IMG/VR virus record: IMGVR_UViG_3300046780_000362
Location: 1 to 62,463 of that record
DNA from: a virus
Taxonomy: Duplodnaviria; Caudoviricetes
Strand: one strand, 5' to 3'
DNA: 62,463 nt
Below are positions 1-62,463 of the stretch, one piece after another (within the stretch, counting starts at the first letter, position 1; every line of letters begins with the position of its first letter). Below the pieces are notes generated by a model, which saw only the letters and a list, made by a program, of their open reading frames with translations, searched no databases and was not told the origin of the DNA. The position numbers and the translations under genes were made by a program.

Positions 1-177
1 TCCATCTTACAGACTATAGCTAGCATACGAAACGTGATCGTCAACCCGCCCCGAAAGAAAAAGTCATCGGCATAGAGATCGGCGTGTGCTGGTCGTGATC
101 CTTCCGCGCCCACCTGAACTTGTTCGAGTCCGTGATGCGCGGCGTGGCGCGTTCGACCTTCGCGCGGAGCACCTTCT
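1..177. repeat. Terminal direct repeat, left copy (circularisation overlap)
   Basis: Matches 62287-62463; first 127 bp identical, then 4 substitutions (positions 128, 139, 152, 167). Confidence 0.95.
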
Positions 178-1798
178 GCGTCATGCCGATCGTCTCACGC
201 GCGAAGTCGGCTTCGGCGATCACGGTCTCGAAAAGATCTAGCGTCGCCCCGGACCCGGCAAGCCAGTCCACGATCACGCCGTCGAGCTGTCCGGACCGAT
301 GCGACCGCCCGAAGATCTGCTCCACCCACTTCGCCGAAGGCGGTGGCATCACGAGCAATTGCCGCGTCCACGGCTGCAAGTTGAACCCTTTTTTATTGGA
401 GTGCCACGACACGATCATGCTTCGCGTCGGGTCGGCCACGTGCAGCCCGCGCCCCGCCGAGTCGCGGCCGTGGCGGCCGTAGTACGACAGCCGCGTAGCG
501 TGCGAGAGCGCGCCGGCGAACTCCACGCACCCGGTCCACACGATACCAGGGGCGGGCGATTCGGCGAGCCACTCCGCCACCGACTCGATCGTACTCGTGG
601 ACAACCACACGGCTTCGGTTTCGGGCTCGAACGTCCCCTTAACGTTCGTCCACGCCACCACGAGCGGGTGCTCCGCGTAGCGGCGCAACACTTGCGCTTC
701 CGTGTCGAGAGGCTTCCGCGTGTGCGTAGACGCCGCGATCCGCTCACGTACGAACGCGTTCTTAGCCTTGTACGCGAGCTTCCACGGCTCGGGCGGTGGG
801 TACTTCCACCGCAAGTACAGGCCGCACTCATACTGCCCGGATATGCGCCACCGCGACAACGGATCGGACACCGACACGCCGCACGGGGTCTCGAGCGCCT
901 GGCGGTCGTTCTCGAGGTCGCCCGCCAAGAACAGCCGGAACTCGCGATCGAGCACGGGGTCTTCGCGCGACAGGCGCACGCGCACCGTGAGCGGTGCGGC
1001 GCACGAGTCGCCGTCGACGATCACCACGCCGGGCGTTTCGGCGAGGCGCGTCCGGTACCACGCTCGAGCGTGCTCGGTGGTCGTGCCGAGCGGGCCGGGC
1101 CGAAAGCGCACGGGGTTTCGCCCGCGGGCCTCGTCCAGCGCAAGGGCCCATTCGTTCGCCTCGCCGCGCGTCAGAGGTACGGGGGCGCGCTCGCGAAGCG
1201 CCCAGCACAGCAAATGCCAGTAGTTCATGATGCTTTTGCGGCCCGGCGTGCCAGTGAGCAGAACGACCACCGTTTCCGGATGCGCCAAGATGTACCGATC
1301 GATCCGGCGGACCCACGACGCGTCTGCGTTCGCGGCCTCGTCGGCCTCATCGATCATGATGAGATCGGGTTGCATGCGCCTTTCGAGAAAGTCGTGGGCT
1401 CCTTCGGTCGTGAGCTCTTGCCACGTCACCACGCGGGGCATGGTGTGTGGCTCGCGCCAGTCCCGGCGAAGCGCGGCGAACTCGTGGTTCGTCTTATCGC
1501 GCAAGCCGGCCCCCGGCACGATGAGAAGAGGGCGGAGCGAACCGAGCACCGTGGCCAGAAGGTAGGTGATCAAAGTTTTCCCGGTGCCCACGGGAAGACC
1601 GAGAAACCCGCCCCCGTTCTCCGATACCTCCACGAGCGACGCACCTTGCGTCCACCGAAGCGGATCGTGCGTCGACCCGGGGAGCCGAAGCAATCGCGTG
1701 AGTTCGTCCGCGTACCCCGCCGCAAGCTCAACGTCGAGCGTGCGGCGGGGCAGCGCAACTACGCGCCGATACTCCTGGGTATCGCGGACCTCAGGCAC
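41..1798 (-). CDS. SF2 (SNF2/DEAD-like) helicase
   Basis: Walker A LPVGTGKT, Walker B MIDEAD, motif III LTGTP, motif VI QIFGRSHRSGQ. Confidence 0.85.
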   Translation of the reverse strand: MPEVRDTQEYRRVVALPRRTLDVELAAGYADELTRLLRLPGSTHDPLRWTQGASLVEVSENGGGFLGLPVGTGKTLITYLLATVLGSLRPLLIVPGAGLRDKTNHEFAALRRDWREPHTMPRVVTWQELTTEGAHDFLERRMQPDLIMIDEADEAANADASWVRRIDRYILAHPETVVVLLTGTPGRKSIMNYWHLLCWALRERAPVPLTRGEANEWALALDEARGRNPVRFRPGPLGTTTEHARAWYRTRLAETPGVVIVDGDSCAAPLTVRVRLSREDPVLDREFRLFLAGDLENDRQALETPCGVSVSDPLSRWRISGQYECGLYLRWKYPPPEPWKLAYKAKNAFVRERIAASTHTRKPLDTEAQVLRRYAEHPLVVAWTNVKGTFEPETEAVWLSTSTIESVAEWLAESPAPGIVWTGCVEFAGALSHATRLSYYGRHGRDSAGRGLHVADPTRSMIVSWHSNKKGFNLQPWTRQLLVMPPPSAKWVEQIFGRSHRSGQLDGVIVDWLAGSGATLDLFETVIAEADFARETIGMTQKVLRAKVERATPRITDSNKFRWARKDHDQHTPISMPMTFSFGAG

Positions 1799-1801
1799 GT
1801 C

Positions 1802-3112
1802 TTACGGCGCCGCCTGCAAGAGCGTGTACGCGTCGATCACGTCCGCGGGGTGCCCGATGAGCGTGAGCGGTCCGTAGTTGCCGGCCATGGCCATGGTGCG
1901 AGTGAGTGGTGCGTCCGCGGCCGCGACGGCCACCGGAGCAGGTGCGGCCGCCGGCGCCGCCGCCTGGCGAGGCTTGCGCGCCTTCGGTGGCTCCTCGGCG
2001 GGCGGCGGCGGTGCCGCGACTGCTACGGGCGGCGGGGGCGGTGCCACGGGGGCCGGGGGCGGTCCTGCGTGCTGCCCGAACGTGGACACCGGGGCCACCG
2101 GAACCGCGCCGAACTGGACCCCGGCTGGCGCGCCGTTCGGGGGAGTGATGCGTTCTTGAATTGCTGCGGGGAGTACCATCTGTTGTTTCTCTTTCTTGAC
2201 GAGCGTTTGCACAATGGAGCCGAAGGACCGCCGCGCGTCACACGGCCCCCCGACAGAGTGATGGTGGGGGCAGCCCCCATAGTCGCCGCACGCGAGCGTG
2301 TTCGGCGTGGCATCGGATTCGAGGCGTAACGAGTCGAGATGGCGGGCGCGCTCGGACCCGGCCATCACCGCGTCCGTGGCAGCGGACCGCGTGATCACCG
2401 CGTCCACCGGCGCGGCGCGGCGTACGCGTTTCGTTTCGCAGTACGTCCACCGTGCCGGAAGCCGGTCATGGCCCGTCTCGGTCATCGTGGCCAGGGCGTA
2501 CAGGTTCGCGGCGAAGTCGTCGCGCAAGCCGGCGGACGTGAGCGCGTACCGCGCGATATCCGCGCTCGACTTGTAGTCGTCCAAAAGCCAACCGTCCGCC
2601 ACGTCAGTGATCCCGAGCCGCGCGAGCTCCGCCGGCGCTTGCACCACGAGATCACGGTACCCGGCCCACACTATCCCGGCGACGCGGAAACCGACGGGCG
2701 GTGCGTGGCTGTCCGTGGCCCCGACGATCGCGGCGTCCCCGATCGGGGCCTCCGTACGCACCACCGTGCACGCTTGCGGGTGTGGTACGAGCGCCGCACC
2801 CGAGAGTGCAATCTGCCCCGGCAAGTCAGTCCAGTTGACTGGCCGATGTTCGTGCCACGCCTGGAAACGGGAGTGCATCTCGGTGCCGAGAGCCGTGCTG
2901 CGTTGCCGCGACTTGACGGGCTCGCCGCGCCCCGCGGGGTCACGCCACCAATACACGCCGTGGGCGTCCGCACTCCGGTCCGCCACGTAATGCGCGATCG
3001 TGGCCCACTCCACGCGCGGTTCGCGTATGCCCGCGACGTACTGATACCACCACGCACGCTCGCACCGGTCACCGAGTGCGAGGGACGAGGCGCTGTGGTA
3101 GAGGCGGGTCAA
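1802..3112 (-). CDS. PD-(D/E)XK Cas4/RecB-like exonuclease with Pro/Ala-rich C-terminal tail
   Basis: N-terminal SASSL..C.R.W motif, GTEMH, RDLV...DDYKS catalytic motif, C-terminal C..YGGCPH..C cluster. Confidence 0.75.
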   Translation of the reverse strand: MTRLYHSASSLALGDRCERAWWYQYVAGIREPRVEWATIAHYVADRSADAHGVYWWRDPAGRGEPVKSRQRSTALGTEMHSRFQAWHEHRPVNWTDLPGQIALSGAALVPHPQACTVVRTEAPIGDAAIVGATDSHAPPVGFRVAGIVWAGYRDLVVQAPAELARLGITDVADGWLLDDYKSSADIARYALTSAGLRDDFAANLYALATMTETGHDRLPARWTYCETKRVRRAAPVDAVITRSAATDAVMAGSERARHLDSLRLESDATPNTLACGDYGGCPHHHSVGGPCDARRSFGSIVQTLVKKEKQQMVLPAAIQERITPPNGAPAGVQFGAVPVAPVSTFGQHAGPPPAPVAPPPPPVAVAAPPPPAEEPPKARKPRQAAAPAAAPAPVAVAAADAPLTRTMAMAGNYGPLTLIGHPADVIDAYTLLQAAP

Positions 3113-3423
3113 AGTGTCCCGTCTATGAAGGAGACACGGCGCAATTCGTCTACGAACACCGCGACGAACGAGCGTTCATTCGACTGATACAGCCATACCC
3201 CACCCATCTGCCGCTGTGGTGCCCGCACGCCGGGCCCACGGCGCCGCCGCACCTGCCCGCACGCGGCGAGCCTCGCGAGCGCGCTCGACACCGTGGCCGG
3301 CGATTCGTTGATCCACTTCGCGATCTCGGTCGCGGTACGTTCGTGCAACGTCGCGGCAAGTGCGGCTAGGCACCGCTCGCGTACGGTAGGTACGAGTCTC
3401 ATGTGATCCCGTGCCTCGGGCAA
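3109..3423 (-). CDS. Winged-helix DNA-binding protein
   Basis: TATEIAKWINESPATVSSALARLAACGQV is a MarR/ArsR-like HTH; overlaps next gene by 4 bp. Confidence 0.6.
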   Translation of the reverse strand: MPEARDHMRLVPTVRERCLAALAATLHERTATEIAKWINESPATVSSALARLAACGQVRRRRGPGVRAPQRQMGGVWLYQSNERSFVAVFVDELRRVSFIDGTL

Positions 3424-3785
3424 TCACGGTCGCGTCGCGAGAACTCACCTGAGTTGTCACACGTGCACACGGCCGCGACAACGGAAGCCGGATCGTCAAG
3501 GCCCCACGCGTCAGGGTGGGGGCATGGGTGCGAGAGAGGGTTCGCACAGTCCCCGCACCGCATGTTTGGCATTTCCTCCACCACGATCCGGATCGGCACG
3601 TTCCGGTGCATCATGTACCGCGTCGCACCCATGACCCCGATCCGCACCGCGTCATCGATCGTGATCCGTCCCTCATGTAACTCGTGTTCGATCATCGTAA
3701 CGAGTGCGTGCAGGCGTGGATCACGCCGTACGCGTGCTTCGAAGTCGTGCTCGTCGCCCGGTCGGAACCGTGTCGCGTCGTCCAT
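3399..3785 (-). CDS. Hypothetical protein with Cys-rich C-terminus
   Basis: ATG start preceded by a promoter-like element; CxxC and CxC motifs. Confidence 0.55.
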   Translation of the reverse strand: MDDATRFRPGDEHDFEARVRRDPRLHALVTMIEHELHEGRITIDDAVRIGVMGATRYMMHRNVPIRIVVEEMPNMRCGDCANPLSHPCPHPDAWGLDDPASVVAAVCTCDNSGEFSRRDRDCPRHGIT

Positions 3786-3952
3786 CTGCCCCGAACCCTG
3801 GCACGCTTACGAAGCATACGCAAGCCCTCCACGAAAAAGAAAACCGGGTCACGGCGGCGACGAGATGGGGCGTCGAGTGGCACGTGACCCGGCAGAGTTG
3901 TGATCGTAGCCCGCTTGCGCGCCCGCGTCGAGGGGGCTAGGGTTCGAGCTAG

Positions 3953-4222
3953 ATGGACCGACCTCCGCACGTACGTGATCGCCCCGGTGACCGCCTACTT
4001 TTTTACGTGGAAGAGTGGCGCCACCCCGAAAGCGCCACACGTGGCGCGGGGCTAGGGTGGTGCGAGGTATACGCGTGCCCTGCCCACGTGTGCCCTCCGC
4101 ACGGCGGTTATCACTGGTACTGGCGATCGTACGATTGGGGGGTGTGGATCGCGTTCCGCGTACCTGGCGATGGCATGTCGCACGACGCTCGCGTAACGGC
4201 GTGGCGGGTCGAGTGCCAGTAA
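3953..4222 (+). CDS. Hypothetical Trp-rich small protein
   Basis: ATG downstream of TTGCGC-N17-TAGGGT; protein-like composition; overlaps primase start. Confidence 0.45.
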   Translation: MDRPPHVRDRPGDRLLFYVEEWRHPESATRGAGLGWCEVYACPAHVCPPHGGYHWYWRSYDWGVWIAFRVPGDGMSHDARVTAWRVECQ

Positions 4223-6402
4223 TCACCGTGTATCGCGGCGCACGCGCACCCATCCCCGTGGACGCGGTCGATCTGCCGTGGGACGAACTTGCCACGTGCC
4301 TCGAAGAGATTGCGAACGAACCGCCGGGCGCACCAGAAGACGCGGACGTCGAAGCCCAAAAACGCAGCATGCTCGCGTGGGCCCCGCACGCGCTCACGCC
4401 GGGGGCGACGCGCGGCACCGAAGGCGTGGACCACGTGTCGCTCTTAGTGGTGGACGTGGACAACGGCGCCACGCCGGAAGCGATCGTGTCGCAGTTGCAC
4501 GCGGCTGGGTACGCGAGCCTCGTATACGAAAGCGCGAAGTCCACGCCCGAAGCGCCACGCTTTCGCATCGTGTGCCCGGTCACGACACCGATCACCGTGG
4601 GCGAGTGTCGTGAGACGCGCACGCGCTTCGCGGAGGCGCTCGGACTCGCGCCAGACTGCGGCGTGCTCGGCGCGCAAGAGGCCGCGAAGCTCTTCTTTTC
4701 GGGGCGCGCACACGACACCCCACCGCGTCGCGTCTGGCGCACGAAAGGCGCGTCCATCGATCCGGCGACGCTTCCCGAGAACTCGGCCGAGTGGGTGGCG
4801 CGCGCGCCCGCGGCGCATGCCACCGCCTCGCCGCACCTCGCGGACCTCCCGCCGGTGGACGCTGGCCTTGTGACCGCGCTCGGGGACTGGCGCGCGCACG
4901 CCGGCAGAAAGCACGCGCTCGTCGGAGCGCTCGCTGGCGTCATGCGCAAGCTCGCATACACGCCATATCAGTGGGAATCCGCGGTGCGCGCGTGGCTCCC
5001 CACCGATGAACCGACGGTGAATGTGGACACCGCGATCGCATCGTGGGCGAAAACGTGGGACCTACCTTCCGAGAGCGTGTCCGGCTTCCAAGAATTAGAA
5101 CGCCTACTCGGCACGGGGCACGCCGAGATCGTTGAGAGCGCGGCGATCGCGGGGTCGTGGGGCGGGCGGGCGGCCGCCACGCGGCCCCCTTTACCCCCGA
5201 GCGCGGCGGTCTCTTCCGGCGGACAGCCGTGGGCTACCCCCGTCACGGGCGGTGACCCACTCGGCACGCGGCATCTTCACTCGGACCCGCCACACGTAAT
5301 CGAGTACTACTGCGAAGGGCTGAAGCTCGCCCCCTCGAAGGGCAAGATCTCGCTCATCGCGGGGCTACCAGGCGCGGGCAAGGGGCCGATCGCCGATCAC
5401 CTCGCGGTCGCGTTCGCCACCGGCCTCCCGGCGTTCGGCACGTTCCCACTTCGCCCGTGCTCGCGCGTGATGCTTCTCGACGCGGAAGGTATCTATCTGA
5501 CGATGGAGCAGACGCGACGATGCGCCGTCGCCATGGGGGTGGACCCGCGCGCGCTCGACACGACCCTCGAGATCCGCGACCTCTCGGGGTTCGGAACGAA
5601 CGTGCTGGACGATCGGTTCTATTACGCGCTCGCGGCGGCGGCGCCGGACGTGCTCGTCGTGGACTCGTACACGTCACTCATGCTGAACACCGGGCTCGAC
5701 CCAAACAAGATCGAATTCGGGCGACTCGCCGGCATGCTTGGCGCGCTGAACACTTTGGTGATCTGCGTCGCGCATGCCAACAAGGCGCCGCTCGCGGGTG
5801 AGCGCCCGACGCTGCAGCAAGTCGCGGGATCGTTCGCGCTTGCAGCCATGGCGCAAACCGGAATCGTGTGCTGGCATCCGAACCACGACGCACAGCCAAA
5901 CCTCGTGTCGGTCGCGTGCATGCGCGGCCCGCGCGGCGGGTTCAAGGGCTTTGACATTGACTTCCAGGACGTCGATAACGACGGGCTAGCGCTCCGAATG
6001 ATCAACGCGACGCAACGCGAGGCGCGCGCGGACGTGGCGGCGAACGCCGAGATCGAGCGGGCCATGAACGGGGTCCTCGCGTGGCTCACGGCGCACCCCG
6101 CCCCGTGGCCCCGAAAGATGATTCGCGAAGCCGTGATCGTGCATGGCGCAAGCGACACCGGCCTTTTACCGGAGGCGCACATTGCGGGGGCAATGGCGCG
6201 CCTCACCTCGGCGGGGCTCGTGACCATGCACCTGGGGGTGGGGGGCAAGCCCCCCACGTACGAAATACGCAGCGTGCAGAACGCACCGGGGGCTGTAGCC
6301 CTCAGTCACGCAGGGGACGTGGTGACGGCGCCGCCGGCGGGGCCGGGGAGCGTCGGGATGTTCAGGCGATCGCTAGCAAGTCGTCCAGCCATGCGCTCAT
6401 GA
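4213..6402 (+). CDS. Primase(-polymerase)-helicase fusion (AEP-like N-terminus plus RepA/AAA_25 helicase)
   Basis: LLVVDVDNG and PRFRIVCP primase-type motifs; Walker A GLPGAGKG, LLDAEG, Walker B LVVDSY, AHANK; likely GTG start at 4213. Confidence 0.75.
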   Translation: MPVITVYRGARAPIPVDAVDLPWDELATCLEEIANEPPGAPEDADVEAQKRSMLAWAPHALTPGATRGTEGVDHVSLLVVDVDNGATPEAIVSQLHAAGYASLVYESAKSTPEAPRFRIVCPVTTPITVGECRETRTRFAEALGLAPDCGVLGAQEAAKLFFSGRAHDTPPRRVWRTKGASIDPATLPENSAEWVARAPAAHATASPHLADLPPVDAGLVTALGDWRAHAGRKHALVGALAGVMRKLAYTPYQWESAVRAWLPTDEPTVNVDTAIASWAKTWDLPSESVSGFQELERLLGTGHAEIVESAAIAGSWGGRAAATRPPLPPSAAVSSGGQPWATPVTGGDPLGTRHLHSDPPHVIEYYCEGLKLAPSKGKISLIAGLPGAGKGPIADHLAVAFATGLPAFGTFPLRPCSRVMLLDAEGIYLTMEQTRRCAVAMGVDPRALDTTLEIRDLSGFGTNVLDDRFYYALAAAAPDVLVVDSYTSLMLNTGLDPNKIEFGRLAGMLGALNTLVICVAHANKAPLAGERPTLQQVAGSFALAAMAQTGIVCWHPNHDAQPNLVSVACMRGPRGGFKGFDIDFQDVDNDGLALRMINATQREARADVAANAEIERAMNGVLAWLTAHPAPWPRKMIREAVIVHGASDTGLLPEAHIAGAMARLTSAGLVTMHLGVGGKPPTYEIRSVQNAPGAVALSHAGDVVTAPPAGPGSVGMFRRSLASRPAMRS

Positions 6403-6444
6403 ACACGAGAAAGAGCCCGGCGAGGCAACGCAACGTGAGCGCGA

Positions 6445-6705
6445 TCACTCGCCCGCCGCGTCCTTCACGCTTGCCGCTTGCGCCGCTGCCACCTGGCACG
6501 CCGCTTGCGCGAACGGCTCGAGCTGTGCACGCGCTGCGCAGAACTTTTCCGCGACCACGGCGATCCCGTCGTCCGGATTCTGCTTCGAGTGGTACGCGAT
6601 GCACAGTGCACGCGCGACGTCTTGGCCCGCGGCGCACTGCGCCGGCGTGAGTCCGGACGTGCAGCCCACGGCGAGCAACGCGAGCGCCACGAGCCGGGCG
6701 ATCAC
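6445..6705 (-). CDS. Lipoprotein, possible spanin
   Basis: Signal peptide with lipobox LAVGC; GTG start overlaps the holin stop; follows the endolysin and holin. Confidence 0.55.
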   Translation of the reverse strand: MIARLVALALLAVGCTSGLTPAQCAAGQDVARALCIAYHSKQNPDDGIAVVAEKFCAARAQLEPFAQAACQVAAAQAASVKDAAGE

Positions 6706-6911
6706 GACCCCTCCGGAGGCGTCTCGGTGTGCAGGTACGACCCCGCCACCATGAACCCGAGGAACGACAGAGCGGTGTCGATCACTTTCGACACGTCGCC
6801 CTCCGCACCGGCCGGAAGCACGACACCGAAGCGCCGGCACGCCACGAGCGTAGCGCCCACGAGCGCCAGGAGGGCGGCGCGACCCGTCACGAGACGCTGA
6901 ATCAGTTTCAT
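6702..6911 (-). CDS. Putative holin
   Basis: 69 aa with two hydrophobic segments; ATG overlaps the endolysin stop. Confidence 0.55.
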   Translation of the reverse strand: MKLIQRLVTGRAALLALVGATLVACRRFGVVLPAGAEGDVSKVIDTALSFLGFMVAGSYLHTETPPEGS

Positions 6912-7513
6912 GCCGACAAGTATGCCACGACCAGGGGCAAAGTCTCGACCGTGCTCCGGAGGCGCGCTTCCGCCGCGGCGTACGATCCCTCGGCCGCCGT
7001 AAAGTACCCACCCTCGTGCAACGCGTGCACGAACCCGGCGTAGTCGCGCACTGCGGCCCGCTCGAGCGCCCGCGGGTACTTCCGCGCCAGAAGCCCGATG
7101 TAGTCTCGAACGCCCCTGTTGCGCGCCGCGCGCAACACCTCCGGGTCCGTGACGTCGTCTTCCGGACCCACGTACGACCGGAAGCGGTTCATGGGGCCTG
7201 GCGGGAGCGTCACGGCGCTCGCGCCGTGTCCCTCGCCCGCGGTGAAGGAGGTCCATTGCCCGGCGTACTCGCCGCGTACGTTGCCACAGTTGCCATTCCA
7301 GTACCCGGGCGCCTGGTGCGCCTCGTCCGGACCCTGACGCGTCCCCGTCTCGAGAAGGATCTGCGCAAGGCACGCGATCAACTCACCGCCGAGCGCCTCC
7401 GTACCGACCACGGCGGGCCACGCGTCGGCGAGCTGTCGCGCGATCTCTTCGGGCGTGGCGGGTGTCGCCACGCGCGCCACGAACCCGGGCCATGTGCCCG
7501 TCTTCAGGGTCAC
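6908..7513 (-). CDS. Endolysin, GH73 glucosaminidase/FlgJ-like
   Basis: AQILLETG catalytic Glu motif, NCGN, FRSY and GGYFT motifs typical of GH73. Confidence 0.75.
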   Translation of the reverse strand: MTLKTGTWPGFVARVATPATPEEIARQLADAWPAVVGTEALGGELIACLAQILLETGTRQGPDEAHQAPGYWNGNCGNVRGEYAGQWTSFTAGEGHGASAVTLPPGPMNRFRSYVGPEDDVTDPEVLRAARNRGVRDYIGLLARKYPRALERAAVRDYAGFVHALHEGGYFTAAEGSYAAAEARLRSTVETLPLVVAYLSA

Positions 7514-7881
7514 GGTGACATCTCGAGCGGGTCAACGTCCTGATACTGCAGGTCGGGCCCCGAAGCCTCGCAATGGTACGGTTCCCCGTGTGCGACGTCG
7601 TACGCGTCCGGACCGCGCACATTGTGCATCTCGGGCGGACACCCGTCCGGATCGGATGAAGGTGCCTTTGCTTTATTCCACGAATCGAGCGGCCCGCACC
7701 CGGCGAGCGCGAGCATCACGAGCCACACGAGCGGGGCGCGCCGGCGGAGCGGTGCATCCGGGTCGCGGCCCGCAATCTTGCAGACGGTACGAGCTATGAC
7801 GCGCGAGGCGAAACGCTTCGCGCGCCACACCAGATAGGCCGGCGGAAAGAGCACGTAAAAGAGGGCGGATCGGGCGTCCAT
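7510..7881 (-). CDS. Hypothetical membrane or lipoprotein
   Basis: Internal lipobox LAGC; TATACT -10 box 6 nt before the ATG. Confidence 0.5.
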   Translation of the reverse strand: MDARSALFYVLFPPAYLVWRAKRFASRVIARTVCKIAGRDPDAPLRRRAPLVWLVMLALAGCGPLDSWNKAKAPSSDPDGCPPEMHNVRGPDAYDVAHGEPYHCEASGPDLQYQDVDPLEMSP

Positions 7882-7893
7882 CGTGGGAGTATA

Positions 7894-8490
7894 TCACACC
7901 TCCGCGCGGCGGACCGTGTACGCCTCCGGGGACCACCCTTCACCCGGGCCGATATGGGCCCACGCGCCCAGCGCATGATCGACACGGGCGCACAGCACGC
8001 CCACACCCTCACAGGGATGGATCACGACGTCGAACCACTCCGGGCGCCATTCCGTGGTTTCGCTCGAGTGCGCCGCGAACGTGCTGTCGAGTGGACGCAC
8101 GGAGCCTTCCAACAAGATCGTCAGTGCCCCGAGCTTTCGGAACGTGGTGATCTCGTTTTCGAAGCGGGCATCTTGAAACACCCGGCGGCCATCGCCACGG
8201 CACGCGTACCGGATCCAGATCTCGGGGTGGAGCGCGCGGCCCCACTCCGTACCGAGCGTTTGCAGTGCGTGGCGTGCAGAGAAGCCCCACGCCGGATCGA
8301 CGGCGTTGCGGAGTTCGGACGGGCCCCATAGTCGGTCCCCATCCCACCCGAACACGTCCGCCGCGAAGCGCTTCATCGGGTCCGCGAGCGACGCGATCGC
8401 GTAGCCACGCGACGCCGCGAGGTGGTTCGCGACCGTACTCTTTCCAGAGCCGGCGCGGCCGGCCACGAGGATCGTGTTAGGGAGGTTCAC
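7894..8490 (-). CDS. Deoxynucleoside monophosphate kinase (T4 gp1-like)
   Basis: GRAGSGKST P-loop, LADPMK, R..LQ.LGTEWGR, DARFENE. Confidence 0.85.
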   Translation of the reverse strand: MNLPNTILVAGRAGSGKSTVANHLAASRGYAIASLADPMKRFAADVFGWDGDRLWGPSELRNAVDPAWGFSARHALQTLGTEWGRALHPEIWIRYACRGDGRRVFQDARFENEITTFRKLGALTILLEGSVRPLDSTFAAHSSETTEWRPEWFDVVIHPCEGVGVLCARVDHALGAWAHIGPGEGWSPEAYTVRRAEV

Positions 8491-8852
8491 AGCTCACCCC
8501 CGAACGCGGCGCGCTTCTCGATCTGCCGCCGGCGCACACGTTCGATTACGTCCGGTTGCTGTATACGAAGGATCTCGCGTGCAAGCTCGTCCTCGGCGTT
8601 CACGTCGACCGCGCATGCGGCCGCCAACATGGTCACGTACACGCCGGCGATCTCCTGACCGGGGTCGCCCTTGGGGCGAGAGTAGACGTACTCGCACACG
8701 CGGCGCAGATCGTCGGCGCCCACATCCACCGACTGCGCGAACTCCAGCGCCTCTTCCACGAGACGCAAGGCGCGCTCGCGCTTACTCCGGCGGGAGTCCT
8801 CGCCGCACGCCATGTCCGTCCAGATCTGTACCATCATCTGAGCTAGGGCCAT
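8487..8852 (-). CDS. MazG-like nucleotide pyrophosphohydrolase
   Basis: RLVEEALE...QEIAGV all-alpha NTP-PPase pattern; adjacent to the dNMP kinase. Confidence 0.6.
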   Translation of the reverse strand: MALAQMMVQIWTDMACGEDSRRSKRERALRLVEEALEFAQSVDVGADDLRRVCEYVYSRPKGDPGQEIAGVYVTMLAAACAVDVNAEDELAREILRIQQPDVIERVRRRQIEKRAAFGGEL

Positions 8853-9040
8853 CTTCTTCCATCCTTCCCCGCGGCGCGTGCCGCGGCTTCGAGCACTTCA
8901 CTTAGCACAGCCGAGAGCGTGCGACAGGGGCCGGCGTCGCGAATCCGGACGAGGTTCGCCACGTCGTGCGCCGTGAGCGTGATCGCGGGTGGGGTGGCGC
9001 GGGCTTCGGCTAGGTGGCGGTTCAGGACGGCCGCGCTCAC
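8843..9040 (-). CDS. Hypothetical protein
   Basis: Small ORF in the operon. Confidence 0.4.
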   Translation of the reverse strand: MSAAVLNRHLAEARATPPAITLTAHDVANLVRIRDAGPCRTLSAVLSEVLEAAARAAGKDGRRWP

Positions 9041-9108
9041 CGCCGCACCGGGGGTGCGAGCCTACGGGGGTCGATGAACGGGCGGATTCGGCGAGTGGTC
9101 ATGCTCGA

Positions 9109-9474
9109 TCACCTTGCACGTTGCGTGCCACGCGTACGCCGACGGCGCGCGAAGTATGCGTCCACGAGATGCTCCACGATGTACGCGATCGCCTCGTCGT
9201 TCGCCTGCGTAACAGGTACGCCCGACCCGTGTAACACCGCAACGGCCACGTGCACGAACTCGTGCGCGATCGCCCCCATTGAAGCGTTCGGCTGGAACCA
9301 CACGTACAGGTCGGACTCGCCCGGTGGAATGTAGGTGGCCCCGTCCGTGTCCCCGACTCCGCCCTTGTCACCGTGCCGTCGGAACCACCGCTGTGCGACC
9401 TCCGGGGTGGCCACGAGCACGTGCACGTCGTACGAATACGGAGGGACGCGAATGTAGTACGGGCGCGGGGTCAC
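9109..9474 (-). CDS. HExxH metallopeptidase-like protein
   Basis: IAHEFVH...NDEAIAY; GTG start overlaps the upstream stop. Confidence 0.6.
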   Translation of the reverse strand: MTPRPYYIRVPPYSYDVHVLVATPEVAQRWFRRHGDKGGVGDTDGATYIPPGESDLYVWFQPNASMGAIAHEFVHVAVAVLHGSGVPVTQANDEAIAYIVEHLVDAYFARRRRTRGTQRAR

Positions 9475-9914
9475 TCTCGCACCACCGTGATGCACGGCCG
9501 ACCCCGGAGGTAGTCGCGGTGCGGCACGTGCACGCCATTCACAAGAAAGCCCCAATCCGCGATCTCTCGGCCCGCGATGAAGTGCGTACGCGTGCCCGGC
9601 TCGACCGCCGTGATGCGGTGATAGTCGCCAGGCCGAAGCACGTTCAGATCGCCCGCGCGATAGGTGCGCGTCCACGGAAGCCCGTTCTCCCCCGGGCGTG
9701 CCTCGCGGTAGCCACCCGATAGCACGACCGCGACCGCCCACGCCCATGGGTGATCGTGCATGTCAGGATCCGAGTCCGGAGAGTGGATCTCGTGGATGAA
9801 CTCGTGCACGAGGCACGCGGGGTCGTGCGTGTCCAGGCAATCAACGCCCGCGAGCACAGTCCGCGTCAAGTACGGCGTGCCGTCGGGGTGGCGAAGGGCC
9901 CATCTTCCGAGCAT
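9471..9914 (-). CDS. Cupin-fold protein (copy 1)
   Basis: HDHPW..LSGGYRE..HRI..WGF; start uncertain. Confidence 0.65.
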   Translation of the reverse strand: MLGRWALRHPDGTPYLTRTVLAGVDCLDTHDPACLVHEFIHEIHSPDSDPDMHDHPWAWAVAVVLSGGYREARPGENGLPWTRTYRAGDLNVLRPGDYHRITAVEPGTRTHFIAGREIADWGFLVNGVHVPHRDYLRGRPCITVVRE

Positions 9915-10423
9915 CCGGGCAAGGTAGCGCGCGGGGTGCGCGGCGTCACGTGGGGCGCTTCTTTCGCGCCGTATGCCACCGGGAGCGGGCCCCGCCCCAC
10001 GGCTTGACCCGGGGGCGCACCGGCTTTCAGAGCTCGCCTTCGGCCGTTGCGGCACTCCCGGCACTCGGGGCGCCACCCGCCCTCTTTCCCGCGCGTATTC
10101 CAGAAGTCTCGCGTCAATGGCCAGGACTCCCCGCATGCGCGGCACTCTTTCTCTGGCACGTCGTCGGGGATCACGGGTTCGCGGTCGCACTTGTGCCGCA
10201 CCGAGAGTCGCACATAGGTCTGGCACTCGGCGCACCACCGCCACTTTTTTGGGGATCGTGGTACGTCGCACCCGTGTCGTTTGGTTTTCAGCGCGATCCA
10301 CTTGCCGCACTTCGGACAGAGCCGGGTGGTGAGCCGCGTGTGGTGCTGCTTCGACTCGCTGGTCGTGACCCACCACGGGACCTTAACACGGCGCCACCAC
10401 CCTTTGATCTTACTCTTCGGCAC
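9866..10423 (-). CDS. Multi-zinc-ribbon protein
   Basis: Several CxxC pairs (CPKC, CAEC, CRAC, CREC). Confidence 0.5.
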   Translation of the reverse strand: MPKSKIKGWWRRVKVPWWVTTSESKQHHTRLTTRLCPKCGKWIALKTKRHGCDVPRSPKKWRWCAECQTYVRLSVRHKCDREPVIPDDVPEKECRACGESWPLTRDFWNTRGKEGGWRPECRECRNGRRRALKAGAPPGQAVGRGPLPVAYGAKEAPHVTPRTPRATLPGCSEDGPFATPTARRT

Positions 10424-10426
10424 GGA

Positions 10427-10627
10427 TCACGGCAGTACCGCGATCTGTTTCGTGACCTCGTCCGCGAGGCGGTCGAGCTCCGCGCGGAGGGCACGGAGTG
10501 CGGCGCCGGTGTTCTCGCACTCGATCGTGACGTCGTCCCCCGCGGTGATCACGTGGGCCGTGAGGGCAACGCAGATCTCCGAACCGACCGGGATCGTGAC
10601 CGCGAACGTGACTGTGGGCTTGCTCAC
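10427..10627 (-). CDS. Hypothetical protein
   Basis: Small ORF translationally coupled to the upstream gene. Confidence 0.5.
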   Translation of the reverse strand: MSKPTVTFAVTIPVGSEICVALTAHVITAGDDVTIECENTGAALRALRAELDRLADEVTKQIAVLP

Positions 10628-10965
10628 GTGAGCGCCCGCTTCGCAGCGTTGGTGATGTCACACAACGTGGCCTCGAGGTTACGCACCCGGTTACGCAGCT
10701 CTCGCATCTCGTCCACGTCCGGGGGTACGAGAAACGCGGAACGGAGTCGCGACTGCACGTCCGGGCTTTGGGCGGAGAAGAACTCCACGAAGTCCCGCTC
10801 CGTCATGGGGCGGATCGTGTGAACGCACCCGGTGGCCTGATTGTCGTCGTCCCGCGTGTGCACGTGTACGCGCGGGTAGCTCTTCGGGTTCGTGGGTACC
10901 GGCACGAGCACGGTGTTCGGCGGGTGGTACGGCGCGGTCCAGTGGCGGGCGTGTTCAGGTTTCAT
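10624..10965 (-). CDS. Hypothetical protein
   Basis: Coupled ORF with a coiled-coil C-terminus. Confidence 0.55.
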   Translation of the reverse strand: MKPEHARHWTAPYHPPNTVLVPVPTNPKSYPRVHVHTRDDDNQATGCVHTIRPMTERDFVEFFSAQSPDVQSRLRSAFLVPPDVDEMRELRNRVRNLEATLCDITNAAKRALT

Positions 10966-11414
10966 AGGATCTGTCCCTCATGCACGATGCATGCCGGGAC
11001 CGGCGTACCGTCGGGTAGCCGAGCGACACGCGACGCGGGTTCGCGGCACGCGAGGCACCGCGCCTGCAGCGCATCCACGATCTCCGACCACGTGGCGAGG
11101 TCGTACCCCGGCGGACACTTCAACCGTAAGCGGTAGGCGCGGTGGTAGTCGGGGTGGGCGGCGCGCCACGTGGCCGATCGCTGTGCGGCGCGCTCCTCGT
11201 ACGTTCGGGCGGCGGTCGGCGCATACCGCCGTAGAACGCGTACGAGCACGCCGAGCTGTGCAGCTTGATGCGAGAGCGCCCGGCGAGCGTCGTCCGCCAC
11301 CACGATCGCCACCGCGTCCGCGTACGGTATGCGGGGGAGTCTTTTGGTGGGGTCGTACTCGCCGGACCGTCGCCGGAGCCGCGCGGCGCGGGAGACCACG
11401 GTAGCGCGGTTCAT
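10962..11414 (-). CDS. Zn-finger protein, paralogue B
   Basis: YADAVAIV and C-terminal RCLAC...DGT..PAC..H; ATG overlaps the upstream stop. Confidence 0.55.
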   Translation of the reverse strand: MNRATVVSRAARLRRRSGEYDPTKRLPRIPYADAVAIVVADDARRALSHQAAQLGVLVRVLRRYAPTAARTYEERAAQRSATWRAAHPDYHRAYRLRLKCPPGYDLATWSEIVDALQARCLACREPASRVARLPDGTPVPACIVHEGQIL

Positions 11415-11797
11415 ACCCCGTGACCCCCGCAGATGGGCACGTAACGCGTACCATCGTCCGTGACGCAACCCGTTGCGGTGTTCTGGCAGAAGTAGCAGCG
11501 GCCACGGAGATCGTCCATGACCGCGTGCCACTGGGCGGGGTCGGCCGCCTTCGGCACTTCGGCTCGAAGGCGCGTGTACCACAGGCCACGCAGCACGGCC
11601 GGGTCCAATGGGGGCATGGACCGCTCGGCGTCCGCGGTCACGATAGCAACGGCGTCCGCGTACGTGCTGCGTTGACCACGAGGGAGCTTGATGCCCTGCC
11701 GTTTCCGGATGCGCGAGGCGCGGCGTAGCACAGCGTACCGGTTGGCGGGGTCGGCGATCTGCTCGATCGTGAGAGGGGGGCGTAAGGTGGTCGACAT
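11411..11797 (-). CDS. Zn-finger protein, paralogue A
   Basis: YADAVAIV and RCYFC...DGT..PIC..H; follows a sigma70-like promoter. Confidence 0.55.
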   Translation of the reverse strand: MSTTLRPPLTIEQIADPANRYAVLRRASRIRKRQGIKLPRGQRSTYADAVAIVTADAERSMPPLDPAVLRGLWYTRLRAEVPKAADPAQWHAVMDDLRGRCYFCQNTATGCVTDDGTRYVPICGGHGV

Positions 11798-11803
11798 GGG
11801 GGT

Positions 11804-11832
11804 AATGTAACATGCGGACGCGATCGGTGCAA
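11804..11832 (-). promoter_or_regulatory. Sigma70-like promoter, leaderless
   Basis: TTGCAC-N17-TACATT-N6-ATG(11797) on the minus strand. Confidence 0.6.
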
Positions 11833-11844
11833 TTAGGTGCCCTT

Positions 11845-11995
11845 GACGTGTGGTCATGACTACTGGTCAACCCCTGACCACGTGCAATCCGCCACGTGGT
11901 CACCCCCGTGGTCAAGGAGGTGACCAGGTCAAGCCGGAGGGTAAAAGCGCCGGGAAAAGTGCCACACGGCCTGACCACGTCTCTCCCTTGACTAC
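11845..11995. repeat. Cluster of TGACCA/TGGTCA motifs (operator or iteron-like)
   Basis: At least 7 copies in both orientations within about 130 bp of intergenic DNA. Confidence 0.55.
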
Positions 11996-12037
11996 GGGCC
12001 TCCTTAATGGGGCCCTGTCAATCATTGCAACGCCGCG

Positions 12038-12229
12038 CTACATAGAAAGAAGGCGCCGTGCGTGTTCTACGCCGGCGACGAACGCCAGCGCGAGGGCGGT
12101 GTAGGTGTCGACTCGGCCTGCCTTCACGTCGCGCTCGATCTCGGCCAGCTCCGCCCCGGCCTGGCGCGTACTCGTCGCGATCGGGTCGGCCGTCGGTCGC
12201 AGGTTGCGCGGCTCGCTAGCGGGATTCAT
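12038..12229 (-). CDS. Hypothetical protein
   Basis: 63 aa ORF with ALALAFVAG motif. Confidence 0.5.
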   Translation of the reverse strand: MNPASEPRNLRPTADPIATSTRQAGAELAEIERDVKAGRVDTYTALALAFVAGVEHARRLLSM

Positions 12230-12701
12230 TGGCGGTTCTCCGAAGCGTGTGCGTACCGGACTCGGACGCGTTGCCGTTTTCGGGGGCGGTGCGCGCCTCG
12301 AGCGTACGGCGCAACCCGTCCATCAGAATCGTGCGGGCGGAATCCGAGCGGTTCTCCCCGAGCAGGTCGAGCCCTTCGAGTACCTCCTTCGGCACGCGTA
12401 CGTTGAGATTGACCAGCACGGGCTTCGGCGGGGGCGGTGGCGCGCTCGGGGTGCGGCGGCCGTCCACGAGCACGGCGGGCGCCTCGAAGCCGCCGTCTGG
12501 CGTGCGGGTGATCATCCCCGCTTGGGCCAGAGCGCGGATTGCGTGTGGGTAGAGCGGGGCCATGTGGGGAAGGAGCTGGCCGGTGCGGATGAGTTCGTAC
12601 ACGGCGCGGCATTGCTCGCTAGGGAGCTTGGGGGCGTTTTTCATGTGACGCGCTATTGCAGTTTCGATGCCATGTAGCCGGAGTGCGTCATTGTGTCTCA
12701 T
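12216..12701 (-). CDS. Ribbon-helix-helix transcription regulator
   Basis: VNLNVRVPKEVLEGLDLL..NRSDSARTIL fits the RHH (Arc/CopG) pattern. Confidence 0.6.
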   Translation of the reverse strand: MRHNDALRLHGIETAIARHMKNAPKLPSEQCRAVYELIRTGQLLPHMAPLYPHAIRALAQAGMITRTPDGGFEAPAVLVDGRRTPSAPPPPPKPVLVNLNVRVPKEVLEGLDLLGENRSDSARTILMDGLRRTLEARTAPENGNASESGTHTLRRTANESR

Positions 12702-12851
12702 CTATGCGTATTCTCGCAACGATTCTGTTTCGGCCGTGTGTCAAACTACGATTCGGCCGCGTATTCGCGCGTCATTCTGCCCCGCGTGTGGCATTCGTGC
12801 TGTGGCAAATAGTCCTAGGCGGCCAGCGAGACGCGTGCGAGGCTCCGAAAC

Positions 12852-13058
12852 ATGACCGAAGCAGAAGCACTGCAGGCGCTTGCGAGCGAGGTCCGCGCGA
12901 AGAAGATGCCGCTGGACGAGGCGCTTGCGCGCGCCTTCGTGTGTGGACTCAACGCGGCGATGCACGCACAGCAGGATCGCGAGGCGCGTGAGTCCGGCGA
13001 ATGGCTCGCGTCCGTTGGTATCATTCGTGATGCGCTCGAGCGTGTTCCGGGATACTGA
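12852..13058 (+). CDS. Hypothetical protein
   Basis: 68 aa ORF with ALARAFVCG motif. Confidence 0.55.
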   Translation: MTEAEALQALASEVRAKKMPLDEALARAFVCGLNAAMHAQQDREARESGEWLASVGIIRDALERVPGY

Positions 13059-13287
13059 ACGATCCCGAATGTTGCTCGCGGCGGCAATGTCGCGCCGTGA
13101 TCTCCCCCGGCCGCGCAGCGGCCCCCTTCGCGCCCGCGCGCGTGTTACGGTGAGGGTAGCAGCCCCCGGGGTATCGCGCCCCCACGCAGCGCGTTGGCAT
13201 GGGGTGGCGCGGCCCCATGCCAGCGCTCGAGCGGGGGGCGCGGCCCCCAGTCGCCGAGTTGGCATGGGGGCGCCGGCCCCCGGTCGA

Positions 13288-13303
13288 TGGCACGGTTCTT
13301 GCA
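13288..13303 (+). promoter_or_regulatory. Sigma54 -24/-12 promoter
   Basis: TGGCACGGTTCTTGCA, a perfect match to TGGCACG-N4-TTGCW. Confidence 0.6.
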
Positions 13304-13455
13304 CGGGGCCGCGGTGCGCATCAATTGCGTGATCGCGCAAACTCTTTTTTTAATAAGAACGCTAACTTAGCACACGCCCATGACACGCCGGTCATGGGTC
13401 GCGAAAACGGGCGTAATTGCACGTGCCGCGTGATCGCGTTTGCGCGGCCGGGAGT

Positions 13456-13471
13456 TGGCACGGCGCGTGCA
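13456..13471 (+). promoter_or_regulatory. Sigma54 -24/-12 promoter
   Basis: TGGCACGGCGCGTGCA; ATG at 13484. Confidence 0.65.
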
Positions 13472-13483
13472 ACGTAATCGGTC

Positions 13484-13702
13484 ATGCACAACACGATGGC
13501 CAAGCACTTGATGGATTGGAGTTACCGCCGCAGGGGCGCAGTCGAGACGATGTCCGTCGCGACCATCCTACGTCAGGGGTATCGCCCTGACGAGGTGCGC
13601 GCCGCGATCACGGCCGACCCGACTTTCGAGGGCACCTTCGGTGGCGTGTACCACGGCTCGGACGGAAACGGCGGCATGTGGCGCGTGGAGATCACGCCGT
13701 GA
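13484..13702 (+). CDS. Hypothetical protein
   Basis: ORF directly after a sigma54 motif. Confidence 0.55.
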   Translation: MHNTMAKHLMDWSYRRRGAVETMSVATILRQGYRPDEVRAAITADPTFEGTFGGVYHGSDGNGGMWRVEITP

Positions 13703-13917
13703 CCACACCCGAAAACGCCCAAGCGTACGCGGCCGGGTACCGCGCCGGCCGCTCGAGTCACCGCGCGGGGTGGCGGGCGGACCCCGCGGACATGGCGCAC
13801 GAGTGCGACCAGTGGCACGAGGCCGGAGGCGCGGGCGACGCCGCGCGCTTCGAGGCGGGCTACTACGACGCGTTCCGCGACGCGTCCGGTGGCAAGATCG
13901 CGAGGGACGCACCGTAA
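13699..13917 (+). CDS. Hypothetical protein
   Basis: GTG overlaps the upstream stop; YAAGYRAG and FEAGYYDA motifs. Confidence 0.5.
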   Translation: MTTPENAQAYAAGYRAGRSSHRAGWRADPADMAHECDQWHEAGGAGDAARFEAGYYDAFRDASGGKIARDAP

Positions 13918-13992
13918 CCGCTGGTTACGTAACGTGACGCAACGTTACGGCGCGTACGAGGGCCGCGCGCCGTGATCTCGGCCGTGTGGGCT

Positions 13993-14035
13993 TGGCACGG
14001 CGCGTGCAATGGTACACGAGCATGAACCGCACCGA
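13993..14035 (+). repeat. 43-bp inverted repeat, left arm (sigma54 promoter plus start codon)
   Basis: 41/43 identical to the reverse complement of 14917-14959. Confidence 0.85.
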
Positions 14036-14207
14036 GCCTACGCTACTTCGCGCAAACGGGACCGTGATCGAGAAGCCAGCGAAAGAAGACTTCGCCACGC
14101 TCGTGGAGTACGTCCGCGCGGTGCACGAGTACCACGACGAGATCACGCGCGCCGCGAACGCGGGGTTCGACGCCGGATGGCGTGACGCGATGCGGTCCGC
14201 GCGCTAG
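14022..14207 (+). CDS. Hypothetical protein
   Basis: ATG 29 bp from the start of the sigma54 motif. Confidence 0.55.
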   Translation: MNRTEPTLLRANGTVIEKPAKEDFATLVEYVRAVHEYHDEITRAANAGFDAGWRDAMRSAR

Positions 14208-14217
14208 GCTCGGGCGT

Positions 14218-14694
14218 ATGCCCGCCTTCCCCCGCTCCCCGCGCCCCACGCTCCCCGCCTCGGTGCTCGAAGCACTCACGCCCCCGGTCGTGGACCGCAC
14301 CGCAGTACGCGAGGCCGAGCGAGCACTACAGGCGGCCGCCGGCGCACCGGTACGCGGTGGCTCGAGCACGCCCACCGAGCTCAAGGGGGCGACCGCGGCG
14401 GAGCTCGCCGGCCCCCTGGCGTTGAAGGCGATGCGAGTACTCGAGCGGGGCATGGACGAACTCGATTACCGCGTGAGCTTCGAGGCGGCTCGCGTCGCCG
14501 CGACCATCGCGCCCAAGGTCCACGAGCTCACCGCCGGCGAAGTGAAGGACGACGACCCCGATGCGAAGCGCGCGGCGCTGCTCGCGGCCCTGGCGTCCGC
14601 CGACTTCTGCACGATGCTCGTGGACGTGGTGGCGTCGAGCGAAGCCCCGGCACGCTTGGCACTCGAGCGGGCGGGGTGGGTGGCGCCGGCCTAG
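14218..14694 (+). CDS. Possible terminase small subunit
   Basis: About 158 aa, helical, upstream of TerL; positional inference only. Confidence 0.4.
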   Translation: MPAFPRSPRPTLPASVLEALTPPVVDRTAVREAERALQAAAGAPVRGGSSTPTELKGATAAELAGPLALKAMRVLERGMDELDYRVSFEAARVAATIAPKVHELTAGEVKDDDPDAKRAALLAALASADFCTMLVDVVASSEAPARLALERAGWVAPA

Positions 14695-14930
14695 GCGGCC
14701 CGCTTGCGCCACGTGTTGCGCGCGGTGCGTTCGTAGATCGTAGCCTCGTCCGAGTACGGCGCTTGCGCGCGGCAGAAGGTGAGGGAGTGGGCCTTGGACT
14801 GGCCATTGCCCGCAGCGCTCGCGAGAAAGCGGGTGCGCTCCCCGCGGTACGTCGTCTCGGACGCAATGACGATCACGTCCCACGTGGTGAACTCGTTTGC
14901 GGCCAGGATGTCAGCGTCGGTGCGGGTCAT
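14691..14930 (-). CDS. Hypothetical protein
   Basis: ATG 29 bp from a minus-strand sigma54 motif. Confidence 0.55.
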   Translation of the reverse strand: MTRTDADILAANEFTTWDVIVIASETTYRGERTRFLASAAGNGQSKAHSLTFCRAQAPYSDEATIYERTARNTWRKRAA

Positions 14931-14959
14931 GCTCGTGTACCATTGCACGCTCCGTGCCA
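14917..14959 (-). repeat. 43-bp inverted repeat, right arm (sigma54 promoter plus start codon)
   Basis: Reverse complement reads TGGCACGGAGCGTGCAATGGTACACGAGCATGACCCGCACCGA. Confidence 0.85.
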
Positions 14960-15089
14960 TGTCACGAACCGTCGAACACGGCGCACGCCGCACGACGGAA
15001 CGTAACATCGGGCGTAACGTGACGCGTACCGTTACGCGGGGTGTGACGCCCGGTTGCCTGGATCGGGCGTGTTGCACGCCCCGCGCAAC

Positions 15090-15105
15090 TGGCACGGTCC
15101 ATGCA
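15090..15105 (+). promoter_or_regulatory. Sigma54 -24/-12 promoter
   Basis: TGGCACGGTCCATGCA; ATG at 15119. Confidence 0.6.
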
Positions 15106-15118
15106 ACGGTACCCGAAC

Positions 15119-15493
15119 ATGACGAACACGGAACTCGCCGCCCTCGCGACCACGATTGCCGCCGCGCACACGACCACGATCACGCGCCGCGGTGACACGT
15201 TCACCTACACCCCCGATGTCAAGGTGCGGAACGAGAACGACTTCTTGGGCCGACACATGTGTACGTACGTCATCGTCTCGGTTCCGGTGAACGCGGTCCT
15301 CAAGAAAGACGCGGCGCTCGCCATGATCAACGCCTTCCGCCGGGACCTCGTGAACGCCACGATCGGAACGCGCATCACGTGCAAGATGACGAAGGCTCGT
15401 AACGGCGGCCGGACCCCGGTGCACGCGCACACGTTCACGCACATGGGTCACACGAGCGTGGAAGGGTACTGGATCTCGTTCTCGGCCGAGTGA
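15119..15493 (+). CDS. Hypothetical protein
   Basis: Strong GC3 codon bias; follows a sigma54 motif. Confidence 0.65.
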   Translation: MTNTELAALATTIAAAHTTTITRRGDTFTYTPDVKVRNENDFLGRHMCTYVIVSVPVNAVLKKDAALAMINAFRRDLVNATIGTRITCKMTKARNGGRTPVHAHTFTHMGHTSVEGYWISFSAE

Positions 15494-15509
15494 TGGCACG
15501 CAACGTGCA
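15494..15509 (+). promoter_or_regulatory. Sigma54 -24/-12 promoter
   Basis: TGGCACGCAACGTGCA; ATG at 15523. Confidence 0.6.
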
Positions 15510-15522
15510 ACGTAGGAAGACC

Positions 15523-15723
15523 ATGCGCCACAACATGATTCAAGCCGACTACCGCGCGTGCATCGCCCTCGCGGACGAGCGTAAGCGCGAGAACGCCGCG
15601 GCCCGCGCCCGGTGCCTCGCGAGTCCGGTACTCGGGGCCGTGCTGCTCGATGCGGCGCGCCGGCGGGGCCTGGCGTCGGTGGACTGGGCGGAGTACTTCG
15701 TATCGGTGGGGATCGCGTCGTGA
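15523..15723 (+). CDS. Hypothetical protein
   Basis: ORF after a sigma54 motif. Confidence 0.5.
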   Translation: MRHNMIQADYRACIALADERKRENAAARARCLASPVLGAVLLDAARRRGLASVDWAEYFVSVGIAS

Positions 15724-16112
15724 TCAAGTTCGTGGGGTGGAAGTGCGCCCAGTTGTGCGGGTGGACCGCGGGTCCGCGCTACACGGGTAGCCGGTGCCCC
15801 GCATGCGCGGCCGACGTTGTGGAGGATCTTCGCAATGTGATCCCGCCCGAGCCGGCGTGGTCGCGGGAGCCCCCGTGGGTCGCGGCCTTCGAGCACGACT
15901 TGACCGAGCTGTGCCGAAAGCACGGCGTGCAGCTCGACCACGAGGACGGCCACGGGTCGGGGCTCATCGGACGAGTGTCCAAAGAGTTGGCCGGGTGCTC
16001 GTTCCCTTTCCTAACCACGTGTACGTGTACGTGGCGGTGGGACGTGAAAGCAAATGACCACGTGTGCACGGAACCGGATCCGGAGTGCATGCGGCACGGG
16101 GGTGCGCGGTGA
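15720..16112 (+). CDS. Hypothetical Cys-rich protein
   Basis: GTG overlaps the upstream stop; CxxC motifs. Confidence 0.45.
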   Translation: MIKFVGWKCAQLCGWTAGPRYTGSRCPACAADVVEDLRNVIPPEPAWSREPPWVAAFEHDLTELCRKHGVQLDHEDGHGSGLIGRVSKELAGCSFPFLTTCTCTWRWDVKANDHVCTEPDPECMRHGGAR

Positions 16113-16473
16113 GGGGGTTTCTCGGCCCCGTAGCGGTGCGGTGGATCGGACCCCCGATCACCCCCATGCCCACGTGGACGGTGGACGCGCGGTGCTCGGT
16201 GCGCCTGTGGCCCGCTCGCGCCCAGCACCGCAAGGCGTACGCGTCTCGCCCCGGATACCTCCGCTTGATCGGGGAGATCGTCCGGCCGCGCATTGGCACT
16301 TCCGTTGCATAGCTAGTCTGTTCAGTGCTACACCAGATCCGAACCATGTACACGAACCACAATCAGACCGACATGTGGCAGATCGGCTACCGGACTCGCG
16401 CTCGTCGGTGCACCCAAGCGCAATACGACTGGTACCGCGTACTCGCCGGCCGCATGCTCGCGGACGTGCGGCG

Positions 16474-18042
16474 GTGACCTCCACCCTCGACGCTCTTCTG
16501 CAGTTCGCACCGCCGGGGGCGTCGCTCGGCATGCCACCGAAGTTCGTGGCGTGGTGCGAGTGGGCCGGCGTACCGCTCACGCCGGGCCAAGCTCGCCTGG
16601 CGCGCGTCGCGTTCGACGGCGAACAGCCGGACCCCGAGAACGAAGTCGATCGGACGCTGTTCGGCGCCGAGTGCACGCACGTGCCGCCAGGCGCGCGCCG
16701 GCTCATTGCGCTCCGTCTCGGCCGCGGCTCGGGCAAGTCACACATTTGCGCCGCGTACGGCGTGTTCCGCATGCTCACGGGGGACACGTCGCTGTGCGGT
16801 CCGGGCGATTACCCGGCCGTAGGGGTGAGCTCCGTCGACAAGGACGAGGCGTCTGGCGTGCTCTCCAAGGCGCTCGCCATCGTCCGAGGCAAGCCGGCGA
16901 TCGCGTCCATGCTGCGCAACCCGAACGCCACGTCATTCCGCCTCGCGCGGCCCGACGGCGTGGTCGTGAGGTTCGTCACACGCGTGACGGCCGCGAAGGG
17001 CAAGGGCGCCCGCGGTCCGTCGTGGCTTCTCTTCGTGATCGATGAAGCCGAGTTCGTGGACCCCGGGAGCGCGGACGCCACGGCCCGCGTGGAAGATCTC
17101 GCCACGAGCGCGGCCCCCCGTGTCCTCCCCGGGGGCGCCGTGGTGCTGTGCTCCACGCCATGGCCCGCCGAGTCGTACGTGTCACGACTCTTTGACGGGC
17201 AGTACGGCAAGCCCGTGCACGCCCTCTGCGCGCTCGGCCCCACTCTCATGTTGCGCGACGAGCCCGCCATCCGTGCCGAGCGTGACAAGCTCATGGCCGC
17301 GGACCCCGCTCGAGCGCTCCGCGAGTACGATTGCATTGAATCCGACGTGTCGGGCGCCTTCTTCGAGGCGAGCACGGTGGACGCGGCGATCTCCGCCACG
17401 ACGCCGCGGCCCCGCGCCCATCGGGTGAGCGCCGCCATAGACCTTGCCTTCGTGTCCGACGGCGCCGCGGCGGTGCACGTCGAGCGCCAAGTGATGGGCG
17501 CCCGCGTGCTCGTCGTGGTCACTCACGTGGACTGGCTCGACCCCCGCATAGAAAAGAAGAAGGGGGCGGACGGACTCACGAAACCGTCGCAGGTGATCGG
17601 CAAGTTCGTGCACGAAGCGCGCGACGCCGGCGCCACGGCCGTCGTCGCAGATCAACACTACATTGCGAGCGTACGTGAGCACTGCTCCCACCCGGACGTG
17701 GCGATGCAAGTGGTTGGCGCCCCGCAAAGCCCGGCCGACCAGAGCGCGGCCGACATCTATCTTCGAGACCTATTCCGCGAAGGGCTCATTCTGCTACCGA
17801 ATGACCCGCGCCTCGTGGGGCAACTAAAGTCCGTGCTCGCGAAGGCCATGCCCGGGGGCCTGCTCCGGGCGGTGCTCCCGCGGCGCGCCGGCGCCGGACA
17901 CGCGGACCTTGCTCGAGTGCTCCGCGACGCCGCATGGTACGACCGCCGGCACGGTCCGCTGTTACGTGGGGCGGACGTGGCCGCGAACGCGAACACGGCC
18001 AGCGCCCCCCAGATGGTGACGAGTGGGTGGTCGGTGGAGTGA
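16474..18042 (+). CDS. terL: Terminase large subunit
   Basis: LTPGQ adenine-binding motif, Walker A GRGSGKS, Walker B FVIDEAEF, coupling motif STP, RNase H-like AIDLA...HAD. Confidence 0.9.
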   Translation: MTSTLDALLQFAPPGASLGMPPKFVAWCEWAGVPLTPGQARLARVAFDGEQPDPENEVDRTLFGAECTHVPPGARRLIALRLGRGSGKSHICAAYGVFRMLTGDTSLCGPGDYPAVGVSSVDKDEASGVLSKALAIVRGKPAIASMLRNPNATSFRLARPDGVVVRFVTRVTAAKGKGARGPSWLLFVIDEAEFVDPGSADATARVEDLATSAAPRVLPGGAVVLCSTPWPAESYVSRLFDGQYGKPVHALCALGPTLMLRDEPAIRAERDKLMAADPARALREYDCIESDVSGAFFEASTVDAAISATTPRPRAHRVSAAIDLAFVSDGAAAVHVERQVMGARVLVVVTHVDWLDPRIEKKKGADGLTKPSQVIGKFVHEARDAGATAVVADQHYIASVREHCSHPDVAMQVVGAPQSPADQSAADIYLRDLFREGLILLPNDPRLVGQLKSVLAKAMPGGLLRAVLPRRAGAGHADLARVLRDAAWYDRRHGPLLRGADVAANANTASAPQMVTSGWSVE

Positions 18043-18075
18043 TCGAGAGGCACGGATTGTGCAGGGTGCCAGATT

Positions 18076-18330
18076 ATGAAACCGTGCGTTTACTGTGGGC
18101 GCCCGCATACGTTCGACGATTGCTGCGAATCGTGCTGGCAGGTCAAGGGCAACTTCACAGACGAGCACCATCTTCGTTTTTCTCCGCTTGCGTGCGCGGT
18201 CGCGGACGAATGGATCACGGCCGTACGGGAATGGGCGTGGTCGTCCGGATGGTCAAAGGAAACGGTAGGTGCGTTCAATGCGCTCGAACTCGCCACCCGT
18301 GAAAGCCCGCTCCGGAAGGTGCGGCCGTGA
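18076..18330 (+). CDS. Hypothetical protein
   Basis: CxxC ORF coupled to the next gene. Confidence 0.45.
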   Translation: MKPCVYCGRPHTFDDCCESCWQVKGNFTDEHHLRFSPLACAVADEWITAVREWAWSSGWSKETVGAFNALELATRESPLRKVRP

Positions 18331-18560
18331 CGTACGACGTCTCAGTGCACGCGCCCGGCTCCCCACTCATCGGTGAGTACGAGGCCGCGGACGCGTTCAT
18401 CGGCGCGCTGCAGTTCGCCGCGTCCGTGGGCGCGAGCATGGTGTGGTTCGATCCCCCACGTGGTATCATCGTCCAATTACCCGGCGTCATCATGGGGCCG
18501 ATCGAGTGCACCGTGCGCTTTTCGGATCCGGACGGGGTGGAGATGGACGGGCCCACGTGA
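18327..18560 (+). CDS. Hypothetical protein
   Basis: Coupled ORF. Confidence 0.45.
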   Translation: MTYDVSVHAPGSPLIGEYEAADAFIGALQFAASVGASMVWFDPPRGIIVQLPGVIMGPIECTVRFSDPDGVEMDGPT

Positions 18561-18940
18561 TGCTCGCCTGGCGTCGCAGCGATTCCGCGGCGCGAGCGCT
18601 CGCTGCGATCGAGTCGGGGAACGCGGTGATCGTGGGCGCCACGGCGGCGCATGGCGTCAAGGTCGTGTGCGTGGGCCATGATGATCTCTTGACCGGTCGC
18701 GACACGCGCCGCGTCGTCTCCGCGGTCGCGGCCGTGCAGCGGTGGGCCCGCGTTTGGTGTAACACGTGACGCAACGGTTACGTCACGCGTTCCGCACGTG
18801 GGTGCGCGACGATCCCGATCGGCGGTGGCTGAACACGCGGCCCGAGCGCGTCATGTTGTGGGCGTTTCGGTGGGGGTCGCCCTCGCACTGGGGTGACGTG
18901 CCCACGTTTCGTCAGGCGTGGACGGGTACGTGGTGGTGAG

Positions 18941-18956
18941 TGGCACGGAACGTGCA
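18941..18956 (+). promoter_or_regulatory. Sigma54 -24/-12 promoter
   Basis: TGGCACGGAACGTGCA; ATG at 18968. Confidence 0.6.
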
Positions 18957-18967
18957 ACACGGATGGC

Positions 18968-19225
18968 ATGCAATACGTGATCGAAGTCAGAACCCCGGGC
19001 GACGCGAAGGCTACGCGATACGTGTGCGACAAGCGCGGCCGCGCACCGAGCTACGCTACGTTCGACCTCGTGTCGTCCGACGTGTGCACAGTCGCGCCCG
19101 ACATGGCGTTCGCCAAAGAAGTACGGAACGCGTTCGTGGCGTTCTGTAAGGCGCACCCCGAGACTGGGTACTCGCTCGATGGGAAGAAGATCGTGCTGGT
19201 TCCGTGGGCACGGGTGCGGCCGTGA
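18968..19225 (+). CDS. Hypothetical protein
   Basis: ORF after a sigma54 motif. Confidence 0.55.
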   Translation: MQYVIEVRTPGDAKATRYVCDKRGRAPSYATFDLVSSDVCTVAPDMAFAKEVRNAFVAFCKAHPETGYSLDGKKIVLVPWARVRP

Positions 19226-19596
19226 CCCGCCTCGTGATCGCGGGCGTGCCGAAGTCGGGGAAGACGACGCTCGCGAATTCGTTCGTGCGCCCGGTGTCGC
19301 GGCACTCTGACGACTTGATCGGTGCTCGTCCATGGTCATGGGTTTCCACCGAGGTCGCCACGTGGTTCGACGCCCCCGGCCCGTGGATCATAGAAGGCGT
19401 CGCGGCAGTGCGTGCACTTCGGAAATGGCTCGTCGCGCACCCCACAGGCAAGCCGTGCGACCGCGTGATCTGGCTAGACTTCCCGTGGTTCGCACTCACT
19501 CACGGCCAGGCTACCATGGCGAAAGGCTGTCGTACCATCTGGGATGGTGTGCGCCCGGCGCTCGTGGCACGCGGCGTGCACGTGGAGGAGTCATGA
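19222..19596 (+). CDS. Small P-loop NMP-kinase-like protein
   Basis: GVPKSGKTT, HSDDL, WIIEG. Confidence 0.65.
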   Translation: MTRLVIAGVPKSGKTTLANSFVRPVSRHSDDLIGARPWSWVSTEVATWFDAPGPWIIEGVAAVRALRKWLVAHPTGKPCDRVIWLDFPWFALTHGQATMAKGCRTIWDGVRPALVARGVHVEES

Positions 19597-19874
19597 ACCC
19601 CGCCCTAGTCCTCGCCATTCGCTCCCACGGATTCCACACCGCTGCGGTCATGCTAGAAGGCGCGAAGACGCCCGAGCACGAATTGCTAGCGCTCCGAATG
19701 GCGCTCGCCACAATCGAGGGGGCGTCACACGTGTTACGTACGCACGCCCGCGCGTTGCGAAATACGAGCGCCGCGCACGAGCGCGGACGACTCCGCGGCC
19801 TCGAAGCGGACATTACGATCCGGCTCGGGCAACTTTTGCGGGCGGCACGGAACGTGCAACGGGAGACGGCATGA
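19593..19874 (+). CDS. Hypothetical protein
   Basis: ATG overlaps the upstream stop. Confidence 0.45.
   Translation: MNPALVLAIRSHGFHTAAVMLEGAKTPEHELLALRMALATIEGASHVLRTHARALRNTSAAHERGRLRGLEADITIRLGQLLRAARNVQRETA
19843..19858 (+). promoter_or_regulatory. Sigma54 -24/-12 promoter
   Basis: CGGCACGGAACGTGCA; ATG at 19871. Confidence 0.5.
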
Positions 19875-20417
19875 ACAAGAAACGCCCGACGCTCACCGGC
19901 CTCGCCCCCGCTCGCGGTGCGTGCGCCCCTACCCGCCCGGGGCTCGTCGCCCCCAGCACGTACCGCGAGGGGCCTCGCCCCGCCGAACAGGTGATTGCCG
20001 CTTACACCGAACGCGTAGCGCTCCCGCGGCGTCGGGTGATCGCGTGAGTTGGTTCGAGCGGTACGATCTCGAGATCCTTGTTGCGCTCGTGATCGCCGCG
20101 GTGCTCGCGAGTGCTGTGTTCGGAGTGTGGGACCACGTGACGTGCGCGGAACGCGGACCCCCGCGCCAGGAAATGCAATACGTTTCGTGTGGCGATAACT
20201 GCCACATGTGGATGCCTGTAACCGTTTCGGATTGCGTCCGGAGAAAACCATGAACCAGTCACACCGACCCGCACCCAAGTTCTCGAACCCCGGGCGTCGC
20301 GCCCGCTTCTCGTTCATCACGCGCGACAAGGAAGGCAACGCCGTACGCGAGTGGCACCGCGAGATCCCCGTGGACGCGGCGCAGAGCAAGTCCCTTCGGG
20401 GAATGGTGCGGCCGTAG

Positions 20418-20750
20418 ATGACCCACACCACCGACACCACGGACGCGGACGCGCTCGCGAACATCCGGAATCCGGACTCGCGACGCGCGTTCGTGGCGCT
20501 GTACAATGACATGCGCGCCGCACGCCGCGCCTCCGGGCGCGTCGCGCGTAGCGCGCTCGCCCTCGCCTTCGTCGCCCCGATCATTCTGCGCAAGGCCGAG
20601 ACGGACGGACACCCGCCCGACGGGTGGACCAAAGTCATGATCTTGAACCACCTCCTCGCACAAGCAAACGGAACGTGGTGGGCCCCGGACGAGGTCGTGA
20701 CCGCGCTCGCGGACGCGCGGTGTTACGTACGGCCGACGGTGTCCGCGTGA
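20418..20750 (+). CDS. Hypothetical protein
   Basis: 110 aa ORF in the operon. Confidence 0.5.
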   Translation: MTHTTDTTDADALANIRNPDSRRAFVALYNDMRAARRASGRVARSALALAFVAPIILRKAETDGHPPDGWTKVMILNHLLAQANGTWWAPDEVVTALADARCYVRPTVSA

Positions 20751-20921
20751 GGCCCACCTCGGTCACGGTCGACATCAAGCGAGATCGTATGTACACCGGA
20801 TATTCAGAACCGCGTGGAGCATCCGTTACCATCGTTCTGGACTGTACCACTGAAGAGGCGGAGCTGTGTTACGACATGGTCTCACAGTGGCTATGCCGCG
20901 CGGAATCAGAAGACGAGCGGA

Positions 20922-20937
20922 TGGCACGGACCATGCA
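20922..20937 (+). promoter_or_regulatory. Sigma54 -24/-12 promoter
   Basis: TGGCACGGACCATGCA; ATG at 20950. Confidence 0.6.
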
Positions 20938-20949
20938 ACGTACCAAGGT

Positions 20950-21750
20950 ATGAAAAGCACCATGACCCGCACGAGACATTCCACCGCCACGAAGCTACGT
21001 GCCGTCGACCTCCCCGAGGCGTTCGCGCTCGCGACCGTCGCCACGGCAACGCGCAAGGCGCGCAACCCGCGCGACGACCGCCGCGCGCTCAACAAGGCGC
21101 TTCGCGTGGCGGCCGTGCTCGCGACGCTCGCCTTGGAGGCGTGCGGCGGGGCTGTGGCCACGAGTCCCGCACCAACCCCGTGCGACGACTACGCGGAGCG
21201 CCTCGTCGCCGCGGGGTGCGACCTACCCTCCGATCTCGCGGTCGGTATCGACTGCCCGGCGTACACCGCCAAGATCTCCGCGTGCGCCGCGGACGCGCAG
21301 TGCGCCGACGACATGTCGGTGCGAATGATAGAGGCATGTCACGGTGCGACCCCGCCCGAGTTCGTTCTGGCGGATCCATTCGTTCGGTACGCCGAAGACG
21401 CGTGCTCGTGCGCGGACCCCGGGCCGTGTAACGTCACCGAGATCGTGACGGCGTTGCGCAACGGTACGCCCGACGTCGCGTGCGTCGACGCGTACTCCAC
21501 GGCCATGGAAGAGCGCGTGTCGTGCAACGTCGTGCCTATGCCCACGTGCGAGATCTTCCCGGGCTCCGCGGCGGAGCGTTTCGCAAAGGCCGTGTGCGCG
21601 TGCCACGCCACGAGCGGTGACATGTGGTCCGGATGCTTTGACAACGCGCTAGGAGAGGTGCGCGGCGGTGACCCGCGGTGCCTGACCCAGCTTGCGATCG
21701 GGTACGAGTCGGATTGCTCGGGGCGTAGCGGAGGGGAGTGTGCGCCGTGA
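20950..21750 (+). CDS. Cys-rich lipoprotein
   Basis: Lipobox LEAC-GG followed by many regularly spaced Cys residues. Confidence 0.6.
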   Translation: MKSTMTRTRHSTATKLRAVDLPEAFALATVATATRKARNPRDDRRALNKALRVAAVLATLALEACGGAVATSPAPTPCDDYAERLVAAGCDLPSDLAVGIDCPAYTAKISACAADAQCADDMSVRMIEACHGATPPEFVLADPFVRYAEDACSCADPGPCNVTEIVTALRNGTPDVACVDAYSTAMEERVSCNVVPMPTCEIFPGSAAERFAKAVCACHATSGDMWSGCFDNALGEVRGGDPRCLTQLAIGYESDCSGRSGGECAP

Positions 21751-22040
21751 GAAGTATAGAAGATTGCGAGGTCTTGATCGGTGAGATCGTGGTCGCGCTT
21801 CGGGCCAGCCGTGTAAGCGTGGAGCAAGCCCGACAAGAGGCCGAACAAAAGTGCCCTAGCCCACTCCTTCCGGATAACGAGGAAACGTACAACGTGCAGG
21901 GCCGCGCGTATGAAGACGCACTAAGCCATGTGTCACTTGTTAAAGCCGCCAGCAAAGAGCTGCAAACGTGCCTCACGAACGCGCGCGCAGAGCTCGTGGC
22001 AGTGCGTGCATATTTGGCCGCGGGCGGTAGGTTCTCATGA
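21747..22040 (+). CDS. Hypothetical coiled-coil protein
   Basis: GTG overlaps the upstream stop. Confidence 0.5.
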   Translation: MRSIEDCEVLIGEIVVALRASRVSVEQARQEAEQKCPSPLLPDNEETYNVQGRAYEDALSHVSLVKAASKELQTCLTNARAELVAVRAYLAAGGRFS

Positions 22041-22090
22041 AACTCCGCGACTACGAAACCCGCGCCGTCCGCAACGTGCCCGCGCTCCAC

Positions 22091-22290
22091 GGCACGGCGT
22101 GGTAAGGCATGTTTTGGTCCGGCCAGGCAAGGCACTCCAGGGTTCGGCATGGCGCGGTCAGGTCAGGCGAGGCACGGCAAGGCGCGGCAAGGCACTCCAT
22201 GGTCAGGCAAGGCACGGCCGGGTTGGGCGCGACGGGGCAAGGCACACCAGGGCATGGCCAGGCGCGATAAGGCCGGGCATGGCACCCCCA
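22091..22290 (+). ncRNA. GGY-NN pentamer array 1 (4 units; putative guide RNA array)
   Basis: 40 in-phase pentamers, 33 starting GGY; delimiters GGCAC-TCCAG, -TCCAT, -ACCAG and -CCCCA end at 22140, 22200, 22250 and 22290. The repeat is certain; the RNA function is inferred. Confidence 0.7.
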
Positions 22291-22356
22291 AAATACTTTC
22301 GTAACTTATTCACGTAATACAGCCGCGGTCAAAGTACCGCAGAAGAGACACGTCAA

Positions 22357-22917
22357 ATGCAAACGTTCAAAGCAACGCTCACGGGTACGGCACCGCTCAT
22401 CATGCACAACGAACGCCTCGCGAACCCGCGCGACCCGCATACGCGGGCGCTGAAAGAACTCACGTCCGTTCGAAGCAAGACGGACGAGGTACTTGCTGAC
22501 ATTCAAAAAACCGAGTGGCGCGGAGGGCTGTACGAGTTCAACAAGCGCGCCGTCGTCCCCGCGGCGAACGTGCTCGCGTGCATCAAAGAGGGCGCGCGTA
22601 AGTTGAAGCAGGGGAAGGCGATCGCGTCCAGCGTGTTCTCGCTCGATGCGTTTTACGTGCTCACGTACGACGGCCCGACGGACTTCGAGGCGTTGTACGA
22701 TGACGGTCGTTTCTCCGACTATCGTTCCGTTGGCGTGAACCAGTCGCGCGTGATGCGCTCGCGCCCGATCTTTCCGGAGTGGTCGATCAAGATCTCGCTC
22801 GAGTTCGACGCGGACGTGGTGACTCCCGAAGTGCTTTCGCAGTCGCTCGACATTGCCGGCCGGCAGATCGGCCTCTGCGATCACCGTCCGCAATACGGCC
22901 GGTTCGTGGTGTCGTGA
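22357..22917 (+). CDS. RAMP/Cas7-like putative RNA-binding protein
   Basis: 186 aa; N-terminal strand LTGTAPLIMH, VPAANVLACIKEGAR, RSRPIFPEW, Gly-rich C-terminal loop AGRQIGLCDHRPQYGRFVV; lies between the two arrays. Confidence 0.7.
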   Translation: MQTFKATLTGTAPLIMHNERLANPRDPHTRALKELTSVRSKTDEVLADIQKTEWRGGLYEFNKRAVVPAANVLACIKEGARKLKQGKAIASSVFSLDAFYVLTYDGPTDFEALYDDGRFSDYRSVGVNQSRVMRSRPIFPEWSIKISLEFDADVVTPEVLSQSLDIAGRQIGLCDHRPQYGRFVVS

Positions 22918-23354
22918 TGGACGGCGGTGACGCACCGGTGCGACCGTGCCGGATCGAACTGCTCGCGAAGGGGCAGTACCTCCCGCCCGGCTACCTCGAG
23001 CACCGCTGGCGCCTCGTGCGTCAGACGCAAGCGTACCAGCTGCAGATGCGCGCATTGATCGATCGCATCCGAAGTGAACGCCCAGATCTCGCCGCACACG
23101 TGCGACAGGATCGCGACGGGATCCGTATCATGGAAGATCTCGAAGCGGACACGTACGATCACGATCGGCGGAGAATTCTCGTGCGACAACTTCGACGGTC
23201 GGCGAAACGTCGCGCGTCGATCGACCGTGCAAAGTTCTCGGCCGAGAGCCGTCGCGCGGCGGAGAACGAGGATCAAGTTGCGTCGGCGATCGCGGGGTCG
23301 TGTTCCGCGGCTGTGCGAGCTGCACGCCGCAAGCGATTGTTCGACGGCGATTGA
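22917..23354 (+). CDS. Accessory protein of the array locus (basic, helical)
   Basis: ATG overlaps the RAMP gene stop (TGATG); 145 aa, Arg-rich. Confidence 0.7.
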   Translation: MDGGDAPVRPCRIELLAKGQYLPPGYLEHRWRLVRQTQAYQLQMRALIDRIRSERPDLAAHVRQDRDGIRIMEDLEADTYDHDRRRILVRQLRRSAKRRASIDRAKFSAESRRAAENEDQVASAIAGSCSAAVRAARRKRLFDGD

Positions 23355-23383
23355 GTTTCGCCCCGGGGCTGGGCTATTTCCCC

Positions 23384-23914
23384 GGTTGGGCCCGGTAGGG
23401 CATGTCGGGGCGCGGCATGGCAGGGTTTGGCACTCCAGGGCTTGGCGCGGCAGGGCAAGGTGAGGTCTGTCGCGGCTGTGGTCGGGCAAGGCACTCTTTG
23501 GTACGGCGAGGTTGGGCCCGGTAGGTCTGGGTCGGGCGCGGCGAGGTTGGGCAAGGCACTCCGGGGCTAGGCGAGGCATGGCGCGGCCGGATGAGGCATG
23601 GCCCGGCAAGGCACTCCATGGTGAGGCGAGTCTAGGTCAGGCGCGGCGAGGTCTGGTTTGGCGAGGTCAGGCAGGGCACTCCGCGGTACGGTCTGGCTGG
23701 GCCCGGTAAGGTTGGGTTTGGCGCGGCGTGGCGTGGCACTCCGTGGCCCGGTTCGGCCCGGCGGGGCGGGGCGAGGCCTGGCGAGGCAAGGCACTCCATG
23801 GTTGGGCGAGTTCAGGCTGGGCACGGCTGGGCGCGGCTAGGTGTGGCGGGGCGCGGCATGGCGCTCCTCGGCGAGGCAAGGTTTGGCCGGGCGAGATCGG
23901 GCGAGGCCAGGCAA
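23384..23914 (+). ncRNA. GGY-NN pentamer array 2 (9 units; putative guide RNA array)
   Basis: 106 pentamers, 91 starting GGY, one 1-nt phase slip at about 23479; GGCRC-TCYNN delimiters start at 23429, 23490, 23555, 23610, 23675, 23735, 23790 and 23860. Confidence 0.7.
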
Positions 23915-23923
23915 GTTCTGAAA

Positions 23924-23959
23924 TGGCACGCGGTTTGCTTCATTGCAGATCGCGTGCCA
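23924..23959. promoter_or_regulatory. Pair of head-to-head sigma54 motifs
   Basis: + strand TGGCACGCGGTTTGCT (23924-23939); - strand TGGCACGCGATCTGCA (23944-23959). Confidence 0.55.
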
Positions 23960-23969
23960 TTGTTGCGTC

Positions 23970-24242
23970 GTGGCAAAAGACGCACTCGACGCACCCACCC
24001 CGCCCGTTGAACCGACCCGCCTCGAATCGCTCCGCGCGCGTCTGAAAGAAGTAGCGCCGGCCGTCAAGGTCGAGCGCCGGCCCGCCACCGCGGACACCGA
24101 GAAGGAGCCAGGCTCGAAGGCATGCGTGCTCGCCTCGTGGGGGCGCCATCGTGTCTCCGACGTTGCCGAGCAAGGTCGTGATCTCGATGCGTGCGAGTGC
24201 CGCGTGATCGCGGTCGTGATCGCGCATCACGAGGCATCGTGA
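23970..24242 (+). CDS. Hypothetical protein
   Basis: GTG after a sigma54 motif; coupled to the next ORF. Confidence 0.5.
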   Translation: MAKDALDAPTPPVEPTRLESLRARLKEVAPAVKVERRPATADTEKEPGSKACVLASWGRHRVSDVAEQGRDLDACECRVIAVVIAHHEAS

Positions 24243-24610
24243 GCTTGCCCGAGCACATTGCGCGGCGCGTACGACGCGACCCGTCTTTGATCCCGCTTCG
24301 GCTCGAACACTTCGCGCCGAACGAGATCCTTTTCCGCGCGGTGCCGAACGTCGAACACGGCACGCTGTGCGCCGCGTTCGGGCTCGACCCCGTCACGTTT
24401 TGGTTCGATGTTCCTGAATCCTTCCGGCGCGAGGGCTCGCAACGCGCGGGGCTCTCCGCGTCGCGTCGCGAGATCAGTGGCTTCGTGTTCCGTGGACCGA
24501 AGGGTAGCAACCCGGTCGCCAAGCTTTCGGTGTGTCGCGAGGGCGACAAGTTCCGTGATAGGGACCCCATGTCGCGCGCTGACTTCGAACGCCTCGGAGA
24601 GACGTTGTGA
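24239..24610 (+). CDS. Hypothetical protein
   Basis: GTG overlaps the upstream stop. Confidence 0.55.
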   Translation: MSLPEHIARRVRRDPSLIPLRLEHFAPNEILFRAVPNVEHGTLCAAFGLDPVTFWFDVPESFRREGSQRAGLSASRREISGFVFRGPKGSNPVAKLSVCREGDKFRDRDPMSRADFERLGETL

Positions 24611-24728
24611 CACCGCGCCACGTGCAAGGCATCAGGGTGGGCGACGCCGCGCCCCCGATCGCCGCGCTGGCGCGCGACAAGATTTTGGCCCCACCTCGGG
24701 GCCGCACCCAAAACACGGAGTCACCACA

Positions 24729-25331
24729 ATGTCCGAACCCGCACGCAAGATCAGCAATCCCTTCGCGAACGAAAAACCGGAGCGCGCCCCCCAGGTAGTC
24801 GCTCGAGTTACGAACATGCACGTGCGGCGCACGGGCATCGTTCCACTGTACATCGGAGCGAGCCGGATCATTCCGCTCCCCGACGGAAGCAAGCGCCAGT
24901 ACGAAGCCCGCGAGCTCCGAATCGAGGCGGCGCGCGCACAGCAGGACGGGCGCACGCTCAACGTCTCGGTCATGTGCTTCGAGCTCCGCCGCGTCTTCGC
25001 TACGTACGAGGACTTCGCCGGCGAACTGCCCCCGCTCGCGGACATGGTGAACGAAGGACTCGCGTTCACATGGGCGTACTGGTGTGAAGACAAGTACGAC
25101 CCGAAGAGCGTCGAGACCGCCGCGGCGCTCGGTGCCGAGATCAAGGCGTTGACCGCAGCGCACCGAAACCTCGTGGAGTCGATTGCCAAGATGAGCGACG
25201 TGGAAGAGATCATGAAGGCCCGCAAACGGGGCGACGAGATCAAGGCCATGATCGAGGAGTCGAAGAAGAAGAAGAAGATCGAAGAAGAGTCGATCATTGG
25301 CCTCATGAGCGATACGCCGTTCGAGGTGTGA
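24729..25331 (+). CDS. Hypothetical protein with coiled-coil C-terminus
   Basis: GGAG RBS; strong codon bias; directly before the portal gene. Confidence 0.65.
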   Translation: MSEPARKISNPFANEKPERAPQVVARVTNMHVRRTGIVPLYIGASRIIPLPDGSKRQYEARELRIEAARAQQDGRTLNVSVMCFELRRVFATYEDFAGELPPLADMVNEGLAFTWAYWCEDKYDPKSVETAAALGAEIKALTAAHRNLVESIAKMSDVEEIMKARKRGDEIKAMIEESKKKKKIEEESIIGLMSDTPFEV

Positions 25332-25341
25332 TCGGCGATCA

Positions 25342-26832
25342 ATGTCGGAAGGCAACTACGACGCGTTCCGTGGACACCCGCTCACCGGGCCCGGCGTAGT
25401 TGCGTCCAATCCGCTCGATCCGCAAACGCAGATCGGCGGAATGATCACGCCGGTGACAGACGATCCGGCGTGGCAAGCCCCGACAGACCCGCTCGCCGCC
25501 GGCGCGGACGTGCCCGGTGCCGCGAAACTGATCTTCCGCGAGATCCCGAACGTCAACGTTCAGCACGGGTGGTCCATCGCGCAGATCCGGATCGCGCTCA
25601 TTGCATTGAGCGCGGGGAACTTCGACCTTCCGGCACAGCTCGTGGACGCGCTCTTTTCCGATTCGCGAATTCAAGCGAGCCTCGCGTCGATCAACGGCGG
25701 ACTCTTCTCGCGGCCCATCACGTGGGAGATACCGCCCGGACTCGAGAACGACGAACAGGCGATCGCGTGCCTCGCGGCGTGGCAAGACGCGTGGCCCGGG
25801 ATCGGCACCGAAGCCGCCCTGTCGGACGCCATGGCGTGGGACGTGCTGCTTGGTTTCTGGTGCGCGCAGATCCTGTGGGACACGTCGGGCGACGTGTGGA
25901 TCCCGCAGATCTCCCCGTGGCACGCGCGTTATACGTACTACCATTGGACGCTCCGCCGGCTCATTGCGAGCACGATGGACGGCCAGGTGGTGATCGAACC
26001 GGGCGACGGAAAGTGGATCTTCCACGCACCACACGGCGAATACCGGGGGTGGATGCGCGGCGCGATTCGCTCCGTCTCCCCGTGGTGGCTCGCGAGAAAC
26101 TACGCGCTCCGCGACGCGGCCCGCTACTCCGAACGTCACGGCTTTCCGATCACGAAGGCATGGACCCCGTTCGGTGCGGACCCGATCGCGATCAACGATT
26201 TCCGCAACACGCTCCGCCGGCTCGGCCAAGAGACGGTCGCACAGCTACCGCGCTCGGCAGATCCAAAAGTCGGTGAGTACGATATCGAATACCTCGAGGC
26301 GAAAGACCAGTCGTGGGAGGTGTTCTTCAAGTTGATCGAGCAGTGCAACATGGAGATCACGCTCGCCATTCAGGCGCAGAACCTCACGTCAGAGGTGAAA
26401 GAGGGGTCCCTCGCGGCGGCGCGCGAACACGGCGACGTGAAGCAGACGCTCCTGCAGTCGAAGGCGCGCGGTTTCTGTCGGACGCTGTACACGCAACTCG
26501 CGCGACCGTTCGCCGCGCTGAACTACGGGCGACCCGAGATCGCGCCGCGGCCGAAGTGGGACATCAAGCCGGTAGACGATAAGAAGACGCTGGCGCTCGC
26601 ACTCCTGAACTTGGCACAGTCGCTCAACTACCTCCGCGTCGCGGGCAAGCAAGTGAAGGACGTACGCGCGCTTGCTGCGCAATTCGGGCTCGACCTCGGC
26701 GAACTCGAGGACGTGGTACCGCTACAAGTGGACGTAGCGACGGCGCGGGTCGATGGCACGACACCGCCGGTCAAGTCAGACTCAACTAGCGACGACGAGT
26801 CCGACGACAAGAAAAACGAGAATGAAAACTAA
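25342..26832 (+). CDS. Portal protein (DUF935/Mu gp29-like)
   Basis: 496 aa; YSERHGFP, QNLTSE..GSLAAAREH; first gene of the head module. Confidence 0.85.
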   Translation: MSEGNYDAFRGHPLTGPGVVASNPLDPQTQIGGMITPVTDDPAWQAPTDPLAAGADVPGAAKLIFREIPNVNVQHGWSIAQIRIALIALSAGNFDLPAQLVDALFSDSRIQASLASINGGLFSRPITWEIPPGLENDEQAIACLAAWQDAWPGIGTEAALSDAMAWDVLLGFWCAQILWDTSGDVWIPQISPWHARYTYYHWTLRRLIASTMDGQVVIEPGDGKWIFHAPHGEYRGWMRGAIRSVSPWWLARNYALRDAARYSERHGFPITKAWTPFGADPIAINDFRNTLRRLGQETVAQLPRSADPKVGEYDIEYLEAKDQSWEVFFKLIEQCNMEITLAIQAQNLTSEVKEGSLAAAREHGDVKQTLLQSKARGFCRTLYTQLARPFAALNYGRPEIAPRPKWDIKPVDDKKTLALALLNLAQSLNYLRVAGKQVKDVRALAAQFGLDLGELEDVVPLQVDVATARVDGTTPPVKSDSTSDDESDDKKNENEN

Positions 26833-28462
26833 AAGCGTGATCGGCGAGCCGCGACAGCTCGACATGAAGCAATGGCGCTCGTGTGCCATTGACCCGCGCG
26901 CCTTCGGTGCGTGGTACTCGGGAGGCTATGCGCCCACCGAGATCTCGCTCGGGATCGCTTTCGTGTCCGTGTGCGGACCGCTCGATCATCATCAAGGGTG
27001 GTGGCTCGATTCGTACGATTCGATCGTGTGCCGCGTAGACGATGCGCTCGCGGACCCGGACGTGCGCGCCGTCGTGATGGTGTTCGACACGCCGGGCGGT
27101 GACGCCTCGGGGGTGGAAGAAGCCGCACGCAAGATCAAGGCGATGCGACTCGCGGCGGACAAGCCGATCTACGGGTACTCGAACGAGGCGTGCTACAGCG
27201 CCGGGTACTGGCTCGCGTCCGCGTGTGACGAGATATGGCTTCCGCCCACGGGCGGGGTCGGCTCCGTTGGCGTGATCGCCGAAGCGTACGACTTCACAGC
27301 ACACAACGCGGAGCACGGTATACGCGTCGAGCTCATTACGACCGGCAAGCAAAAAGCCGACGGCCATCCGGACCGACCGCTTACGGACGAAATCGTCGCC
27401 CGGATTCAGGACCGCGTCAACAAGATCGGCGCGATCTTCTTCGCTTCGGTGGCCGAAGGCCGGGGCATGAAACCCGAGGCGGTCGAAGCACTTCAGGCCG
27501 GTACGTTCCTCGGAGTGGACGCGGTGTCCGCGGGCCTCGCGGACGGCGTGCAGGGCTTCGATCAGTTTCTCGAAAACGTTCGTTCCGAGGTCGGAATTGA
27601 CACCGGCAAGAATCGTGCCACAACTAAGGACAGCACAATGGCGCTCAAAGACATCGCGAAGATCAATGCAGCCGTGACCGCGGCGAAGACCGCGCTCGAC
27701 GCGGCGAAGACCGACGACGAGATCGCCACCGCTGCAGCGGCGTATGCGTCCGCTGTCGACGCGAAGGTGAAGTACTCGAAGCGCACGCGCACCGACGAAC
27801 TCACCGAAGACGACGGCAAGGATGACGGCGACGACGGGGACGACGACGCGCCCCCTTCGAGCAAGCCCGGCAAAAAGGACGACGAAGAGAAGAGCGAGTC
27901 CGACGACGAGGGGGAGGACGCGAAGGCGGCCGCTCGCGCCGCGGCCTTGAAGGCTCTCGGCGCCGCAGACGGTAGCCAGGCTGCGAACCTGTACGACCGC
28001 GTGGTCGCGCTCACGGGCAAGTCCGATCTCGGTGAGGCGCTCGGCGCCATTGACGGGATCTCGGTTCGGCTCGGTGCGGTGTCCGCGCTCGAATCGCGCG
28101 TCGCAAAGATCGAGTCCACGTCGCGAGAGACCAGCGTCGGCGCCATGCTGAAGGCGGCCGCGAAGGACGGGCGGATCGAACCCGGCCAGGTCGAACACCT
28201 CCGCGCCCAGGGCATGAAGGATCCAAAGTGGCTGAAAGGCTACCTCGCGAGCATCACGGGCAGGGTCGTGCGCACCATCGACGAAGAAGCCGCGAAGCCA
28301 AAGGCCGTGCAAGGCGACCTGTCGATCGAAACCATGAGCGTCGAAGAGCGCAAGATGTACGAGGCTTCGGCCGCGAGCGTCGGCCTCACGCTCGACCAAT
28401 TCCTGACGCACGCGAAAGATTTCGCCGCGAAGAACCTCGGAGCGGCTCGGCCGACTCACTGA
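26822..28462 (+). CDS. Head maturation protease (S49 SppA/ClpP-like) fused to scaffold
   Basis: DTPGG, ACYSAGYWLASAC, VGSVGV; acidic linker and helical C-terminus. Confidence 0.9.
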   Translation: MKTKSVIGEPRQLDMKQWRSCAIDPRAFGAWYSGGYAPTEISLGIAFVSVCGPLDHHQGWWLDSYDSIVCRVDDALADPDVRAVVMVFDTPGGDASGVEEAARKIKAMRLAADKPIYGYSNEACYSAGYWLASACDEIWLPPTGGVGSVGVIAEAYDFTAHNAEHGIRVELITTGKQKADGHPDRPLTDEIVARIQDRVNKIGAIFFASVAEGRGMKPEAVEALQAGTFLGVDAVSAGLADGVQGFDQFLENVRSEVGIDTGKNRATTKDSTMALKDIAKINAAVTAAKTALDAAKTDDEIATAAAAYASAVDAKVKYSKRTRTDELTEDDGKDDGDDGDDDAPPSSKPGKKDDEEKSESDDEGEDAKAAARAAALKALGAADGSQAANLYDRVVALTGKSDLGEALGAIDGISVRLGAVSALESRVAKIESTSRETSVGAMLKAAAKDGRIEPGQVEHLRAQGMKDPKWLKGYLASITGRVVRTIDEEAAKPKAVQGDLSIETMSVEERKMYEASAASVGLTLDQFLTHAKDFAAKNLGAARPTH

Positions 28463-28491
28463 TCAGAACCCGAAGGACATAGAGAACTACC

Positions 28492-29577
28492 ATGACCGCC
28501 GCAAATTCCGATCAGATCCACCCGCAGTACGGTACGCCGGACGACGTCGTGCCCAAGCTCATCTCGCTCCCCGTCGCTGCGACGACCACGATCTACGCCG
28601 GAACCATGGTCGCGACTGACGCGGCCGGTAACGCCGTGCCAGCGACCGCGTCCACCGCACTCAAGCTGTGGGGCCGCGCTGAACTTCAGGTCGTGAACAA
28701 CCCCGGCGCCGCCGGTGACAAGCGCGTCAACGTTCGTGCAGGCGTGTTCGCCATGACGAACTCGGGCGCGGGCGTCGACCTCATCGCGGCCGCCAACGTC
28801 GGCTCCGCGTGTTACGCGGTCGACGACAACGTGGTGGCGCTCACGGACGGCAACGGCTCGCGGCCGTTCGCCGGCATCATCTTCCCGTTCGACCCGAACG
28901 CACCCACGAAGGTGCAGGTCGGAATGAGCGTTGCCTTCCCGGCCTCGTCGTCCACGGCAGGGGGCGCGAGCGCGTTCAAGGCGCGCGGCGCGGCGTTCAC
29001 GAACCACTCGCTCACGGCGTTCACCGTCGCGACGAACACGGACGGTATCACGTACGTCGCCGGCGACGTCGTGCTCCTCACGGCGCAGACCGCGCCGGCC
29101 GAGAACGGCCCGTACGTGGTCGGCACTGTCGCGACCACGGCACCGCTCTCGCGGCCGTCGTGGTGGGCCACGGGCGCGCAGATCACGCAAGGCCAGACGA
29201 TCCAGGTCGGTGGCGAAGGCACGATCTTCGGCGGCTCGGAGTGGAAGGCGCTTTGCGCGAAGGCGAAGATCGTCGGAACCGACGACCCGGTGTTCTACCC
29301 GCGCGTGAGCAAGGGGACCGTTACCCTGGCCTCCGGTACGATCACGCTCGGCGCAACGCAAGGGCTCTTCCTGAAGAGCGTTACGGCGTCGTCGATCCTG
29401 ATCACCCGCAACACGAAGGGCGCAGGTACCGTCGCCGTCGAGTACTACGCCCCGTCCGCGAGCCGTACCGCCGGTGTGTCCGGCACTGCGGCCGCAGTGA
29501 TCAACGCGGCCGTCGCCGCGGGTACGCTCGACAACACGGATACGAGCACCGTCGATTTCGTCGTAACGAACTGGTGA
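28492..29577 (+). CDS. Head decoration/cement protein with C-terminal extension
   Basis: PVAATTTIYAGTMV...CYAVDDNVV; lies between protease and capsid genes. Confidence 0.7.
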   Translation: MTAANSDQIHPQYGTPDDVVPKLISLPVAATTTIYAGTMVATDAAGNAVPATASTALKLWGRAELQVVNNPGAAGDKRVNVRAGVFAMTNSGAGVDLIAAANVGSACYAVDDNVVALTDGNGSRPFAGIIFPFDPNAPTKVQVGMSVAFPASSSTAGGASAFKARGAAFTNHSLTAFTVATNTDGITYVAGDVVLLTAQTAPAENGPYVVGTVATTAPLSRPSWWATGAQITQGQTIQVGGEGTIFGGSEWKALCAKAKIVGTDDPVFYPRVSKGTVTLASGTITLGATQGLFLKSVTASSILITRNTKGAGTVAVEYYAPSASRTAGVSGTAAAVINAAVAAGTLDNTDTSTVDFVVTNW

Positions 29578-29612
29578 TCGCGAGACCCTGAAGGACACAA
29601 CAGAGAACCCAA

Positions 29613-30593
29613 ATGGACATCACCGCACCGAATCAGCTACTCGCGTTTTTCACCAGCGTGAACACCACGTTGACGCTCGCGTACACGACCACCGAGACGT
29701 GGAACCAGAAGGTCGCGACGCTCATTCCGACGGGCACCGAACAGCACCTCGAAGGGTGGACGGGCATGGGTCGCACCATGCGCGAGTGGGTCGGCTCCCG
29801 CGTGACGGAAGCGCCCGCGCCGCAAACGTACCTCGTCCCCGTGCAGAACTGGGAGCTCACCGAGAGCTTCGACATGTTCAAAATGCAGGACGATCACCTC
29901 GGCCTGCTCTCGCATCGCCCCGCACAGCTCGGCATGAACATCAAGAAAAACTCTGACTTCATTCTCAGAGACTTGCTCGAGAACGCGAAGAGCCAAACGG
30001 GCTTCCGCCAGAAGGGTCTCGACGGCCTGAATCACTGGTCGGCCTCGCATCCGGTCGACTTCTACGATTCGAGCAAGGGCACCTACTGCAACGACTTCGG
30101 TGCGGGCGGTGTGTCGATCGGTGGCATCACGACCGGTGGTATCCTGGCGCTGAACGCCTACGCGACCGTCTGGCAGGAGATGGCCTCGCGCAAGTCGGAG
30201 TCCGGAGAGAAGCTCGGCCTTGCGCCGGACACCCTCATGGTTCCGAACCAGCTGAAAGCGACGGCCACCACGTTGCTGCAAGCCCAGTTCATCGGCTTCC
30301 CCACGCTCGGCAACCTCACCGGCATGGTCGGGGCGACCGAGAACACGCAGCGCGGCACCGCCGATCTGCTCGTGAACCCGGACCTCTCGAGCGTGGCCGC
30401 GTGGTACCTCCTCGTTACCAAGATGGCGCGCAAGCCGTTCTCGGTGATCATGCGCCAGGCCGCACAGTTTCTCATGCGGAACTCGCCCACGGACCCGATC
30501 GTGTTCGACCAGCACGCGTTCCTCTACGGCGCGCACGAACGCTCCACGGTCGCGTGGTCGTTCGCCTGGCTCTCTTCGCGCTCGGGCGTCTGA
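29613..30593 (+). CDS. Major capsid protein (Mu gpT-like)
   Basis: MREWVGSR, NWELT, P.TLMVP..L, AWYLL, FLYGAHER. Confidence 0.9.
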   Translation: MDITAPNQLLAFFTSVNTTLTLAYTTTETWNQKVATLIPTGTEQHLEGWTGMGRTMREWVGSRVTEAPAPQTYLVPVQNWELTESFDMFKMQDDHLGLLSHRPAQLGMNIKKNSDFILRDLLENAKSQTGFRQKGLDGLNHWSASHPVDFYDSSKGTYCNDFGAGGVSIGGITTGGILALNAYATVWQEMASRKSESGEKLGLAPDTLMVPNQLKATATTLLQAQFIGFPTLGNLTGMVGATENTQRGTADLLVNPDLSSVAAWYLLVTKMARKPFSVIMRQAAQFLMRNSPTDPIVFDQHAFLYGAHERSTVAWSFAWLSSRSGV

Positions 30594-30605
30594 TGCGGGG
30601 CTCGT

Positions 30606-31043
30606 ATGAGCTCGTACGCGTCTCTCGCTGACCTGTACAAGTACGGGGCCCCGGCAACTGCGTTCGGGGTCCTGTCCGGTGCGGACCAGCAAGCGGGGCT
30701 CGACGAGGCGTCCGCCAAGATCGACGAGTTCTTGGCGGCGCGGTACCCGCTCCCCCTCATCTCGTGGCCGGTCTCGATCACCGAGTACGCCGCTCGCATC
30801 GCCGCGTACAACCTCCTCTCGGTCCGCGGGTACAACCCGGCGATCGGAAACGAGGGGGACACGAGTCTCAAGAGCCGGTACGACGATGCGATCCGACAGC
30901 TCACCCTGATTCAGAAACAGCAAATGCACCCCGCCGTCGTAGCCCAGCCGAACCAGGCGCCCACGTACGAACAGCCGGCGGTGTACACGTCGAGCGTCGT
31001 GAGCCTCGGCACCGGTGGCACCGACACAACGCGGGGGTGGTGA
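30606..31043 (+). CDS. Head-tail adaptor (Mu gp36/DUF1320-like)
   Basis: YASLADL..AS.KID.FL..RYPLPL..RYDDAI. Confidence 0.8.
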   Translation: MSSYASLADLYKYGAPATAFGVLSGADQQAGLDEASAKIDEFLAARYPLPLISWPVSITEYAARIAAYNLLSVRGYNPAIGNEGDTSLKSRYDDAIRQLTLIQKQQMHPAVVAQPNQAPTYEQPAVYTSSVVSLGTGGTDTTRGW

Positions 31044-31047
31044 CGTC

Positions 31048-31323
31048 ATGATGCAAGGCAAGTACACGTATGCAGCCGGGGCCTCGGGAACGGTCACGCT
31101 CGCCACGGGCGCCACGCTAAAACAGATCGTTGCGCACTCGACTGCGGGCGGCACGATCACGATCTTCGGCGGGGCCTCGATCCCGATCATTGCTGGCACC
31201 GCGATCGCGCTCCGGTTCATCCACGACAACGCCGTGGCGGGGGAGACTTCGACCGCGAGCGCCGCGATCGTGTTCACCGGGACGGATTCGTACTACGTCG
31301 AAACGATCGGCTCGGGGTACTGA
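31048..31323 (+). CDS. Hypothetical virion protein
   Basis: Beta-rich small ORF in the structural operon. Confidence 0.55.
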   Translation: MMQGKYTYAAGASGTVTLATGATLKQIVAHSTAGGTITIFGGASIPIIAGTAIALRFIHDNAVAGETSTASAAIVFTGTDSYYVETIGSGY

Positions 31324-31761
31324 ATGGCGATCACGGGCGACTTCGTGGGACTGTCGCAACTTGGCCGGAACATCGCCGGCCTTGCACGCGTTCCATCGAA
31401 GGTCGCCCCGCTCGCCTCGGCCTCCATCAAGTGGGAGGTCGAGCTAGAGTTCTCGCGCGGCCGCGACCCGTACGGTCGCCCGTGGGCGCCGCTCCGCCCG
31501 AGCACGATTGCCCGCGGCCGCCGTCCGCCACCGCTCACCGATACGTGGAAGATGCGAGGCGGGATCGACGTCAAGCCACTCCCCGGAGCGGGCCTCGCGA
31601 TCACGTTCGCCGACGCAGTCCCAGCCGTGTACCACCAAAACGGCACGCGCTACATGGCGCGCCGTCCGATCCTCCCTACCGGCGCCTTTCCAAAACGCTG
31701 GTCGGACGCGCTCGAGCGCGCCACGCAGGCCACGATCGACAACGCAATGCGGGGGAAGTGA
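31324..31761 (+). CDS. Virion morphogenesis protein (Mu gpG/P2 gpS-like)
   Basis: DPYGRPWAPL, LTDT, YHQNGT..MARRPILP. Confidence 0.85.
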   Translation: MAITGDFVGLSQLGRNIAGLARVPSKVAPLASASIKWEVELEFSRGRDPYGRPWAPLRPSTIARGRRPPPLTDTWKMRGGIDVKPLPGAGLAITFADAVPAVYHQNGTRYMARRPILPTGAFPKRWSDALERATQATIDNAMRGK

Positions 31762-32372
31762 TGGCCGTTGTTACGGGCGTCACGTCGCTACTCGGTGCGA
31801 TCTCGGCCGCGGTCGTGACCCGGCTGTCGGACGCGGGATACCCGCCCCTCGTCGCCGGCGGGATCTTGCTCGGTGAACAGCACCTTGCAGAGAACGACGC
31901 ACCGCCGAAGATCGTGATGATTCCGCACTCGTCGCGGTACTCTTCAAAGGACGTGAGCGGGGCGCGGCCGCTCACGATCTCCACGCCATACGCGGCCGAA
32001 CAGCTCACGCAGATCTCGAACCGTTCTGTTCTCACCGACGAGCTCACCTTCGAGGTTCATTGTTGGGGGACCACGGCCGTTCGAACGAACCCGGCCACGA
32101 TCCCGAACGACGATTACGACTACACGCGACAGCTTGCGCATTGCCTCATTGCCGCGGTGGATGACTGCGCCCGTGGCGTGTTCACGATTGAACCGGGGCT
32201 ATGGACGCGGCAAGGCGTGGTCACGCTCGGCCGAGAGTTCGTGTTCGGGATCACGCTCAACACCCCGGTTCTTACGCAACTTCTCCCGTTCGTGCCCCCC
32301 GGTACGGTCGGACAAGCAACAGTCGTGCCAAACGGGTCGACAGGTGATTCTGTCGTGATACCCTTAGGATGA
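31761..32372 (+). CDS. Putative tail terminator
   Basis: Position before the sheath gene; size. Confidence 0.55.
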   Translation: MAVVTGVTSLLGAISAAVVTRLSDAGYPPLVAGGILLGEQHLAENDAPPKIVMIPHSSRYSSKDVSGARPLTISTPYAAEQLTQISNRSVLTDELTFEVHCWGTTAVRTNPATIPNDDYDYTRQLAHCLIAAVDDCARGVFTIEPGLWTRQGVVTLGREFVFGITLNTPVLTQLLPFVPPGTVGQATVVPNGSTGDSVVIPLG

Positions 32373-32376
32373 AACC

Positions 32377-33885
32377 ATGGCCACCGGTGAAGCAAATATT
32401 ACAGTTCTAGACGGCGGCGGATCGATCGTCGTTCCGGGGTCGCAGGTTCAGCTCGTGATCGGGTGCTGCTCCGCCGGCGTGGCGAACCAGATCACCGCGG
32501 TTTCGCAGATCAACGCGCTTACGACGGCCGTGGGCGTTGGCCCTGGCCCCGAGGCGGCGGCCCTGTCCATCGCCTCCGGCGGTGTCGTGGTCTACATCAA
32601 GCCGACGCAGAACGCCGCGGGCACGGCAACGGCCGTCGTGTTCACGGGCACTGGCTCGAGCGTCATCACGATCACGCTCGACGGCACCGTCGGCGCGTTC
32701 GACGATTACAACCTCGTGTACAAGTGCGTCAACGGCGGCACGCGTGGCACCACGGGCGTCACCTTCCAGATCTCGCTAGACGCCGGCCGCTCGTACGGCC
32801 CGGTGATCGCGCTCCTCACCGCGACGACGTACGCGATCCCGTCCACGGGTATCACGCTCAACTTCGGTGTCGGCACCATGGTTGCGGGCGACCTCGCGAA
32901 GGCGTCGACGGCGGGTCCGTCGTGGGCCGTCGCGAACATTCAAAGCGCACTCAACGTGTTCGCCGCGAGCGCGTACGCAAACACGGGCGTCGGTTCAATC
33001 CACGTTGTGGGTGCGAGCACGGGCGCCGGCGGGCAGAGTGCTGGCGCCACGGGCGCGAACGCCACGTCGATCCAGGGCTACTTGGATACGCTCGTGGTCG
33101 GGTTCTCCTACAACCGGTTGATCGTGTCGGCGCGCGACGCGCTGACTCCCACCGCCTTCGGTGGTTCGGGTGAAACCGAAGCGACGTGGCTCACCGCCGT
33201 ATCGCTCGACTACTCGACGGTTTCAACGAAGCGCGTGGGCGCGGGTCTCGGCTACTACAACATGCAGAGCCAGATCCCGAACACCGCCGCGGGAGCGCCG
33301 CGCTACCGCCGGCCGCTCGCGTGGGCGTGGGCCGCTCGCCTCGTGACGATTCCCCCGCAGCGCCACGCCGGCCGCGTCCGGGACGGGTCCCTCTCGTTCA
33401 TCATCGTGGACCCGACGAACGACTCCAAAGACGGGTTCATCTATCACGACGAGGCGGTCACGCAGGTCGGCGAACAGCGGTTCACCACGGCGCGTTCGCG
33501 CCGCGGCCTCCAGGGTTACTACCTGTCTACCGACAACCTCATGGCTCCGACCGGGTCCGACTTCGCACTCCGCCCCCGCGGTAGCGTGATGGACGTGGCG
33601 TGCCAGATCACGCATCAGGTCGGCTCGCTGCAGATCAACAGCGATCTTCGCACGACCCCCGCGGGCACGCTGTACCCGCCAGACGCGGCGGCCATCGCGG
33701 CCGAGATCAATACGGCGCTGAACTCGAGCATGGTTGCCGTCGGAATGGTCACCGCGGCGCGCGCGGTCGTGGACCTCACGAATAACGTGCAGCTCACGAG
33801 CACGGTGCTCATCAACGTGACGATCCAGGGTCGCGCGTACGTGCTCACCGAAACCATCTCGATCGGCTTCGGCCAGGTCTCCTGA
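32377..33885 (+). CDS. Tail sheath protein
   Basis: 502 aa; GRVRDGSL, GYY...LMAP.GSDF; precedes the tube gene. Confidence 0.8.
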   Translation: MATGEANITVLDGGGSIVVPGSQVQLVIGCCSAGVANQITAVSQINALTTAVGVGPGPEAAALSIASGGVVVYIKPTQNAAGTATAVVFTGTGSSVITITLDGTVGAFDDYNLVYKCVNGGTRGTTGVTFQISLDAGRSYGPVIALLTATTYAIPSTGITLNFGVGTMVAGDLAKASTAGPSWAVANIQSALNVFAASAYANTGVGSIHVVGASTGAGGQSAGATGANATSIQGYLDTLVVGFSYNRLIVSARDALTPTAFGGSGETEATWLTAVSLDYSTVSTKRVGAGLGYYNMQSQIPNTAAGAPRYRRPLAWAWAARLVTIPPQRHAGRVRDGSLSFIIVDPTNDSKDGFIYHDEAVTQVGEQRFTTARSRRGLQGYYLSTDNLMAPTGSDFALRPRGSVMDVACQITHQVGSLQINSDLRTTPAGTLYPPDAAAIAAEINTALNSSMVAVGMVTAARAVVDLTNNVQLTSTVLINVTIQGRAYVLTETISIGFGQVS

Positions 33886-33895
33886 GGAAAGTAGC

Positions 33896-34381
33896 ATGGC
33901 AAGCCCCACCCCCATTCAGTACCCGTACATCAACGGCGTTCGCCACTCTTTCGCGAGCGTTGAGTTCAAGTTCAACGGGATTATCTTCATCGGGATCGCG
34001 AACATGAACTATTCGCGCACCCGCACGCGCACCATGGTGCGCGGCAACCACCCGGACCCGCTCGGCAAGACGATCGGCGAGAACGAGTACAGCGCCGATT
34101 GCGAGCTGTATCTGGCGGAGTGGAACCAGTTCCAAGCGTCTCTCGGCACGAATGGCGCGGGCTACGGCGACGATTCGTTCACGGCCACGTGCGTGTACAC
34201 GGCGAACGGCTTCGACATGATTACCGACACGATCCTTGGTTGCACGCTGGACGTGACGGAAGCCGCGCTCGCGAAGGGAACGGACCCCGTATCGCGGAAG
34301 ATCCAACTATCGCCTCTTAAGATCCTGTTTAACGGGCTCGACGATCTGGCCGTTCCGCTGGTCGCCCCAGCACAGACGTGA
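33896..34381 (+). CDS. Tail tube protein
   Basis: INGVRHSFASV...PLGKTIG; follows the sheath gene. Confidence 0.8.
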   Translation: MASPTPIQYPYINGVRHSFASVEFKFNGIIFIGIANMNYSRTRTRTMVRGNHPDPLGKTIGENEYSADCELYLAEWNQFQASLGTNGAGYGDDSFTATCVYTANGFDMITDTILGCTLDVTEAALAKGTDPVSRKIQLSPLKILFNGLDDLAVPLVAPAQT

Positions 34382-34811
34382 GCGGGTACCACGTGATCGC
34401 CTCTCGCCGGCAGTAGGTTCTGTGCCGGTGGCACTGCACGCATACGAGATCGCACTTCGCCATTTCTCGACGCATGCGCGTGAACGAGAGGTGGTAGTTC
34501 ACGCACACGCCACCTCGGTCTTTCGTGGTTCCTTCGCGGTGATCGAAGTCCATGAGCCAGTGAGGGAACGTCCGCGCGCAATCGAGGCACGGCGTGGACC
34601 CCTTGTGAAAGCGTAACCAGTCGGCGCGTTTCTGCGCACTTTCATTGCACAGTCGCCGTTCGTTTACTCGGTACGCCTTGCGCCCGCTAGCGCGGCACGC
34701 GCGGCACATGTGGAGGTACCCATCTTTGCTGTTTGGCGCTCGGTGAAACTCCGTGATCGGTTTTTCCGCGTCGCACCACTGGCACATTTTACGATCGACC
34801 ATGCGGAGCAA
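34329..34811 (-). mobile_element. Free-standing HNH homing endonuclease
   Basis: CQWC..CRAC zinc ribbon, CLDC..MDFDH..KCDLVCVQCH; antisense inside the tail operon. Confidence 0.75.
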
Positions 34812-34986
34812 TATGCGCGATCACGCGCGCCCATTCAAGGGGTTTCACCGCTGGACATTCGTGCGCACAGGTGCCACATTTGAGTGACATTATTCTCTTG
34901 CGTGCGCGGGTACGCCGCGCACCGGACACCGCCGTCATTGGTACACAAGAGGGCGGTTTCCTTTTCAACTCGAAAGGAAACCACAC

Positions 34987-35313
34987 ATGCTCTCGACCCA
35001 AGAATTGGACAAGCTCCGCGAGGAAAACCCCGCGGGCATCGTGCATCTCATCGGTACCGGCAACAAGTGGGAGTGCGTCTTCCGCGCCCCGCGCCGCGCC
35101 GAGTACAAGATGTTCCGCGCGAATTGCCACAACGATGCGCGTAAGGCGGACGCCAACGAAGTGCTGGCGAAACAGTGCTGCGTGTACCCGCCGTCGCGTG
35201 ACGCGTTCGACGCGTTGCTGGACGTGTTCCCCGCAATCCCCGAAGCGCTCGCTACAGACGACGACTTCAAAGCCATGACGGGGGTCACCGTCGAGGAGGG
35301 TTCAAAACAGTAG
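34987..35313 (+). CDS. Tail assembly chaperone
   Basis: AAGGA RBS; lies between tube and tape measure genes. Confidence 0.75.
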   Translation: MLSTQELDKLREENPAGIVHLIGTGNKWECVFRAPRRAEYKMFRANCHNDARKADANEVLAKQCCVYPPSRDAFDALLDVFPAIPEALATDDDFKAMTGVTVEEGSKQ

Positions 35314-35477
35314 CCACCTTGCGCACGAGTCAGCGCAAGGATTTTGGAGAACTCGCCGCGGGGCTCACCGCCTGGATCCGCGGCGACGACTCGGAAGTAA
35401 GTGAGGCGGCATCGGAGATCGTCGCGGAAGCATTGCTCGTCTATCTGAAACAGAACACGAAAGATTGAGAGAAACAC

Positions 35478-37415
35478 GTGGCCGGCCTAACGTTCAACAT
35501 CTCGCTCGCGGACCTCATCACGGGGCCGGCGAAGAAGATGCAAGCCGGCTTACTCGGTACGTCGAAGTCTCTGCTGGACGCAAACAAGAACGTCGTACTT
35601 CTCGAGAAGCAATTGAAGACGCTCGAGAACCAGATGGTGAAGAGTCAGGCGCTCGGCAACGCCGCGGCGTTCGATAAGCAGAGCAGGGCAGCGGCCACGC
35701 TCCGCGGCCACCTCGCGGGGCTCGACACGTCGCAGGTTCGGCTCGGTGAATCGATGAAGGAGCAGGCGGCCGCCACGGGGGTCGGTGCGGAAGCCATGGC
35801 CGGGTGGATCGGTATTGCGATCGCCGTGGTCGAAGTGATCGGCAAACTCGTGAAGGGGTTCGCCGATCTCGTTCTCGCTGGCGCGGCGTTCACCATTCAA
35901 TCCGTGCAGTCGAAGCAAGCGGCGCAGCAAATGTTTCGCGCCATGGCCGGCGGGAAGGCGGCGGGCGATCAGCTGTTTGGCATGATGGAAGACCTAGCCA
36001 CGCAACTCCCCCAGACGAAGGACGAACTCACGGCGTGGTCGAAAGAGTTCACGGCCATGGGGATCTTGAAACAGGACGCGCTCCGTACGGAGCTCCGCGC
36101 CACCGCGAGCGCCGCGGCGCTCATGGGCGACGAAGGCGCCGAAGCGTTCACGCTCCTGACGCGCAAGATCACAGAGAGCATCTCTACGACGGGTAAACTC
36201 AAGCTATCCGAAAAACAGCTAGCGTCACTGGCGAAGACCGGCGCGAACGTGGACGACGTGGCGAAGGCCATGGGCGTATCCACGAAGACCCTCGCCGCGC
36301 ACTTGAAAGCCGGGACGGTGAACGCCACCGCGTTTGGCGACGCGCTCAACAAGGCATTGATCGAGAAGGGCGGGTCCGCGCTCGATCGCATGCTCGGCGA
36401 CGTCGGAGTACTTCGAAAGAAGTTCGACGAGATGATCGGTGACATGTTCGAGGACGTGAACATTCAGCCCTTCATCGACTCGATGAAAGACCTCCTTTCC
36501 GTGTTCTCTCAGGCGCAGCCGAGTGGACAGGCCATGAGGGCCGGGATCATGGGGTTCTTCAATTCGTTTTTCGAGTGGTCGGCGAAGGCGGTGCTCATCG
36601 CCAAGCACATGTTCTTGGATCTCGAGATCTTCGCCTTGCGAGCGTACATCGCGATCAAGCCATACGCTGGCGTTCTGAAGGACATCGCGATCGGCGCCCT
36701 CGTCGTGGCGGGTGTCTTCGCGGCCGTGCTAGTTGGCGCGGTGCTCGGGGTTGTAGGGGCGCTTGCGATGCTAGTCGCGCCTTCGGTCGCGGCGGTCGCG
36801 GCCTTCGTGTGGCTGTATGACACGATCGTCAATTCGTGGGGGCAGATCACGGGGTTCGTTTCGGGCGTAGTTGCGGGCGTGCTCAATACGATCTCCGGGT
36901 GGCTGTCGTCGCTGTACGACCTCGGGGCTGAGATCTCGGAGTGGGCGATCGGCGCGGCCGCCGGGCTCGTGGAGGGTCTCGTCAATGGCATAGCGAACGG
37001 CACCGGCATGATCGTGGACGCGGTGAAAGGTCTCGCGCACAGCGCGATCAAGTCCTTCAAAGAGACGCTCGGGATCGCCTCGCCGTCCAAAGAGTTCATG
37101 AAGCTCGGTGACTTCACCGCGCGCGGCTTCAACATGGGGATCTCGGCGCAGAACGACAACGCGGCCGCGGCAACGGCGGGGCTCGCGCAAGCGGCCACCG
37201 ACGGCGCGACGCGCGGCGCGTCCGCTGCTCCCGCGGCGGGGCAAGCCGCGGCCGCTGGCGCGCCTGCGAAGGCCGGTGCGGGCGGCGTGACCATCGTTGT
37301 CGAGGCCGGAGCGATCGTGATCTCCGGCGCGGCGGGGGACGTGAACGCGCTCACCGAGCACGGCGTGTCCCTCTTGTTCGAGAAGATTGCTTTGATGCAA
37401 GGGGTGGCCGCGTGA
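35478..37415 (+). CDS. Tape measure protein
   Basis: 645 aa, Ala-rich helical with hydrophobic segments; LGIASPSK motif. Confidence 0.9.
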   Translation: MAGLTFNISLADLITGPAKKMQAGLLGTSKSLLDANKNVVLLEKQLKTLENQMVKSQALGNAAAFDKQSRAAATLRGHLAGLDTSQVRLGESMKEQAAATGVGAEAMAGWIGIAIAVVEVIGKLVKGFADLVLAGAAFTIQSVQSKQAAQQMFRAMAGGKAAGDQLFGMMEDLATQLPQTKDELTAWSKEFTAMGILKQDALRTELRATASAAALMGDEGAEAFTLLTRKITESISTTGKLKLSEKQLASLAKTGANVDDVAKAMGVSTKTLAAHLKAGTVNATAFGDALNKALIEKGGSALDRMLGDVGVLRKKFDEMIGDMFEDVNIQPFIDSMKDLLSVFSQAQPSGQAMRAGIMGFFNSFFEWSAKAVLIAKHMFLDLEIFALRAYIAIKPYAGVLKDIAIGALVVAGVFAAVLVGAVLGVVGALAMLVAPSVAAVAAFVWLYDTIVNSWGQITGFVSGVVAGVLNTISGWLSSLYDLGAEISEWAIGAAAGLVEGLVNGIANGTGMIVDAVKGLAHSAIKSFKETLGIASPSKEFMKLGDFTARGFNMGISAQNDNAAAATAGLAQAATDGATRGASAAPAAGQAAAAGAPAKAGAGGVTIVVEAGAIVISGAAGDVNALTEHGVSLLFEKIALMQGVAA

Positions 37416-37972
37416 GCTCCGGGGCACTCGACCCGATCGCGAACCCACAGGCGTGGGACGTCGTGCGCGTGGGACAAGCCACGAGCCCCGGTTGCGCCGT
37501 GATCGGGGAGATCAAGCGCAAGAATCAGTGGGACGTGAAGAAGGGAAAGGGCACGCTCGGGTCCACGGTCACGTTCGTGGGGCGTCCGCCCGGTACGGTG
37601 TCCGTCGAATTCTTGCTGTGGCTCCCGTCGCACTTCCGCGCGTGGGACACATTCCGCCCGTTGCTAAAGTACGACCCGACGAAAAAGTCCGTGCAGGCGG
37701 TGGACGTGTATCACCCCTCGTGGGCGGACGTTGACTTCAAGTCCGTGGTCACCGAGTCGATCGGGAGCATCGTCCACAAGGGCAAGGGGCTGTACTCGAT
37801 CACGATCGAATGGCTCGAGTACTTCCCCGCCTCCAAGGTGAGCTCCGTCTCGACCCCCTCGGGGAGCGTGGGAACGCAGGCCGGCACCACGCCGGGCGCC
37901 CCGCCGGACCCGATCGGTGACGCCCAGCAACGGCAGATCGCCGCGCTCGCGAAGCAAGCGGGGCTCACGTGA
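37412..37972 (+). CDS. Tail tube initiator-like protein
   Basis: Position directly after the tape measure gene. Confidence 0.55.
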   Translation: MSSGALDPIANPQAWDVVRVGQATSPGCAVIGEIKRKNQWDVKKGKGTLGSTVTFVGRPPGTVSVEFLLWLPSHFRAWDTFRPLLKYDPTKKSVQAVDVYHPSWADVDFKSVVTESIGSIVHKGKGLYSITIEWLEYFPASKVSSVSTPSGSVGTQAGTTPGAPPDPIGDAQQRQIAALAKQAGLT

Positions 37973-38625
37973 CCGAGTTCGCCGCGCTCGCCGGCGCCCG
38001 CGTCACGACCATGTCCGTCGGGATCCCGATGTACGGGCTTTGGGCGGGGGACGTCACGGTGGCCACGGCTACGCCGCTCCCCGCCACAGCCTCGCCCTTG
38101 ACCATTGGCGACCTGTCGCTACTCGGTACGGCGTTTCGCCTGGCCACGTTCTCCGGGGCGTCCAGCGCTCGCCTCGTGGGCGGTTACGGAGGCTGGCGAA
38201 AGACCGCGCCGCGGCAAGCCTACGTAGGCGGGTCGGTGCGCCTGTCCATCGTTCTGAAAGACGCGGCCACCGTCGTGGGCGAGCGGCTCACGCTCGACGT
38301 ACCGGACGCGAACATCGCGCGCTACACGCGGGCCGAGGGCCCCGCGTCGCGGTCGCTCTCCCTCGCCGCGGGGCCGCTGTGGTACGTGGCGCCGGATGGT
38401 GTGACGCACGTCGGGCCGCGCCCGGGCGGTCTCATCACGTCCGACTTTGACGTGATCATGTGGACCGGGGCGACCGGCAAATTCACGATCGCTACAGAGA
38501 CGTTGGCGGACTGGATGCCCGGGCGCACATTCACCGCGCCCACAGTCCCGGGCGTGCGAACCGTTTCGTATACCGAGATCGGCATGGACAACGATGGCCG
38601 GCTCCGCTTGGAGGTGCTCGCGTGA
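37969..38625 (+). CDS. Baseplate hub protein
   Basis: Gene order; WYVAPDG motif. Confidence 0.55.
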   Translation: MTEFAALAGARVTTMSVGIPMYGLWAGDVTVATATPLPATASPLTIGDLSLLGTAFRLATFSGASSARLVGGYGGWRKTAPRQAYVGGSVRLSIVLKDAATVVGERLTLDVPDANIARYTRAEGPASRSLSLAAGPLWYVAPDGVTHVGPRPGGLITSDFDVIMWTGATGKFTIATETLADWMPGRTFTAPTVPGVRTVSYTEIGMDNDGRLRLEVLA

Positions 38626-39164
38626 TTCCCGTACCCGCCTCCCCGCTCGACCGCCTATGGTCCGCGTTCCGCGCGCTCATCGGCGTGGAGATCGCCCCGC
38701 TCGCTTACCTCGGCGTGTACGAGTACTCGGTCACGGCAACGGATGGCACGGCTGCGCAAGCGGCCACGACGGTGGATGTCGAGCCCACCGACCCCGCACT
38801 GAAGATGCCCGCGCTTCCGAAGGTGCCGATTCGGCTCCCGTTCGGAGTGACACCCCCGCACGGCGCGCTGTGCTCCGTGCAGTTCATGAACGGTGACCCG
38901 TCGCGCCCCATGGTCACGAACTTCACGGACCCCATGACGCTCATGGTGTTCAACGGTGGCACGCTTCCGAACGCGCGTCAGGGTGACATGTGCGCGGTCA
39001 CGCTGTTTGACTTCTCGAGTGCCGCGTCAACGGCGGTACTATCCACGCTCGCCCCGTTTTTCATTTCCGCGACGGGCGGGCCGTGCACATTCACACCCAC
39101 GCCGATCCCGCCCCTCGTCATATATGGGATCGTGTCCACCGGGATCCCCACGGTGAAGTCGTGA
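38622..39164 (+). CDS. Baseplate spike (gpV/gp45-like)
   Basis: VDVEP..P.VPI..VQFMNGDPSRP..ARQGD. Confidence 0.7.
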   Translation: MIPVPASPLDRLWSAFRALIGVEIAPLAYLGVYEYSVTATDGTAAQAATTVDVEPTDPALKMPALPKVPIRLPFGVTPPHGALCSVQFMNGDPSRPMVTNFTDPMTLMVFNGGTLPNARQGDMCAVTLFDFSSAASTAVLSTLAPFFISATGGPCTFTPTPIPPLVIYGIVSTGIPTVKS

Positions 39165-39931
39165 CAGTCACCTACCTCGGAAGCGTCACGGTGCGCGGCG
39201 CGATCCCGGGCTTGGCGGTGGCGCTCGACACTGTGAGCCTTGCCCTGGCCGGACTGAAGTCGACGGCCGAAGCACAGTTCGCGGCGCTGCTCGATGCGTC
39301 GGCCTCGATCGACGCGCAAGTCTCCGCGGTGCTCGCGGCGCGCGTGGCCATTCGGATCCCCGCGACGTTCGACATTCAAGCGCAACTCGACGCGTCGCTT
39401 GCGATCGGCGCCCAGCTCACCGCGCAAGTGTCCGACCCCTCGGTGTACTTCGCCGGCTTGCTGGAAGGGCTCGCGCAAGTCGAGGCGACAATCAACGCCG
39501 GGCTGGTCCTTCCGACGGTCGCTTTCGGAGCACAGCTCGAAGCAGTCGCCACCACGTCGGCTAGCATGTCCGCGAAGCTCGCCGCAATTGACCTGCAGCT
39601 CGACGCGTTGATCACGATCTCCGCCGCGCTCTCGGTGGCGGCCGGCGCACTCGCCGCGATCCGCGGGGCGCTGCAGGTGGCGATCTCCGCGGTGGTCGCG
39701 GCCATCGCACTTTACGCTCAGTTCAACGCCGTACTGGCGAACGCCGGCGTGCATGCGTTCTTGTACACCGGTACCGTGGCGAACATCGGCACGGAGCTCG
39801 ACGCCGCGATCTCGGCTGACACCGGATTCGCCGGAGCGTTGAATGTGCACCTTCCGTTCTTCTGTTACGACGCGGCCAACGCGGGGGCGGTGCAAGGGAT
39901 GCGCCTCGCGATTAGTCAGGCGGGTGCGTGA
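39161..39931 (+). CDS. Hypothetical Ala-rich helical virion protein
   Basis: Coupled ORF in the baseplate operon. Confidence 0.6.
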   Translation: MTVTYLGSVTVRGAIPGLAVALDTVSLALAGLKSTAEAQFAALLDASASIDAQVSAVLAARVAIRIPATFDIQAQLDASLAIGAQLTAQVSDPSVYFAGLLEGLAQVEATINAGLVLPTVAFGAQLEAVATTSASMSAKLAAIDLQLDALITISAALSVAAGALAAIRGALQVAISAVVAAIALYAQFNAVLANAGVHAFLYTGTVANIGTELDAAISADTGFAGALNVHLPFFCYDAANAGAVQGMRLAISQAGA

Positions 39932-40314
39932 TGGCGGATCTCGGAACAGACCTCGGGTGCGTGTCGGATCTCACGTCGACCATGTCCCTCGTGTCCGGCC
40001 GGCGTGCGCTCGGTGAGGCGTGCGCGCGACGACTTCAGACCCCGCGCGGTCGGTTGATCAAACACCCGAACTACGGGTACGATCTCACGGGCGAATTGAA
40101 CGGCGATCTCGCGGTGGCGGACATCGCGAGGATTCAGTCCAACGTGGAAGCCGAGTGCTTGAAGGAGTCGCGAGTACTCGCGGCCGCGGCGGTGGTCACG
40201 TATGCGGCGAACACGCTCACCGTCGTGATCACGATCACGGATGCGGCTGGGCCTTTCGCCTTGATCCTGGCCGTTTCCGGTGTGAGTGTTACACTCCTGG
40301 CGGTGTCATCGTGA
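39931..40314 (+). CDS. Baseplate wedge/sheath initiator (gp25/gp46-like)
   Basis: RRLQTPRG...PNYG...E.RV. Confidence 0.75.
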   Translation: MADLGTDLGCVSDLTSTMSLVSGRRALGEACARRLQTPRGRLIKHPNYGYDLTGELNGDLAVADIARIQSNVEAECLKESRVLAAAAVVTYAANTLTVVITITDAAGPFALILAVSGVSVTLLAVSS

Positions 40315-42056
40315 CCGAACTTTCGATCGACGAACTGTTCACTCCCGCCCTCGCGGACGAGTGGGAAGCGACCATGTTGGCCAACGCCAACACGCTCGAG
40401 CTGAAGACCACGTCGTGGGTCGAAGGCTCCCCGTCGCTCACGATTCTCGAGATCGTTTCCGCCGTGATGAGCCAAGAGGACGGCCTCGTGTCGCTCATCT
40501 CGCAAGGCGGGTTCCTCGACTTCGCGGCCACGGGGCAAGTCACGTTCACCGCGTCGGACGGAACCGAAGTAACGGTACCGGTGACGCCCGACCCGAGCGA
40601 CCCGACGGCGAACCCGGGCGGCACCCTTGGGTGGCTCGACCTCCTCGGCTCATCCCGATACGATGTCACGCGCATTCAACCGTCCTTCGCGACTGGTACG
40701 CTCGCGATTGGCAACACGTCCGCCGGCACGCTCAATTACGCCGCGGGGACGTACCACGTGGAGAACCCCTCCACGGGCGCCACGTACAAGAACGCGGACG
40801 TGATCTCGGTGCCGCAAGGCACGCTCGTGGGCACGAACATCACGGGGGTGTCGAACGGAAACCCGGTGGTCGTGATCACCGCCACGGCGCACGGTCTTAC
40901 GAACGGCACGTCGGTAGTGGTGTCGGGCGTCGTAGGCGCGCGCGTGTCCGGCGTATTCGTGATCACGGTCGTGACCCCTACTTCATTTCAATTGAACGGG
41001 TTCGACGGCACGAATATCGGCACGTACGTTTCCGGCGGCACGGTGCGCGCCACGTCGCTAGTCACGATCTCGGCCGACCTGGCGGGGACCGATGGCACGT
41101 CGAACGGTGGCACGATCACGCAGACGGTGACGTCCAACAATGGCGTCTTCGTGGCGAACCCGACGGCCATCGTCGGCCGCGGGTGGGAGACGAATGTGCA
41201 GCTCGCGACGCGGTGTCGCGCGCGCCTCGCGTCGATCTCTCCAAACGGCCCCAAGGGAGCGTACTTCTACTTCGCCACGAGCGCCGCGGACATTCTAAGC
41301 AACCCGAGCAACCCGCTTTTCGTTGCGCCGGCCGTGACGATTCCGGCGATCACTCGCGCGTCCGTGAGCCGTGACCCGGCGACGGGAACGGTTACCGTCG
41401 TGGTTGCGAGTGCCTCCGGCGCGGTCGGCGGGGTAACGAACCTCCCGATCACGAACGCTACCGCGGCGACTCCGATCGCGATCACGACCGCCGCGCCCCA
41501 CACGCTCTCGACGGGGGACACCGTCACCGTGGCCGGCGTGCTCGGTATTGCGCAAGCGAACGGCACTCGAGCGATCACGGTGACCGGCGCGTCGTCGTTC
41601 ACGCTCAACGGTTCTGTCGGCACCGGCACGTACCTAGGTGGAGGGACGGTCGAAGGCGGCGTACTCGGCCAGGTAGACCGCGTGATCCGCGCGAACGCCG
41701 TGCCGGACACCGTGACCGAAAGCACGGTCTCGGCGGTAGACTTCCCCGTGAACATCGAAGCGACCGTGGAGGTCCCCTTCGCGAACGTCGACACGTACAC
41801 CGCGGCCGTACAACAGGCGCTTGCGCTGTACAACGCCGCGCTTCCAATGGGTGGGATAGACGGCGTGTACCCGATTCAAGGCGGGGTAGACGGTGTGCTC
41901 TACGCGGCGGGCATCGTTGGCGGCTCGCGCACGAGCTACGTGCGCCGAGTGACCTCGATCCTGCTGAACGGCACGGCCGGCGATCTGTCCTTCCCTGGGG
42001 CAACGTCCGTGGCGTCGCTCACGCCGGCGCCGTCGATCAACGTGGTGGGTGTGTGA
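40311..42056 (+). CDS. Baseplate J-like protein with two inserted beta domains
   Basis: WLDLLG...R, GTDG, GRGWETNVQL..RC..SPNGPKGAY. Confidence 0.8.
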   Translation: MTELSIDELFTPALADEWEATMLANANTLELKTTSWVEGSPSLTILEIVSAVMSQEDGLVSLISQGGFLDFAATGQVTFTASDGTEVTVPVTPDPSDPTANPGGTLGWLDLLGSSRYDVTRIQPSFATGTLAIGNTSAGTLNYAAGTYHVENPSTGATYKNADVISVPQGTLVGTNITGVSNGNPVVVITATAHGLTNGTSVVVSGVVGARVSGVFVITVVTPTSFQLNGFDGTNIGTYVSGGTVRATSLVTISADLAGTDGTSNGGTITQTVTSNNGVFVANPTAIVGRGWETNVQLATRCRARLASISPNGPKGAYFYFATSAADILSNPSNPLFVAPAVTIPAITRASVSRDPATGTVTVVVASASGAVGGVTNLPITNATAATPIAITTAAPHTLSTGDTVTVAGVLGIAQANGTRAITVTGASSFTLNGSVGTGTYLGGGTVEGGVLGQVDRVIRANAVPDTVTESTVSAVDFPVNIEATVEVPFANVDTYTAAVQQALALYNAALPMGGIDGVYPIQGGVDGVLYAAGIVGGSRTSYVRRVTSILLNGTAGDLSFPGATSVASLTPAPSINVVGV

Positions 42057-43189
42057 TGGCGCAGCAACGTGATGTAGTGAAAGATCTCAGTCCGCCCTGG
42101 CTCTCGTCCGGGACTGCCGAGCGGTACCTGTACAACTTTGGACTCGCGGGTGACGCAATCCTCGAGAAGTTGAACCAGGGCATTCGCGCAGCCATGCCAG
42201 GGGTCGGCACGCAAACGGCGCTCGTGTACATCGGAAACGACATGGTGATCCCGCGTGGCCCATTCGAAGACGCGGACGCCTACGCGAGCCGACTCCAGAA
42301 AGCCTACGAAGCGTGGCAGCGCGCCGGCGCCCGCCGCGCCATTCTGTCGCAGGTGCTTTCGTACTTGAGTGACCCCGCGCTCGTGAACAATGGGCAGCCG
42401 GTTGGAGCGATCGTCAGTGGGGCAGATCCGATCATCGCGAATTGGAGCCTGTACTACAGCGGTGACGATCTCAGTCAACCACCGTTCTACATTGTGCCGA
42501 ACCCCCTTGGCGAGTTCGACTGGGATGGTGCGGCGAAGTGGTGGCGCGCGTGGCTGGTGCTCTACTTCACGCCGCGCGATCTCGGCCGCACCGGCAACGC
42601 CGCATTCTTCAATTCGAACCTCGGTTTCGGCGAGCTGCAAAACTTGTCCGCTATGACCCCGGCCGACGTTGGCCGGTTCCTCGTGGTGACGGGCGCCGCG
42701 TCCGCCGCGCACAACGGGGCGTTTCGGATCGAGGAGTATGTGAGCTCTACGCACGTGCGCGTTGGGTGCGGCGTATCGCTCGGCCCGGATGCGAACGATG
42801 GCACGATCTCGTGGTCGGTGAAAGAGTACCCGACCGTCTCGCCCGGCCCCTCGTGGGGCTCCCCTGGAATGGTGTGGGGCGATCCAACGCGGTCGTGGGG
42901 CCTCGCAAACCCGCCCGGAGTGATGGCAGGCGTGCGTGAGATCTTGCGTGAGTGGCAGAGCGCCCACTCGCTCTATGTCGATATCGTGCTCGTGTTCAGC
43001 GGCGGCACCGGCGCCGCGGGCGAGGATTTCTCCCCTTATTCCACGTCAGGCGCGGGCAACCCAGACGGGACGTGGGAGCACTTCTCGAAGATCGACGGAA
43101 GCGGTAACAGCGTGCCCGCGCGTATCTTCACGGGCACGAGTACCCCCTATCAAAAGTTCAACTGTTTTGCCGGAGGAAACCCAGAATGA
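42053..43189 (+). CDS. Baseplate wedge 2 (gpI/gp48-like)
   Basis: ALVYIG.D..IPRG..E....YASRL; follows the J-like gene. Confidence 0.65.
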   Translation: MMAQQRDVVKDLSPPWLSSGTAERYLYNFGLAGDAILEKLNQGIRAAMPGVGTQTALVYIGNDMVIPRGPFEDADAYASRLQKAYEAWQRAGARRAILSQVLSYLSDPALVNNGQPVGAIVSGADPIIANWSLYYSGDDLSQPPFYIVPNPLGEFDWDGAAKWWRAWLVLYFTPRDLGRTGNAAFFNSNLGFGELQNLSAMTPADVGRFLVVTGAASAAHNGAFRIEEYVSSTHVRVGCGVSLGPDANDGTISWSVKEYPTVSPGPSWGSPGMVWGDPTRSWGLANPPGVMAGVREILREWQSAHSLYVDIVLVFSGGTGAAGEDFSPYSTSGAGNPDGTWEHFSKIDGSGNSVPARIFTGTSTPYQKFNCFAGGNPE

Positions 43190-44409
43190 GCGGCGTTCCA
43201 TACGTAGGCTCGCCGGTGTACCCGGCGTCCATCACCGAACCGAAAGACGGCGAACCGTGCACGGTCGCGAGCATCAATGTTGCTGTCGAAGGAAACCGCG
43301 ATGCGGTCGTGTACCTCAAAGCACAGCGGGATGTGATCGACGGCACCGCGCTTCGCAATTGGCACGTCCCATTCATCAAAGCAGACGGAACGGGGACGGC
43401 GCTCGACTTCTCACACGCCCGGGGAGACGGGACGAACACGGCCTTTTGGTCGACCACGTATAACCTATGGATCAAGTGCGGGTCGAATACGGCGGGGAAG
43501 TTCTACATCGGGGATGCGGGGTGGTTCTCCCTCTTTGATACGGCCGCCGCGGCACCGCCCAAGGTGTCGTTCGGATGCGACTCGGCGATCGGAATCAACC
43601 CCGGCCGCGTGTGCGTGTTCAACGGAGACACGAAAACGTCCGGCGGTGGCGTCGATCCGAAGTACATACTCGGGCCCGCGGCTGGTGACTACGCGGTCGG
43701 CACATGGACCACGAAGAGCCTCGACGCGATCGGGAGCTTCACCTCGTACGTAAAGGCGTACGATTGCGTCGTCACACCCACGCAACGGATCATCGTGGTG
43801 GGTGGCGGGGACAACGGCGGGGTGAATCATTACCTCGCGTGGAAGTCGGACGACCACGGAAACTCTTTCACCCGGGTGACTGTGGGCACCGCGTCCGCCG
43901 TGTTCGACGCGCTCACGCGTGTGATCGTTGGAAAGAATGGGCGCCTCGTGGCATGGATCAAGGCAGCCACCGCTCTGCAGGGTAACAAGCTGTGGTACTC
44001 AGATGACAACGGGAATACGTGGTCGTCGCGATCCGGGATCGGGTTCGACAACATCGTTGACGGCGTGTACCTCCCGGATCTGGACGTGTGGGCGTTCTCC
44101 GCTGCAGGACCGGCGATCTACACTGTCGCAGATCCGGCGGTGTCCGCGTTCACCGCGAACGCGATCTCATTCGTGCCCACGGCAATGACAGGGTTCGGCC
44201 ATTCGTTGATCTACGCACAGCAGACGTCTGCTTTTCAGTTCGAAATGTTCTTGTCTCGAGACGCCATGGCCACTGACTTGACGCTCGTCGGCCGCGACCC
44301 GTTGCAGTACAATTGCGTCAACCTCGCTGTATCCCCTTACCACCAAGTGTTCCGATCCGCGTGGGACGGCGCGTCCGCGGCGAGCATCACGCTTTCAGGG
44401 AGGGAATGA
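43186..44409 (+). CDS. Tail fibre/receptor-binding protein with Asp-box (BNR) repeats
   Basis: WKSDDHGNSF and WYSDDNGNTW. Confidence 0.65.
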   Translation: MSGVPYVGSPVYPASITEPKDGEPCTVASINVAVEGNRDAVVYLKAQRDVIDGTALRNWHVPFIKADGTGTALDFSHARGDGTNTAFWSTTYNLWIKCGSNTAGKFYIGDAGWFSLFDTAAAAPPKVSFGCDSAIGINPGRVCVFNGDTKTSGGGVDPKYILGPAAGDYAVGTWTTKSLDAIGSFTSYVKAYDCVVTPTQRIIVVGGGDNGGVNHYLAWKSDDHGNSFTRVTVGTASAVFDALTRVIVGKNGRLVAWIKAATALQGNKLWYSDDNGNTWSSRSGIGFDNIVDGVYLPDLDVWAFSAAGPAIYTVADPAVSAFTANAISFVPTAMTGFGHSLIYAQQTSAFQFEMFLSRDAMATDLTLVGRDPLQYNCVNLAVSPYHQVFRSAWDGASAASITLSGRE

Positions 44410-44413
44410 CCCA

Positions 44414-45121
44414 ATGTCGTGGATGGACAGATTCTTCGGCGGTGGCTACTCGCGAATCCAGATCGCGGGCTCCGACTTGCCCGGTGAAGTCGCCTTGAAC
44501 TTCGTGTCGGGCGCGAGCGCGGTGGACGACCCCGGAAACGACCGCACGAACGTGACCGTTCTTGGGGGCGGTGCGGCCTTGCCGAACGGGGATTACGTGG
44601 GGCAATTGCTGCAGTGGACCGGGTCAATCTGGGATGGCACGATGGCCACCCCGAACACCGGGGACTCCCCCGTGTGGAACGGGTCCGACTGGATCCCGAC
44701 CCAAGGCGGACAGCCGATCGTGCCCCCGTCCACCGTCACGTTCTCACTCTCGGCCGCGAGCGTGGACGTCACGGCGTTCACCGTACCAGCGTCGCCCACG
44801 GGTAACTCGAGGTTCGTGCTCATGGGCGTTGACGTGCGGCTGAACTCGGCGATCACGAACACGGGCAACGTGGTGGTGAAGGCGGGGCTCACCGCCGGCG
44901 GTACGGACTTTCTCGTGGCGTCCGCCGCGTGGACCAGCGCCACCGCAGTGGGCACTTTGATCGGCGAGTCCGTGGCGGACCTCGGGGCGTCGTTCATCGC
45001 TCTGCAAGGGTACCGCGCGATCTTGAACGCCGGCCAGGCCGTGATCGTGCGCGCCACCACGTCGGGCACGTTGTCTGCAGGCGCCGCTCGCGTATATGTA
45101 TACGGGTACTACCTGCCGTGA
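44414..45121 (+). CDS. Putative tail fibre-associated protein
   Basis: GQLLQWTGS and WNGSDWIP fibre-type repeats. Confidence 0.55.
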   Translation: MSWMDRFFGGGYSRIQIAGSDLPGEVALNFVSGASAVDDPGNDRTNVTVLGGGAALPNGDYVGQLLQWTGSIWDGTMATPNTGDSPVWNGSDWIPTQGGQPIVPPSTVTFSLSAASVDVTAFTVPASPTGNSRFVLMGVDVRLNSAITNTGNVVVKAGLTAGGTDFLVASAAWTSATAVGTLIGESVADLGASFIALQGYRAILNAGQAVIVRATTSGTLSAGAARVYVYGYYLP

Positions 45122-45924
45122 CTTTCGACCACCGCCGCTATCCACAACTGACCGACCCGGACTCCGGAGGCGGAATGTCGATCTGGCTCGACGCCAGCGA
45201 CACGAGCACCGCGTCTCTCAAGGATACAACCGGAACATCAATCTCCAATGGAGAGACAGTCGGCCAGTTCATTTCGAAGGCCGGGAGCGCCCGCATCTTC
45301 CAACAACTAGGGGCGTCGACACGGCCAACTTTCGTCGCGAGCGGGATCAACGGAATGGGCTCCATATCGTTCGACGGAACAATGGTTCTCGCCGCTGACA
45401 CTGTTACAGGGATGACGAGTCTCGCGGGGCTTTCAGTTCTCGCCGTAGAGCAGAACGTAGACGGGACCGGCATCGTTTTTGGCGTCACCGTATCGCATGA
45501 TTCCGGGAACGCCGTCACCTCGCTAATCAACATCCCACCAGGTCGCGTATCGCCGTTATCCGCGATCGGCGGGCGTCGACTACAGGCGGACAGCTTCGTG
45601 TCGAGCCTAGATGGGCTCGCGGTGCAGCCGAACACGCGGAACATGCAGGGCGGGATCTTCGACTTCGCGAACGCGAAGCTCACGTACACGCAAAACGGCG
45701 TGGTCATGGGCCGACAATCCGCGTTTCAGACCGCGGGAAACACGAGCGCGAACGCTCCATTTGCCATGTGCCTCGGGAGTTTTGCGCAAGAGGGCGGAAC
45801 GTTCGCCACTCCCGGGTTCAAGGGAATGGTCGGCGAAGTCCGCGCGTGGTTCTCCGCGCGCACGATCGATCAAATGGCCGCGTCCGCGGCGTACCTGCGT
45901 TTGAAGTGGAGGCTACCATGGTGA
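45118..45924 (+). CDS. LamG/ConA-like lectin-domain virion protein
   Basis: WLDASD...RPT...ING..SISFDG...GMVGEV...YLRLKW. Confidence 0.65.
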   Translation: MTFDHRRYPQLTDPDSGGGMSIWLDASDTSTASLKDTTGTSISNGETVGQFISKAGSARIFQQLGASTRPTFVASGINGMGSISFDGTMVLAADTVTGMTSLAGLSVLAVEQNVDGTGIVFGVTVSHDSGNAVTSLINIPPGRVSPLSAIGGRRLQADSFVSSLDGLAVQPNTRNMQGGIFDFANAKLTYTQNGVVMGRQSAFQTAGNTSANAPFAMCLGSFAQEGGTFATPGFKGMVGEVRAWFSARTIDQMAASAAYLRLKWRLPW

Positions 45925-46047
45925 ATGAAGACGAGAACGACTTCGAGTGCGAAGTCTTTCTAGATGACGGTGGCGCACCGCCACCGCCGACCGTAAAAGA
46001 CCAGCCCGTAATTTTCCCTCTCGCATTTATGCTAGGAGCACAGTGAT

Positions 46048-46710
46048 ATGGCCGACAATGTAACCGCAAACGGGGTGAGCGTCGGAGGCGGCGCTGTGTT
46101 CGCCACCGATGATATCGGCGGGGTGCAATACCCGCGAACCAAGATCGCGATCGGAGCTGACGGATCCGCTACTGACTGTTCGACGGCGAACCCGATGCCG
46201 GTGGCCGGCAACGTCGCCCACGACGGTGTCGACTCAGGAAATCCCGTCAAGGTTGGCGGCAAGGCCGCGAACGCGCTCCCCGCGGCCGTGTCGAACGCTG
46301 ACCGAGCGGACGCACTCACGGACCTATGGGGGCGACAACTGCAAGCCCACATAGACCCCGCAATGCAGCTCCGGAAGTCGTTCAACTCGACGACAACGCA
46401 GACCGGAGCCGCAGTGTGGACTCCGGCGAGCGGGAAGAAGATCGCGATCACGAGCGTCCAGATCGGCGCGTACGGTACGACCGCGGCTCGCCTGATCCTC
46501 TGGTTCGGCGCATCCGGAGATACGACGTACACCGAAGGAACCGACGACGCGGTGGTCAAGCAGAGCTTTGCACCATCGGCGAACGGGTTCCCGGGACTAG
46601 TGTTCACTCCTGCAGTCCCGTACTACCACCCCGTAGCCGACGACATTCTTCGCGTGACGACCGACGCGGGGCTTAGCGTGGACATCGTCGTCACCGGATA
46701 CGAGTTCTAA
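46048..46710 (+). CDS. Hypothetical virion protein
   Basis: AGGAG RBS; beta-rich. Confidence 0.6.
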   Translation: MADNVTANGVSVGGGAVFATDDIGGVQYPRTKIAIGADGSATDCSTANPMPVAGNVAHDGVDSGNPVKVGGKAANALPAAVSNADRADALTDLWGRQLQAHIDPAMQLRKSFNSTTTQTGAAVWTPASGKKIAITSVQIGAYGTTAARLILWFGASGDTTYTEGTDDAVVKQSFAPSANGFPGLVFTPAVPYYHPVADDILRVTTDAGLSVDIVVTGYEF

Positions 46711-46712
46711 CC

Positions 46713-47708
46713 GTGTCTATCCACGTTCTAGGCGGCGGCCTAGTAGGTCTAGACGGCGCTCCGCAGCTCTACAAGCTTACGGCCGCGGCGTGCTTGCGTT
46801 CTTGGCAGAGCGATTTCGGCGTCGCCACGGGCGGCACGCCACTGGCGAGCGGTACGGTTCCGCCAGTCGTTACGCTAACGGGGGCGATCCCAACGTGCAT
46901 CGCCTTCCGCCTCGAGGTCCAGAGCACTGGTGCGCTCAATGTTGGGACGTTCCGATATGGTATACAGAACACTGGATCCACGTCTACTACATGGATCGAA
47001 CAGAACGTAACCATTCCGCTATCCGGGACCTACGCGGCGATCGCAGCGCTCGTCGGTGTAACTATAAACTTCCCGGCCGGGACGTATACTAATGACGACG
47101 TGTATCAAGGCACGTGCTCTAGCTGGACCGACTGCGCCTCTGGCGTAGCGGCGACTCAGGGTACTGCAGCGAACCAGCCGTTGATTCTCTGGAACGCTAC
47201 AATAAATCGCCTCTTTCTGCGCGGCGACGGCTCGAACGACTTCTTGCGAGATGCGACGCTCAATCTTCCCTTGCCGGGGACAACCCCAACGTTTTTCTGG
47301 CTTGAATTTTCGCAGGTATCCTGGACGGCTAATGACGCTCTTTTTTGCACCGGGACGACCGGCGGCCAAATGCAGTGCTTTCAGCATACGTCTTCTCCAA
47401 CCATGGCGGCCTACAATAACGTAATTGCGGCGGACAATAACGGCGCGTCACTGGGCACCGCGACTCGTGGAGAAGTCTACTACTCTAATAGCACGAGCGA
47501 TTATACCAAGCTGGCTAGCACCACGGTCACCGGTGTAAGCTTCGGGAACCAAGATCCGCCTGCCGGTATTAACCTATTAGCGACCAGTACTGGTGCTTCC
47601 GCGATGAACGCAGATTTATATACGCTGAACATACACTCGGCGTTGCCAAGCGTTGCCGAGCGCGCCGCACTCACGGCGGCGTCGGCCGCGCGGGGGTTTG
47701 CTGCCTAA
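46713..47708 (+). CDS. LamG-like virion protein
   Basis: SWTD..G..ATQGTAANQP..GDGSNDFL; visibly lower GC3. Confidence 0.55.
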   Translation: MSIHVLGGGLVGLDGAPQLYKLTAAACLRSWQSDFGVATGGTPLASGTVPPVVTLTGAIPTCIAFRLEVQSTGALNVGTFRYGIQNTGSTSTTWIEQNVTIPLSGTYAAIAALVGVTINFPAGTYTNDDVYQGTCSSWTDCASGVAATQGTAANQPLILWNATINRLFLRGDGSNDFLRDATLNLPLPGTTPTFFWLEFSQVSWTANDALFCTGTTGGQMQCFQHTSSPTMAAYNNVIAADNNGASLGTATRGEVYYSNSTSDYTKLASTTVTGVSFGNQDPPAGINLLATSTGASAMNADLYTLNIHSALPSVAERAALTAASAARGFAA

Positions 47709-47744
47709 GCCCCGATACCGCGTGGTGGCGCATCGGGGCTTAGG
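47704..47744. terminator. 13-bp perfect hairpin
   Basis: CCTAAGCCCCGAT-N15-ATCGGGGCTTAGG. Confidence 0.55.
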
Positions 47745-47748
47745 TTAA

Positions 47749-48591
47749 ATAGCTGTACAGAACCCACTTCAGCCAGCAAAGCGCGGCGCGGTCGCGATAC
47801 CGAATCGACCAGCGTTTCCGAACAACTGGAGCACTGCGCAGAAGATCGCGACGCTCAACGACCAAAATCCAAGATGGTGGCACAATTTCACCGCAGACCC
47901 GGAAGGGGTTCCTACGACGCTCACGGGCGGCGGGAAGTTCATTCCCATGCTTGCGTGGCCCGCCGACGCAGGCGACAACGGGCCGAGCAGCATCCTTCCA
48001 GCGAACATCGCGTTGGCGGTTACCAACGCCGCAGATAGCGGATGGATCGCTACCTTCGGCGAATTCGACCAAAACGGCTTCACCGTTCAACAGGCGATCG
48101 ATGGGTGGGTGGCCATCGTTACGGACCCGAACGTAGGCGCACATCCAGAAATCAAGCTCATCTCTCCCTATGCGGTCACGCTCGCCAATCTCCAGTCGTT
48201 CATGACCGGGATCACGTCCCTCGGTGTTCGACTCCCGGACGCCATAGCGCTCGACGGGTACTCCGGCAACCTGACGGACCCCATGCAGAGCGTTGGTATT
48301 GTGCAGAACCGGGTGCGGTCATGGCACGCCGCGTTCCCGACTTACCCGCTTTGGTATATGGAGTATGCGATTAACGCTGTCGGGACGCCGTCCGACACGG
48401 TGGTCACCACGTTCATGCACGACATTGCCGAATGGTTCAACTTGCAGGCTTACGTCCTCGGTCACTTCTGGTGGTTCATGGGGCCGCCCAGTTTCGCGCA
48501 CGGGCAATTTTCTGCGCGCAATCAGGTTCTCTATGACGAAAGTGCGGTGGTTACCGGTATCGGGAATTACTGGAAATCTCTTCCGTACTAG
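47749..48591 (+). CDS. Glycoside hydrolase (GH128/Glyco_hydro_cc-like beta-glucanase), non-canonical start
   Basis: KRG, WWHNF, FIPMLAW, FGEFD, PLWYMEYA; frame is open from ATA at 47749, first ATG at 47947. Confidence 0.6.
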   Translation: MAVQNPLQPAKRGAVAIPNRPAFPNNWSTAQKIATLNDQNPRWWHNFTADPEGVPTTLTGGGKFIPMLAWPADAGDNGPSSILPANIALAVTNAADSGWIATFGEFDQNGFTVQQAIDGWVAIVTDPNVGAHPEIKLISPYAVTLANLQSFMTGITSLGVRLPDAIALDGYSGNLTDPMQSVGIVQNRVRSWHAAFPTYPLWYMEYAINAVGTPSDTVVTTFMHDIAEWFNLQAYVLGHFWWFMGPPSFAHGQFSARNQVLYDESAVVTGIGNYWKSLPY

Positions 48592-48643
48592 CCAAGAGGG
48601 CTTCTAGTGCCACAAGAAGGCAGATTGTGCCATAATAACTACC

Positions 48644-48931
48644 GTGACGCCCCCCGGACCCCGCGAACAGATTGACGCCGCGATCGACCACTTGTCGGTG
48701 GCGATCGCCGCGATCGATCGTGCGACCGCGGCGATCGTGTCGAAACGCGACGCGTCGAAGGCGTGGCGCTCGGAGCTCGCGGTCGCGCGTACGGATCTCG
48801 AGATCACGTCGCGGCGTATGCGCGACGCGCGAGACGAGCTCACGCCGTCTGTGCGCTCGACAGACCCGCCCGATGCGGCGTTCGCCACTTCGTCCACGTA
48901 CCCGAGCATGAGGCGTCCCTATGACCGATGA
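48644..48931 (+). CDS. Hypothetical coiled-coil protein
   Basis: CATAAT -10-like box shortly before the GTG. Confidence 0.45.
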   Translation: MTPPGPREQIDAAIDHLSVAIAAIDRATAAIVSKRDASKAWRSELAVARTDLEITSRRMRDARDELTPSVRSTDPPDAAFATSSTYPSMRRPYDR

Positions 48932-49166
48932 AGTTCCGAGTCTCGAAACGCTCTTGAATGCCGTGGAAGCCGTGCGCGTGGAAGTCGCGGCGAATCACGA
49001 AGTGCTCGGTAAGGCACTCACGTCGCTCCGCACGCTCGTGATCCAGTACTACACGGCGGTGCAAACGCGCGCGGACGATCACGCGCGGCGTCTCTCGCGC
49101 ATTGAAGGCGCGCTCTCGCTCCCCCCACTTCCGCCCGAGGACCCGCCGCGGGCGCTTGCCGGATGA
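48921..49166 (+). CDS. Hypothetical protein
   Basis: Coupled helical ORF. Confidence 0.5.
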   Translation: MTDEVPSLETLLNAVEAVRVEVAANHEVLGKALTSLRTLVIQYYTAVQTRADDHARRLSRIEGALSLPPLPPEDPPRALAG

Positions 49167-49585
49167 GCTCTGACGCGGCCGAGACGGGCGGAGTGATCGC
49201 GGCCGCCACCACCGTCGTCGCGGCCCTGTGGCTCGCGCTACGGGCCGCGACGAGCGAAAGCCGGGCGGACCTGAAGACCCGGGCCGAAAAGGCCGAGGGA
49301 CGCGCGGAGCAGGCCGAGACCCGTGCTTTATACTGGGAACGGAAGTCGTGGGAGCTCGCGGCCGAGATCAAAGCCGCGGCCGCCCGCCGGCACTCACTAC
49401 CGCCCGGGAGAGACGAGATGCCCACGCTCGACGCAATCCTCGACCTTCGGAGCGGCGACGTCGTGGCGGCGCGCCAGCGCGCCTTGGACGATGACTTGCA
49501 GCGGTTCGTAGCCGGCAACCCCTCCGCGCCACCGCTCGCGGGCGTGGCTCCGTCTACGCCGAACCGAGGCAAGCCGCCGAGGTAA
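49163..49585 (+). CDS. Membrane-anchored coiled-coil protein (possible i-spanin-like)
   Basis: N-terminal hydrophobic segment followed by a RAEKAE coiled coil. Confidence 0.45.
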   Translation: MSSDAAETGGVIAAATTVVAALWLALRAATSESRADLKTRAEKAEGRAEQAETRALYWERKSWELAAEIKAAAARRHSLPPGRDEMPTLDAILDLRSGDVVAARQRALDDDLQRFVAGNPSAPPLAGVAPSTPNRGKPPR

Positions 49586-49836
49586 GCCGCCAGCACGTCC
49601 GCCCGCCAAGGTCGTACCGGGTTTCCATTGTGAGTATAACGTGCAGCGCGTCACGCGCGACCACGAACCCGGCGTACTCGAGGAACGATTCGCAGAGCTC
49701 GCAATGGCGGGTCGAGCCGGGGTCCGTCCAGATCGTGATCATCGGACCGCCGGCGGCGCCGCGTCCGGAAGCACGGCGCACCCCGCGGCCTGTCCGAGCA
49801 GCCACCCGACCACGAGCGCGAGACAGAGGTCACGGA

Positions 49837-50718
49837 TCATAGGTACCTCGCGACGCGGTCCGCATCGTCCAGCCGACACTGAGCGCGCCGTCGCGTGTTT
49901 TCGTCCTCGCCATTCTTCGCCGGCTTCTTTGCGAGGTGTTCGCCCGCGTCCGCGGTAGTCGTGGCGCACCACTCCGCGGCTCGAGCGCGATCGCGATCGT
50001 TCCACTGCAGCGCAAGGCGACGCGCCGCAACGTCCGCCCACTTCGGATCTTGCTCGATCGCGAAGCACGACCGATCGAGTAGCTTGCACGCGAGCGCCGT
50101 CGTCCCCGACCCCGCCATTGGGTCCACCACGTTCTCGCCCGGGTCGCTCCACCACGACACAAGATCGAGCATCAGATCCAACGGCTTTTCAGTTGGGTGC
50201 TTGTCGGCGCCACGGAGGCACCGACGCGAGTACGCGATCAAATTGCCCGGGCAGTTCGTCCGTTTCGCCCCGACGCGGTGAAAGTGAAGGACGGCCTCCG
50301 AACCTTGCGGCGGCCGATCTCCGGAGAGTTGGGGCTGCGACCACCGAACCCACGGGAGGATCCCTTCGTACTCCGCCCCCTCTGGCGTGTGAGCCACGAG
50401 GCGCACATATTCCGAGTTCCCCATTTGCACGGCTCCGCGCCACAGGTGCGTGCTCTCGTGGTCGGTGAACACGATGGACCACCGAGACATCTTACGGGCG
50501 ATCGCCGCAAGGTGATCCATACAGGCTCCCGAGAGTGAAGCGAACCCGGGATCACGCTCGCGCGATCCGCGGCCACCCGTTCCGTGCGACGCCATGTGCT
50601 TGTGCACGTACTCCGAGTACGGCGGATCGACGATCATTGAATGGAACCCCTCGAAGGTTTCGGCGGGTATCGTCATCACGTCCGCCGTCACGAACTGGAC
50701 TTCGGTTGCTTCGGTCAT
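49837..50718 (-). CDS. DNA N6-adenine/N4-cytosine methyltransferase (beta class)
   Basis: IVDPPY, HPTEKP, VVDPMAGSGTT. Confidence 0.9.
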   Translation of the reverse strand: MTEATEVQFVTADVMTIPAETFEGFHSMIVDPPYSEYVHKHMASHGTGGRGSRERDPGFASLSGACMDHLAAIARKMSRWSIVFTDHESTHLWRGAVQMGNSEYVRLVAHTPEGAEYEGILPWVRWSQPQLSGDRPPQGSEAVLHFHRVGAKRTNCPGNLIAYSRRCLRGADKHPTEKPLDLMLDLVSWWSDPGENVVDPMAGSGTTALACKLLDRSCFAIEQDPKWADVAARRLALQWNDRDRARAAEWCATTTADAGEHLAKKPAKNGEDENTRRRAQCRLDDADRVARYL

Positions 50719-50924
50719 TGGCCAAACGCTTTCAGTGCGAGGGATCCGCCGCGCAGTAGTGCGGTGTCCGCGGTTTCGATCAGCTCGGCGCACTTCCGGC
50801 GGTCGCCCGCCGTCGCGCACCGGTGCACCACGCAGTAGATTAAGGCGGTGAGCGCGGCCGAATCAGAAAGACCGTGCACGAGGGTTTCGATCTCCATCAC
50901 CACGAGCCTCTCCTTTTTGGTCAC
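50715..50924 (-). CDS. Hypothetical protein
   Basis: Coupled ORF. Confidence 0.45.
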   Translation of the reverse strand: MTKKERLVVMEIETLVHGLSDSAALTALIYCVVHRCATAGDRRKCAELIETADTALLRGGSLALKAFGQ

Positions 50925-52183
50925 GCGGCCCGCCTTTCTTCGATCGCGGCGCGTACGCGCTCGATCCCTACGGTTACGTCACCGTCTCGGCCCCACTGCT
51001 TGTGGTACGTGATCGCGGACAGTGACCGCCCCGATCGGTACCCCGAGTGATGGTGCCACGCGTCGCGGCCGGCGAGAGTGCGGTGCGTGTTCACGACGCA
51101 TCCGCGTAGCTCTTTCGTGATCAAGTGGTGCACGTGCCCGGTATTCCAGTACCGGAACTTCGTCGCGCCCCACTGCTCCGGCCAGTCCGTCGCCATGATC
51201 TCCCCCAGCGCGTCGAGCTTCGCACCATCACCGTGCGCCCACCCGAGGAGGTTCACGCCGAACACGTCGTGCTGATAGGGGTTGAACCCGTCTTCGACGA
51301 TCACGCGCGGGTCGCGCGCATACGTCGCACGCATGATCTCCGGGAGCCAAAAGGACGAGTGCGGATCATGGTTGCCGGGGATGCTCCGGAAGCGCACGCG
51401 CGCGTGTTTCGTAAGCGCCGCGTCGATCAACCGGCGCAAAATGGCGAGCCCGATACGGCCCACCTTCCCCGCGCGGCCGTCAACGTCGAGCTTGTGCCCG
51501 GACTTCGGCGTCGCCTGGCGGTCGTCTTCGGCGTGCCAGAAGTCGCCTAAGTTACACACGATGGCTTCGGACGAGACTGGGGCTCGGGCCACGAGTTGCG
51601 CCATGCACTCACAGAGTTCTCGCTCCGCGATACGCACGTCGAAGTGTTCGCCGACCTCGGCCGCCCACGCGAGCATGCCAATGTGCGGATCGCCAAGCGG
51701 GTACACGGTGAGAAGGTCGGGGTTCGTGCCTACGAACTGTTCGTAGGCGCTCGACGTCAACCCCTCCCCCGAGATCGAATTCAGGGGCTCGACGGGGCGA
51801 ACGTACTCAGCCACGTGCGCCACGACCGCGGCCTTTATGTCGTCCCACTGCCCCACCTTCGCGGCGTCGTACGAGGACCACTGTATTTTCGTGGCCCCCT
51901 GCCCATCCTGCATGAGGGACGTCGACCGCAGCAAGAACGACGGCGGGATCGCGGTGGGTGATTCGTCCGCTCCGGCAACGCGCGTCTTCGCCCACTCGGC
52001 GCGCACCTCCCCGTCGGCCCCCGTGAGCGTCGACAGCCCGCCGAGTTCGTGGCCTTCGGGGATCGGGGGCTTCTTACTCGGTCCGCGCCGCGGGTGCGGC
52101 ACGTACGCGGCCCGCTTACGCTCGAGCTCTTTCGCCACGTTCTCGGGGTTCTTGCGCCACTCGGCTTTGGATCGTTGGCTCAT
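50921..52183 (-). CDS. Calcineurin-like metallophosphoesterase
   Basis: GDPHIG, GDFWH, GNHD, AHGD, GHVHH. Confidence 0.85.
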   Translation of the reverse strand: MSQRSKAEWRKNPENVAKELERKRAAYVPHPRRGPSKKPPIPEGHELGGLSTLTGADGEVRAEWAKTRVAGADESPTAIPPSFLLRSTSLMQDGQGATKIQWSSYDAAKVGQWDDIKAAVVAHVAEYVRPVEPLNSISGEGLTSSAYEQFVGTNPDLLTVYPLGDPHIGMLAWAAEVGEHFDVRIAERELCECMAQLVARAPVSSEAIVCNLGDFWHAEDDRQATPKSGHKLDVDGRAGKVGRIGLAILRRLIDAALTKHARVRFRSIPGNHDPHSSFWLPEIMRATYARDPRVIVEDGFNPYQHDVFGVNLLGWAHGDGAKLDALGEIMATDWPEQWGATKFRYWNTGHVHHLITKELRGCVVNTHRTLAGRDAWHHHSGYRSGRSLSAITYHKQWGRDGDVTVGIERVRAAIEERRAA

Positions 52184-52190
52184 GTGGCGA

Positions 52191-53066
52191 TCACTTTACC
52201 ATGCACTTGTTGCACGGGCCGCAACGCGCGCTCTCTGACTGTCCGAAAAAGTCGGCGGGGCACGTCATCACGCGAAGCTTGTGCGGCGCGTTCTGCCAGT
52301 ACGGCGCGATCGTCGGATCGGGAAGGTCGCGACCGCGGAGCGGGTAGTCAGGGAACACGACCGAGCCGGTGGGGAGATCATCGGGGACACACGGCATGTT
52401 CGTGATCCCGACCCCGGGCCCATCCGTCTGACCACACCCGGGGCAATACGCGGATGCCTCGTCCAGCGCGTGCCACTCGTGTGGGCCCACCGTCATGTAC
52501 GCGAGGCGAGCGCCCGTCCGCGAGGCGACCGCCCGAGCCTCGTTGTAGTTCTCCCGGTCCGCGCTTACGTTCACCGCCAGATTCGGCGCGACCGTGAGAA
52601 TGTCCACCACGTCGAGCGTCCGCGTGTAGATCCAGTGCGGCACGTCGCGCGAGGCGCGGCACACGTTCTTGATCCAAAGAGCGTGCTCCCAGTTCCACAC
52701 GTCCCCGGAGACGTGCCACCGGAACCCGAAGCGCGCGTGCTTCTCGATCCACGCACCGAGCGAGTCCGCCGTGTCGTACGCAATCTCGGAGGAGGAGTCG
52801 AAGATCCGAATCAACGCGGTGGCGTTCTCGTGGTACGCGGCGTATACGTCCGGCGCGTGCTTCGCGAGTCCCCGCACGTAGCACGAAGCGCGGCACGTTG
52901 CTGTGGAGCCAGGGCACGCCCCGGAGTCCGCACCGCCTACGCTCGAAGCCGGGAGAGAGAACGCGTTCGGCACTGGATTCGCGTACGTGCCGTTCGACCC
53001 CGTGATCTTCGAGTTGCCGTCGATCACGACAGTGATCCCGTGACCGAGGTCGATCCGGTCGTGCAT
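52191..53066 (-). CDS. Gp88-like (radical SAM-related) Fe-S protein
   Basis: FSLPA..CPG..C...CY, FRWHVSGD, WIYTR; start uncertain. Confidence 0.7.
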   Translation of the reverse strand: MHDRIDLGHGITVVIDGNSKITGSNGTYANPVPNAFSLPASSVGGADSGACPGSTATCRASCYVRGLAKHAPDVYAAYHENATALIRIFDSSSEIAYDTADSLGAWIEKHARFGFRWHVSGDVWNWEHALWIKNVCRASRDVPHWIYTRTLDVVDILTVAPNLAVNVSADRENYNEARAVASRTGARLAYMTVGPHEWHALDEASAYCPGCGQTDGPGVGITNMPCVPDDLPTGSVVFPDYPLRGRDLPDPTIAPYWQNAPHKLRVMTCPADFFGQSESARCGPCNKCMVK

Positions 53067-53074
53067 GAAGGCAG

Positions 53075-53593
53075 TCACGGCTTGCACCACGCCGCGCACG
53101 AGCGCGCATGCCCGATCGACTCGAACACGTCGTCACGTGAGCGGTGCGCTTCCGCCTTCGGGAGCGCGGGCATGCCGAGCGAATTGCAGAACAACGCCAC
53201 CGACCGCACGTCGTAGAGTCGGTGCGACAAGCGCGCCGCGAACCGCGGCATATGCACTCGTATGAACCCGAGATCGAAGTGGATGGACGACCCCGCCAGA
53301 ATCGGGCGAGCCGAGTAGTCGTCCGTCTCGGGCGTCATGTCCGCGAGCATGCCGTCGACCTGCTCGACAGTGAGCGCGGACGTTGCACACTCCGCGAGCA
53401 ACCCGTTCTTGGTGTGCATCTTCTGAATGAAGGGCGACAGGCCCGCACCGTCGTGCGCGATCACGGCGTGGAACTCGGGTCCGATCGGCGTGAACGGATC
53501 CGAGATGTCCGCGGCGGTGACGAACACTTCCAAGATCGTATCCGTGGCGGGGTCAAGTCCAGTCGTTTCGAGGTCGAGCCATAGGAGGATCAT
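53075..53593 (-). CDS. orn: Oligoribonuclease (DEDDh)
   Basis: WLDLETTGLDP, MHTKNGL, LAGSSIHFD, HRSRDDVFES; the ORF may extend to 53770. Confidence 0.85.
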   Translation of the reverse strand: MILLWLDLETTGLDPATDTILEVFVTAADISDPFTPIGPEFHAVIAHDGAGLSPFIQKMHTKNGLLAECATSALTVEQVDGMLADMTPETDDYSARPILAGSSIHFDLGFIRVHMPRFAARLSHRLYDVRSVALFCNSLGMPALPKAEAHRSRDDVFESIGHARSCAAWCKP

Positions 53594-53766
53594 GGTCGTG
53601 TTCTTTCTTGGTACAGCGGGCGTTCGAGTCCGGCCTGAATGGCCGCTTGCATCTTCGGTGATGCGGGGGTATGGGCGTGACCAGTAGTCTGGCCGCTCGA
53701 TCATCTTTCCCCGCTCCGGGTCGTAATAGTTTTCCATCTTCGGAACCCACGGCTTGAGTGTGTCGA

Positions 53767-54432
53767 TCATCGGCGGGCCCCAATTCTGGCGTCGCGCCTG
53801 AACGTGACCCCGGGCACCACCGGCGGGTCGTCACCCTTGTGAGTACGCGCGATCTCGGCGATCCGTTTCTCGTCCGTGATCTTATATTCGGCGGGTACCA
53901 TGTCGTGCGCGATGCGTTCCACGACCCACACGAACGTCGTGGTTGCGCGACCCGCCGGCGCCGTGGCCGCGTCATTGGCGGTGGCGAGCGCCGCGAGTAG
54001 CGCGGGCGAGTCGCCTTCGGTGATATGCACCGCCGCGAGCTCCCGCGCCTTGCGCTCGGTCTCGTGTTGCTTGATCCGGTACTCGGACATCGTGCCCTTG
54101 AGACGGGTCTCAGTGCGCTCATACGCCGCGAGCACGGGGGCGAACCACCCTTCCACGACCTTGATCCCGGCCTTCACCGGGGCGACGGCGCTTTGCCGCA
54201 TCTTCGTTACCGCGTCCTTTTTCCGGACGACGTCCGTAAGCATGGCGTCCACCGCCGTGTACTCCTCGGCCGTGTCGATCGTGAAGTCCTCGAAGGCGCC
54301 GGCGGTTTCGGCTTCGAGTTGCATGGCCGCGACTTCATGCGCGGCATGCGGCACGGGGATCGTGATATCGTACGCCACCGTGCCAGTCGTCCGGGTGATC
54401 GCGGTCACGACGGTGCGCCTTTCTTCAGCCAC
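53767..54432 (-). CDS. Coiled-coil phage protein (Gam/gp157-like)
   Basis: Long helix followed by W....VP.EY..DEK.I...VPGV.F. Confidence 0.5.
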   Translation of the reverse strand: MAEERRTVVTAITRTTGTVAYDITIPVPHAAHEVAAMQLEAETAGAFEDFTIDTAEEYTAVDAMLTDVVRKKDAVTKMRQSAVAPVKAGIKVVEGWFAPVLAAYERTETRLKGTMSEYRIKQHETERKARELAAVHITEGDSPALLAALATANDAATAPAGRATTTFVWVVERIAHDMVPAEYKITDEKRIAEIARTHKGDDPPVVPGVTFRRDARIGARR

Positions 54433-55004
54433 AGGTACGCGCCTTCAAGCACGCGGTGCTCGGTATCTATGTTCGGCGTGTCGACGTACGACAGCTCGTA
54501 CCGTTTCCCGCCGCGCATGCACGTAGCGGCCCACACGTACGTATTCGACAGGGTGGACCACTCGCGTACGCAACGGAAGTCCGGCGCCATCTCGAGGCAC
54601 GCGGCGCGTAACTGTGCGCGGGTCATTCGCCACCTCGCGCGGTGCGGCTTGGCGCCGCCCCGTACTGACTCGGGTCGGGCCCCGCGTGCTTGACCATGGC
54701 GTCGGCAAACTCGAATGAGCCTGTCACGATGTCCGTGACGTACGCGCCCCGGTCTTTGACCGGCTTGTTGAGCGAAGCGCGGAGTAGCTCGCGCATGGCC
54801 GCGACGGCGCAGTATTGTCGGAACGTGATCATCGCCGCCCCCTCACGAGCAAGGCTTCTAGATGCTCCTCGAGTGCGTCGACAACCGCCTGATGCTCGAA
54901 CAGGGGCACGCCCCCGATCACCTCCACACGGGTTCGCGCGATCAATGCCATGCGATACGCTCTCAACGCACGGAGCGGGGTAAGCCGCCGTCTTCTTTCT
55001 TTCG

Positions 55005-55517
55005 TCATCGTTTCTCCATCCTTTTCAGTTTCACGAGACCCATGCACGTTGCGTCCAGCAAGTTGTGCGTCACGGACTTCGCCGCGTAGCAGTCCGCACC
55101 CGAGATCGCCCACCGGCGGAGCGCGCCTTTTTCGACGGCGGCCGTGATCTCCGCGCGCGTCGCGTCTCCGCCAAGCACGACACGTTCCGCCGGCGTGAAC
55201 ACGGCCCACGCACGCGAGTGCATCACGGGTTTTGGCTCCTGCCCCTTCCACTGCTCCGGGGTCCACAGCGTCACGGGGGCGCCACCATGCCCCGCGGCGT
55301 GGCCGGCGGCGAGTAGCCCACCCGTCATCATCTTGATCAACTTCGGCACGCGGGGCACGTCGACCGCGCCGCGAAACTGCCACTGCTCCACGACAATCCA
55401 GTCCAGGCCGGCGCCAGTGGGCCACTGCCAGAAACAAGCGTGCACGAGTTCGCCGCGGGCGAAGTACGCGCACGCGGGGTTCACGCCCGAGTCGATCGCG
55501 AGGCCCGACGTGCTCAC
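55005..55517 (-). CDS. RuvC-like Holliday junction resolvase
   Basis: LAIDSG, VVEQ, PEQWKG, HNLLDA. Confidence 0.7.
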   Translation of the reverse strand: MSTSGLAIDSGVNPACAYFARGELVHACFWQWPTGAGLDWIVVEQWQFRGAVDVPRVPKLIKMMTGGLLAAGHAAGHGGAPVTLWTPEQWKGQEPKPVMHSRAWAVFTPAERVVLGGDATRAEITAAVEKGALRRWAISGADCYAAKSVTHNLLDATCMGLVKLKRMEKR

Positions 55518-55732
55518 GCGTACGTCCAGTCTGTCGCGATCAAGTCCGTGGTGGTGAGCACGCACGGGACGCGCCGGCCCTGCCCGGACAACTCGAGGAT
55601 CGGAGGCGGGGCGATGCCCGTAGGGGTCGCGGCGCGCGGCCGAACGAGCGCGATCGAAGTGTTCACCGCCCACGCTTTGCGGCGGACCGCTCGGCCGTTG
55701 CGTGTGGCTTGCACAGCCCACCCGATGTTCAT
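55514..55732 (-). CDS. DUF2829 (Tad2-like) protein
   Basis: MNIGWAV..G.AVRRKAW...TDLIATDW. Confidence 0.65.
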   Translation of the reverse strand: MNIGWAVQATRNGRAVRRKAWAVNTSIALVRPRAATPTGIAPPPILELSGQGRRVPCVLTTTDLIATDWTYA

Positions 55733-55865
55733 GGGTGTGCCACCCGGAAACAGTGACCGACGGTGTACGCCCCAAACGCACCGAGTAGCGGGTGCCCGTG
55801 CGTGGCAAAGTACAGTGACCACGAAAGCAGCACGATCTCGATCGTATACACGACAACCTTGCTTG

Positions 55866-56390
55866 TCACTGATACCCCCTCGTGCACACGCACTGCAAGC
55901 ACGCGCGCGAATTCGAGTCGTCCGTGATCTCTTTCTCGCAGAACATGCACGCCCGGCGCACTGGGCGGCCGTGCTCTTCGTTCGCCTGGCGAGTTCGGAA
56001 CCCCCACCCCGCCCCGTGTTTCTCGCCCGCGTGAAAGAGCGTCCACGTGTTCGGGGACACGTCTACGATGCAGTGATAGTCGTTCGGCCACAGCACGGCC
56101 GAGTCGCCGGCGCGGCGCACGTAATGCTCACCGTCGCGCGTCTCTATGTACTGCCCGCGTAGCACGAGAAGCGTTCCGTACGTCCACGGGTGGCAGTGCT
56201 CCGACCGCACCGCGTCCGGTCGGTTGATCCGGTGGAGGTACCACCCGGGCGTGCCCGTCTCGGTGCCCTTGGGGCGCGAGGTGAGAAACCACCGCGTGAT
56301 GAGTGGCGGTGTGACGTGTTGCCCGACCTCGCGGCGCGGTCGGAGGAACGCGTAGATGCGAAGGGCGAACCAAAGGAGATAGTACTTCAT
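55866..56390 (-). CDS. Cupin-fold protein (copy 2) with Zn-ribbon tail
   Basis: HCHPW..LRGQYIE..YHCI..WGF. Confidence 0.65.
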   Translation of the reverse strand: MKYYLLWFALRIYAFLRPRREVGQHVTPPLITRWFLTSRPKGTETGTPGWYLHRINRPDAVRSEHCHPWTYGTLLVLRGQYIETRDGEHYVRRAGDSAVLWPNDYHCIVDVSPNTWTLFHAGEKHGAGWGFRTRQANEEHGRPVRRACMFCEKEITDDSNSRACLQCVCTRGYQ

Positions 56391-56758
56391 AGTGCGTCGT
56401 TCCTTTCCCACTCCCGGATCACGATCGACCGTTGCCCCGCGATCGGTTTCAGATCCGGGAAGTACTCCGTCATCTTCGGCGTGTAGCACGTCCATTGCAC
56501 GGGCCAGCGGCGCAAGATCCAGGCGAGCCACCCACGGCGAAAGAACGTCCACTTCGTGTAATCCCACCACGTTCGCGGGTATTGCACGATCACGCCGGAG
56601 GCTTTTCGCCCGGCGATGAAGGCGTGCAATTCTAGAACCATGCCGCGCGCCGTCTGTTCGATCCGCAACTCGGCGGACCCGGGGGCGTCCGCGAGCACGT
56701 ATTGCGAAATCTCTTTACGACACGCGAAGGAGTACACGTCGAGCTTGGTAGTGATCAC
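56387..56758 (-). CDS. Hypothetical protein
   Basis: Coupled ORF, YPRTWWD motif. Confidence 0.5.
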   Translation of the reverse strand: MITTKLDVYSFACRKEISQYVLADAPGSAELRIEQTARGMVLELHAFIAGRKASGVIVQYPRTWWDYTKWTFFRRGWLAWILRRWPVQWTCYTPKMTEYFPDLKPIAGQRSIVIREWERNDAL

Positions 56759-56852
56759 CGGCACACCAAAACCGTGAACAGGATCACGGACCCGAAGAAG
56801 GCCACGACCGCGCACGCGATCGAGAACCAGTAACAGAACACGGCGAAACCTT

Positions 56853-58856
56853 TCACTTTCGGTACCTCTTTCCCCAGTGGCCCGCAGCGCCCACCGGAAA
56901 ACCTTCTGCCCACTCGGGCAACGTTGTCATGATCCTTTTCAGTTCGGCGTACGTCTCTTCCCCGCGCGGCGCGTCGCACACCACCTCATCGTGCACATGA
57001 AGCACGGGGCACAGCCCCGCGGCTTCGGCCGCGACGAGCGCTTCCGCCATGAGGTCGCGGCACCCGGCCTGCGTAAGGTTCTCAGCAATCTTCCCGCCGT
57101 ACAAGTGCTCTCGCCCGGACTTCGTGCCGATGTAGTACGGTGACATTCTCTCGCGACCATTGAACCCGATCTCTCGCGAGAAGCCGACCGCGTTGTACAC
57201 CACGGGGCGCCCCGACGGGAGGAACACCGCGACGTCCCGGCCGTCGGTGGACGGAACGAAGTCGTACGGCCATACCCTCGTGGCCTGGCCACGGATGGCG
57301 GCCACGAATGCATCTTCGAGCGCGCGCCAGTACTGGACGATCGGCGCGTGCAGCTCGCGCCACCCTCGCACGACGTCGGCCGCGTCGACCCCCACGCGCG
57401 ACGGCTGATAGTTGAGCTCGAACTTTTTCGGGCCCATGCCGTACCCACACCCGAGTTCGGCCTTTTTTCCTATGTCGTACTGGTCCGACCCCTTCACGAT
57501 GTCCTCGTACCGCACGCCGAAGATCGTGGCGGCCGCGACGAAGTACGGGTTACGCCCCGAACGAAAGACCTCGAGAGCCTTCGAGTCACCGGCGGTCCAC
57601 GCGAGCCACCGCGCCTCGACACCGGAGAAGTCGCACACCGCGAGCTCATTGCCTGGCGACGCGGTGAGGCACGCGCGGAGCGCGACCATGATCGCGTCAA
57701 CGTCGCCCCACTCGGTCGGCTTGCCCGACTTGTCGGGCACCCGCTCCCCGGCGAGGTACCGACAGATCTCGTCGTCGCCCCACTTCTCGAAACGACCGCT
57801 CGGGCGGGGGAAGTTTTGCAGCTGCATACCGCGGCCTGACCACCGCCCCGTATGCGCGCCGTAGTATCGGTGCGAGTCTCGGAGGCGACCGTCGGGCGAC
57901 ACGCGAGCGAGCCCGGCTTCGAGCTTGCCCCGGGCGATCGTCGCGAGCGCGCGGCGCGCTTCCGCGAGCGCCACGATCGCGGGGTCTTCAAAGCCGGCGC
58001 CAGCAATGATCGAGTCCACCGTCTCGGCGGTGGCGTCGGCGCGGCCCGTCGCGCGCGTGAATTGCTGCGGGGATCCGACGGTGCGCCGGACCTCCTCCGT
58101 GCTCCACCCACACACCGAGGCCGCGGCCTCGATCGCCCGCTCTCGGTTCGCCTCGTCCGCCGCGAGGAGCCGGCGCGCCAGGTCGGAGTCGAAGCACACG
58201 CCCCGGTCATTCACGATCCCGTCGACCGCTAGCACGTCCTTTTCCCACCCGCCGAAAACGCCGTCACGCAAGTACGGTTCAAGCCGCGGCCACCCATGTA
58301 CCATCACGTTGACGTCGGACCCGCAATAGTCCGTGACGATCCGCATCACCGCCTGGCGACGCTCGGCCGCGGGGCGCTTCCGCCACTCTTTCAACTGAGC
58401 GGTCCGCGCTCGAGCGCGTTCGTTCTTTTCGAGTAGCGCGAGCTCCGGCGCCGCGGGGGGCGGGGCGTCCGCAATGTCGTCGTACTTCGACAGGGAGACG
58501 GTGAACTTGCTCGCGACCTTGTCCTTCGCGGTGCCAAGCCACCGCGTCGCGAGCGCGTCCAATGACCCGGGCAAGCCGGCGCGGCGCGCGGCCACCGAGC
58601 TATCGGCCCACGGCGGAGACTGCCACCCCGCCCGCGCCGCAATGTGCCTGTCGAAGTCCTGCGCGTTGTGGGCCACCGGCACGTCGTCCGTGGTCACGGC
58701 TGGGCCCTCGGGGAACCACACGCCGGCGGCGCCCGACTCCACGTCGTGGACGACGGCGCACAGCACTTGCGTGGACGGATGCGCGGCGTAGTTGCGGCCG
58801 CCAACGGCGCGGAGGTCGGCCTTTGAAACAGTCTCAAAGTCGGCGAGGAGTGTCAC
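56853..58856 (-). CDS. polA: DNA polymerase family A with 3'-5' exonuclease
   Basis: DFET, AHNA.FD, TGRWSG..QLQN, DFSGVEAR, K.AELG.GYG, HVHDEV. Confidence 0.93.
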   Translation of the reverse strand: MTLLADFETVSKADLRAVGGRNYAAHPSTQVLCAVVHDVESGAAGVWFPEGPAVTTDDVPVAHNAQDFDRHIAARAGWQSPPWADSSVAARRAGLPGSLDALATRWLGTAKDKVASKFTVSLSKYDDIADAPPPAAPELALLEKNERARARTAQLKEWRKRPAAERRQAVMRIVTDYCGSDVNVMVHGWPRLEPYLRDGVFGGWEKDVLAVDGIVNDRGVCFDSDLARRLLAADEANRERAIEAAASVCGWSTEEVRRTVGSPQQFTRATGRADATAETVDSIIAGAGFEDPAIVALAEARRALATIARGKLEAGLARVSPDGRLRDSHRYYGAHTGRWSGRGMQLQNFPRPSGRFEKWGDDEICRYLAGERVPDKSGKPTEWGDVDAIMVALRACLTASPGNELAVCDFSGVEARWLAWTAGDSKALEVFRSGRNPYFVAAATIFGVRYEDIVKGSDQYDIGKKAELGCGYGMGPKKFELNYQPSRVGVDAADVVRGWRELHAPIVQYWRALEDAFVAAIRGQATRVWPYDFVPSTDGRDVAVFLPSGRPVVYNAVGFSREIGFNGRERMSPYYIGTKSGREHLYGGKIAENLTQAGCRDLMAEALVAAEAAGLCPVLHVHDEVVCDAPRGEETYAELKRIMTTLPEWAEGFPVGAAGHWGKRYRK

Positions 58857-59377
58857 GGGGCTAGCCTCTCTCGCACCTGCATAGCAAGCACGCTCACGGG
58901 AAGCCCCGCGTGCAACGCAAGCGTCGTACACCCGGCGGCGAAACGCTCCGCCTTCGTCGCGCGACCGCGCATCCAGATCGGATTTTGATTCGATCCACGT
59001 GCAGTACGACGCGCGTCAAGGATCTCGTCGTCGGCGTTCAGGTACACGCACAGCACCCGAGCGATCGCGGCGATCCGATCTCGCGCGGCGGTGTAGCTGA
59101 ATCGGTCGCCGTCGAAGATCGTGATTTGCGTGTACGGAGCGAGGTTCACTTCCCAAAAGCCGAGCCACTTCGCGACCTGATTGTACCCAATGCGATCCGC
59201 GCCGTCGAACGTGCCCCCGTCATAGTGCCCCGCGGCTACGATCTCCCCGCACGCAGAAAGACTCCACTTCGGATCGGGGCACGTGCGCACGTCCGGAAAA
59301 CCGAGTAGCTCCCGCGCGAGCGCGGTCTTTCCTACGCCGGGCGGGCCAACGATGAAAAGGGCCGTGTGTGTCGTCAC
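58853..59377 (-). CDS. P-loop nucleotide kinase (Ploopntkinase3-like)
   Basis: GPPGVGKT, GHY..TFDGADRI, DGDRF, RR.ARGS.QN..W..GR.TK. Confidence 0.65.
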   Translation of the reverse strand: MTTHTALFIVGPPGVGKTALARELLGFPDVRTCPDPKWSLSACGEIVAAGHYDGGTFDGADRIGYNQVAKWLGFWEVNLAPYTQITIFDGDRFSYTAARDRIAAIARVLCVYLNADDEILDARRTARGSNQNPIWMRGRATKAERFAAGCTTLALHAGLPVSVLAMQVRERLAP

Positions 59378-59516
59378 GCGGGCCCCTTCCGCGAGTAGTA
59401 CCCCACGCAAAGCCCGACCACGTACGCAACGGACACCGCGGCCGCGGCGTGCAACGGCGCGACACCGCCACCGGTGCACGCGACCACGAGCAGGGTGAGC
59501 ACTACGGCGGCGTAGA

Positions 59517-59900
59517 TCACAGTTTGCACCGCTCCACCCGCACCACGAGGTGCGCGGCTTCGGCCTGACCTGTACAGTCCCACGTGCCGCGCGACGACGG
59601 CATGGGGAACGCCTCGACTATGACGGTGTACCCGTGCTTCCGGTACACCACGCCGAGGTCCACGAGCAACGCGTTCCGAGCCGGCCCCCCGTAGTGGCCG
59701 AGGTGCGAAAAGTATGGTTCCTCCAAAAGACCGAAGCCGAGTTCGCGCGCCACGTCCGCGGCGATCGTGTCGGCCCCTGGCGCGCACCCATGGATCACGA
59801 GCGTGCCCGGCGGGTACTTCTCGAGTCGCGCACGGATCGGACGCGCGTCCACCCACTCACGCGAACCGGTGACGATCACGACGTAACGGGGCGGGGTCAT
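59517..59900 (-). CDS. SLOG/DUF2493 family protein
   Basis: VTGSREW, HGCAPGAD, GPARN, SRGT. Confidence 0.75.
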   Translation of the reverse strand: MTPPRYVVIVTGSREWVDARPIRARLEKYPPGTLVIHGCAPGADTIAADVARELGFGLLEEPYFSHLGHYGGPARNALLVDLGVVYRKHGYTVIVEAFPMPSSRGTWDCTGQAEAAHLVVRVERCKL

Positions 59901-60136
59901 GCTCGCGCCTTTCGCTCGGGAGATGGACCGATCTTCGCCCGCCGCGAAAATGCTGCGTTTGCCGCGCGCGTGCACCGGTCGCACAAGGCCCGCAAACGAC
60001 CACTAGGGAGCGTCATCCCACCGAGGCACACGAACCCTGTGACCGTGCCGTCCTCCGCGAGGGACGAGCGGACGTACACCGTGCCGACACGGTTGCAGTA
60101 CGCGCACTCACACATTTGCTGGCCGTCGGTGGTCAT
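59897..60136 (-). CDS. Hypothetical Zn-finger protein
   Basis: CAYC and CDRC motifs. Confidence 0.4.
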   Translation of the reverse strand: MTTDGQQMCECAYCNRVGTVYVRSSLAEDGTVTGFVCLGGMTLPSGRLRALCDRCTRAANAAFSRRAKIGPSPERKARA

Positions 60137-60180
60137 GGGTTGATTTCGCCGACCCGCGCGAGGCGAGCCGGCGATCCGTT

Positions 60181-60483
60181 TCAGGGCGCCGGGGTGTTCG
60201 CGGCCACCGCGGCCGCGAGCGCGTCCGCGCTCGTCTTCAACTTGTCCGAGAGCGCGGTGAGCGCCGCCGGGTCCGAACCCGCAGCAATGAGCGCCGCGAG
60301 CTGTGCCGAGATGCCCTGAATCAGGGTGACGGCCGAAGCCTCCACGCCAATGGACGCTGTGACCTGAGCCGTGAGATCGTCGAGTGCTTGTGACATGTGA
60401 TGGACCTTTCTTGATAGTGTGTGGAGAAGAACCACGATCAAAACGAGCGTGATCCAGAGAAGTAGAAGGAGGAAAAAGATCAC
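60181..60483 (-). CDS. Membrane-anchored helical protein
   Basis: N-terminal hydrophobic segment; Ala-rich helix. Confidence 0.55.
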   Translation of the reverse strand: MIFFLLLLLWITLVLIVVLLHTLSRKVHHMSQALDDLTAQVTASIGVEASAVTLIQGISAQLAALIAAGSDPAALTALSDKLKTSADALAAAVAANTPAP

Positions 60484-60648
60484 GGGCTCACCTTGAGGCT
60501 ACGCCCTTGCGCGATCGTCCGTTGCATCGCGTGCCGCGCCTTGCGCCGCGACCCTACGCCGCGCGACTTGATCGGGGGCGAGTACACGGCCGGCGCCGTC
60601 GCCCACCCGCCGCGCGTCGACACGATTGCCCGCTGGCGCAGAGCCCAC

Positions 60649-61011
60649 TCACTCGCCACGGTAAAGCCCCCGAATCACGGCAATGGCGCCGCCACACAGC
60701 CCAGCGGCCACGATCACAGAAAGGAGCCACGCGACGCCCGCGTACCCGCCTAGCTGCCAGTGGTGTTCGAGCTCGAACCCGAGGTAGAGCGCCGAGAGGC
60801 ATGCGGCCGCGACGTACAACACGAGCGCGATCTCATACCGCGCTTGAGGCACCGTGTATGGCGCCACGTCGCTCGGCATGCGCGGTGGGAGAAGCGACGA
60901 GTCAAGGCGGGGGATCGACGGGAGCGTGTCCGGCTCGCGGTCCGCGATCGTGTCCGCGTACTCTTCCATACTCATGTTCGCGATGATGCTTTTCGGCACG
61001 TGGTCCTCCAT
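60649..61011 (-). CDS. Hypothetical membrane protein
   Basis: Two C-terminal hydrophobic segments. Confidence 0.45.
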   Translation of the reverse strand: MEDHVPKSIIANMSMEEYADTIADREPDTLPSIPRLDSSLLPPRMPSDVAPYTVPQARYEIALVLYVAAACLSALYLGFELEHHWQLGGYAGVAWLLSVIVAAGLCGGAIAVIRGLYRGE

Positions 61012-61076
61012 CCGGAAAAAGTGGGGCTGTTTGGAACCCGAGGCTCGCCCCGCTCCTCTCCTTATTAGGGAGTCTG

Positions 61077-61271
61077 TTACGCGATCGCGTACGCCGTGGC
61101 GCGCGTGCGGCCCCGCGACTTCAACGCGTTCGCGCTCTTCAGCCGGCGAAGAGACGCGCTCACCGAGGCCACGTCCCACGCAAGCACGCGGGCCACTTCG
61201 TCGGCGCGTATCCACGGGGCTTTCTGGATCACGTGACGCACACGGCGATCCTGCTCCGCCTGCGTGATCAC
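61077..61271 (-). CDS. Winged-helix DNA-binding protein
   Basis: ADEVARVL..DVASVSASLRRLK...GRTRATAY. Confidence 0.55.
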   Translation of the reverse strand: MITQAEQDRRVRHVIQKAPWIRADEVARVLAWDVASVSASLRRLKSANALKSRGRTRATAYAIA

Positions 61272-61984
61272 GGCGCGGCCCACGCGGGTTTCGGCGGGGC
61301 GCCCGACTCTTGCTCGTTTTCCGGCACGACCGCCCACGCGTACTCCCGCCAGTAGTCGCCCGTTGGTTGCGGCGCTGTGCCGTCCTTCGGTACCGTCATG
61401 ATGTCATTGCCACGAGTTACGCGCACGTCCACGAGGCGGCCGACGAGTGAGAAGTGCGGCGCGTACGTCTGGCTGTTCGCGGTGACGATCCCGGTGACCG
61501 AGTCAATGAACCCACCCTCGGGGTCGAAGGCGTTGTACTCGGCCCAATTGTCGTACCCCGCGGTGGCCACGAGCATCGCCTTCGCGCGCTCCGAGTTCCG
61601 CATCGCGGCCTTACCCGCGAGCTTGTGAATGACCGCCCGCTTCTCGCCCACGCGACAGAGAGGGTTCGACGCGGGGTCCGCGAGCACGATCTCGACATAC
61701 CCCTTGTATGTCTCTTCGAACGTGTTCGGGTTGCGGCCCATCACCGCACCCATGAACCGAACGCGGTAGTAGCCGAGGTCGAGCTTCGGCTCGCGATCCT
61801 GGGGTTGCTGCACGCCGGCCCACCGTGACGTGCCGGCGGGGACCGGAGGGCGAGCGGCGGGCGGCGGACCCGCAGCCGGCGCGGCGGAGCGTTGAAAGTT
61901 CGACACCGCGGGCGGTGCGGCAACGGGTGGGGGAGCCGCGGCGGGTGCGGCGGTGGCGGGGCGGGCGGGTGATCCAAACGGCAT
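61268..61984 (-). CDS. Putative single-stranded DNA-binding protein
   Basis: Pro/Ala-rich N-terminus and beta-rich core; sits in the replication cluster. Confidence 0.45.
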   Translation of the reverse strand: MPFGSPARPATAAPAAAPPPVAAPPAVSNFQRSAAPAAGPPPAARPPVPAGTSRWAGVQQPQDREPKLDLGYYRVRFMGAVMGRNPNTFEETYKGYVEIVLADPASNPLCRVGEKRAVIHKLAGKAAMRNSERAKAMLVATAGYDNWAEYNAFDPEGGFIDSVTGIVTANSQTYAPHFSLVGRLVDVRVTRGNDIMTVPKDGTAPQPTGDYWREYAWAVVPENEQESGAPPKPAWAAP

Positions 61985-62286
61985 GTGTGTTTTCCTTTTA
62001 CGTTGCGGGTAGAGATACGCGAAACGCGTATGCGTGGGAGACGTCGACAACGGGAGTGCATGGCTGCACGTACGCGCCGTCACCGAGACGGCCACGGACC
62101 TCGGCCGCTTTCATCACAGCGGCGGCGTACGCGATACTCTTCGTGCTCGCGAAGAAGGGGTAGATCCATTGCGTGATCTGACGCACGCCCCGCTCACGCG
62201 GCGGACCGTCGAACGTGTCGAAGTCCACGACGTGTGCCACGGACTCGACAGTAAACACCTTGAAGTAACCCACGGCGGTTTCTTGT

Positions 62287-62463
62287 TCCATCTTACAGAC
62301 TATAGCTAGCATACGAAACGTGATCGTCAACCCGCCCCGAAAGAAAAAGTCATCGGCATAGAGATCGGCGTGTGCTGGTCGTGATCCTTCCGCGCCCACC
62401 TGAACTTGTTCGATTCCGTGATGCACGGCGTGGCGCGCTCGACCTTCGCGCGAAGCACCTTCT
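62287..62463. repeat. Terminal direct repeat, right copy
   Basis: Matches 1-177 with 4 mismatches. Confidence 0.95.

What the first reader, a model, noticed from the sequence alone, without database searches (positions are those of the whole stretch)
22091..23914. Non-contiguous target code: NN dinucleotides may spell gapped DNA targets
Inference: GGY cannot match arbitrary targets, so any specificity must come from the NN pairs, read either concatenated or with skipped target bases (for example NN-x-NN-x). A 3-nt period would let a guide skip codon wobble positions and resist synonymous escape. I found no convincing target inside this window by eye.
Basis: inference. Interest (0 to 1): 0.8.

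Follow-up and report, generated by a model that had tools for sequence, protein, structure and literature searches.

The report
Phage VIPR guide-RNA locus, already described

Summary
Two + strand arrays of 5-nt GGYNN units (22091-22290 and 23384-23914; 124 of 148 units are GGY) flank two small genes. They form 13 modules of 7-13 units, each ending in GGCAA-GGCAC-TCC.

The 186-aa gene between them (22357-22917) is a homologue of the solved SUSP1 Vipr protein (PDB 36pp, E 8.3e-27). It keeps most of the residues that contact GGY and folds as a CRISPR RAMP.

The same pairing is widespread. Of 120 viral contigs fetched by the DNA pattern alone, 79 encode a Vipr, always on the array strand.

Three 2026 preprints show experimentally that such vrRNAs guide Vipr filaments to DNA by an NN-x-NN-x code that skips the codon wobble base.

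I found no natural target for this locus. This holds for the phage itself, two related phages, limited exact scans for 4 of 13 guides in viral contigs and 1 of 13 in metagenome contigs, and 145 other loci. The host is unknown.

The NN composition does fit codon positions 1-2 at period 3 and no other spacing.

Verdict: a new member of a known kind, with an unusually compact array.

The parts
22091..22290 (+). Upstream vrRNA array A: four modules, A1 22091-22140, A2 22141-22200, A3 22201-22250, A4 22251-22290. Each has 7-11 GGYNN units and ends in GGCA(A/T)-GGCAC followed by a TCCNN, ACCAG or CCCCA unit.
   Evidence: The in-phase GGY run is at 22091-22285.
22357..22917 (+). vipr gene (186 aa), a minimal RAMP protein that would bind one GGY per protomer along the vrRNA.
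   Evidence: PDB 36pp_D 'SUSP1 Vipr protein', E 8.3e-27 over residues 4-185. phrog_4652, E 7.7e-47. AlphaFold2 pLDDT 94.6. Foldseek top hits are Csm3/Cas7/Cmr/Cas6 RAMPs. H17, K33, R39, R136, D175, R177 and K87 align with the SUSP1 contact residues.
22917..23354 (+). Candidate vipr-accessory gene (145 aa, Arg/Lys-rich, predicted all-helical). Its ATG overlaps the vipr stop codon by one base.
   Evidence: Assigned by position only. It has no Pfam, PHROG or PDB match and only two close homologues, 74% and 72% identical. It shows no similarity to the gene in the same position in phage wV8 or LESphi2. The AlphaFold2 model is poor, pLDDT 56.
23384..23914 (+). Downstream vrRNA array B: nine modules, B1 23384-23438, B2 23439-23499 (one extra base at 23479), B3 23500-23564, B4 23565-23619, B5 23620-23684, B6 23685-23744, B7 23745-23799, B8 23800-23869, B9 23870-23914.
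22186..22198 (+). Example of the 13-nt punctuation GGCAAGGCACTCC that closes each module. GGCAC[TA]CC starts at 22131, 22191, 22241, 23429, 23555, 23610, 23675, 23735 and 23790. Degenerate copies are at 23490 and 23860.
   Evidence: The motif does not recur two or more times in any of 145 other loci that I held.
23922..23961 (+). 17-bp hairpin directly after the last module. It is the likely 3' end or cap of the array transcript.
   Evidence: RNA fold -41.2 kcal/mol, z -5.06, 0 of 200 shuffles fold as well. The consensus terminator scan did not call it because there is no T run.

Best explanation
The region is a VIPR (Viral Interference Programmable Repeat) locus of a soil phage. The two + strand arrays are transcribed and cut into about 13 vrRNAs. 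Vipr protomers (22357-22917) polymerise along each vrRNA, one per GGYNN unit. They bury each GGY and present the NN pair. The filament then binds double-stranded DNA whose sequence reads NN-x-NN-x, with one skipped base per unit that usually falls on the codon wobble position, and silences transcription of a competing mobile element. Shown here: the repeat anatomy, the protein's family, fold and contact residues, and the genome-wide linkage of such arrays with vipr genes. Taken from the literature on homologues (SUSP1, P. fulva): RNA binding, the 1-nt skip rule and silencing. Inferred: that this locus is expressed, where the vrRNAs are cut (near GGCAC|TCC), and what it targets.
For: 1. Arrays: 124 of 148 units are GGY with all 16 NN present, on the vipr strand, upstream and downstream of the gene.
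2. Protein: E 8.3e-27 to solved SUSP1 Vipr. The residues reported to read G1, G2 and Y3 and to hold the skip base are conserved: H17, D177, R138, R179, K33 and R39 in SUSP1 correspond to H17, D175, R136, R177, K33 and R39 here.
3. Fold: AlphaFold2 pLDDT 94.6. The best Foldseek hits are Csm3/Cas7 RAMPs, probability 1.00, TM 0.44-0.54.
Of these, 54 of 120 by tblastn and 79 of 120 by profile HMM encode a Vipr homologue. The arrays are on the gene's strand in 79 of 79 and within 200 nt in 67 of 79.
5. Code: the NN pairs are 52.6% GC in a 65.7% GC genome. Their dinucleotide likelihood vector (16.3, -6.6, -26.5) matches pseudo-guides drawn from a related phage's genes at period 3 on codon positions 1-2 (19.2, -0.6, -21.0, sd about 6). 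It is reached by 0 of 500 samples at skip 0, 2 or 3.
6. No self-target above noise, as reported for other VIPRs.
7. The published experiments on homologues.
Against: No natural target was found. This includes the window, two related phage genomes and 145 other loci. Exact 8- or 9-unit core scans for 5 of the 13 guides (4 in viral contigs, 1 in metagenome contigs) also gave nothing, because the held-out units matched only at chance level. The best hit, A2 at 20/22 in L231 and L244, is in codon phase but is about what chance gives in a database of that size by my own estimate. There are no expression data, since no RNA run holds the stretch. SUSP1 W178, which stacks on G2, is His here, and K82 is Arg. 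There is no ~40-nt structured tail of the SUSP1 kind, only an 8-13-nt punctuation. The accessory gene has no detectable relation to the genes in that position in wV8 or LESphi2. NN pairs are AT-shifted relative to codon positions 1-2 in all GC classes of 79 loci, so part of the composition signal may be intrinsic to the RNA.
Confidence: 0.85

Rival explanations
1. It is a VIPR locus, but in this clade the code or the substrate differs: another skip length, RNA rather than DNA targets, or guides that serve as decoys titrating a rival phage's Vipr rather than as the phage's own weapon.
For: No target was found at skip 1. W178 is His. The tail-less array architecture was not seen in 145 other loci. 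Decoy and solo vrRNAs are described for satellites and phages.
Against: The skip-base pocket residue K33 and the thumb Arg are conserved. The composition fits period 3 on codon positions 1-2 and not skip 0, 2 or 3. The locus carries its own vipr gene.
Confidence: 0.08
2. The arrays act as DNA, not RNA. They would be iteron-like or packaging or partition sites bound by a phage protein at half-helical-turn spacing, or a G-rich strand that forms two-tier G-quadruplexes.
For: The arrays lie 1.4 kb upstream of the portal gene. GG recurs every 5 nt. No promoter was called.
Against: The adjacent protein is a RAMP homologous to a solved RNA-binding Vipr. The arrays are always on the coding strand of vipr, 79 of 79, which a double-stranded site would not need. 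The related complete phage G001 packages without any such array.
Confidence: 0.03
3. The arrays are protein-coding, for example pentapeptide-like repeats arising from a 15-nt period.
For: Short open frames of 60-105 aa cross the arrays on both strands.
Against: A 5-nt period is out of step with any single reading frame. The frames are broken in all six phases, have no family match, and change register at 23479.
Confidence: 0.01

Closest known systems
Type II VIPR of Escherichia phage SUSP1 (Vipr structure PDB 36pp) and the P. fulva prophage VIPR
   Same: The Vipr protein is homologous (E 8.3e-27, about 35% identity). GGYNN vrRNAs lie upstream and downstream of vipr on the same strand. A small second gene follows directly. 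The element is phage-borne. Modules have 7-13 units, against a reported range of 9-16.
   Different: This locus has 13 modules, against the 4 vrRNAs reported for SUSP1. It has no ~40-nt pseudoknot tail. Instead the modules abut in register and are separated only by GGCAA-GGCAC-TCC. The second gene is unrelated in sequence to the gene in that position in the SUSP1-like phage wV8. The host is unknown and the source is soil. I could not assign one of the seven types, because the classification tables are in supplements that I could not see.
'Staggered' vrRNA arrays mentioned for other VIPR types (legend of fig. S18, read)
   Same: [quoted passage not shown] Loci such as L005, L008 and L017 in my sample show this with a 1-nt register shift.
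   Different: In the window the 5-nt register is kept across the punctuation unit (GGCAC TCCNN GGYNN), so there is no 1-nt overlap or shift. I could not see the figure itself.
Class 1 CRISPR Cas7 backbone filaments (Csm3, Cmr4, Cascade Cas7)
   Same: The proteins share the RAMP fold, thumb and G-loop. One protomer binds per fixed RNA increment, and bases are flipped out periodically.
   Different: There is no CRISPR repeat-spacer array, no cas1/cas2 and no other cas genes. The increment is 5 nt with 3 bases buried and 2 paired, rather than 6 nt with 5 paired. The element is phage-encoded.

Membership tests
VIPR system | A Vipr protein homologous in sequence to the characterised SUSP1 Vipr | tested here: met
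   phmmer against PDB 36pp_D gives E 8.3e-27 over residues 4-185 of 186. phrog_4652, E 7.7e-47.
VIPR system | Minimal RAMP fold (single RRM core, G-loop, thumb) | tested here: met
   The AlphaFold2 model has pLDDT 94.6 and pTM 0.87. Of the 41 Foldseek rows printed between ranks 1 and 50, all are CRISPR RAMP-bearing complexes or subunits (Csm3, Csm5, Cmr, Cas6, type IV and VII Cas7), with best E 1.6e-4. The library used predates entry 36pp. The G-loop reads GLCDHRPQYGRF, with G172, R177, G181, R182 and F183 invariant in 28 homologues.
VIPR system | Conservation of the residues reported to read GGY and hold the skipped base (SUSP1 H17, D177, R138, W178, R179, K33, R39, K82, K88) | tested here: met
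   From the alignment read, seven are conserved: H17, D175, R136, R177, K33, R39 and K87. Two are substituted: W178 to H176 and K82 to R81. The Y3-pocket residues E71 and M72 are A70 and N71.
VIPR system | vrRNA genes: tandem GGYNN (YNNGG) units, 9-16 per RNA, with GGY conserved and NN variable, flanking vipr on its strand | tested here: met
   There are 13 modules of 7-13 units. 124 of 148 units are GGY and all 16 NN occur. The modules are on the + strand, like vipr. One module (A4) is shorter than the reported range, with 7 units.
VIPR system | Structured invariable 3' tail after the repeat tract (about 40 nt with a pseudoknot in the SUSP1 clade) | tested here: not met
   Only a 13-nt conserved end, GGCAAGGCACTCC, is present, and the next module follows at once. 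Only the last module is followed by a hairpin. The paper says array architectures vary between types, so this counts against the SUSP1-clade architecture, not against VIPR membership.
VIPR system | An accessory vap gene next to vipr | tested here: inconclusive
   A 145-aa gene overlaps the vipr stop codon. It has no family, no similarity to wV8 gp94 or LESphi2 P21_8, and a poor model.
VIPR system | Natural targets matching NN-x-NN-x at 80% or more, and none in the element itself | tested here: inconclusive
   Self-targeting is absent apart from one noise-level 15/18. No supported external target was found. The host and competitor genomes were not available.
VIPR system | vrRNAs expressed and bound by Vipr, with silencing of targets | not testable with these tools
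   No RNA run holds the stretch. This needs bench work.
CRISPR-Cas (class 1) | A repeat-spacer array of 25-40-nt repeats plus cas genes beyond a single RAMP | tested here: not met
   The only repeats are 5-nt units with 50-70-nt super-periods. The neighbouring genes have no Cas families.

The most novel reading that the evidence does not exclude
The locus may represent a VIPR array architecture, and perhaps a subtype, that is not among those described. Thirteen guides sit as in-register, tail-less modules separated only by GGCAA-GGCAC-TCC. This implies a processing or capping route different from the pseudoknot tail, hammerhead or 1-nt-staggered forms. It is paired with an orphan helical, basic accessory protein that could be the missing cap or processing factor. 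Partial similarity between guides B1, B3 and B6 would then reflect guide diversification by module duplication.
Probability: 0.3. Interest if true: 0.45.

Novelty: new member of a known kind. Interest (0 to 1): 0.3.

Why it matters
VIPR is a newly described way of reading DNA with RNA. A repeat scaffold stores a gapped two-in-three code that ignores wobble bases, so synonymous mutations cannot provide escape. This window adds a high-GC soil-phage example far from the Escherichia and Pseudomonas systems studied so far. It has many guides and a compact array, and it sits in a 5-kb variable segment that a closely related complete phage lacks. For the scan, it shows that a reader working from raw sequence alone reached the published mechanism. 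It also shows that a simple DNA pattern, (GGYNN)x10, retrieves such loci efficiently: 79 of 120 carry a vipr gene. Finding the targets of these 13 guides would show which element this phage competes with in soil.

Tried and rejected
- Rfam on 20000-26000 at E up to 1 found nothing, and Rfam on 13 related loci found nothing. There are no tRNAs in the window.
- A 17-nt exact punctuation string in viral contigs gave two chance hits without arrays. A punctuated degenerate pattern gave none.
- Host search: a single-protein scan of genome contigs found no relative. The alignment scan found 23 loci at 41% identity or less in diverse phyla. The portal's nearest cultured relative is Myxococcus phage Mx4 at 35%. 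The host therefore stays unknown, and I ran no taxon-wide pattern search.
- Target scans with skips 0-3 against base-shuffled guides covered the window, G001 plus G002 and 145 other loci. Isolated low-count cells were B4 at skip 2, 17/20, reached by 0 of 200 shuffles; B5 at skip 1, 17/22, reached by 5 of 200; and B9 on the window itself at skip 1, 15/18, reached by 1 of 100. These are what about 50-100 tests each would give by chance.
- Exact skip-1 core scans returned B3 23 loci, B8 20, B5 15 and A2 37 in viral contigs, and B6 25 in metagenome contigs. Held-out units matched at most 3/8, 5/10, 4/8, 4/6 and 2/4 respectively.
- All-against-all test: 717 ten-unit windows against a base-shuffle null showed an apparent skip-1 excess (223 against 98 at 17/20 or more). 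This vanished with low-complexity filtering and a unit-order null. With 638 windows, the counts at 16, 17, 18 and 19 or more of 20 were 943/84/4/1 for real guides against 832/71/3/0 for shuffles.
- Pairwise guide similarity: B1-B3, B1-B8 and B3-B6 gave p 0.003-0.007 among 78 pairs, which is suggestive only.
- Sequencing runs: no RNA holder is listed. The laid DNA contigs were identical to the window where they fit, so they gave no view of NN variation.
- The promoter and terminator scan gave nothing usable.
- The p145 model was too poor for a fold search, and none was run.
Paper supplements, which hold the type tables, figures S17-S22 and the data files, were not seen. They may already list this architecture or a near relative.

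Full report
**What is there.**
- On the + strand, two stretches are built from 5-nt units of the form GGYNN.
- In 100-nt windows, one register holds 16-19 GGY out of 20 possible, only at 22061-22320 and 23341-23940.
- A run caller on both strands finds three runs, 22091-22285, 23384-23478 and 23480-23914, and none elsewhere. Mononucleotide shuffles give 0.1 runs.
- Written in fives, 124 of 148 units are GGC (92) or GGT (32), and all 16 NN dinucleotides occur.
- Every 50-70 nt the run is closed by a conserved GGCAA-GGCAC followed by a TCCNN unit. This divides array A into 4 modules and array B into 9, each of 7-13 units.
- Array B has one extra base at 23479.
- A 17-bp hairpin (23922-23961, z -5.06) follows the last module.
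- The frames that cross the arrays are short and broken, and a 5-nt period cannot be coding.

**The partner gene.**
- Two overlapping genes lie between the arrays.
- The first (22357-22917, 186 aa) has no Pfam family but matches phrog_4652, E 7.7e-47. It has homologues in 130 cultured phage records.
- Of those 120, 54 by tblastn and 79 by a profile of 28 homologues encode this protein.
- The arrays are on the gene's strand in 79 of 79 and within 200 nt in 67 of 79.
- The 41 loci without a hit include short fragments. They may also hold divergent types or solo arrays. I did not resolve them.

**Identification.**
- The protein matches PDB 36pp chain D, 'SUSP1 Vipr protein', at E 8.3e-27.
- A literature search for that name found three 2026 preprints.
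- I read the Results, Discussion and four Methods sections of 10.64898/2026.04.26.720920. I also read the Results of 10.64898/2026.04.26.720927 and two sections of 10.64898/2026.10.15.759431. I saw no supplements.
- These papers report that VIPR systems consist of a minimal RAMP protein (Vipr), usually one accessory gene (vap), and vrRNAs of 9-16 YNNGG repeats with a 3' tail.
- One protomer binds each repeat and buries GGY. The NN pairs base-pair with DNA in which one base is skipped per unit, usually the wobble base.
- Binding silences transcription. The natural targets are satellites, prophages and rival VIPRs, with no self-targets at 80% or more.

**Membership.**
- Reading the alignment against the contact residues named gives the following matches (SUSP1 residue, then window residue):
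  - H17 = H17
  - K33 = K33
  - R39 = R39
  - R138 = R136
  - D177 = D175
  - R179 = R177
  - K88 = K87
- W178 is His176 here, K82 is Arg81, and E71 and M72 are Ala and Asn.
- The AlphaFold2 model is confident, with pLDDT 94.6. Its Foldseek neighbours are Csm3, Cas7, Cmr and Cas6 RAMPs.
- The RNA features fit, apart from the tail. There is no ~40-nt structured tail, only the 13-nt GGCAAGGCACTCC.
- That motif did not recur in any of the 145 other loci I held. Relatives instead show hairpin tails (L040, L013), U-rich tails (L095), 1-nt staggered junctions (L005, L017) or separate promoter-like units (L094, L099).
- The second gene (22917-23354, 145 aa) is a vap candidate by position only.

**Context.**
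- The window is a whole virus record of 62,463 nt.
- It has a Mu-like head module, a family A DNA polymerase, a helicase and a nuclease.
- Two related viral contigs have portals 68-69% identical. One of them, G001, has terminal repeats and is estimated complete. They carry no vipr gene and no arrays.
- Window 19.3-24.3 kb corresponds to about 0.7 kb in G001, so the VIPR locus sits in a variable segment.
- Soil and rhizosphere metagenome runs hold the stretch.

**Testing the gapped code here.**
- I built NN strings for the 13 modules and scanned at skips 0-3, on both strands, against shuffled guides. The three local scans covered the window with arrays masked, G001 plus G002, and 145 other loci totalling 2.6 Mb counting both strands. 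None showed enrichment at any skip.
- Remote collections accept only exact patterns and the scans are capped. I therefore searched exact 8-unit (viral) or 9-unit (metagenome) skip-1 cores of five guides and used the remaining units as a held-out check. All held-out matches were at chance level.
- The best case was A2, with 20 of 22 positions in two homologous contigs. The NN pairs fall on codon positions 1-2 of a conserved WIAQQDTNAKP motif. By my estimate about 17 such matches are expected by chance in a collection of that size, so I do not count it.
- An all-against-all scan of 638 guide windows from all loci gave no excess over unit-order shuffles. An earlier apparent excess came from the null used and from low-complexity windows.

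**A database-free test.**
- If guides pair with codon positions 1-2 of genes in a 66% GC setting, their NN pairs should be much less GC-rich than the genome and should have a specific dinucleotide make-up.
- The 115 variable NN pairs are 52.6% GC, against 65.7% for the window and 59% for positions 1-2.
- Likelihoods under phase-specific tables trained on 47 window genes give (16.3, -6.6, -26.5) bits for phases 1-2, 2-3 and 3-1.
- Pseudo-guides drawn from genes of G001 at period 3 on positions 1-2 give (19.2, -0.6, -21.0) with sd about 6.
- The other two phases reach the observed first value in 0.016 and 0 of 500 samples. Skips 0, 2 and 3 reach it in 0 of 500 each.
- Caveat: across 79 loci, NN GC tracks locus GC (slope 0.72) but lies below GC of positions 1-2 in every class. 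An intrinsic AT preference may therefore add to the signal.

**Rivals.**
- DNA-level roles such as iterons, packaging sites or G-quadruplexes do not explain the strict strand linkage with a RAMP gene.
- A coding role is excluded by the period.
- A variant code, or a decoy role, within VIPR is not excluded.

**Verdict.**
It is not supported by a found target.
- The mechanism is already in print, so this is a new member of a known kind with an unusually compact, guide-rich array.

Noticed in passing
window 19277-24271 against G001 18642-19363: The 5-kb segment holding the VIPR locus and several small ORFs is replaced by about 0.7 kb in a related, apparently complete phage. This suggests an exchangeable accessory-gene hotspot just upstream of the head module.
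   Followed up: partly
L029 6823-7200 (- strand): In this viral contig the GGYNN modules are separated by elements containing GGTTCGACTCC within short hairpins, which look like tRNA T-arms. ARAGORN and Rfam call nothing there. This could be a tRNA-like processing signal between vrRNAs. The papers I read mention only hammerhead, staggered and tailed arrays.
   Followed up: partly
L094 4409-5079; L099 5289-5920 (- strand): In these loci each GGYNN module appears to be its own unit. Modules are separated by AT-rich spacers with TATAAT-like or TTGAC-like boxes and end in GGGCTTTTT or a hairpin. This suggests one promoter per vrRNA rather than a processed array.
   Followed up: no
window 23384-23744 (modules B1, B3, B6): Three guides share part of their NN strings: B3-B6 12 of 20, B1-B3 10 of 16, with p 0.003-0.007 among 78 pairs. 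They look like diverged duplicates aimed at variants of one target.
   Followed up: partly
window 22038-22106: A 22-codon ORF starts on the stop codon of the upstream gene (ATGA overlap) and runs into the first units of array A. It is probably spurious, but it marks where upstream translation ends relative to the array.
   Followed up: no
laid contigs of runs X2-X5 at window 22146-22193 and 23569-23613: Other contigs in the same soil runs align only to the conserved GGCGC-GGCAA-GGCAC end and continue into different GGYNN arrays. Other elements in these soils therefore seem to carry arrays with the same module ending.
   Followed up: no
41 of the 120 pattern-fetched viral loci (listed): These loci have GGYNN arrays but no Vipr hit to my profile. 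Some are long arrays (L054, L100, L104, L066). They may be divergent VIPR types, solo vrRNA arrays or truncated loci.
   Followed up: no
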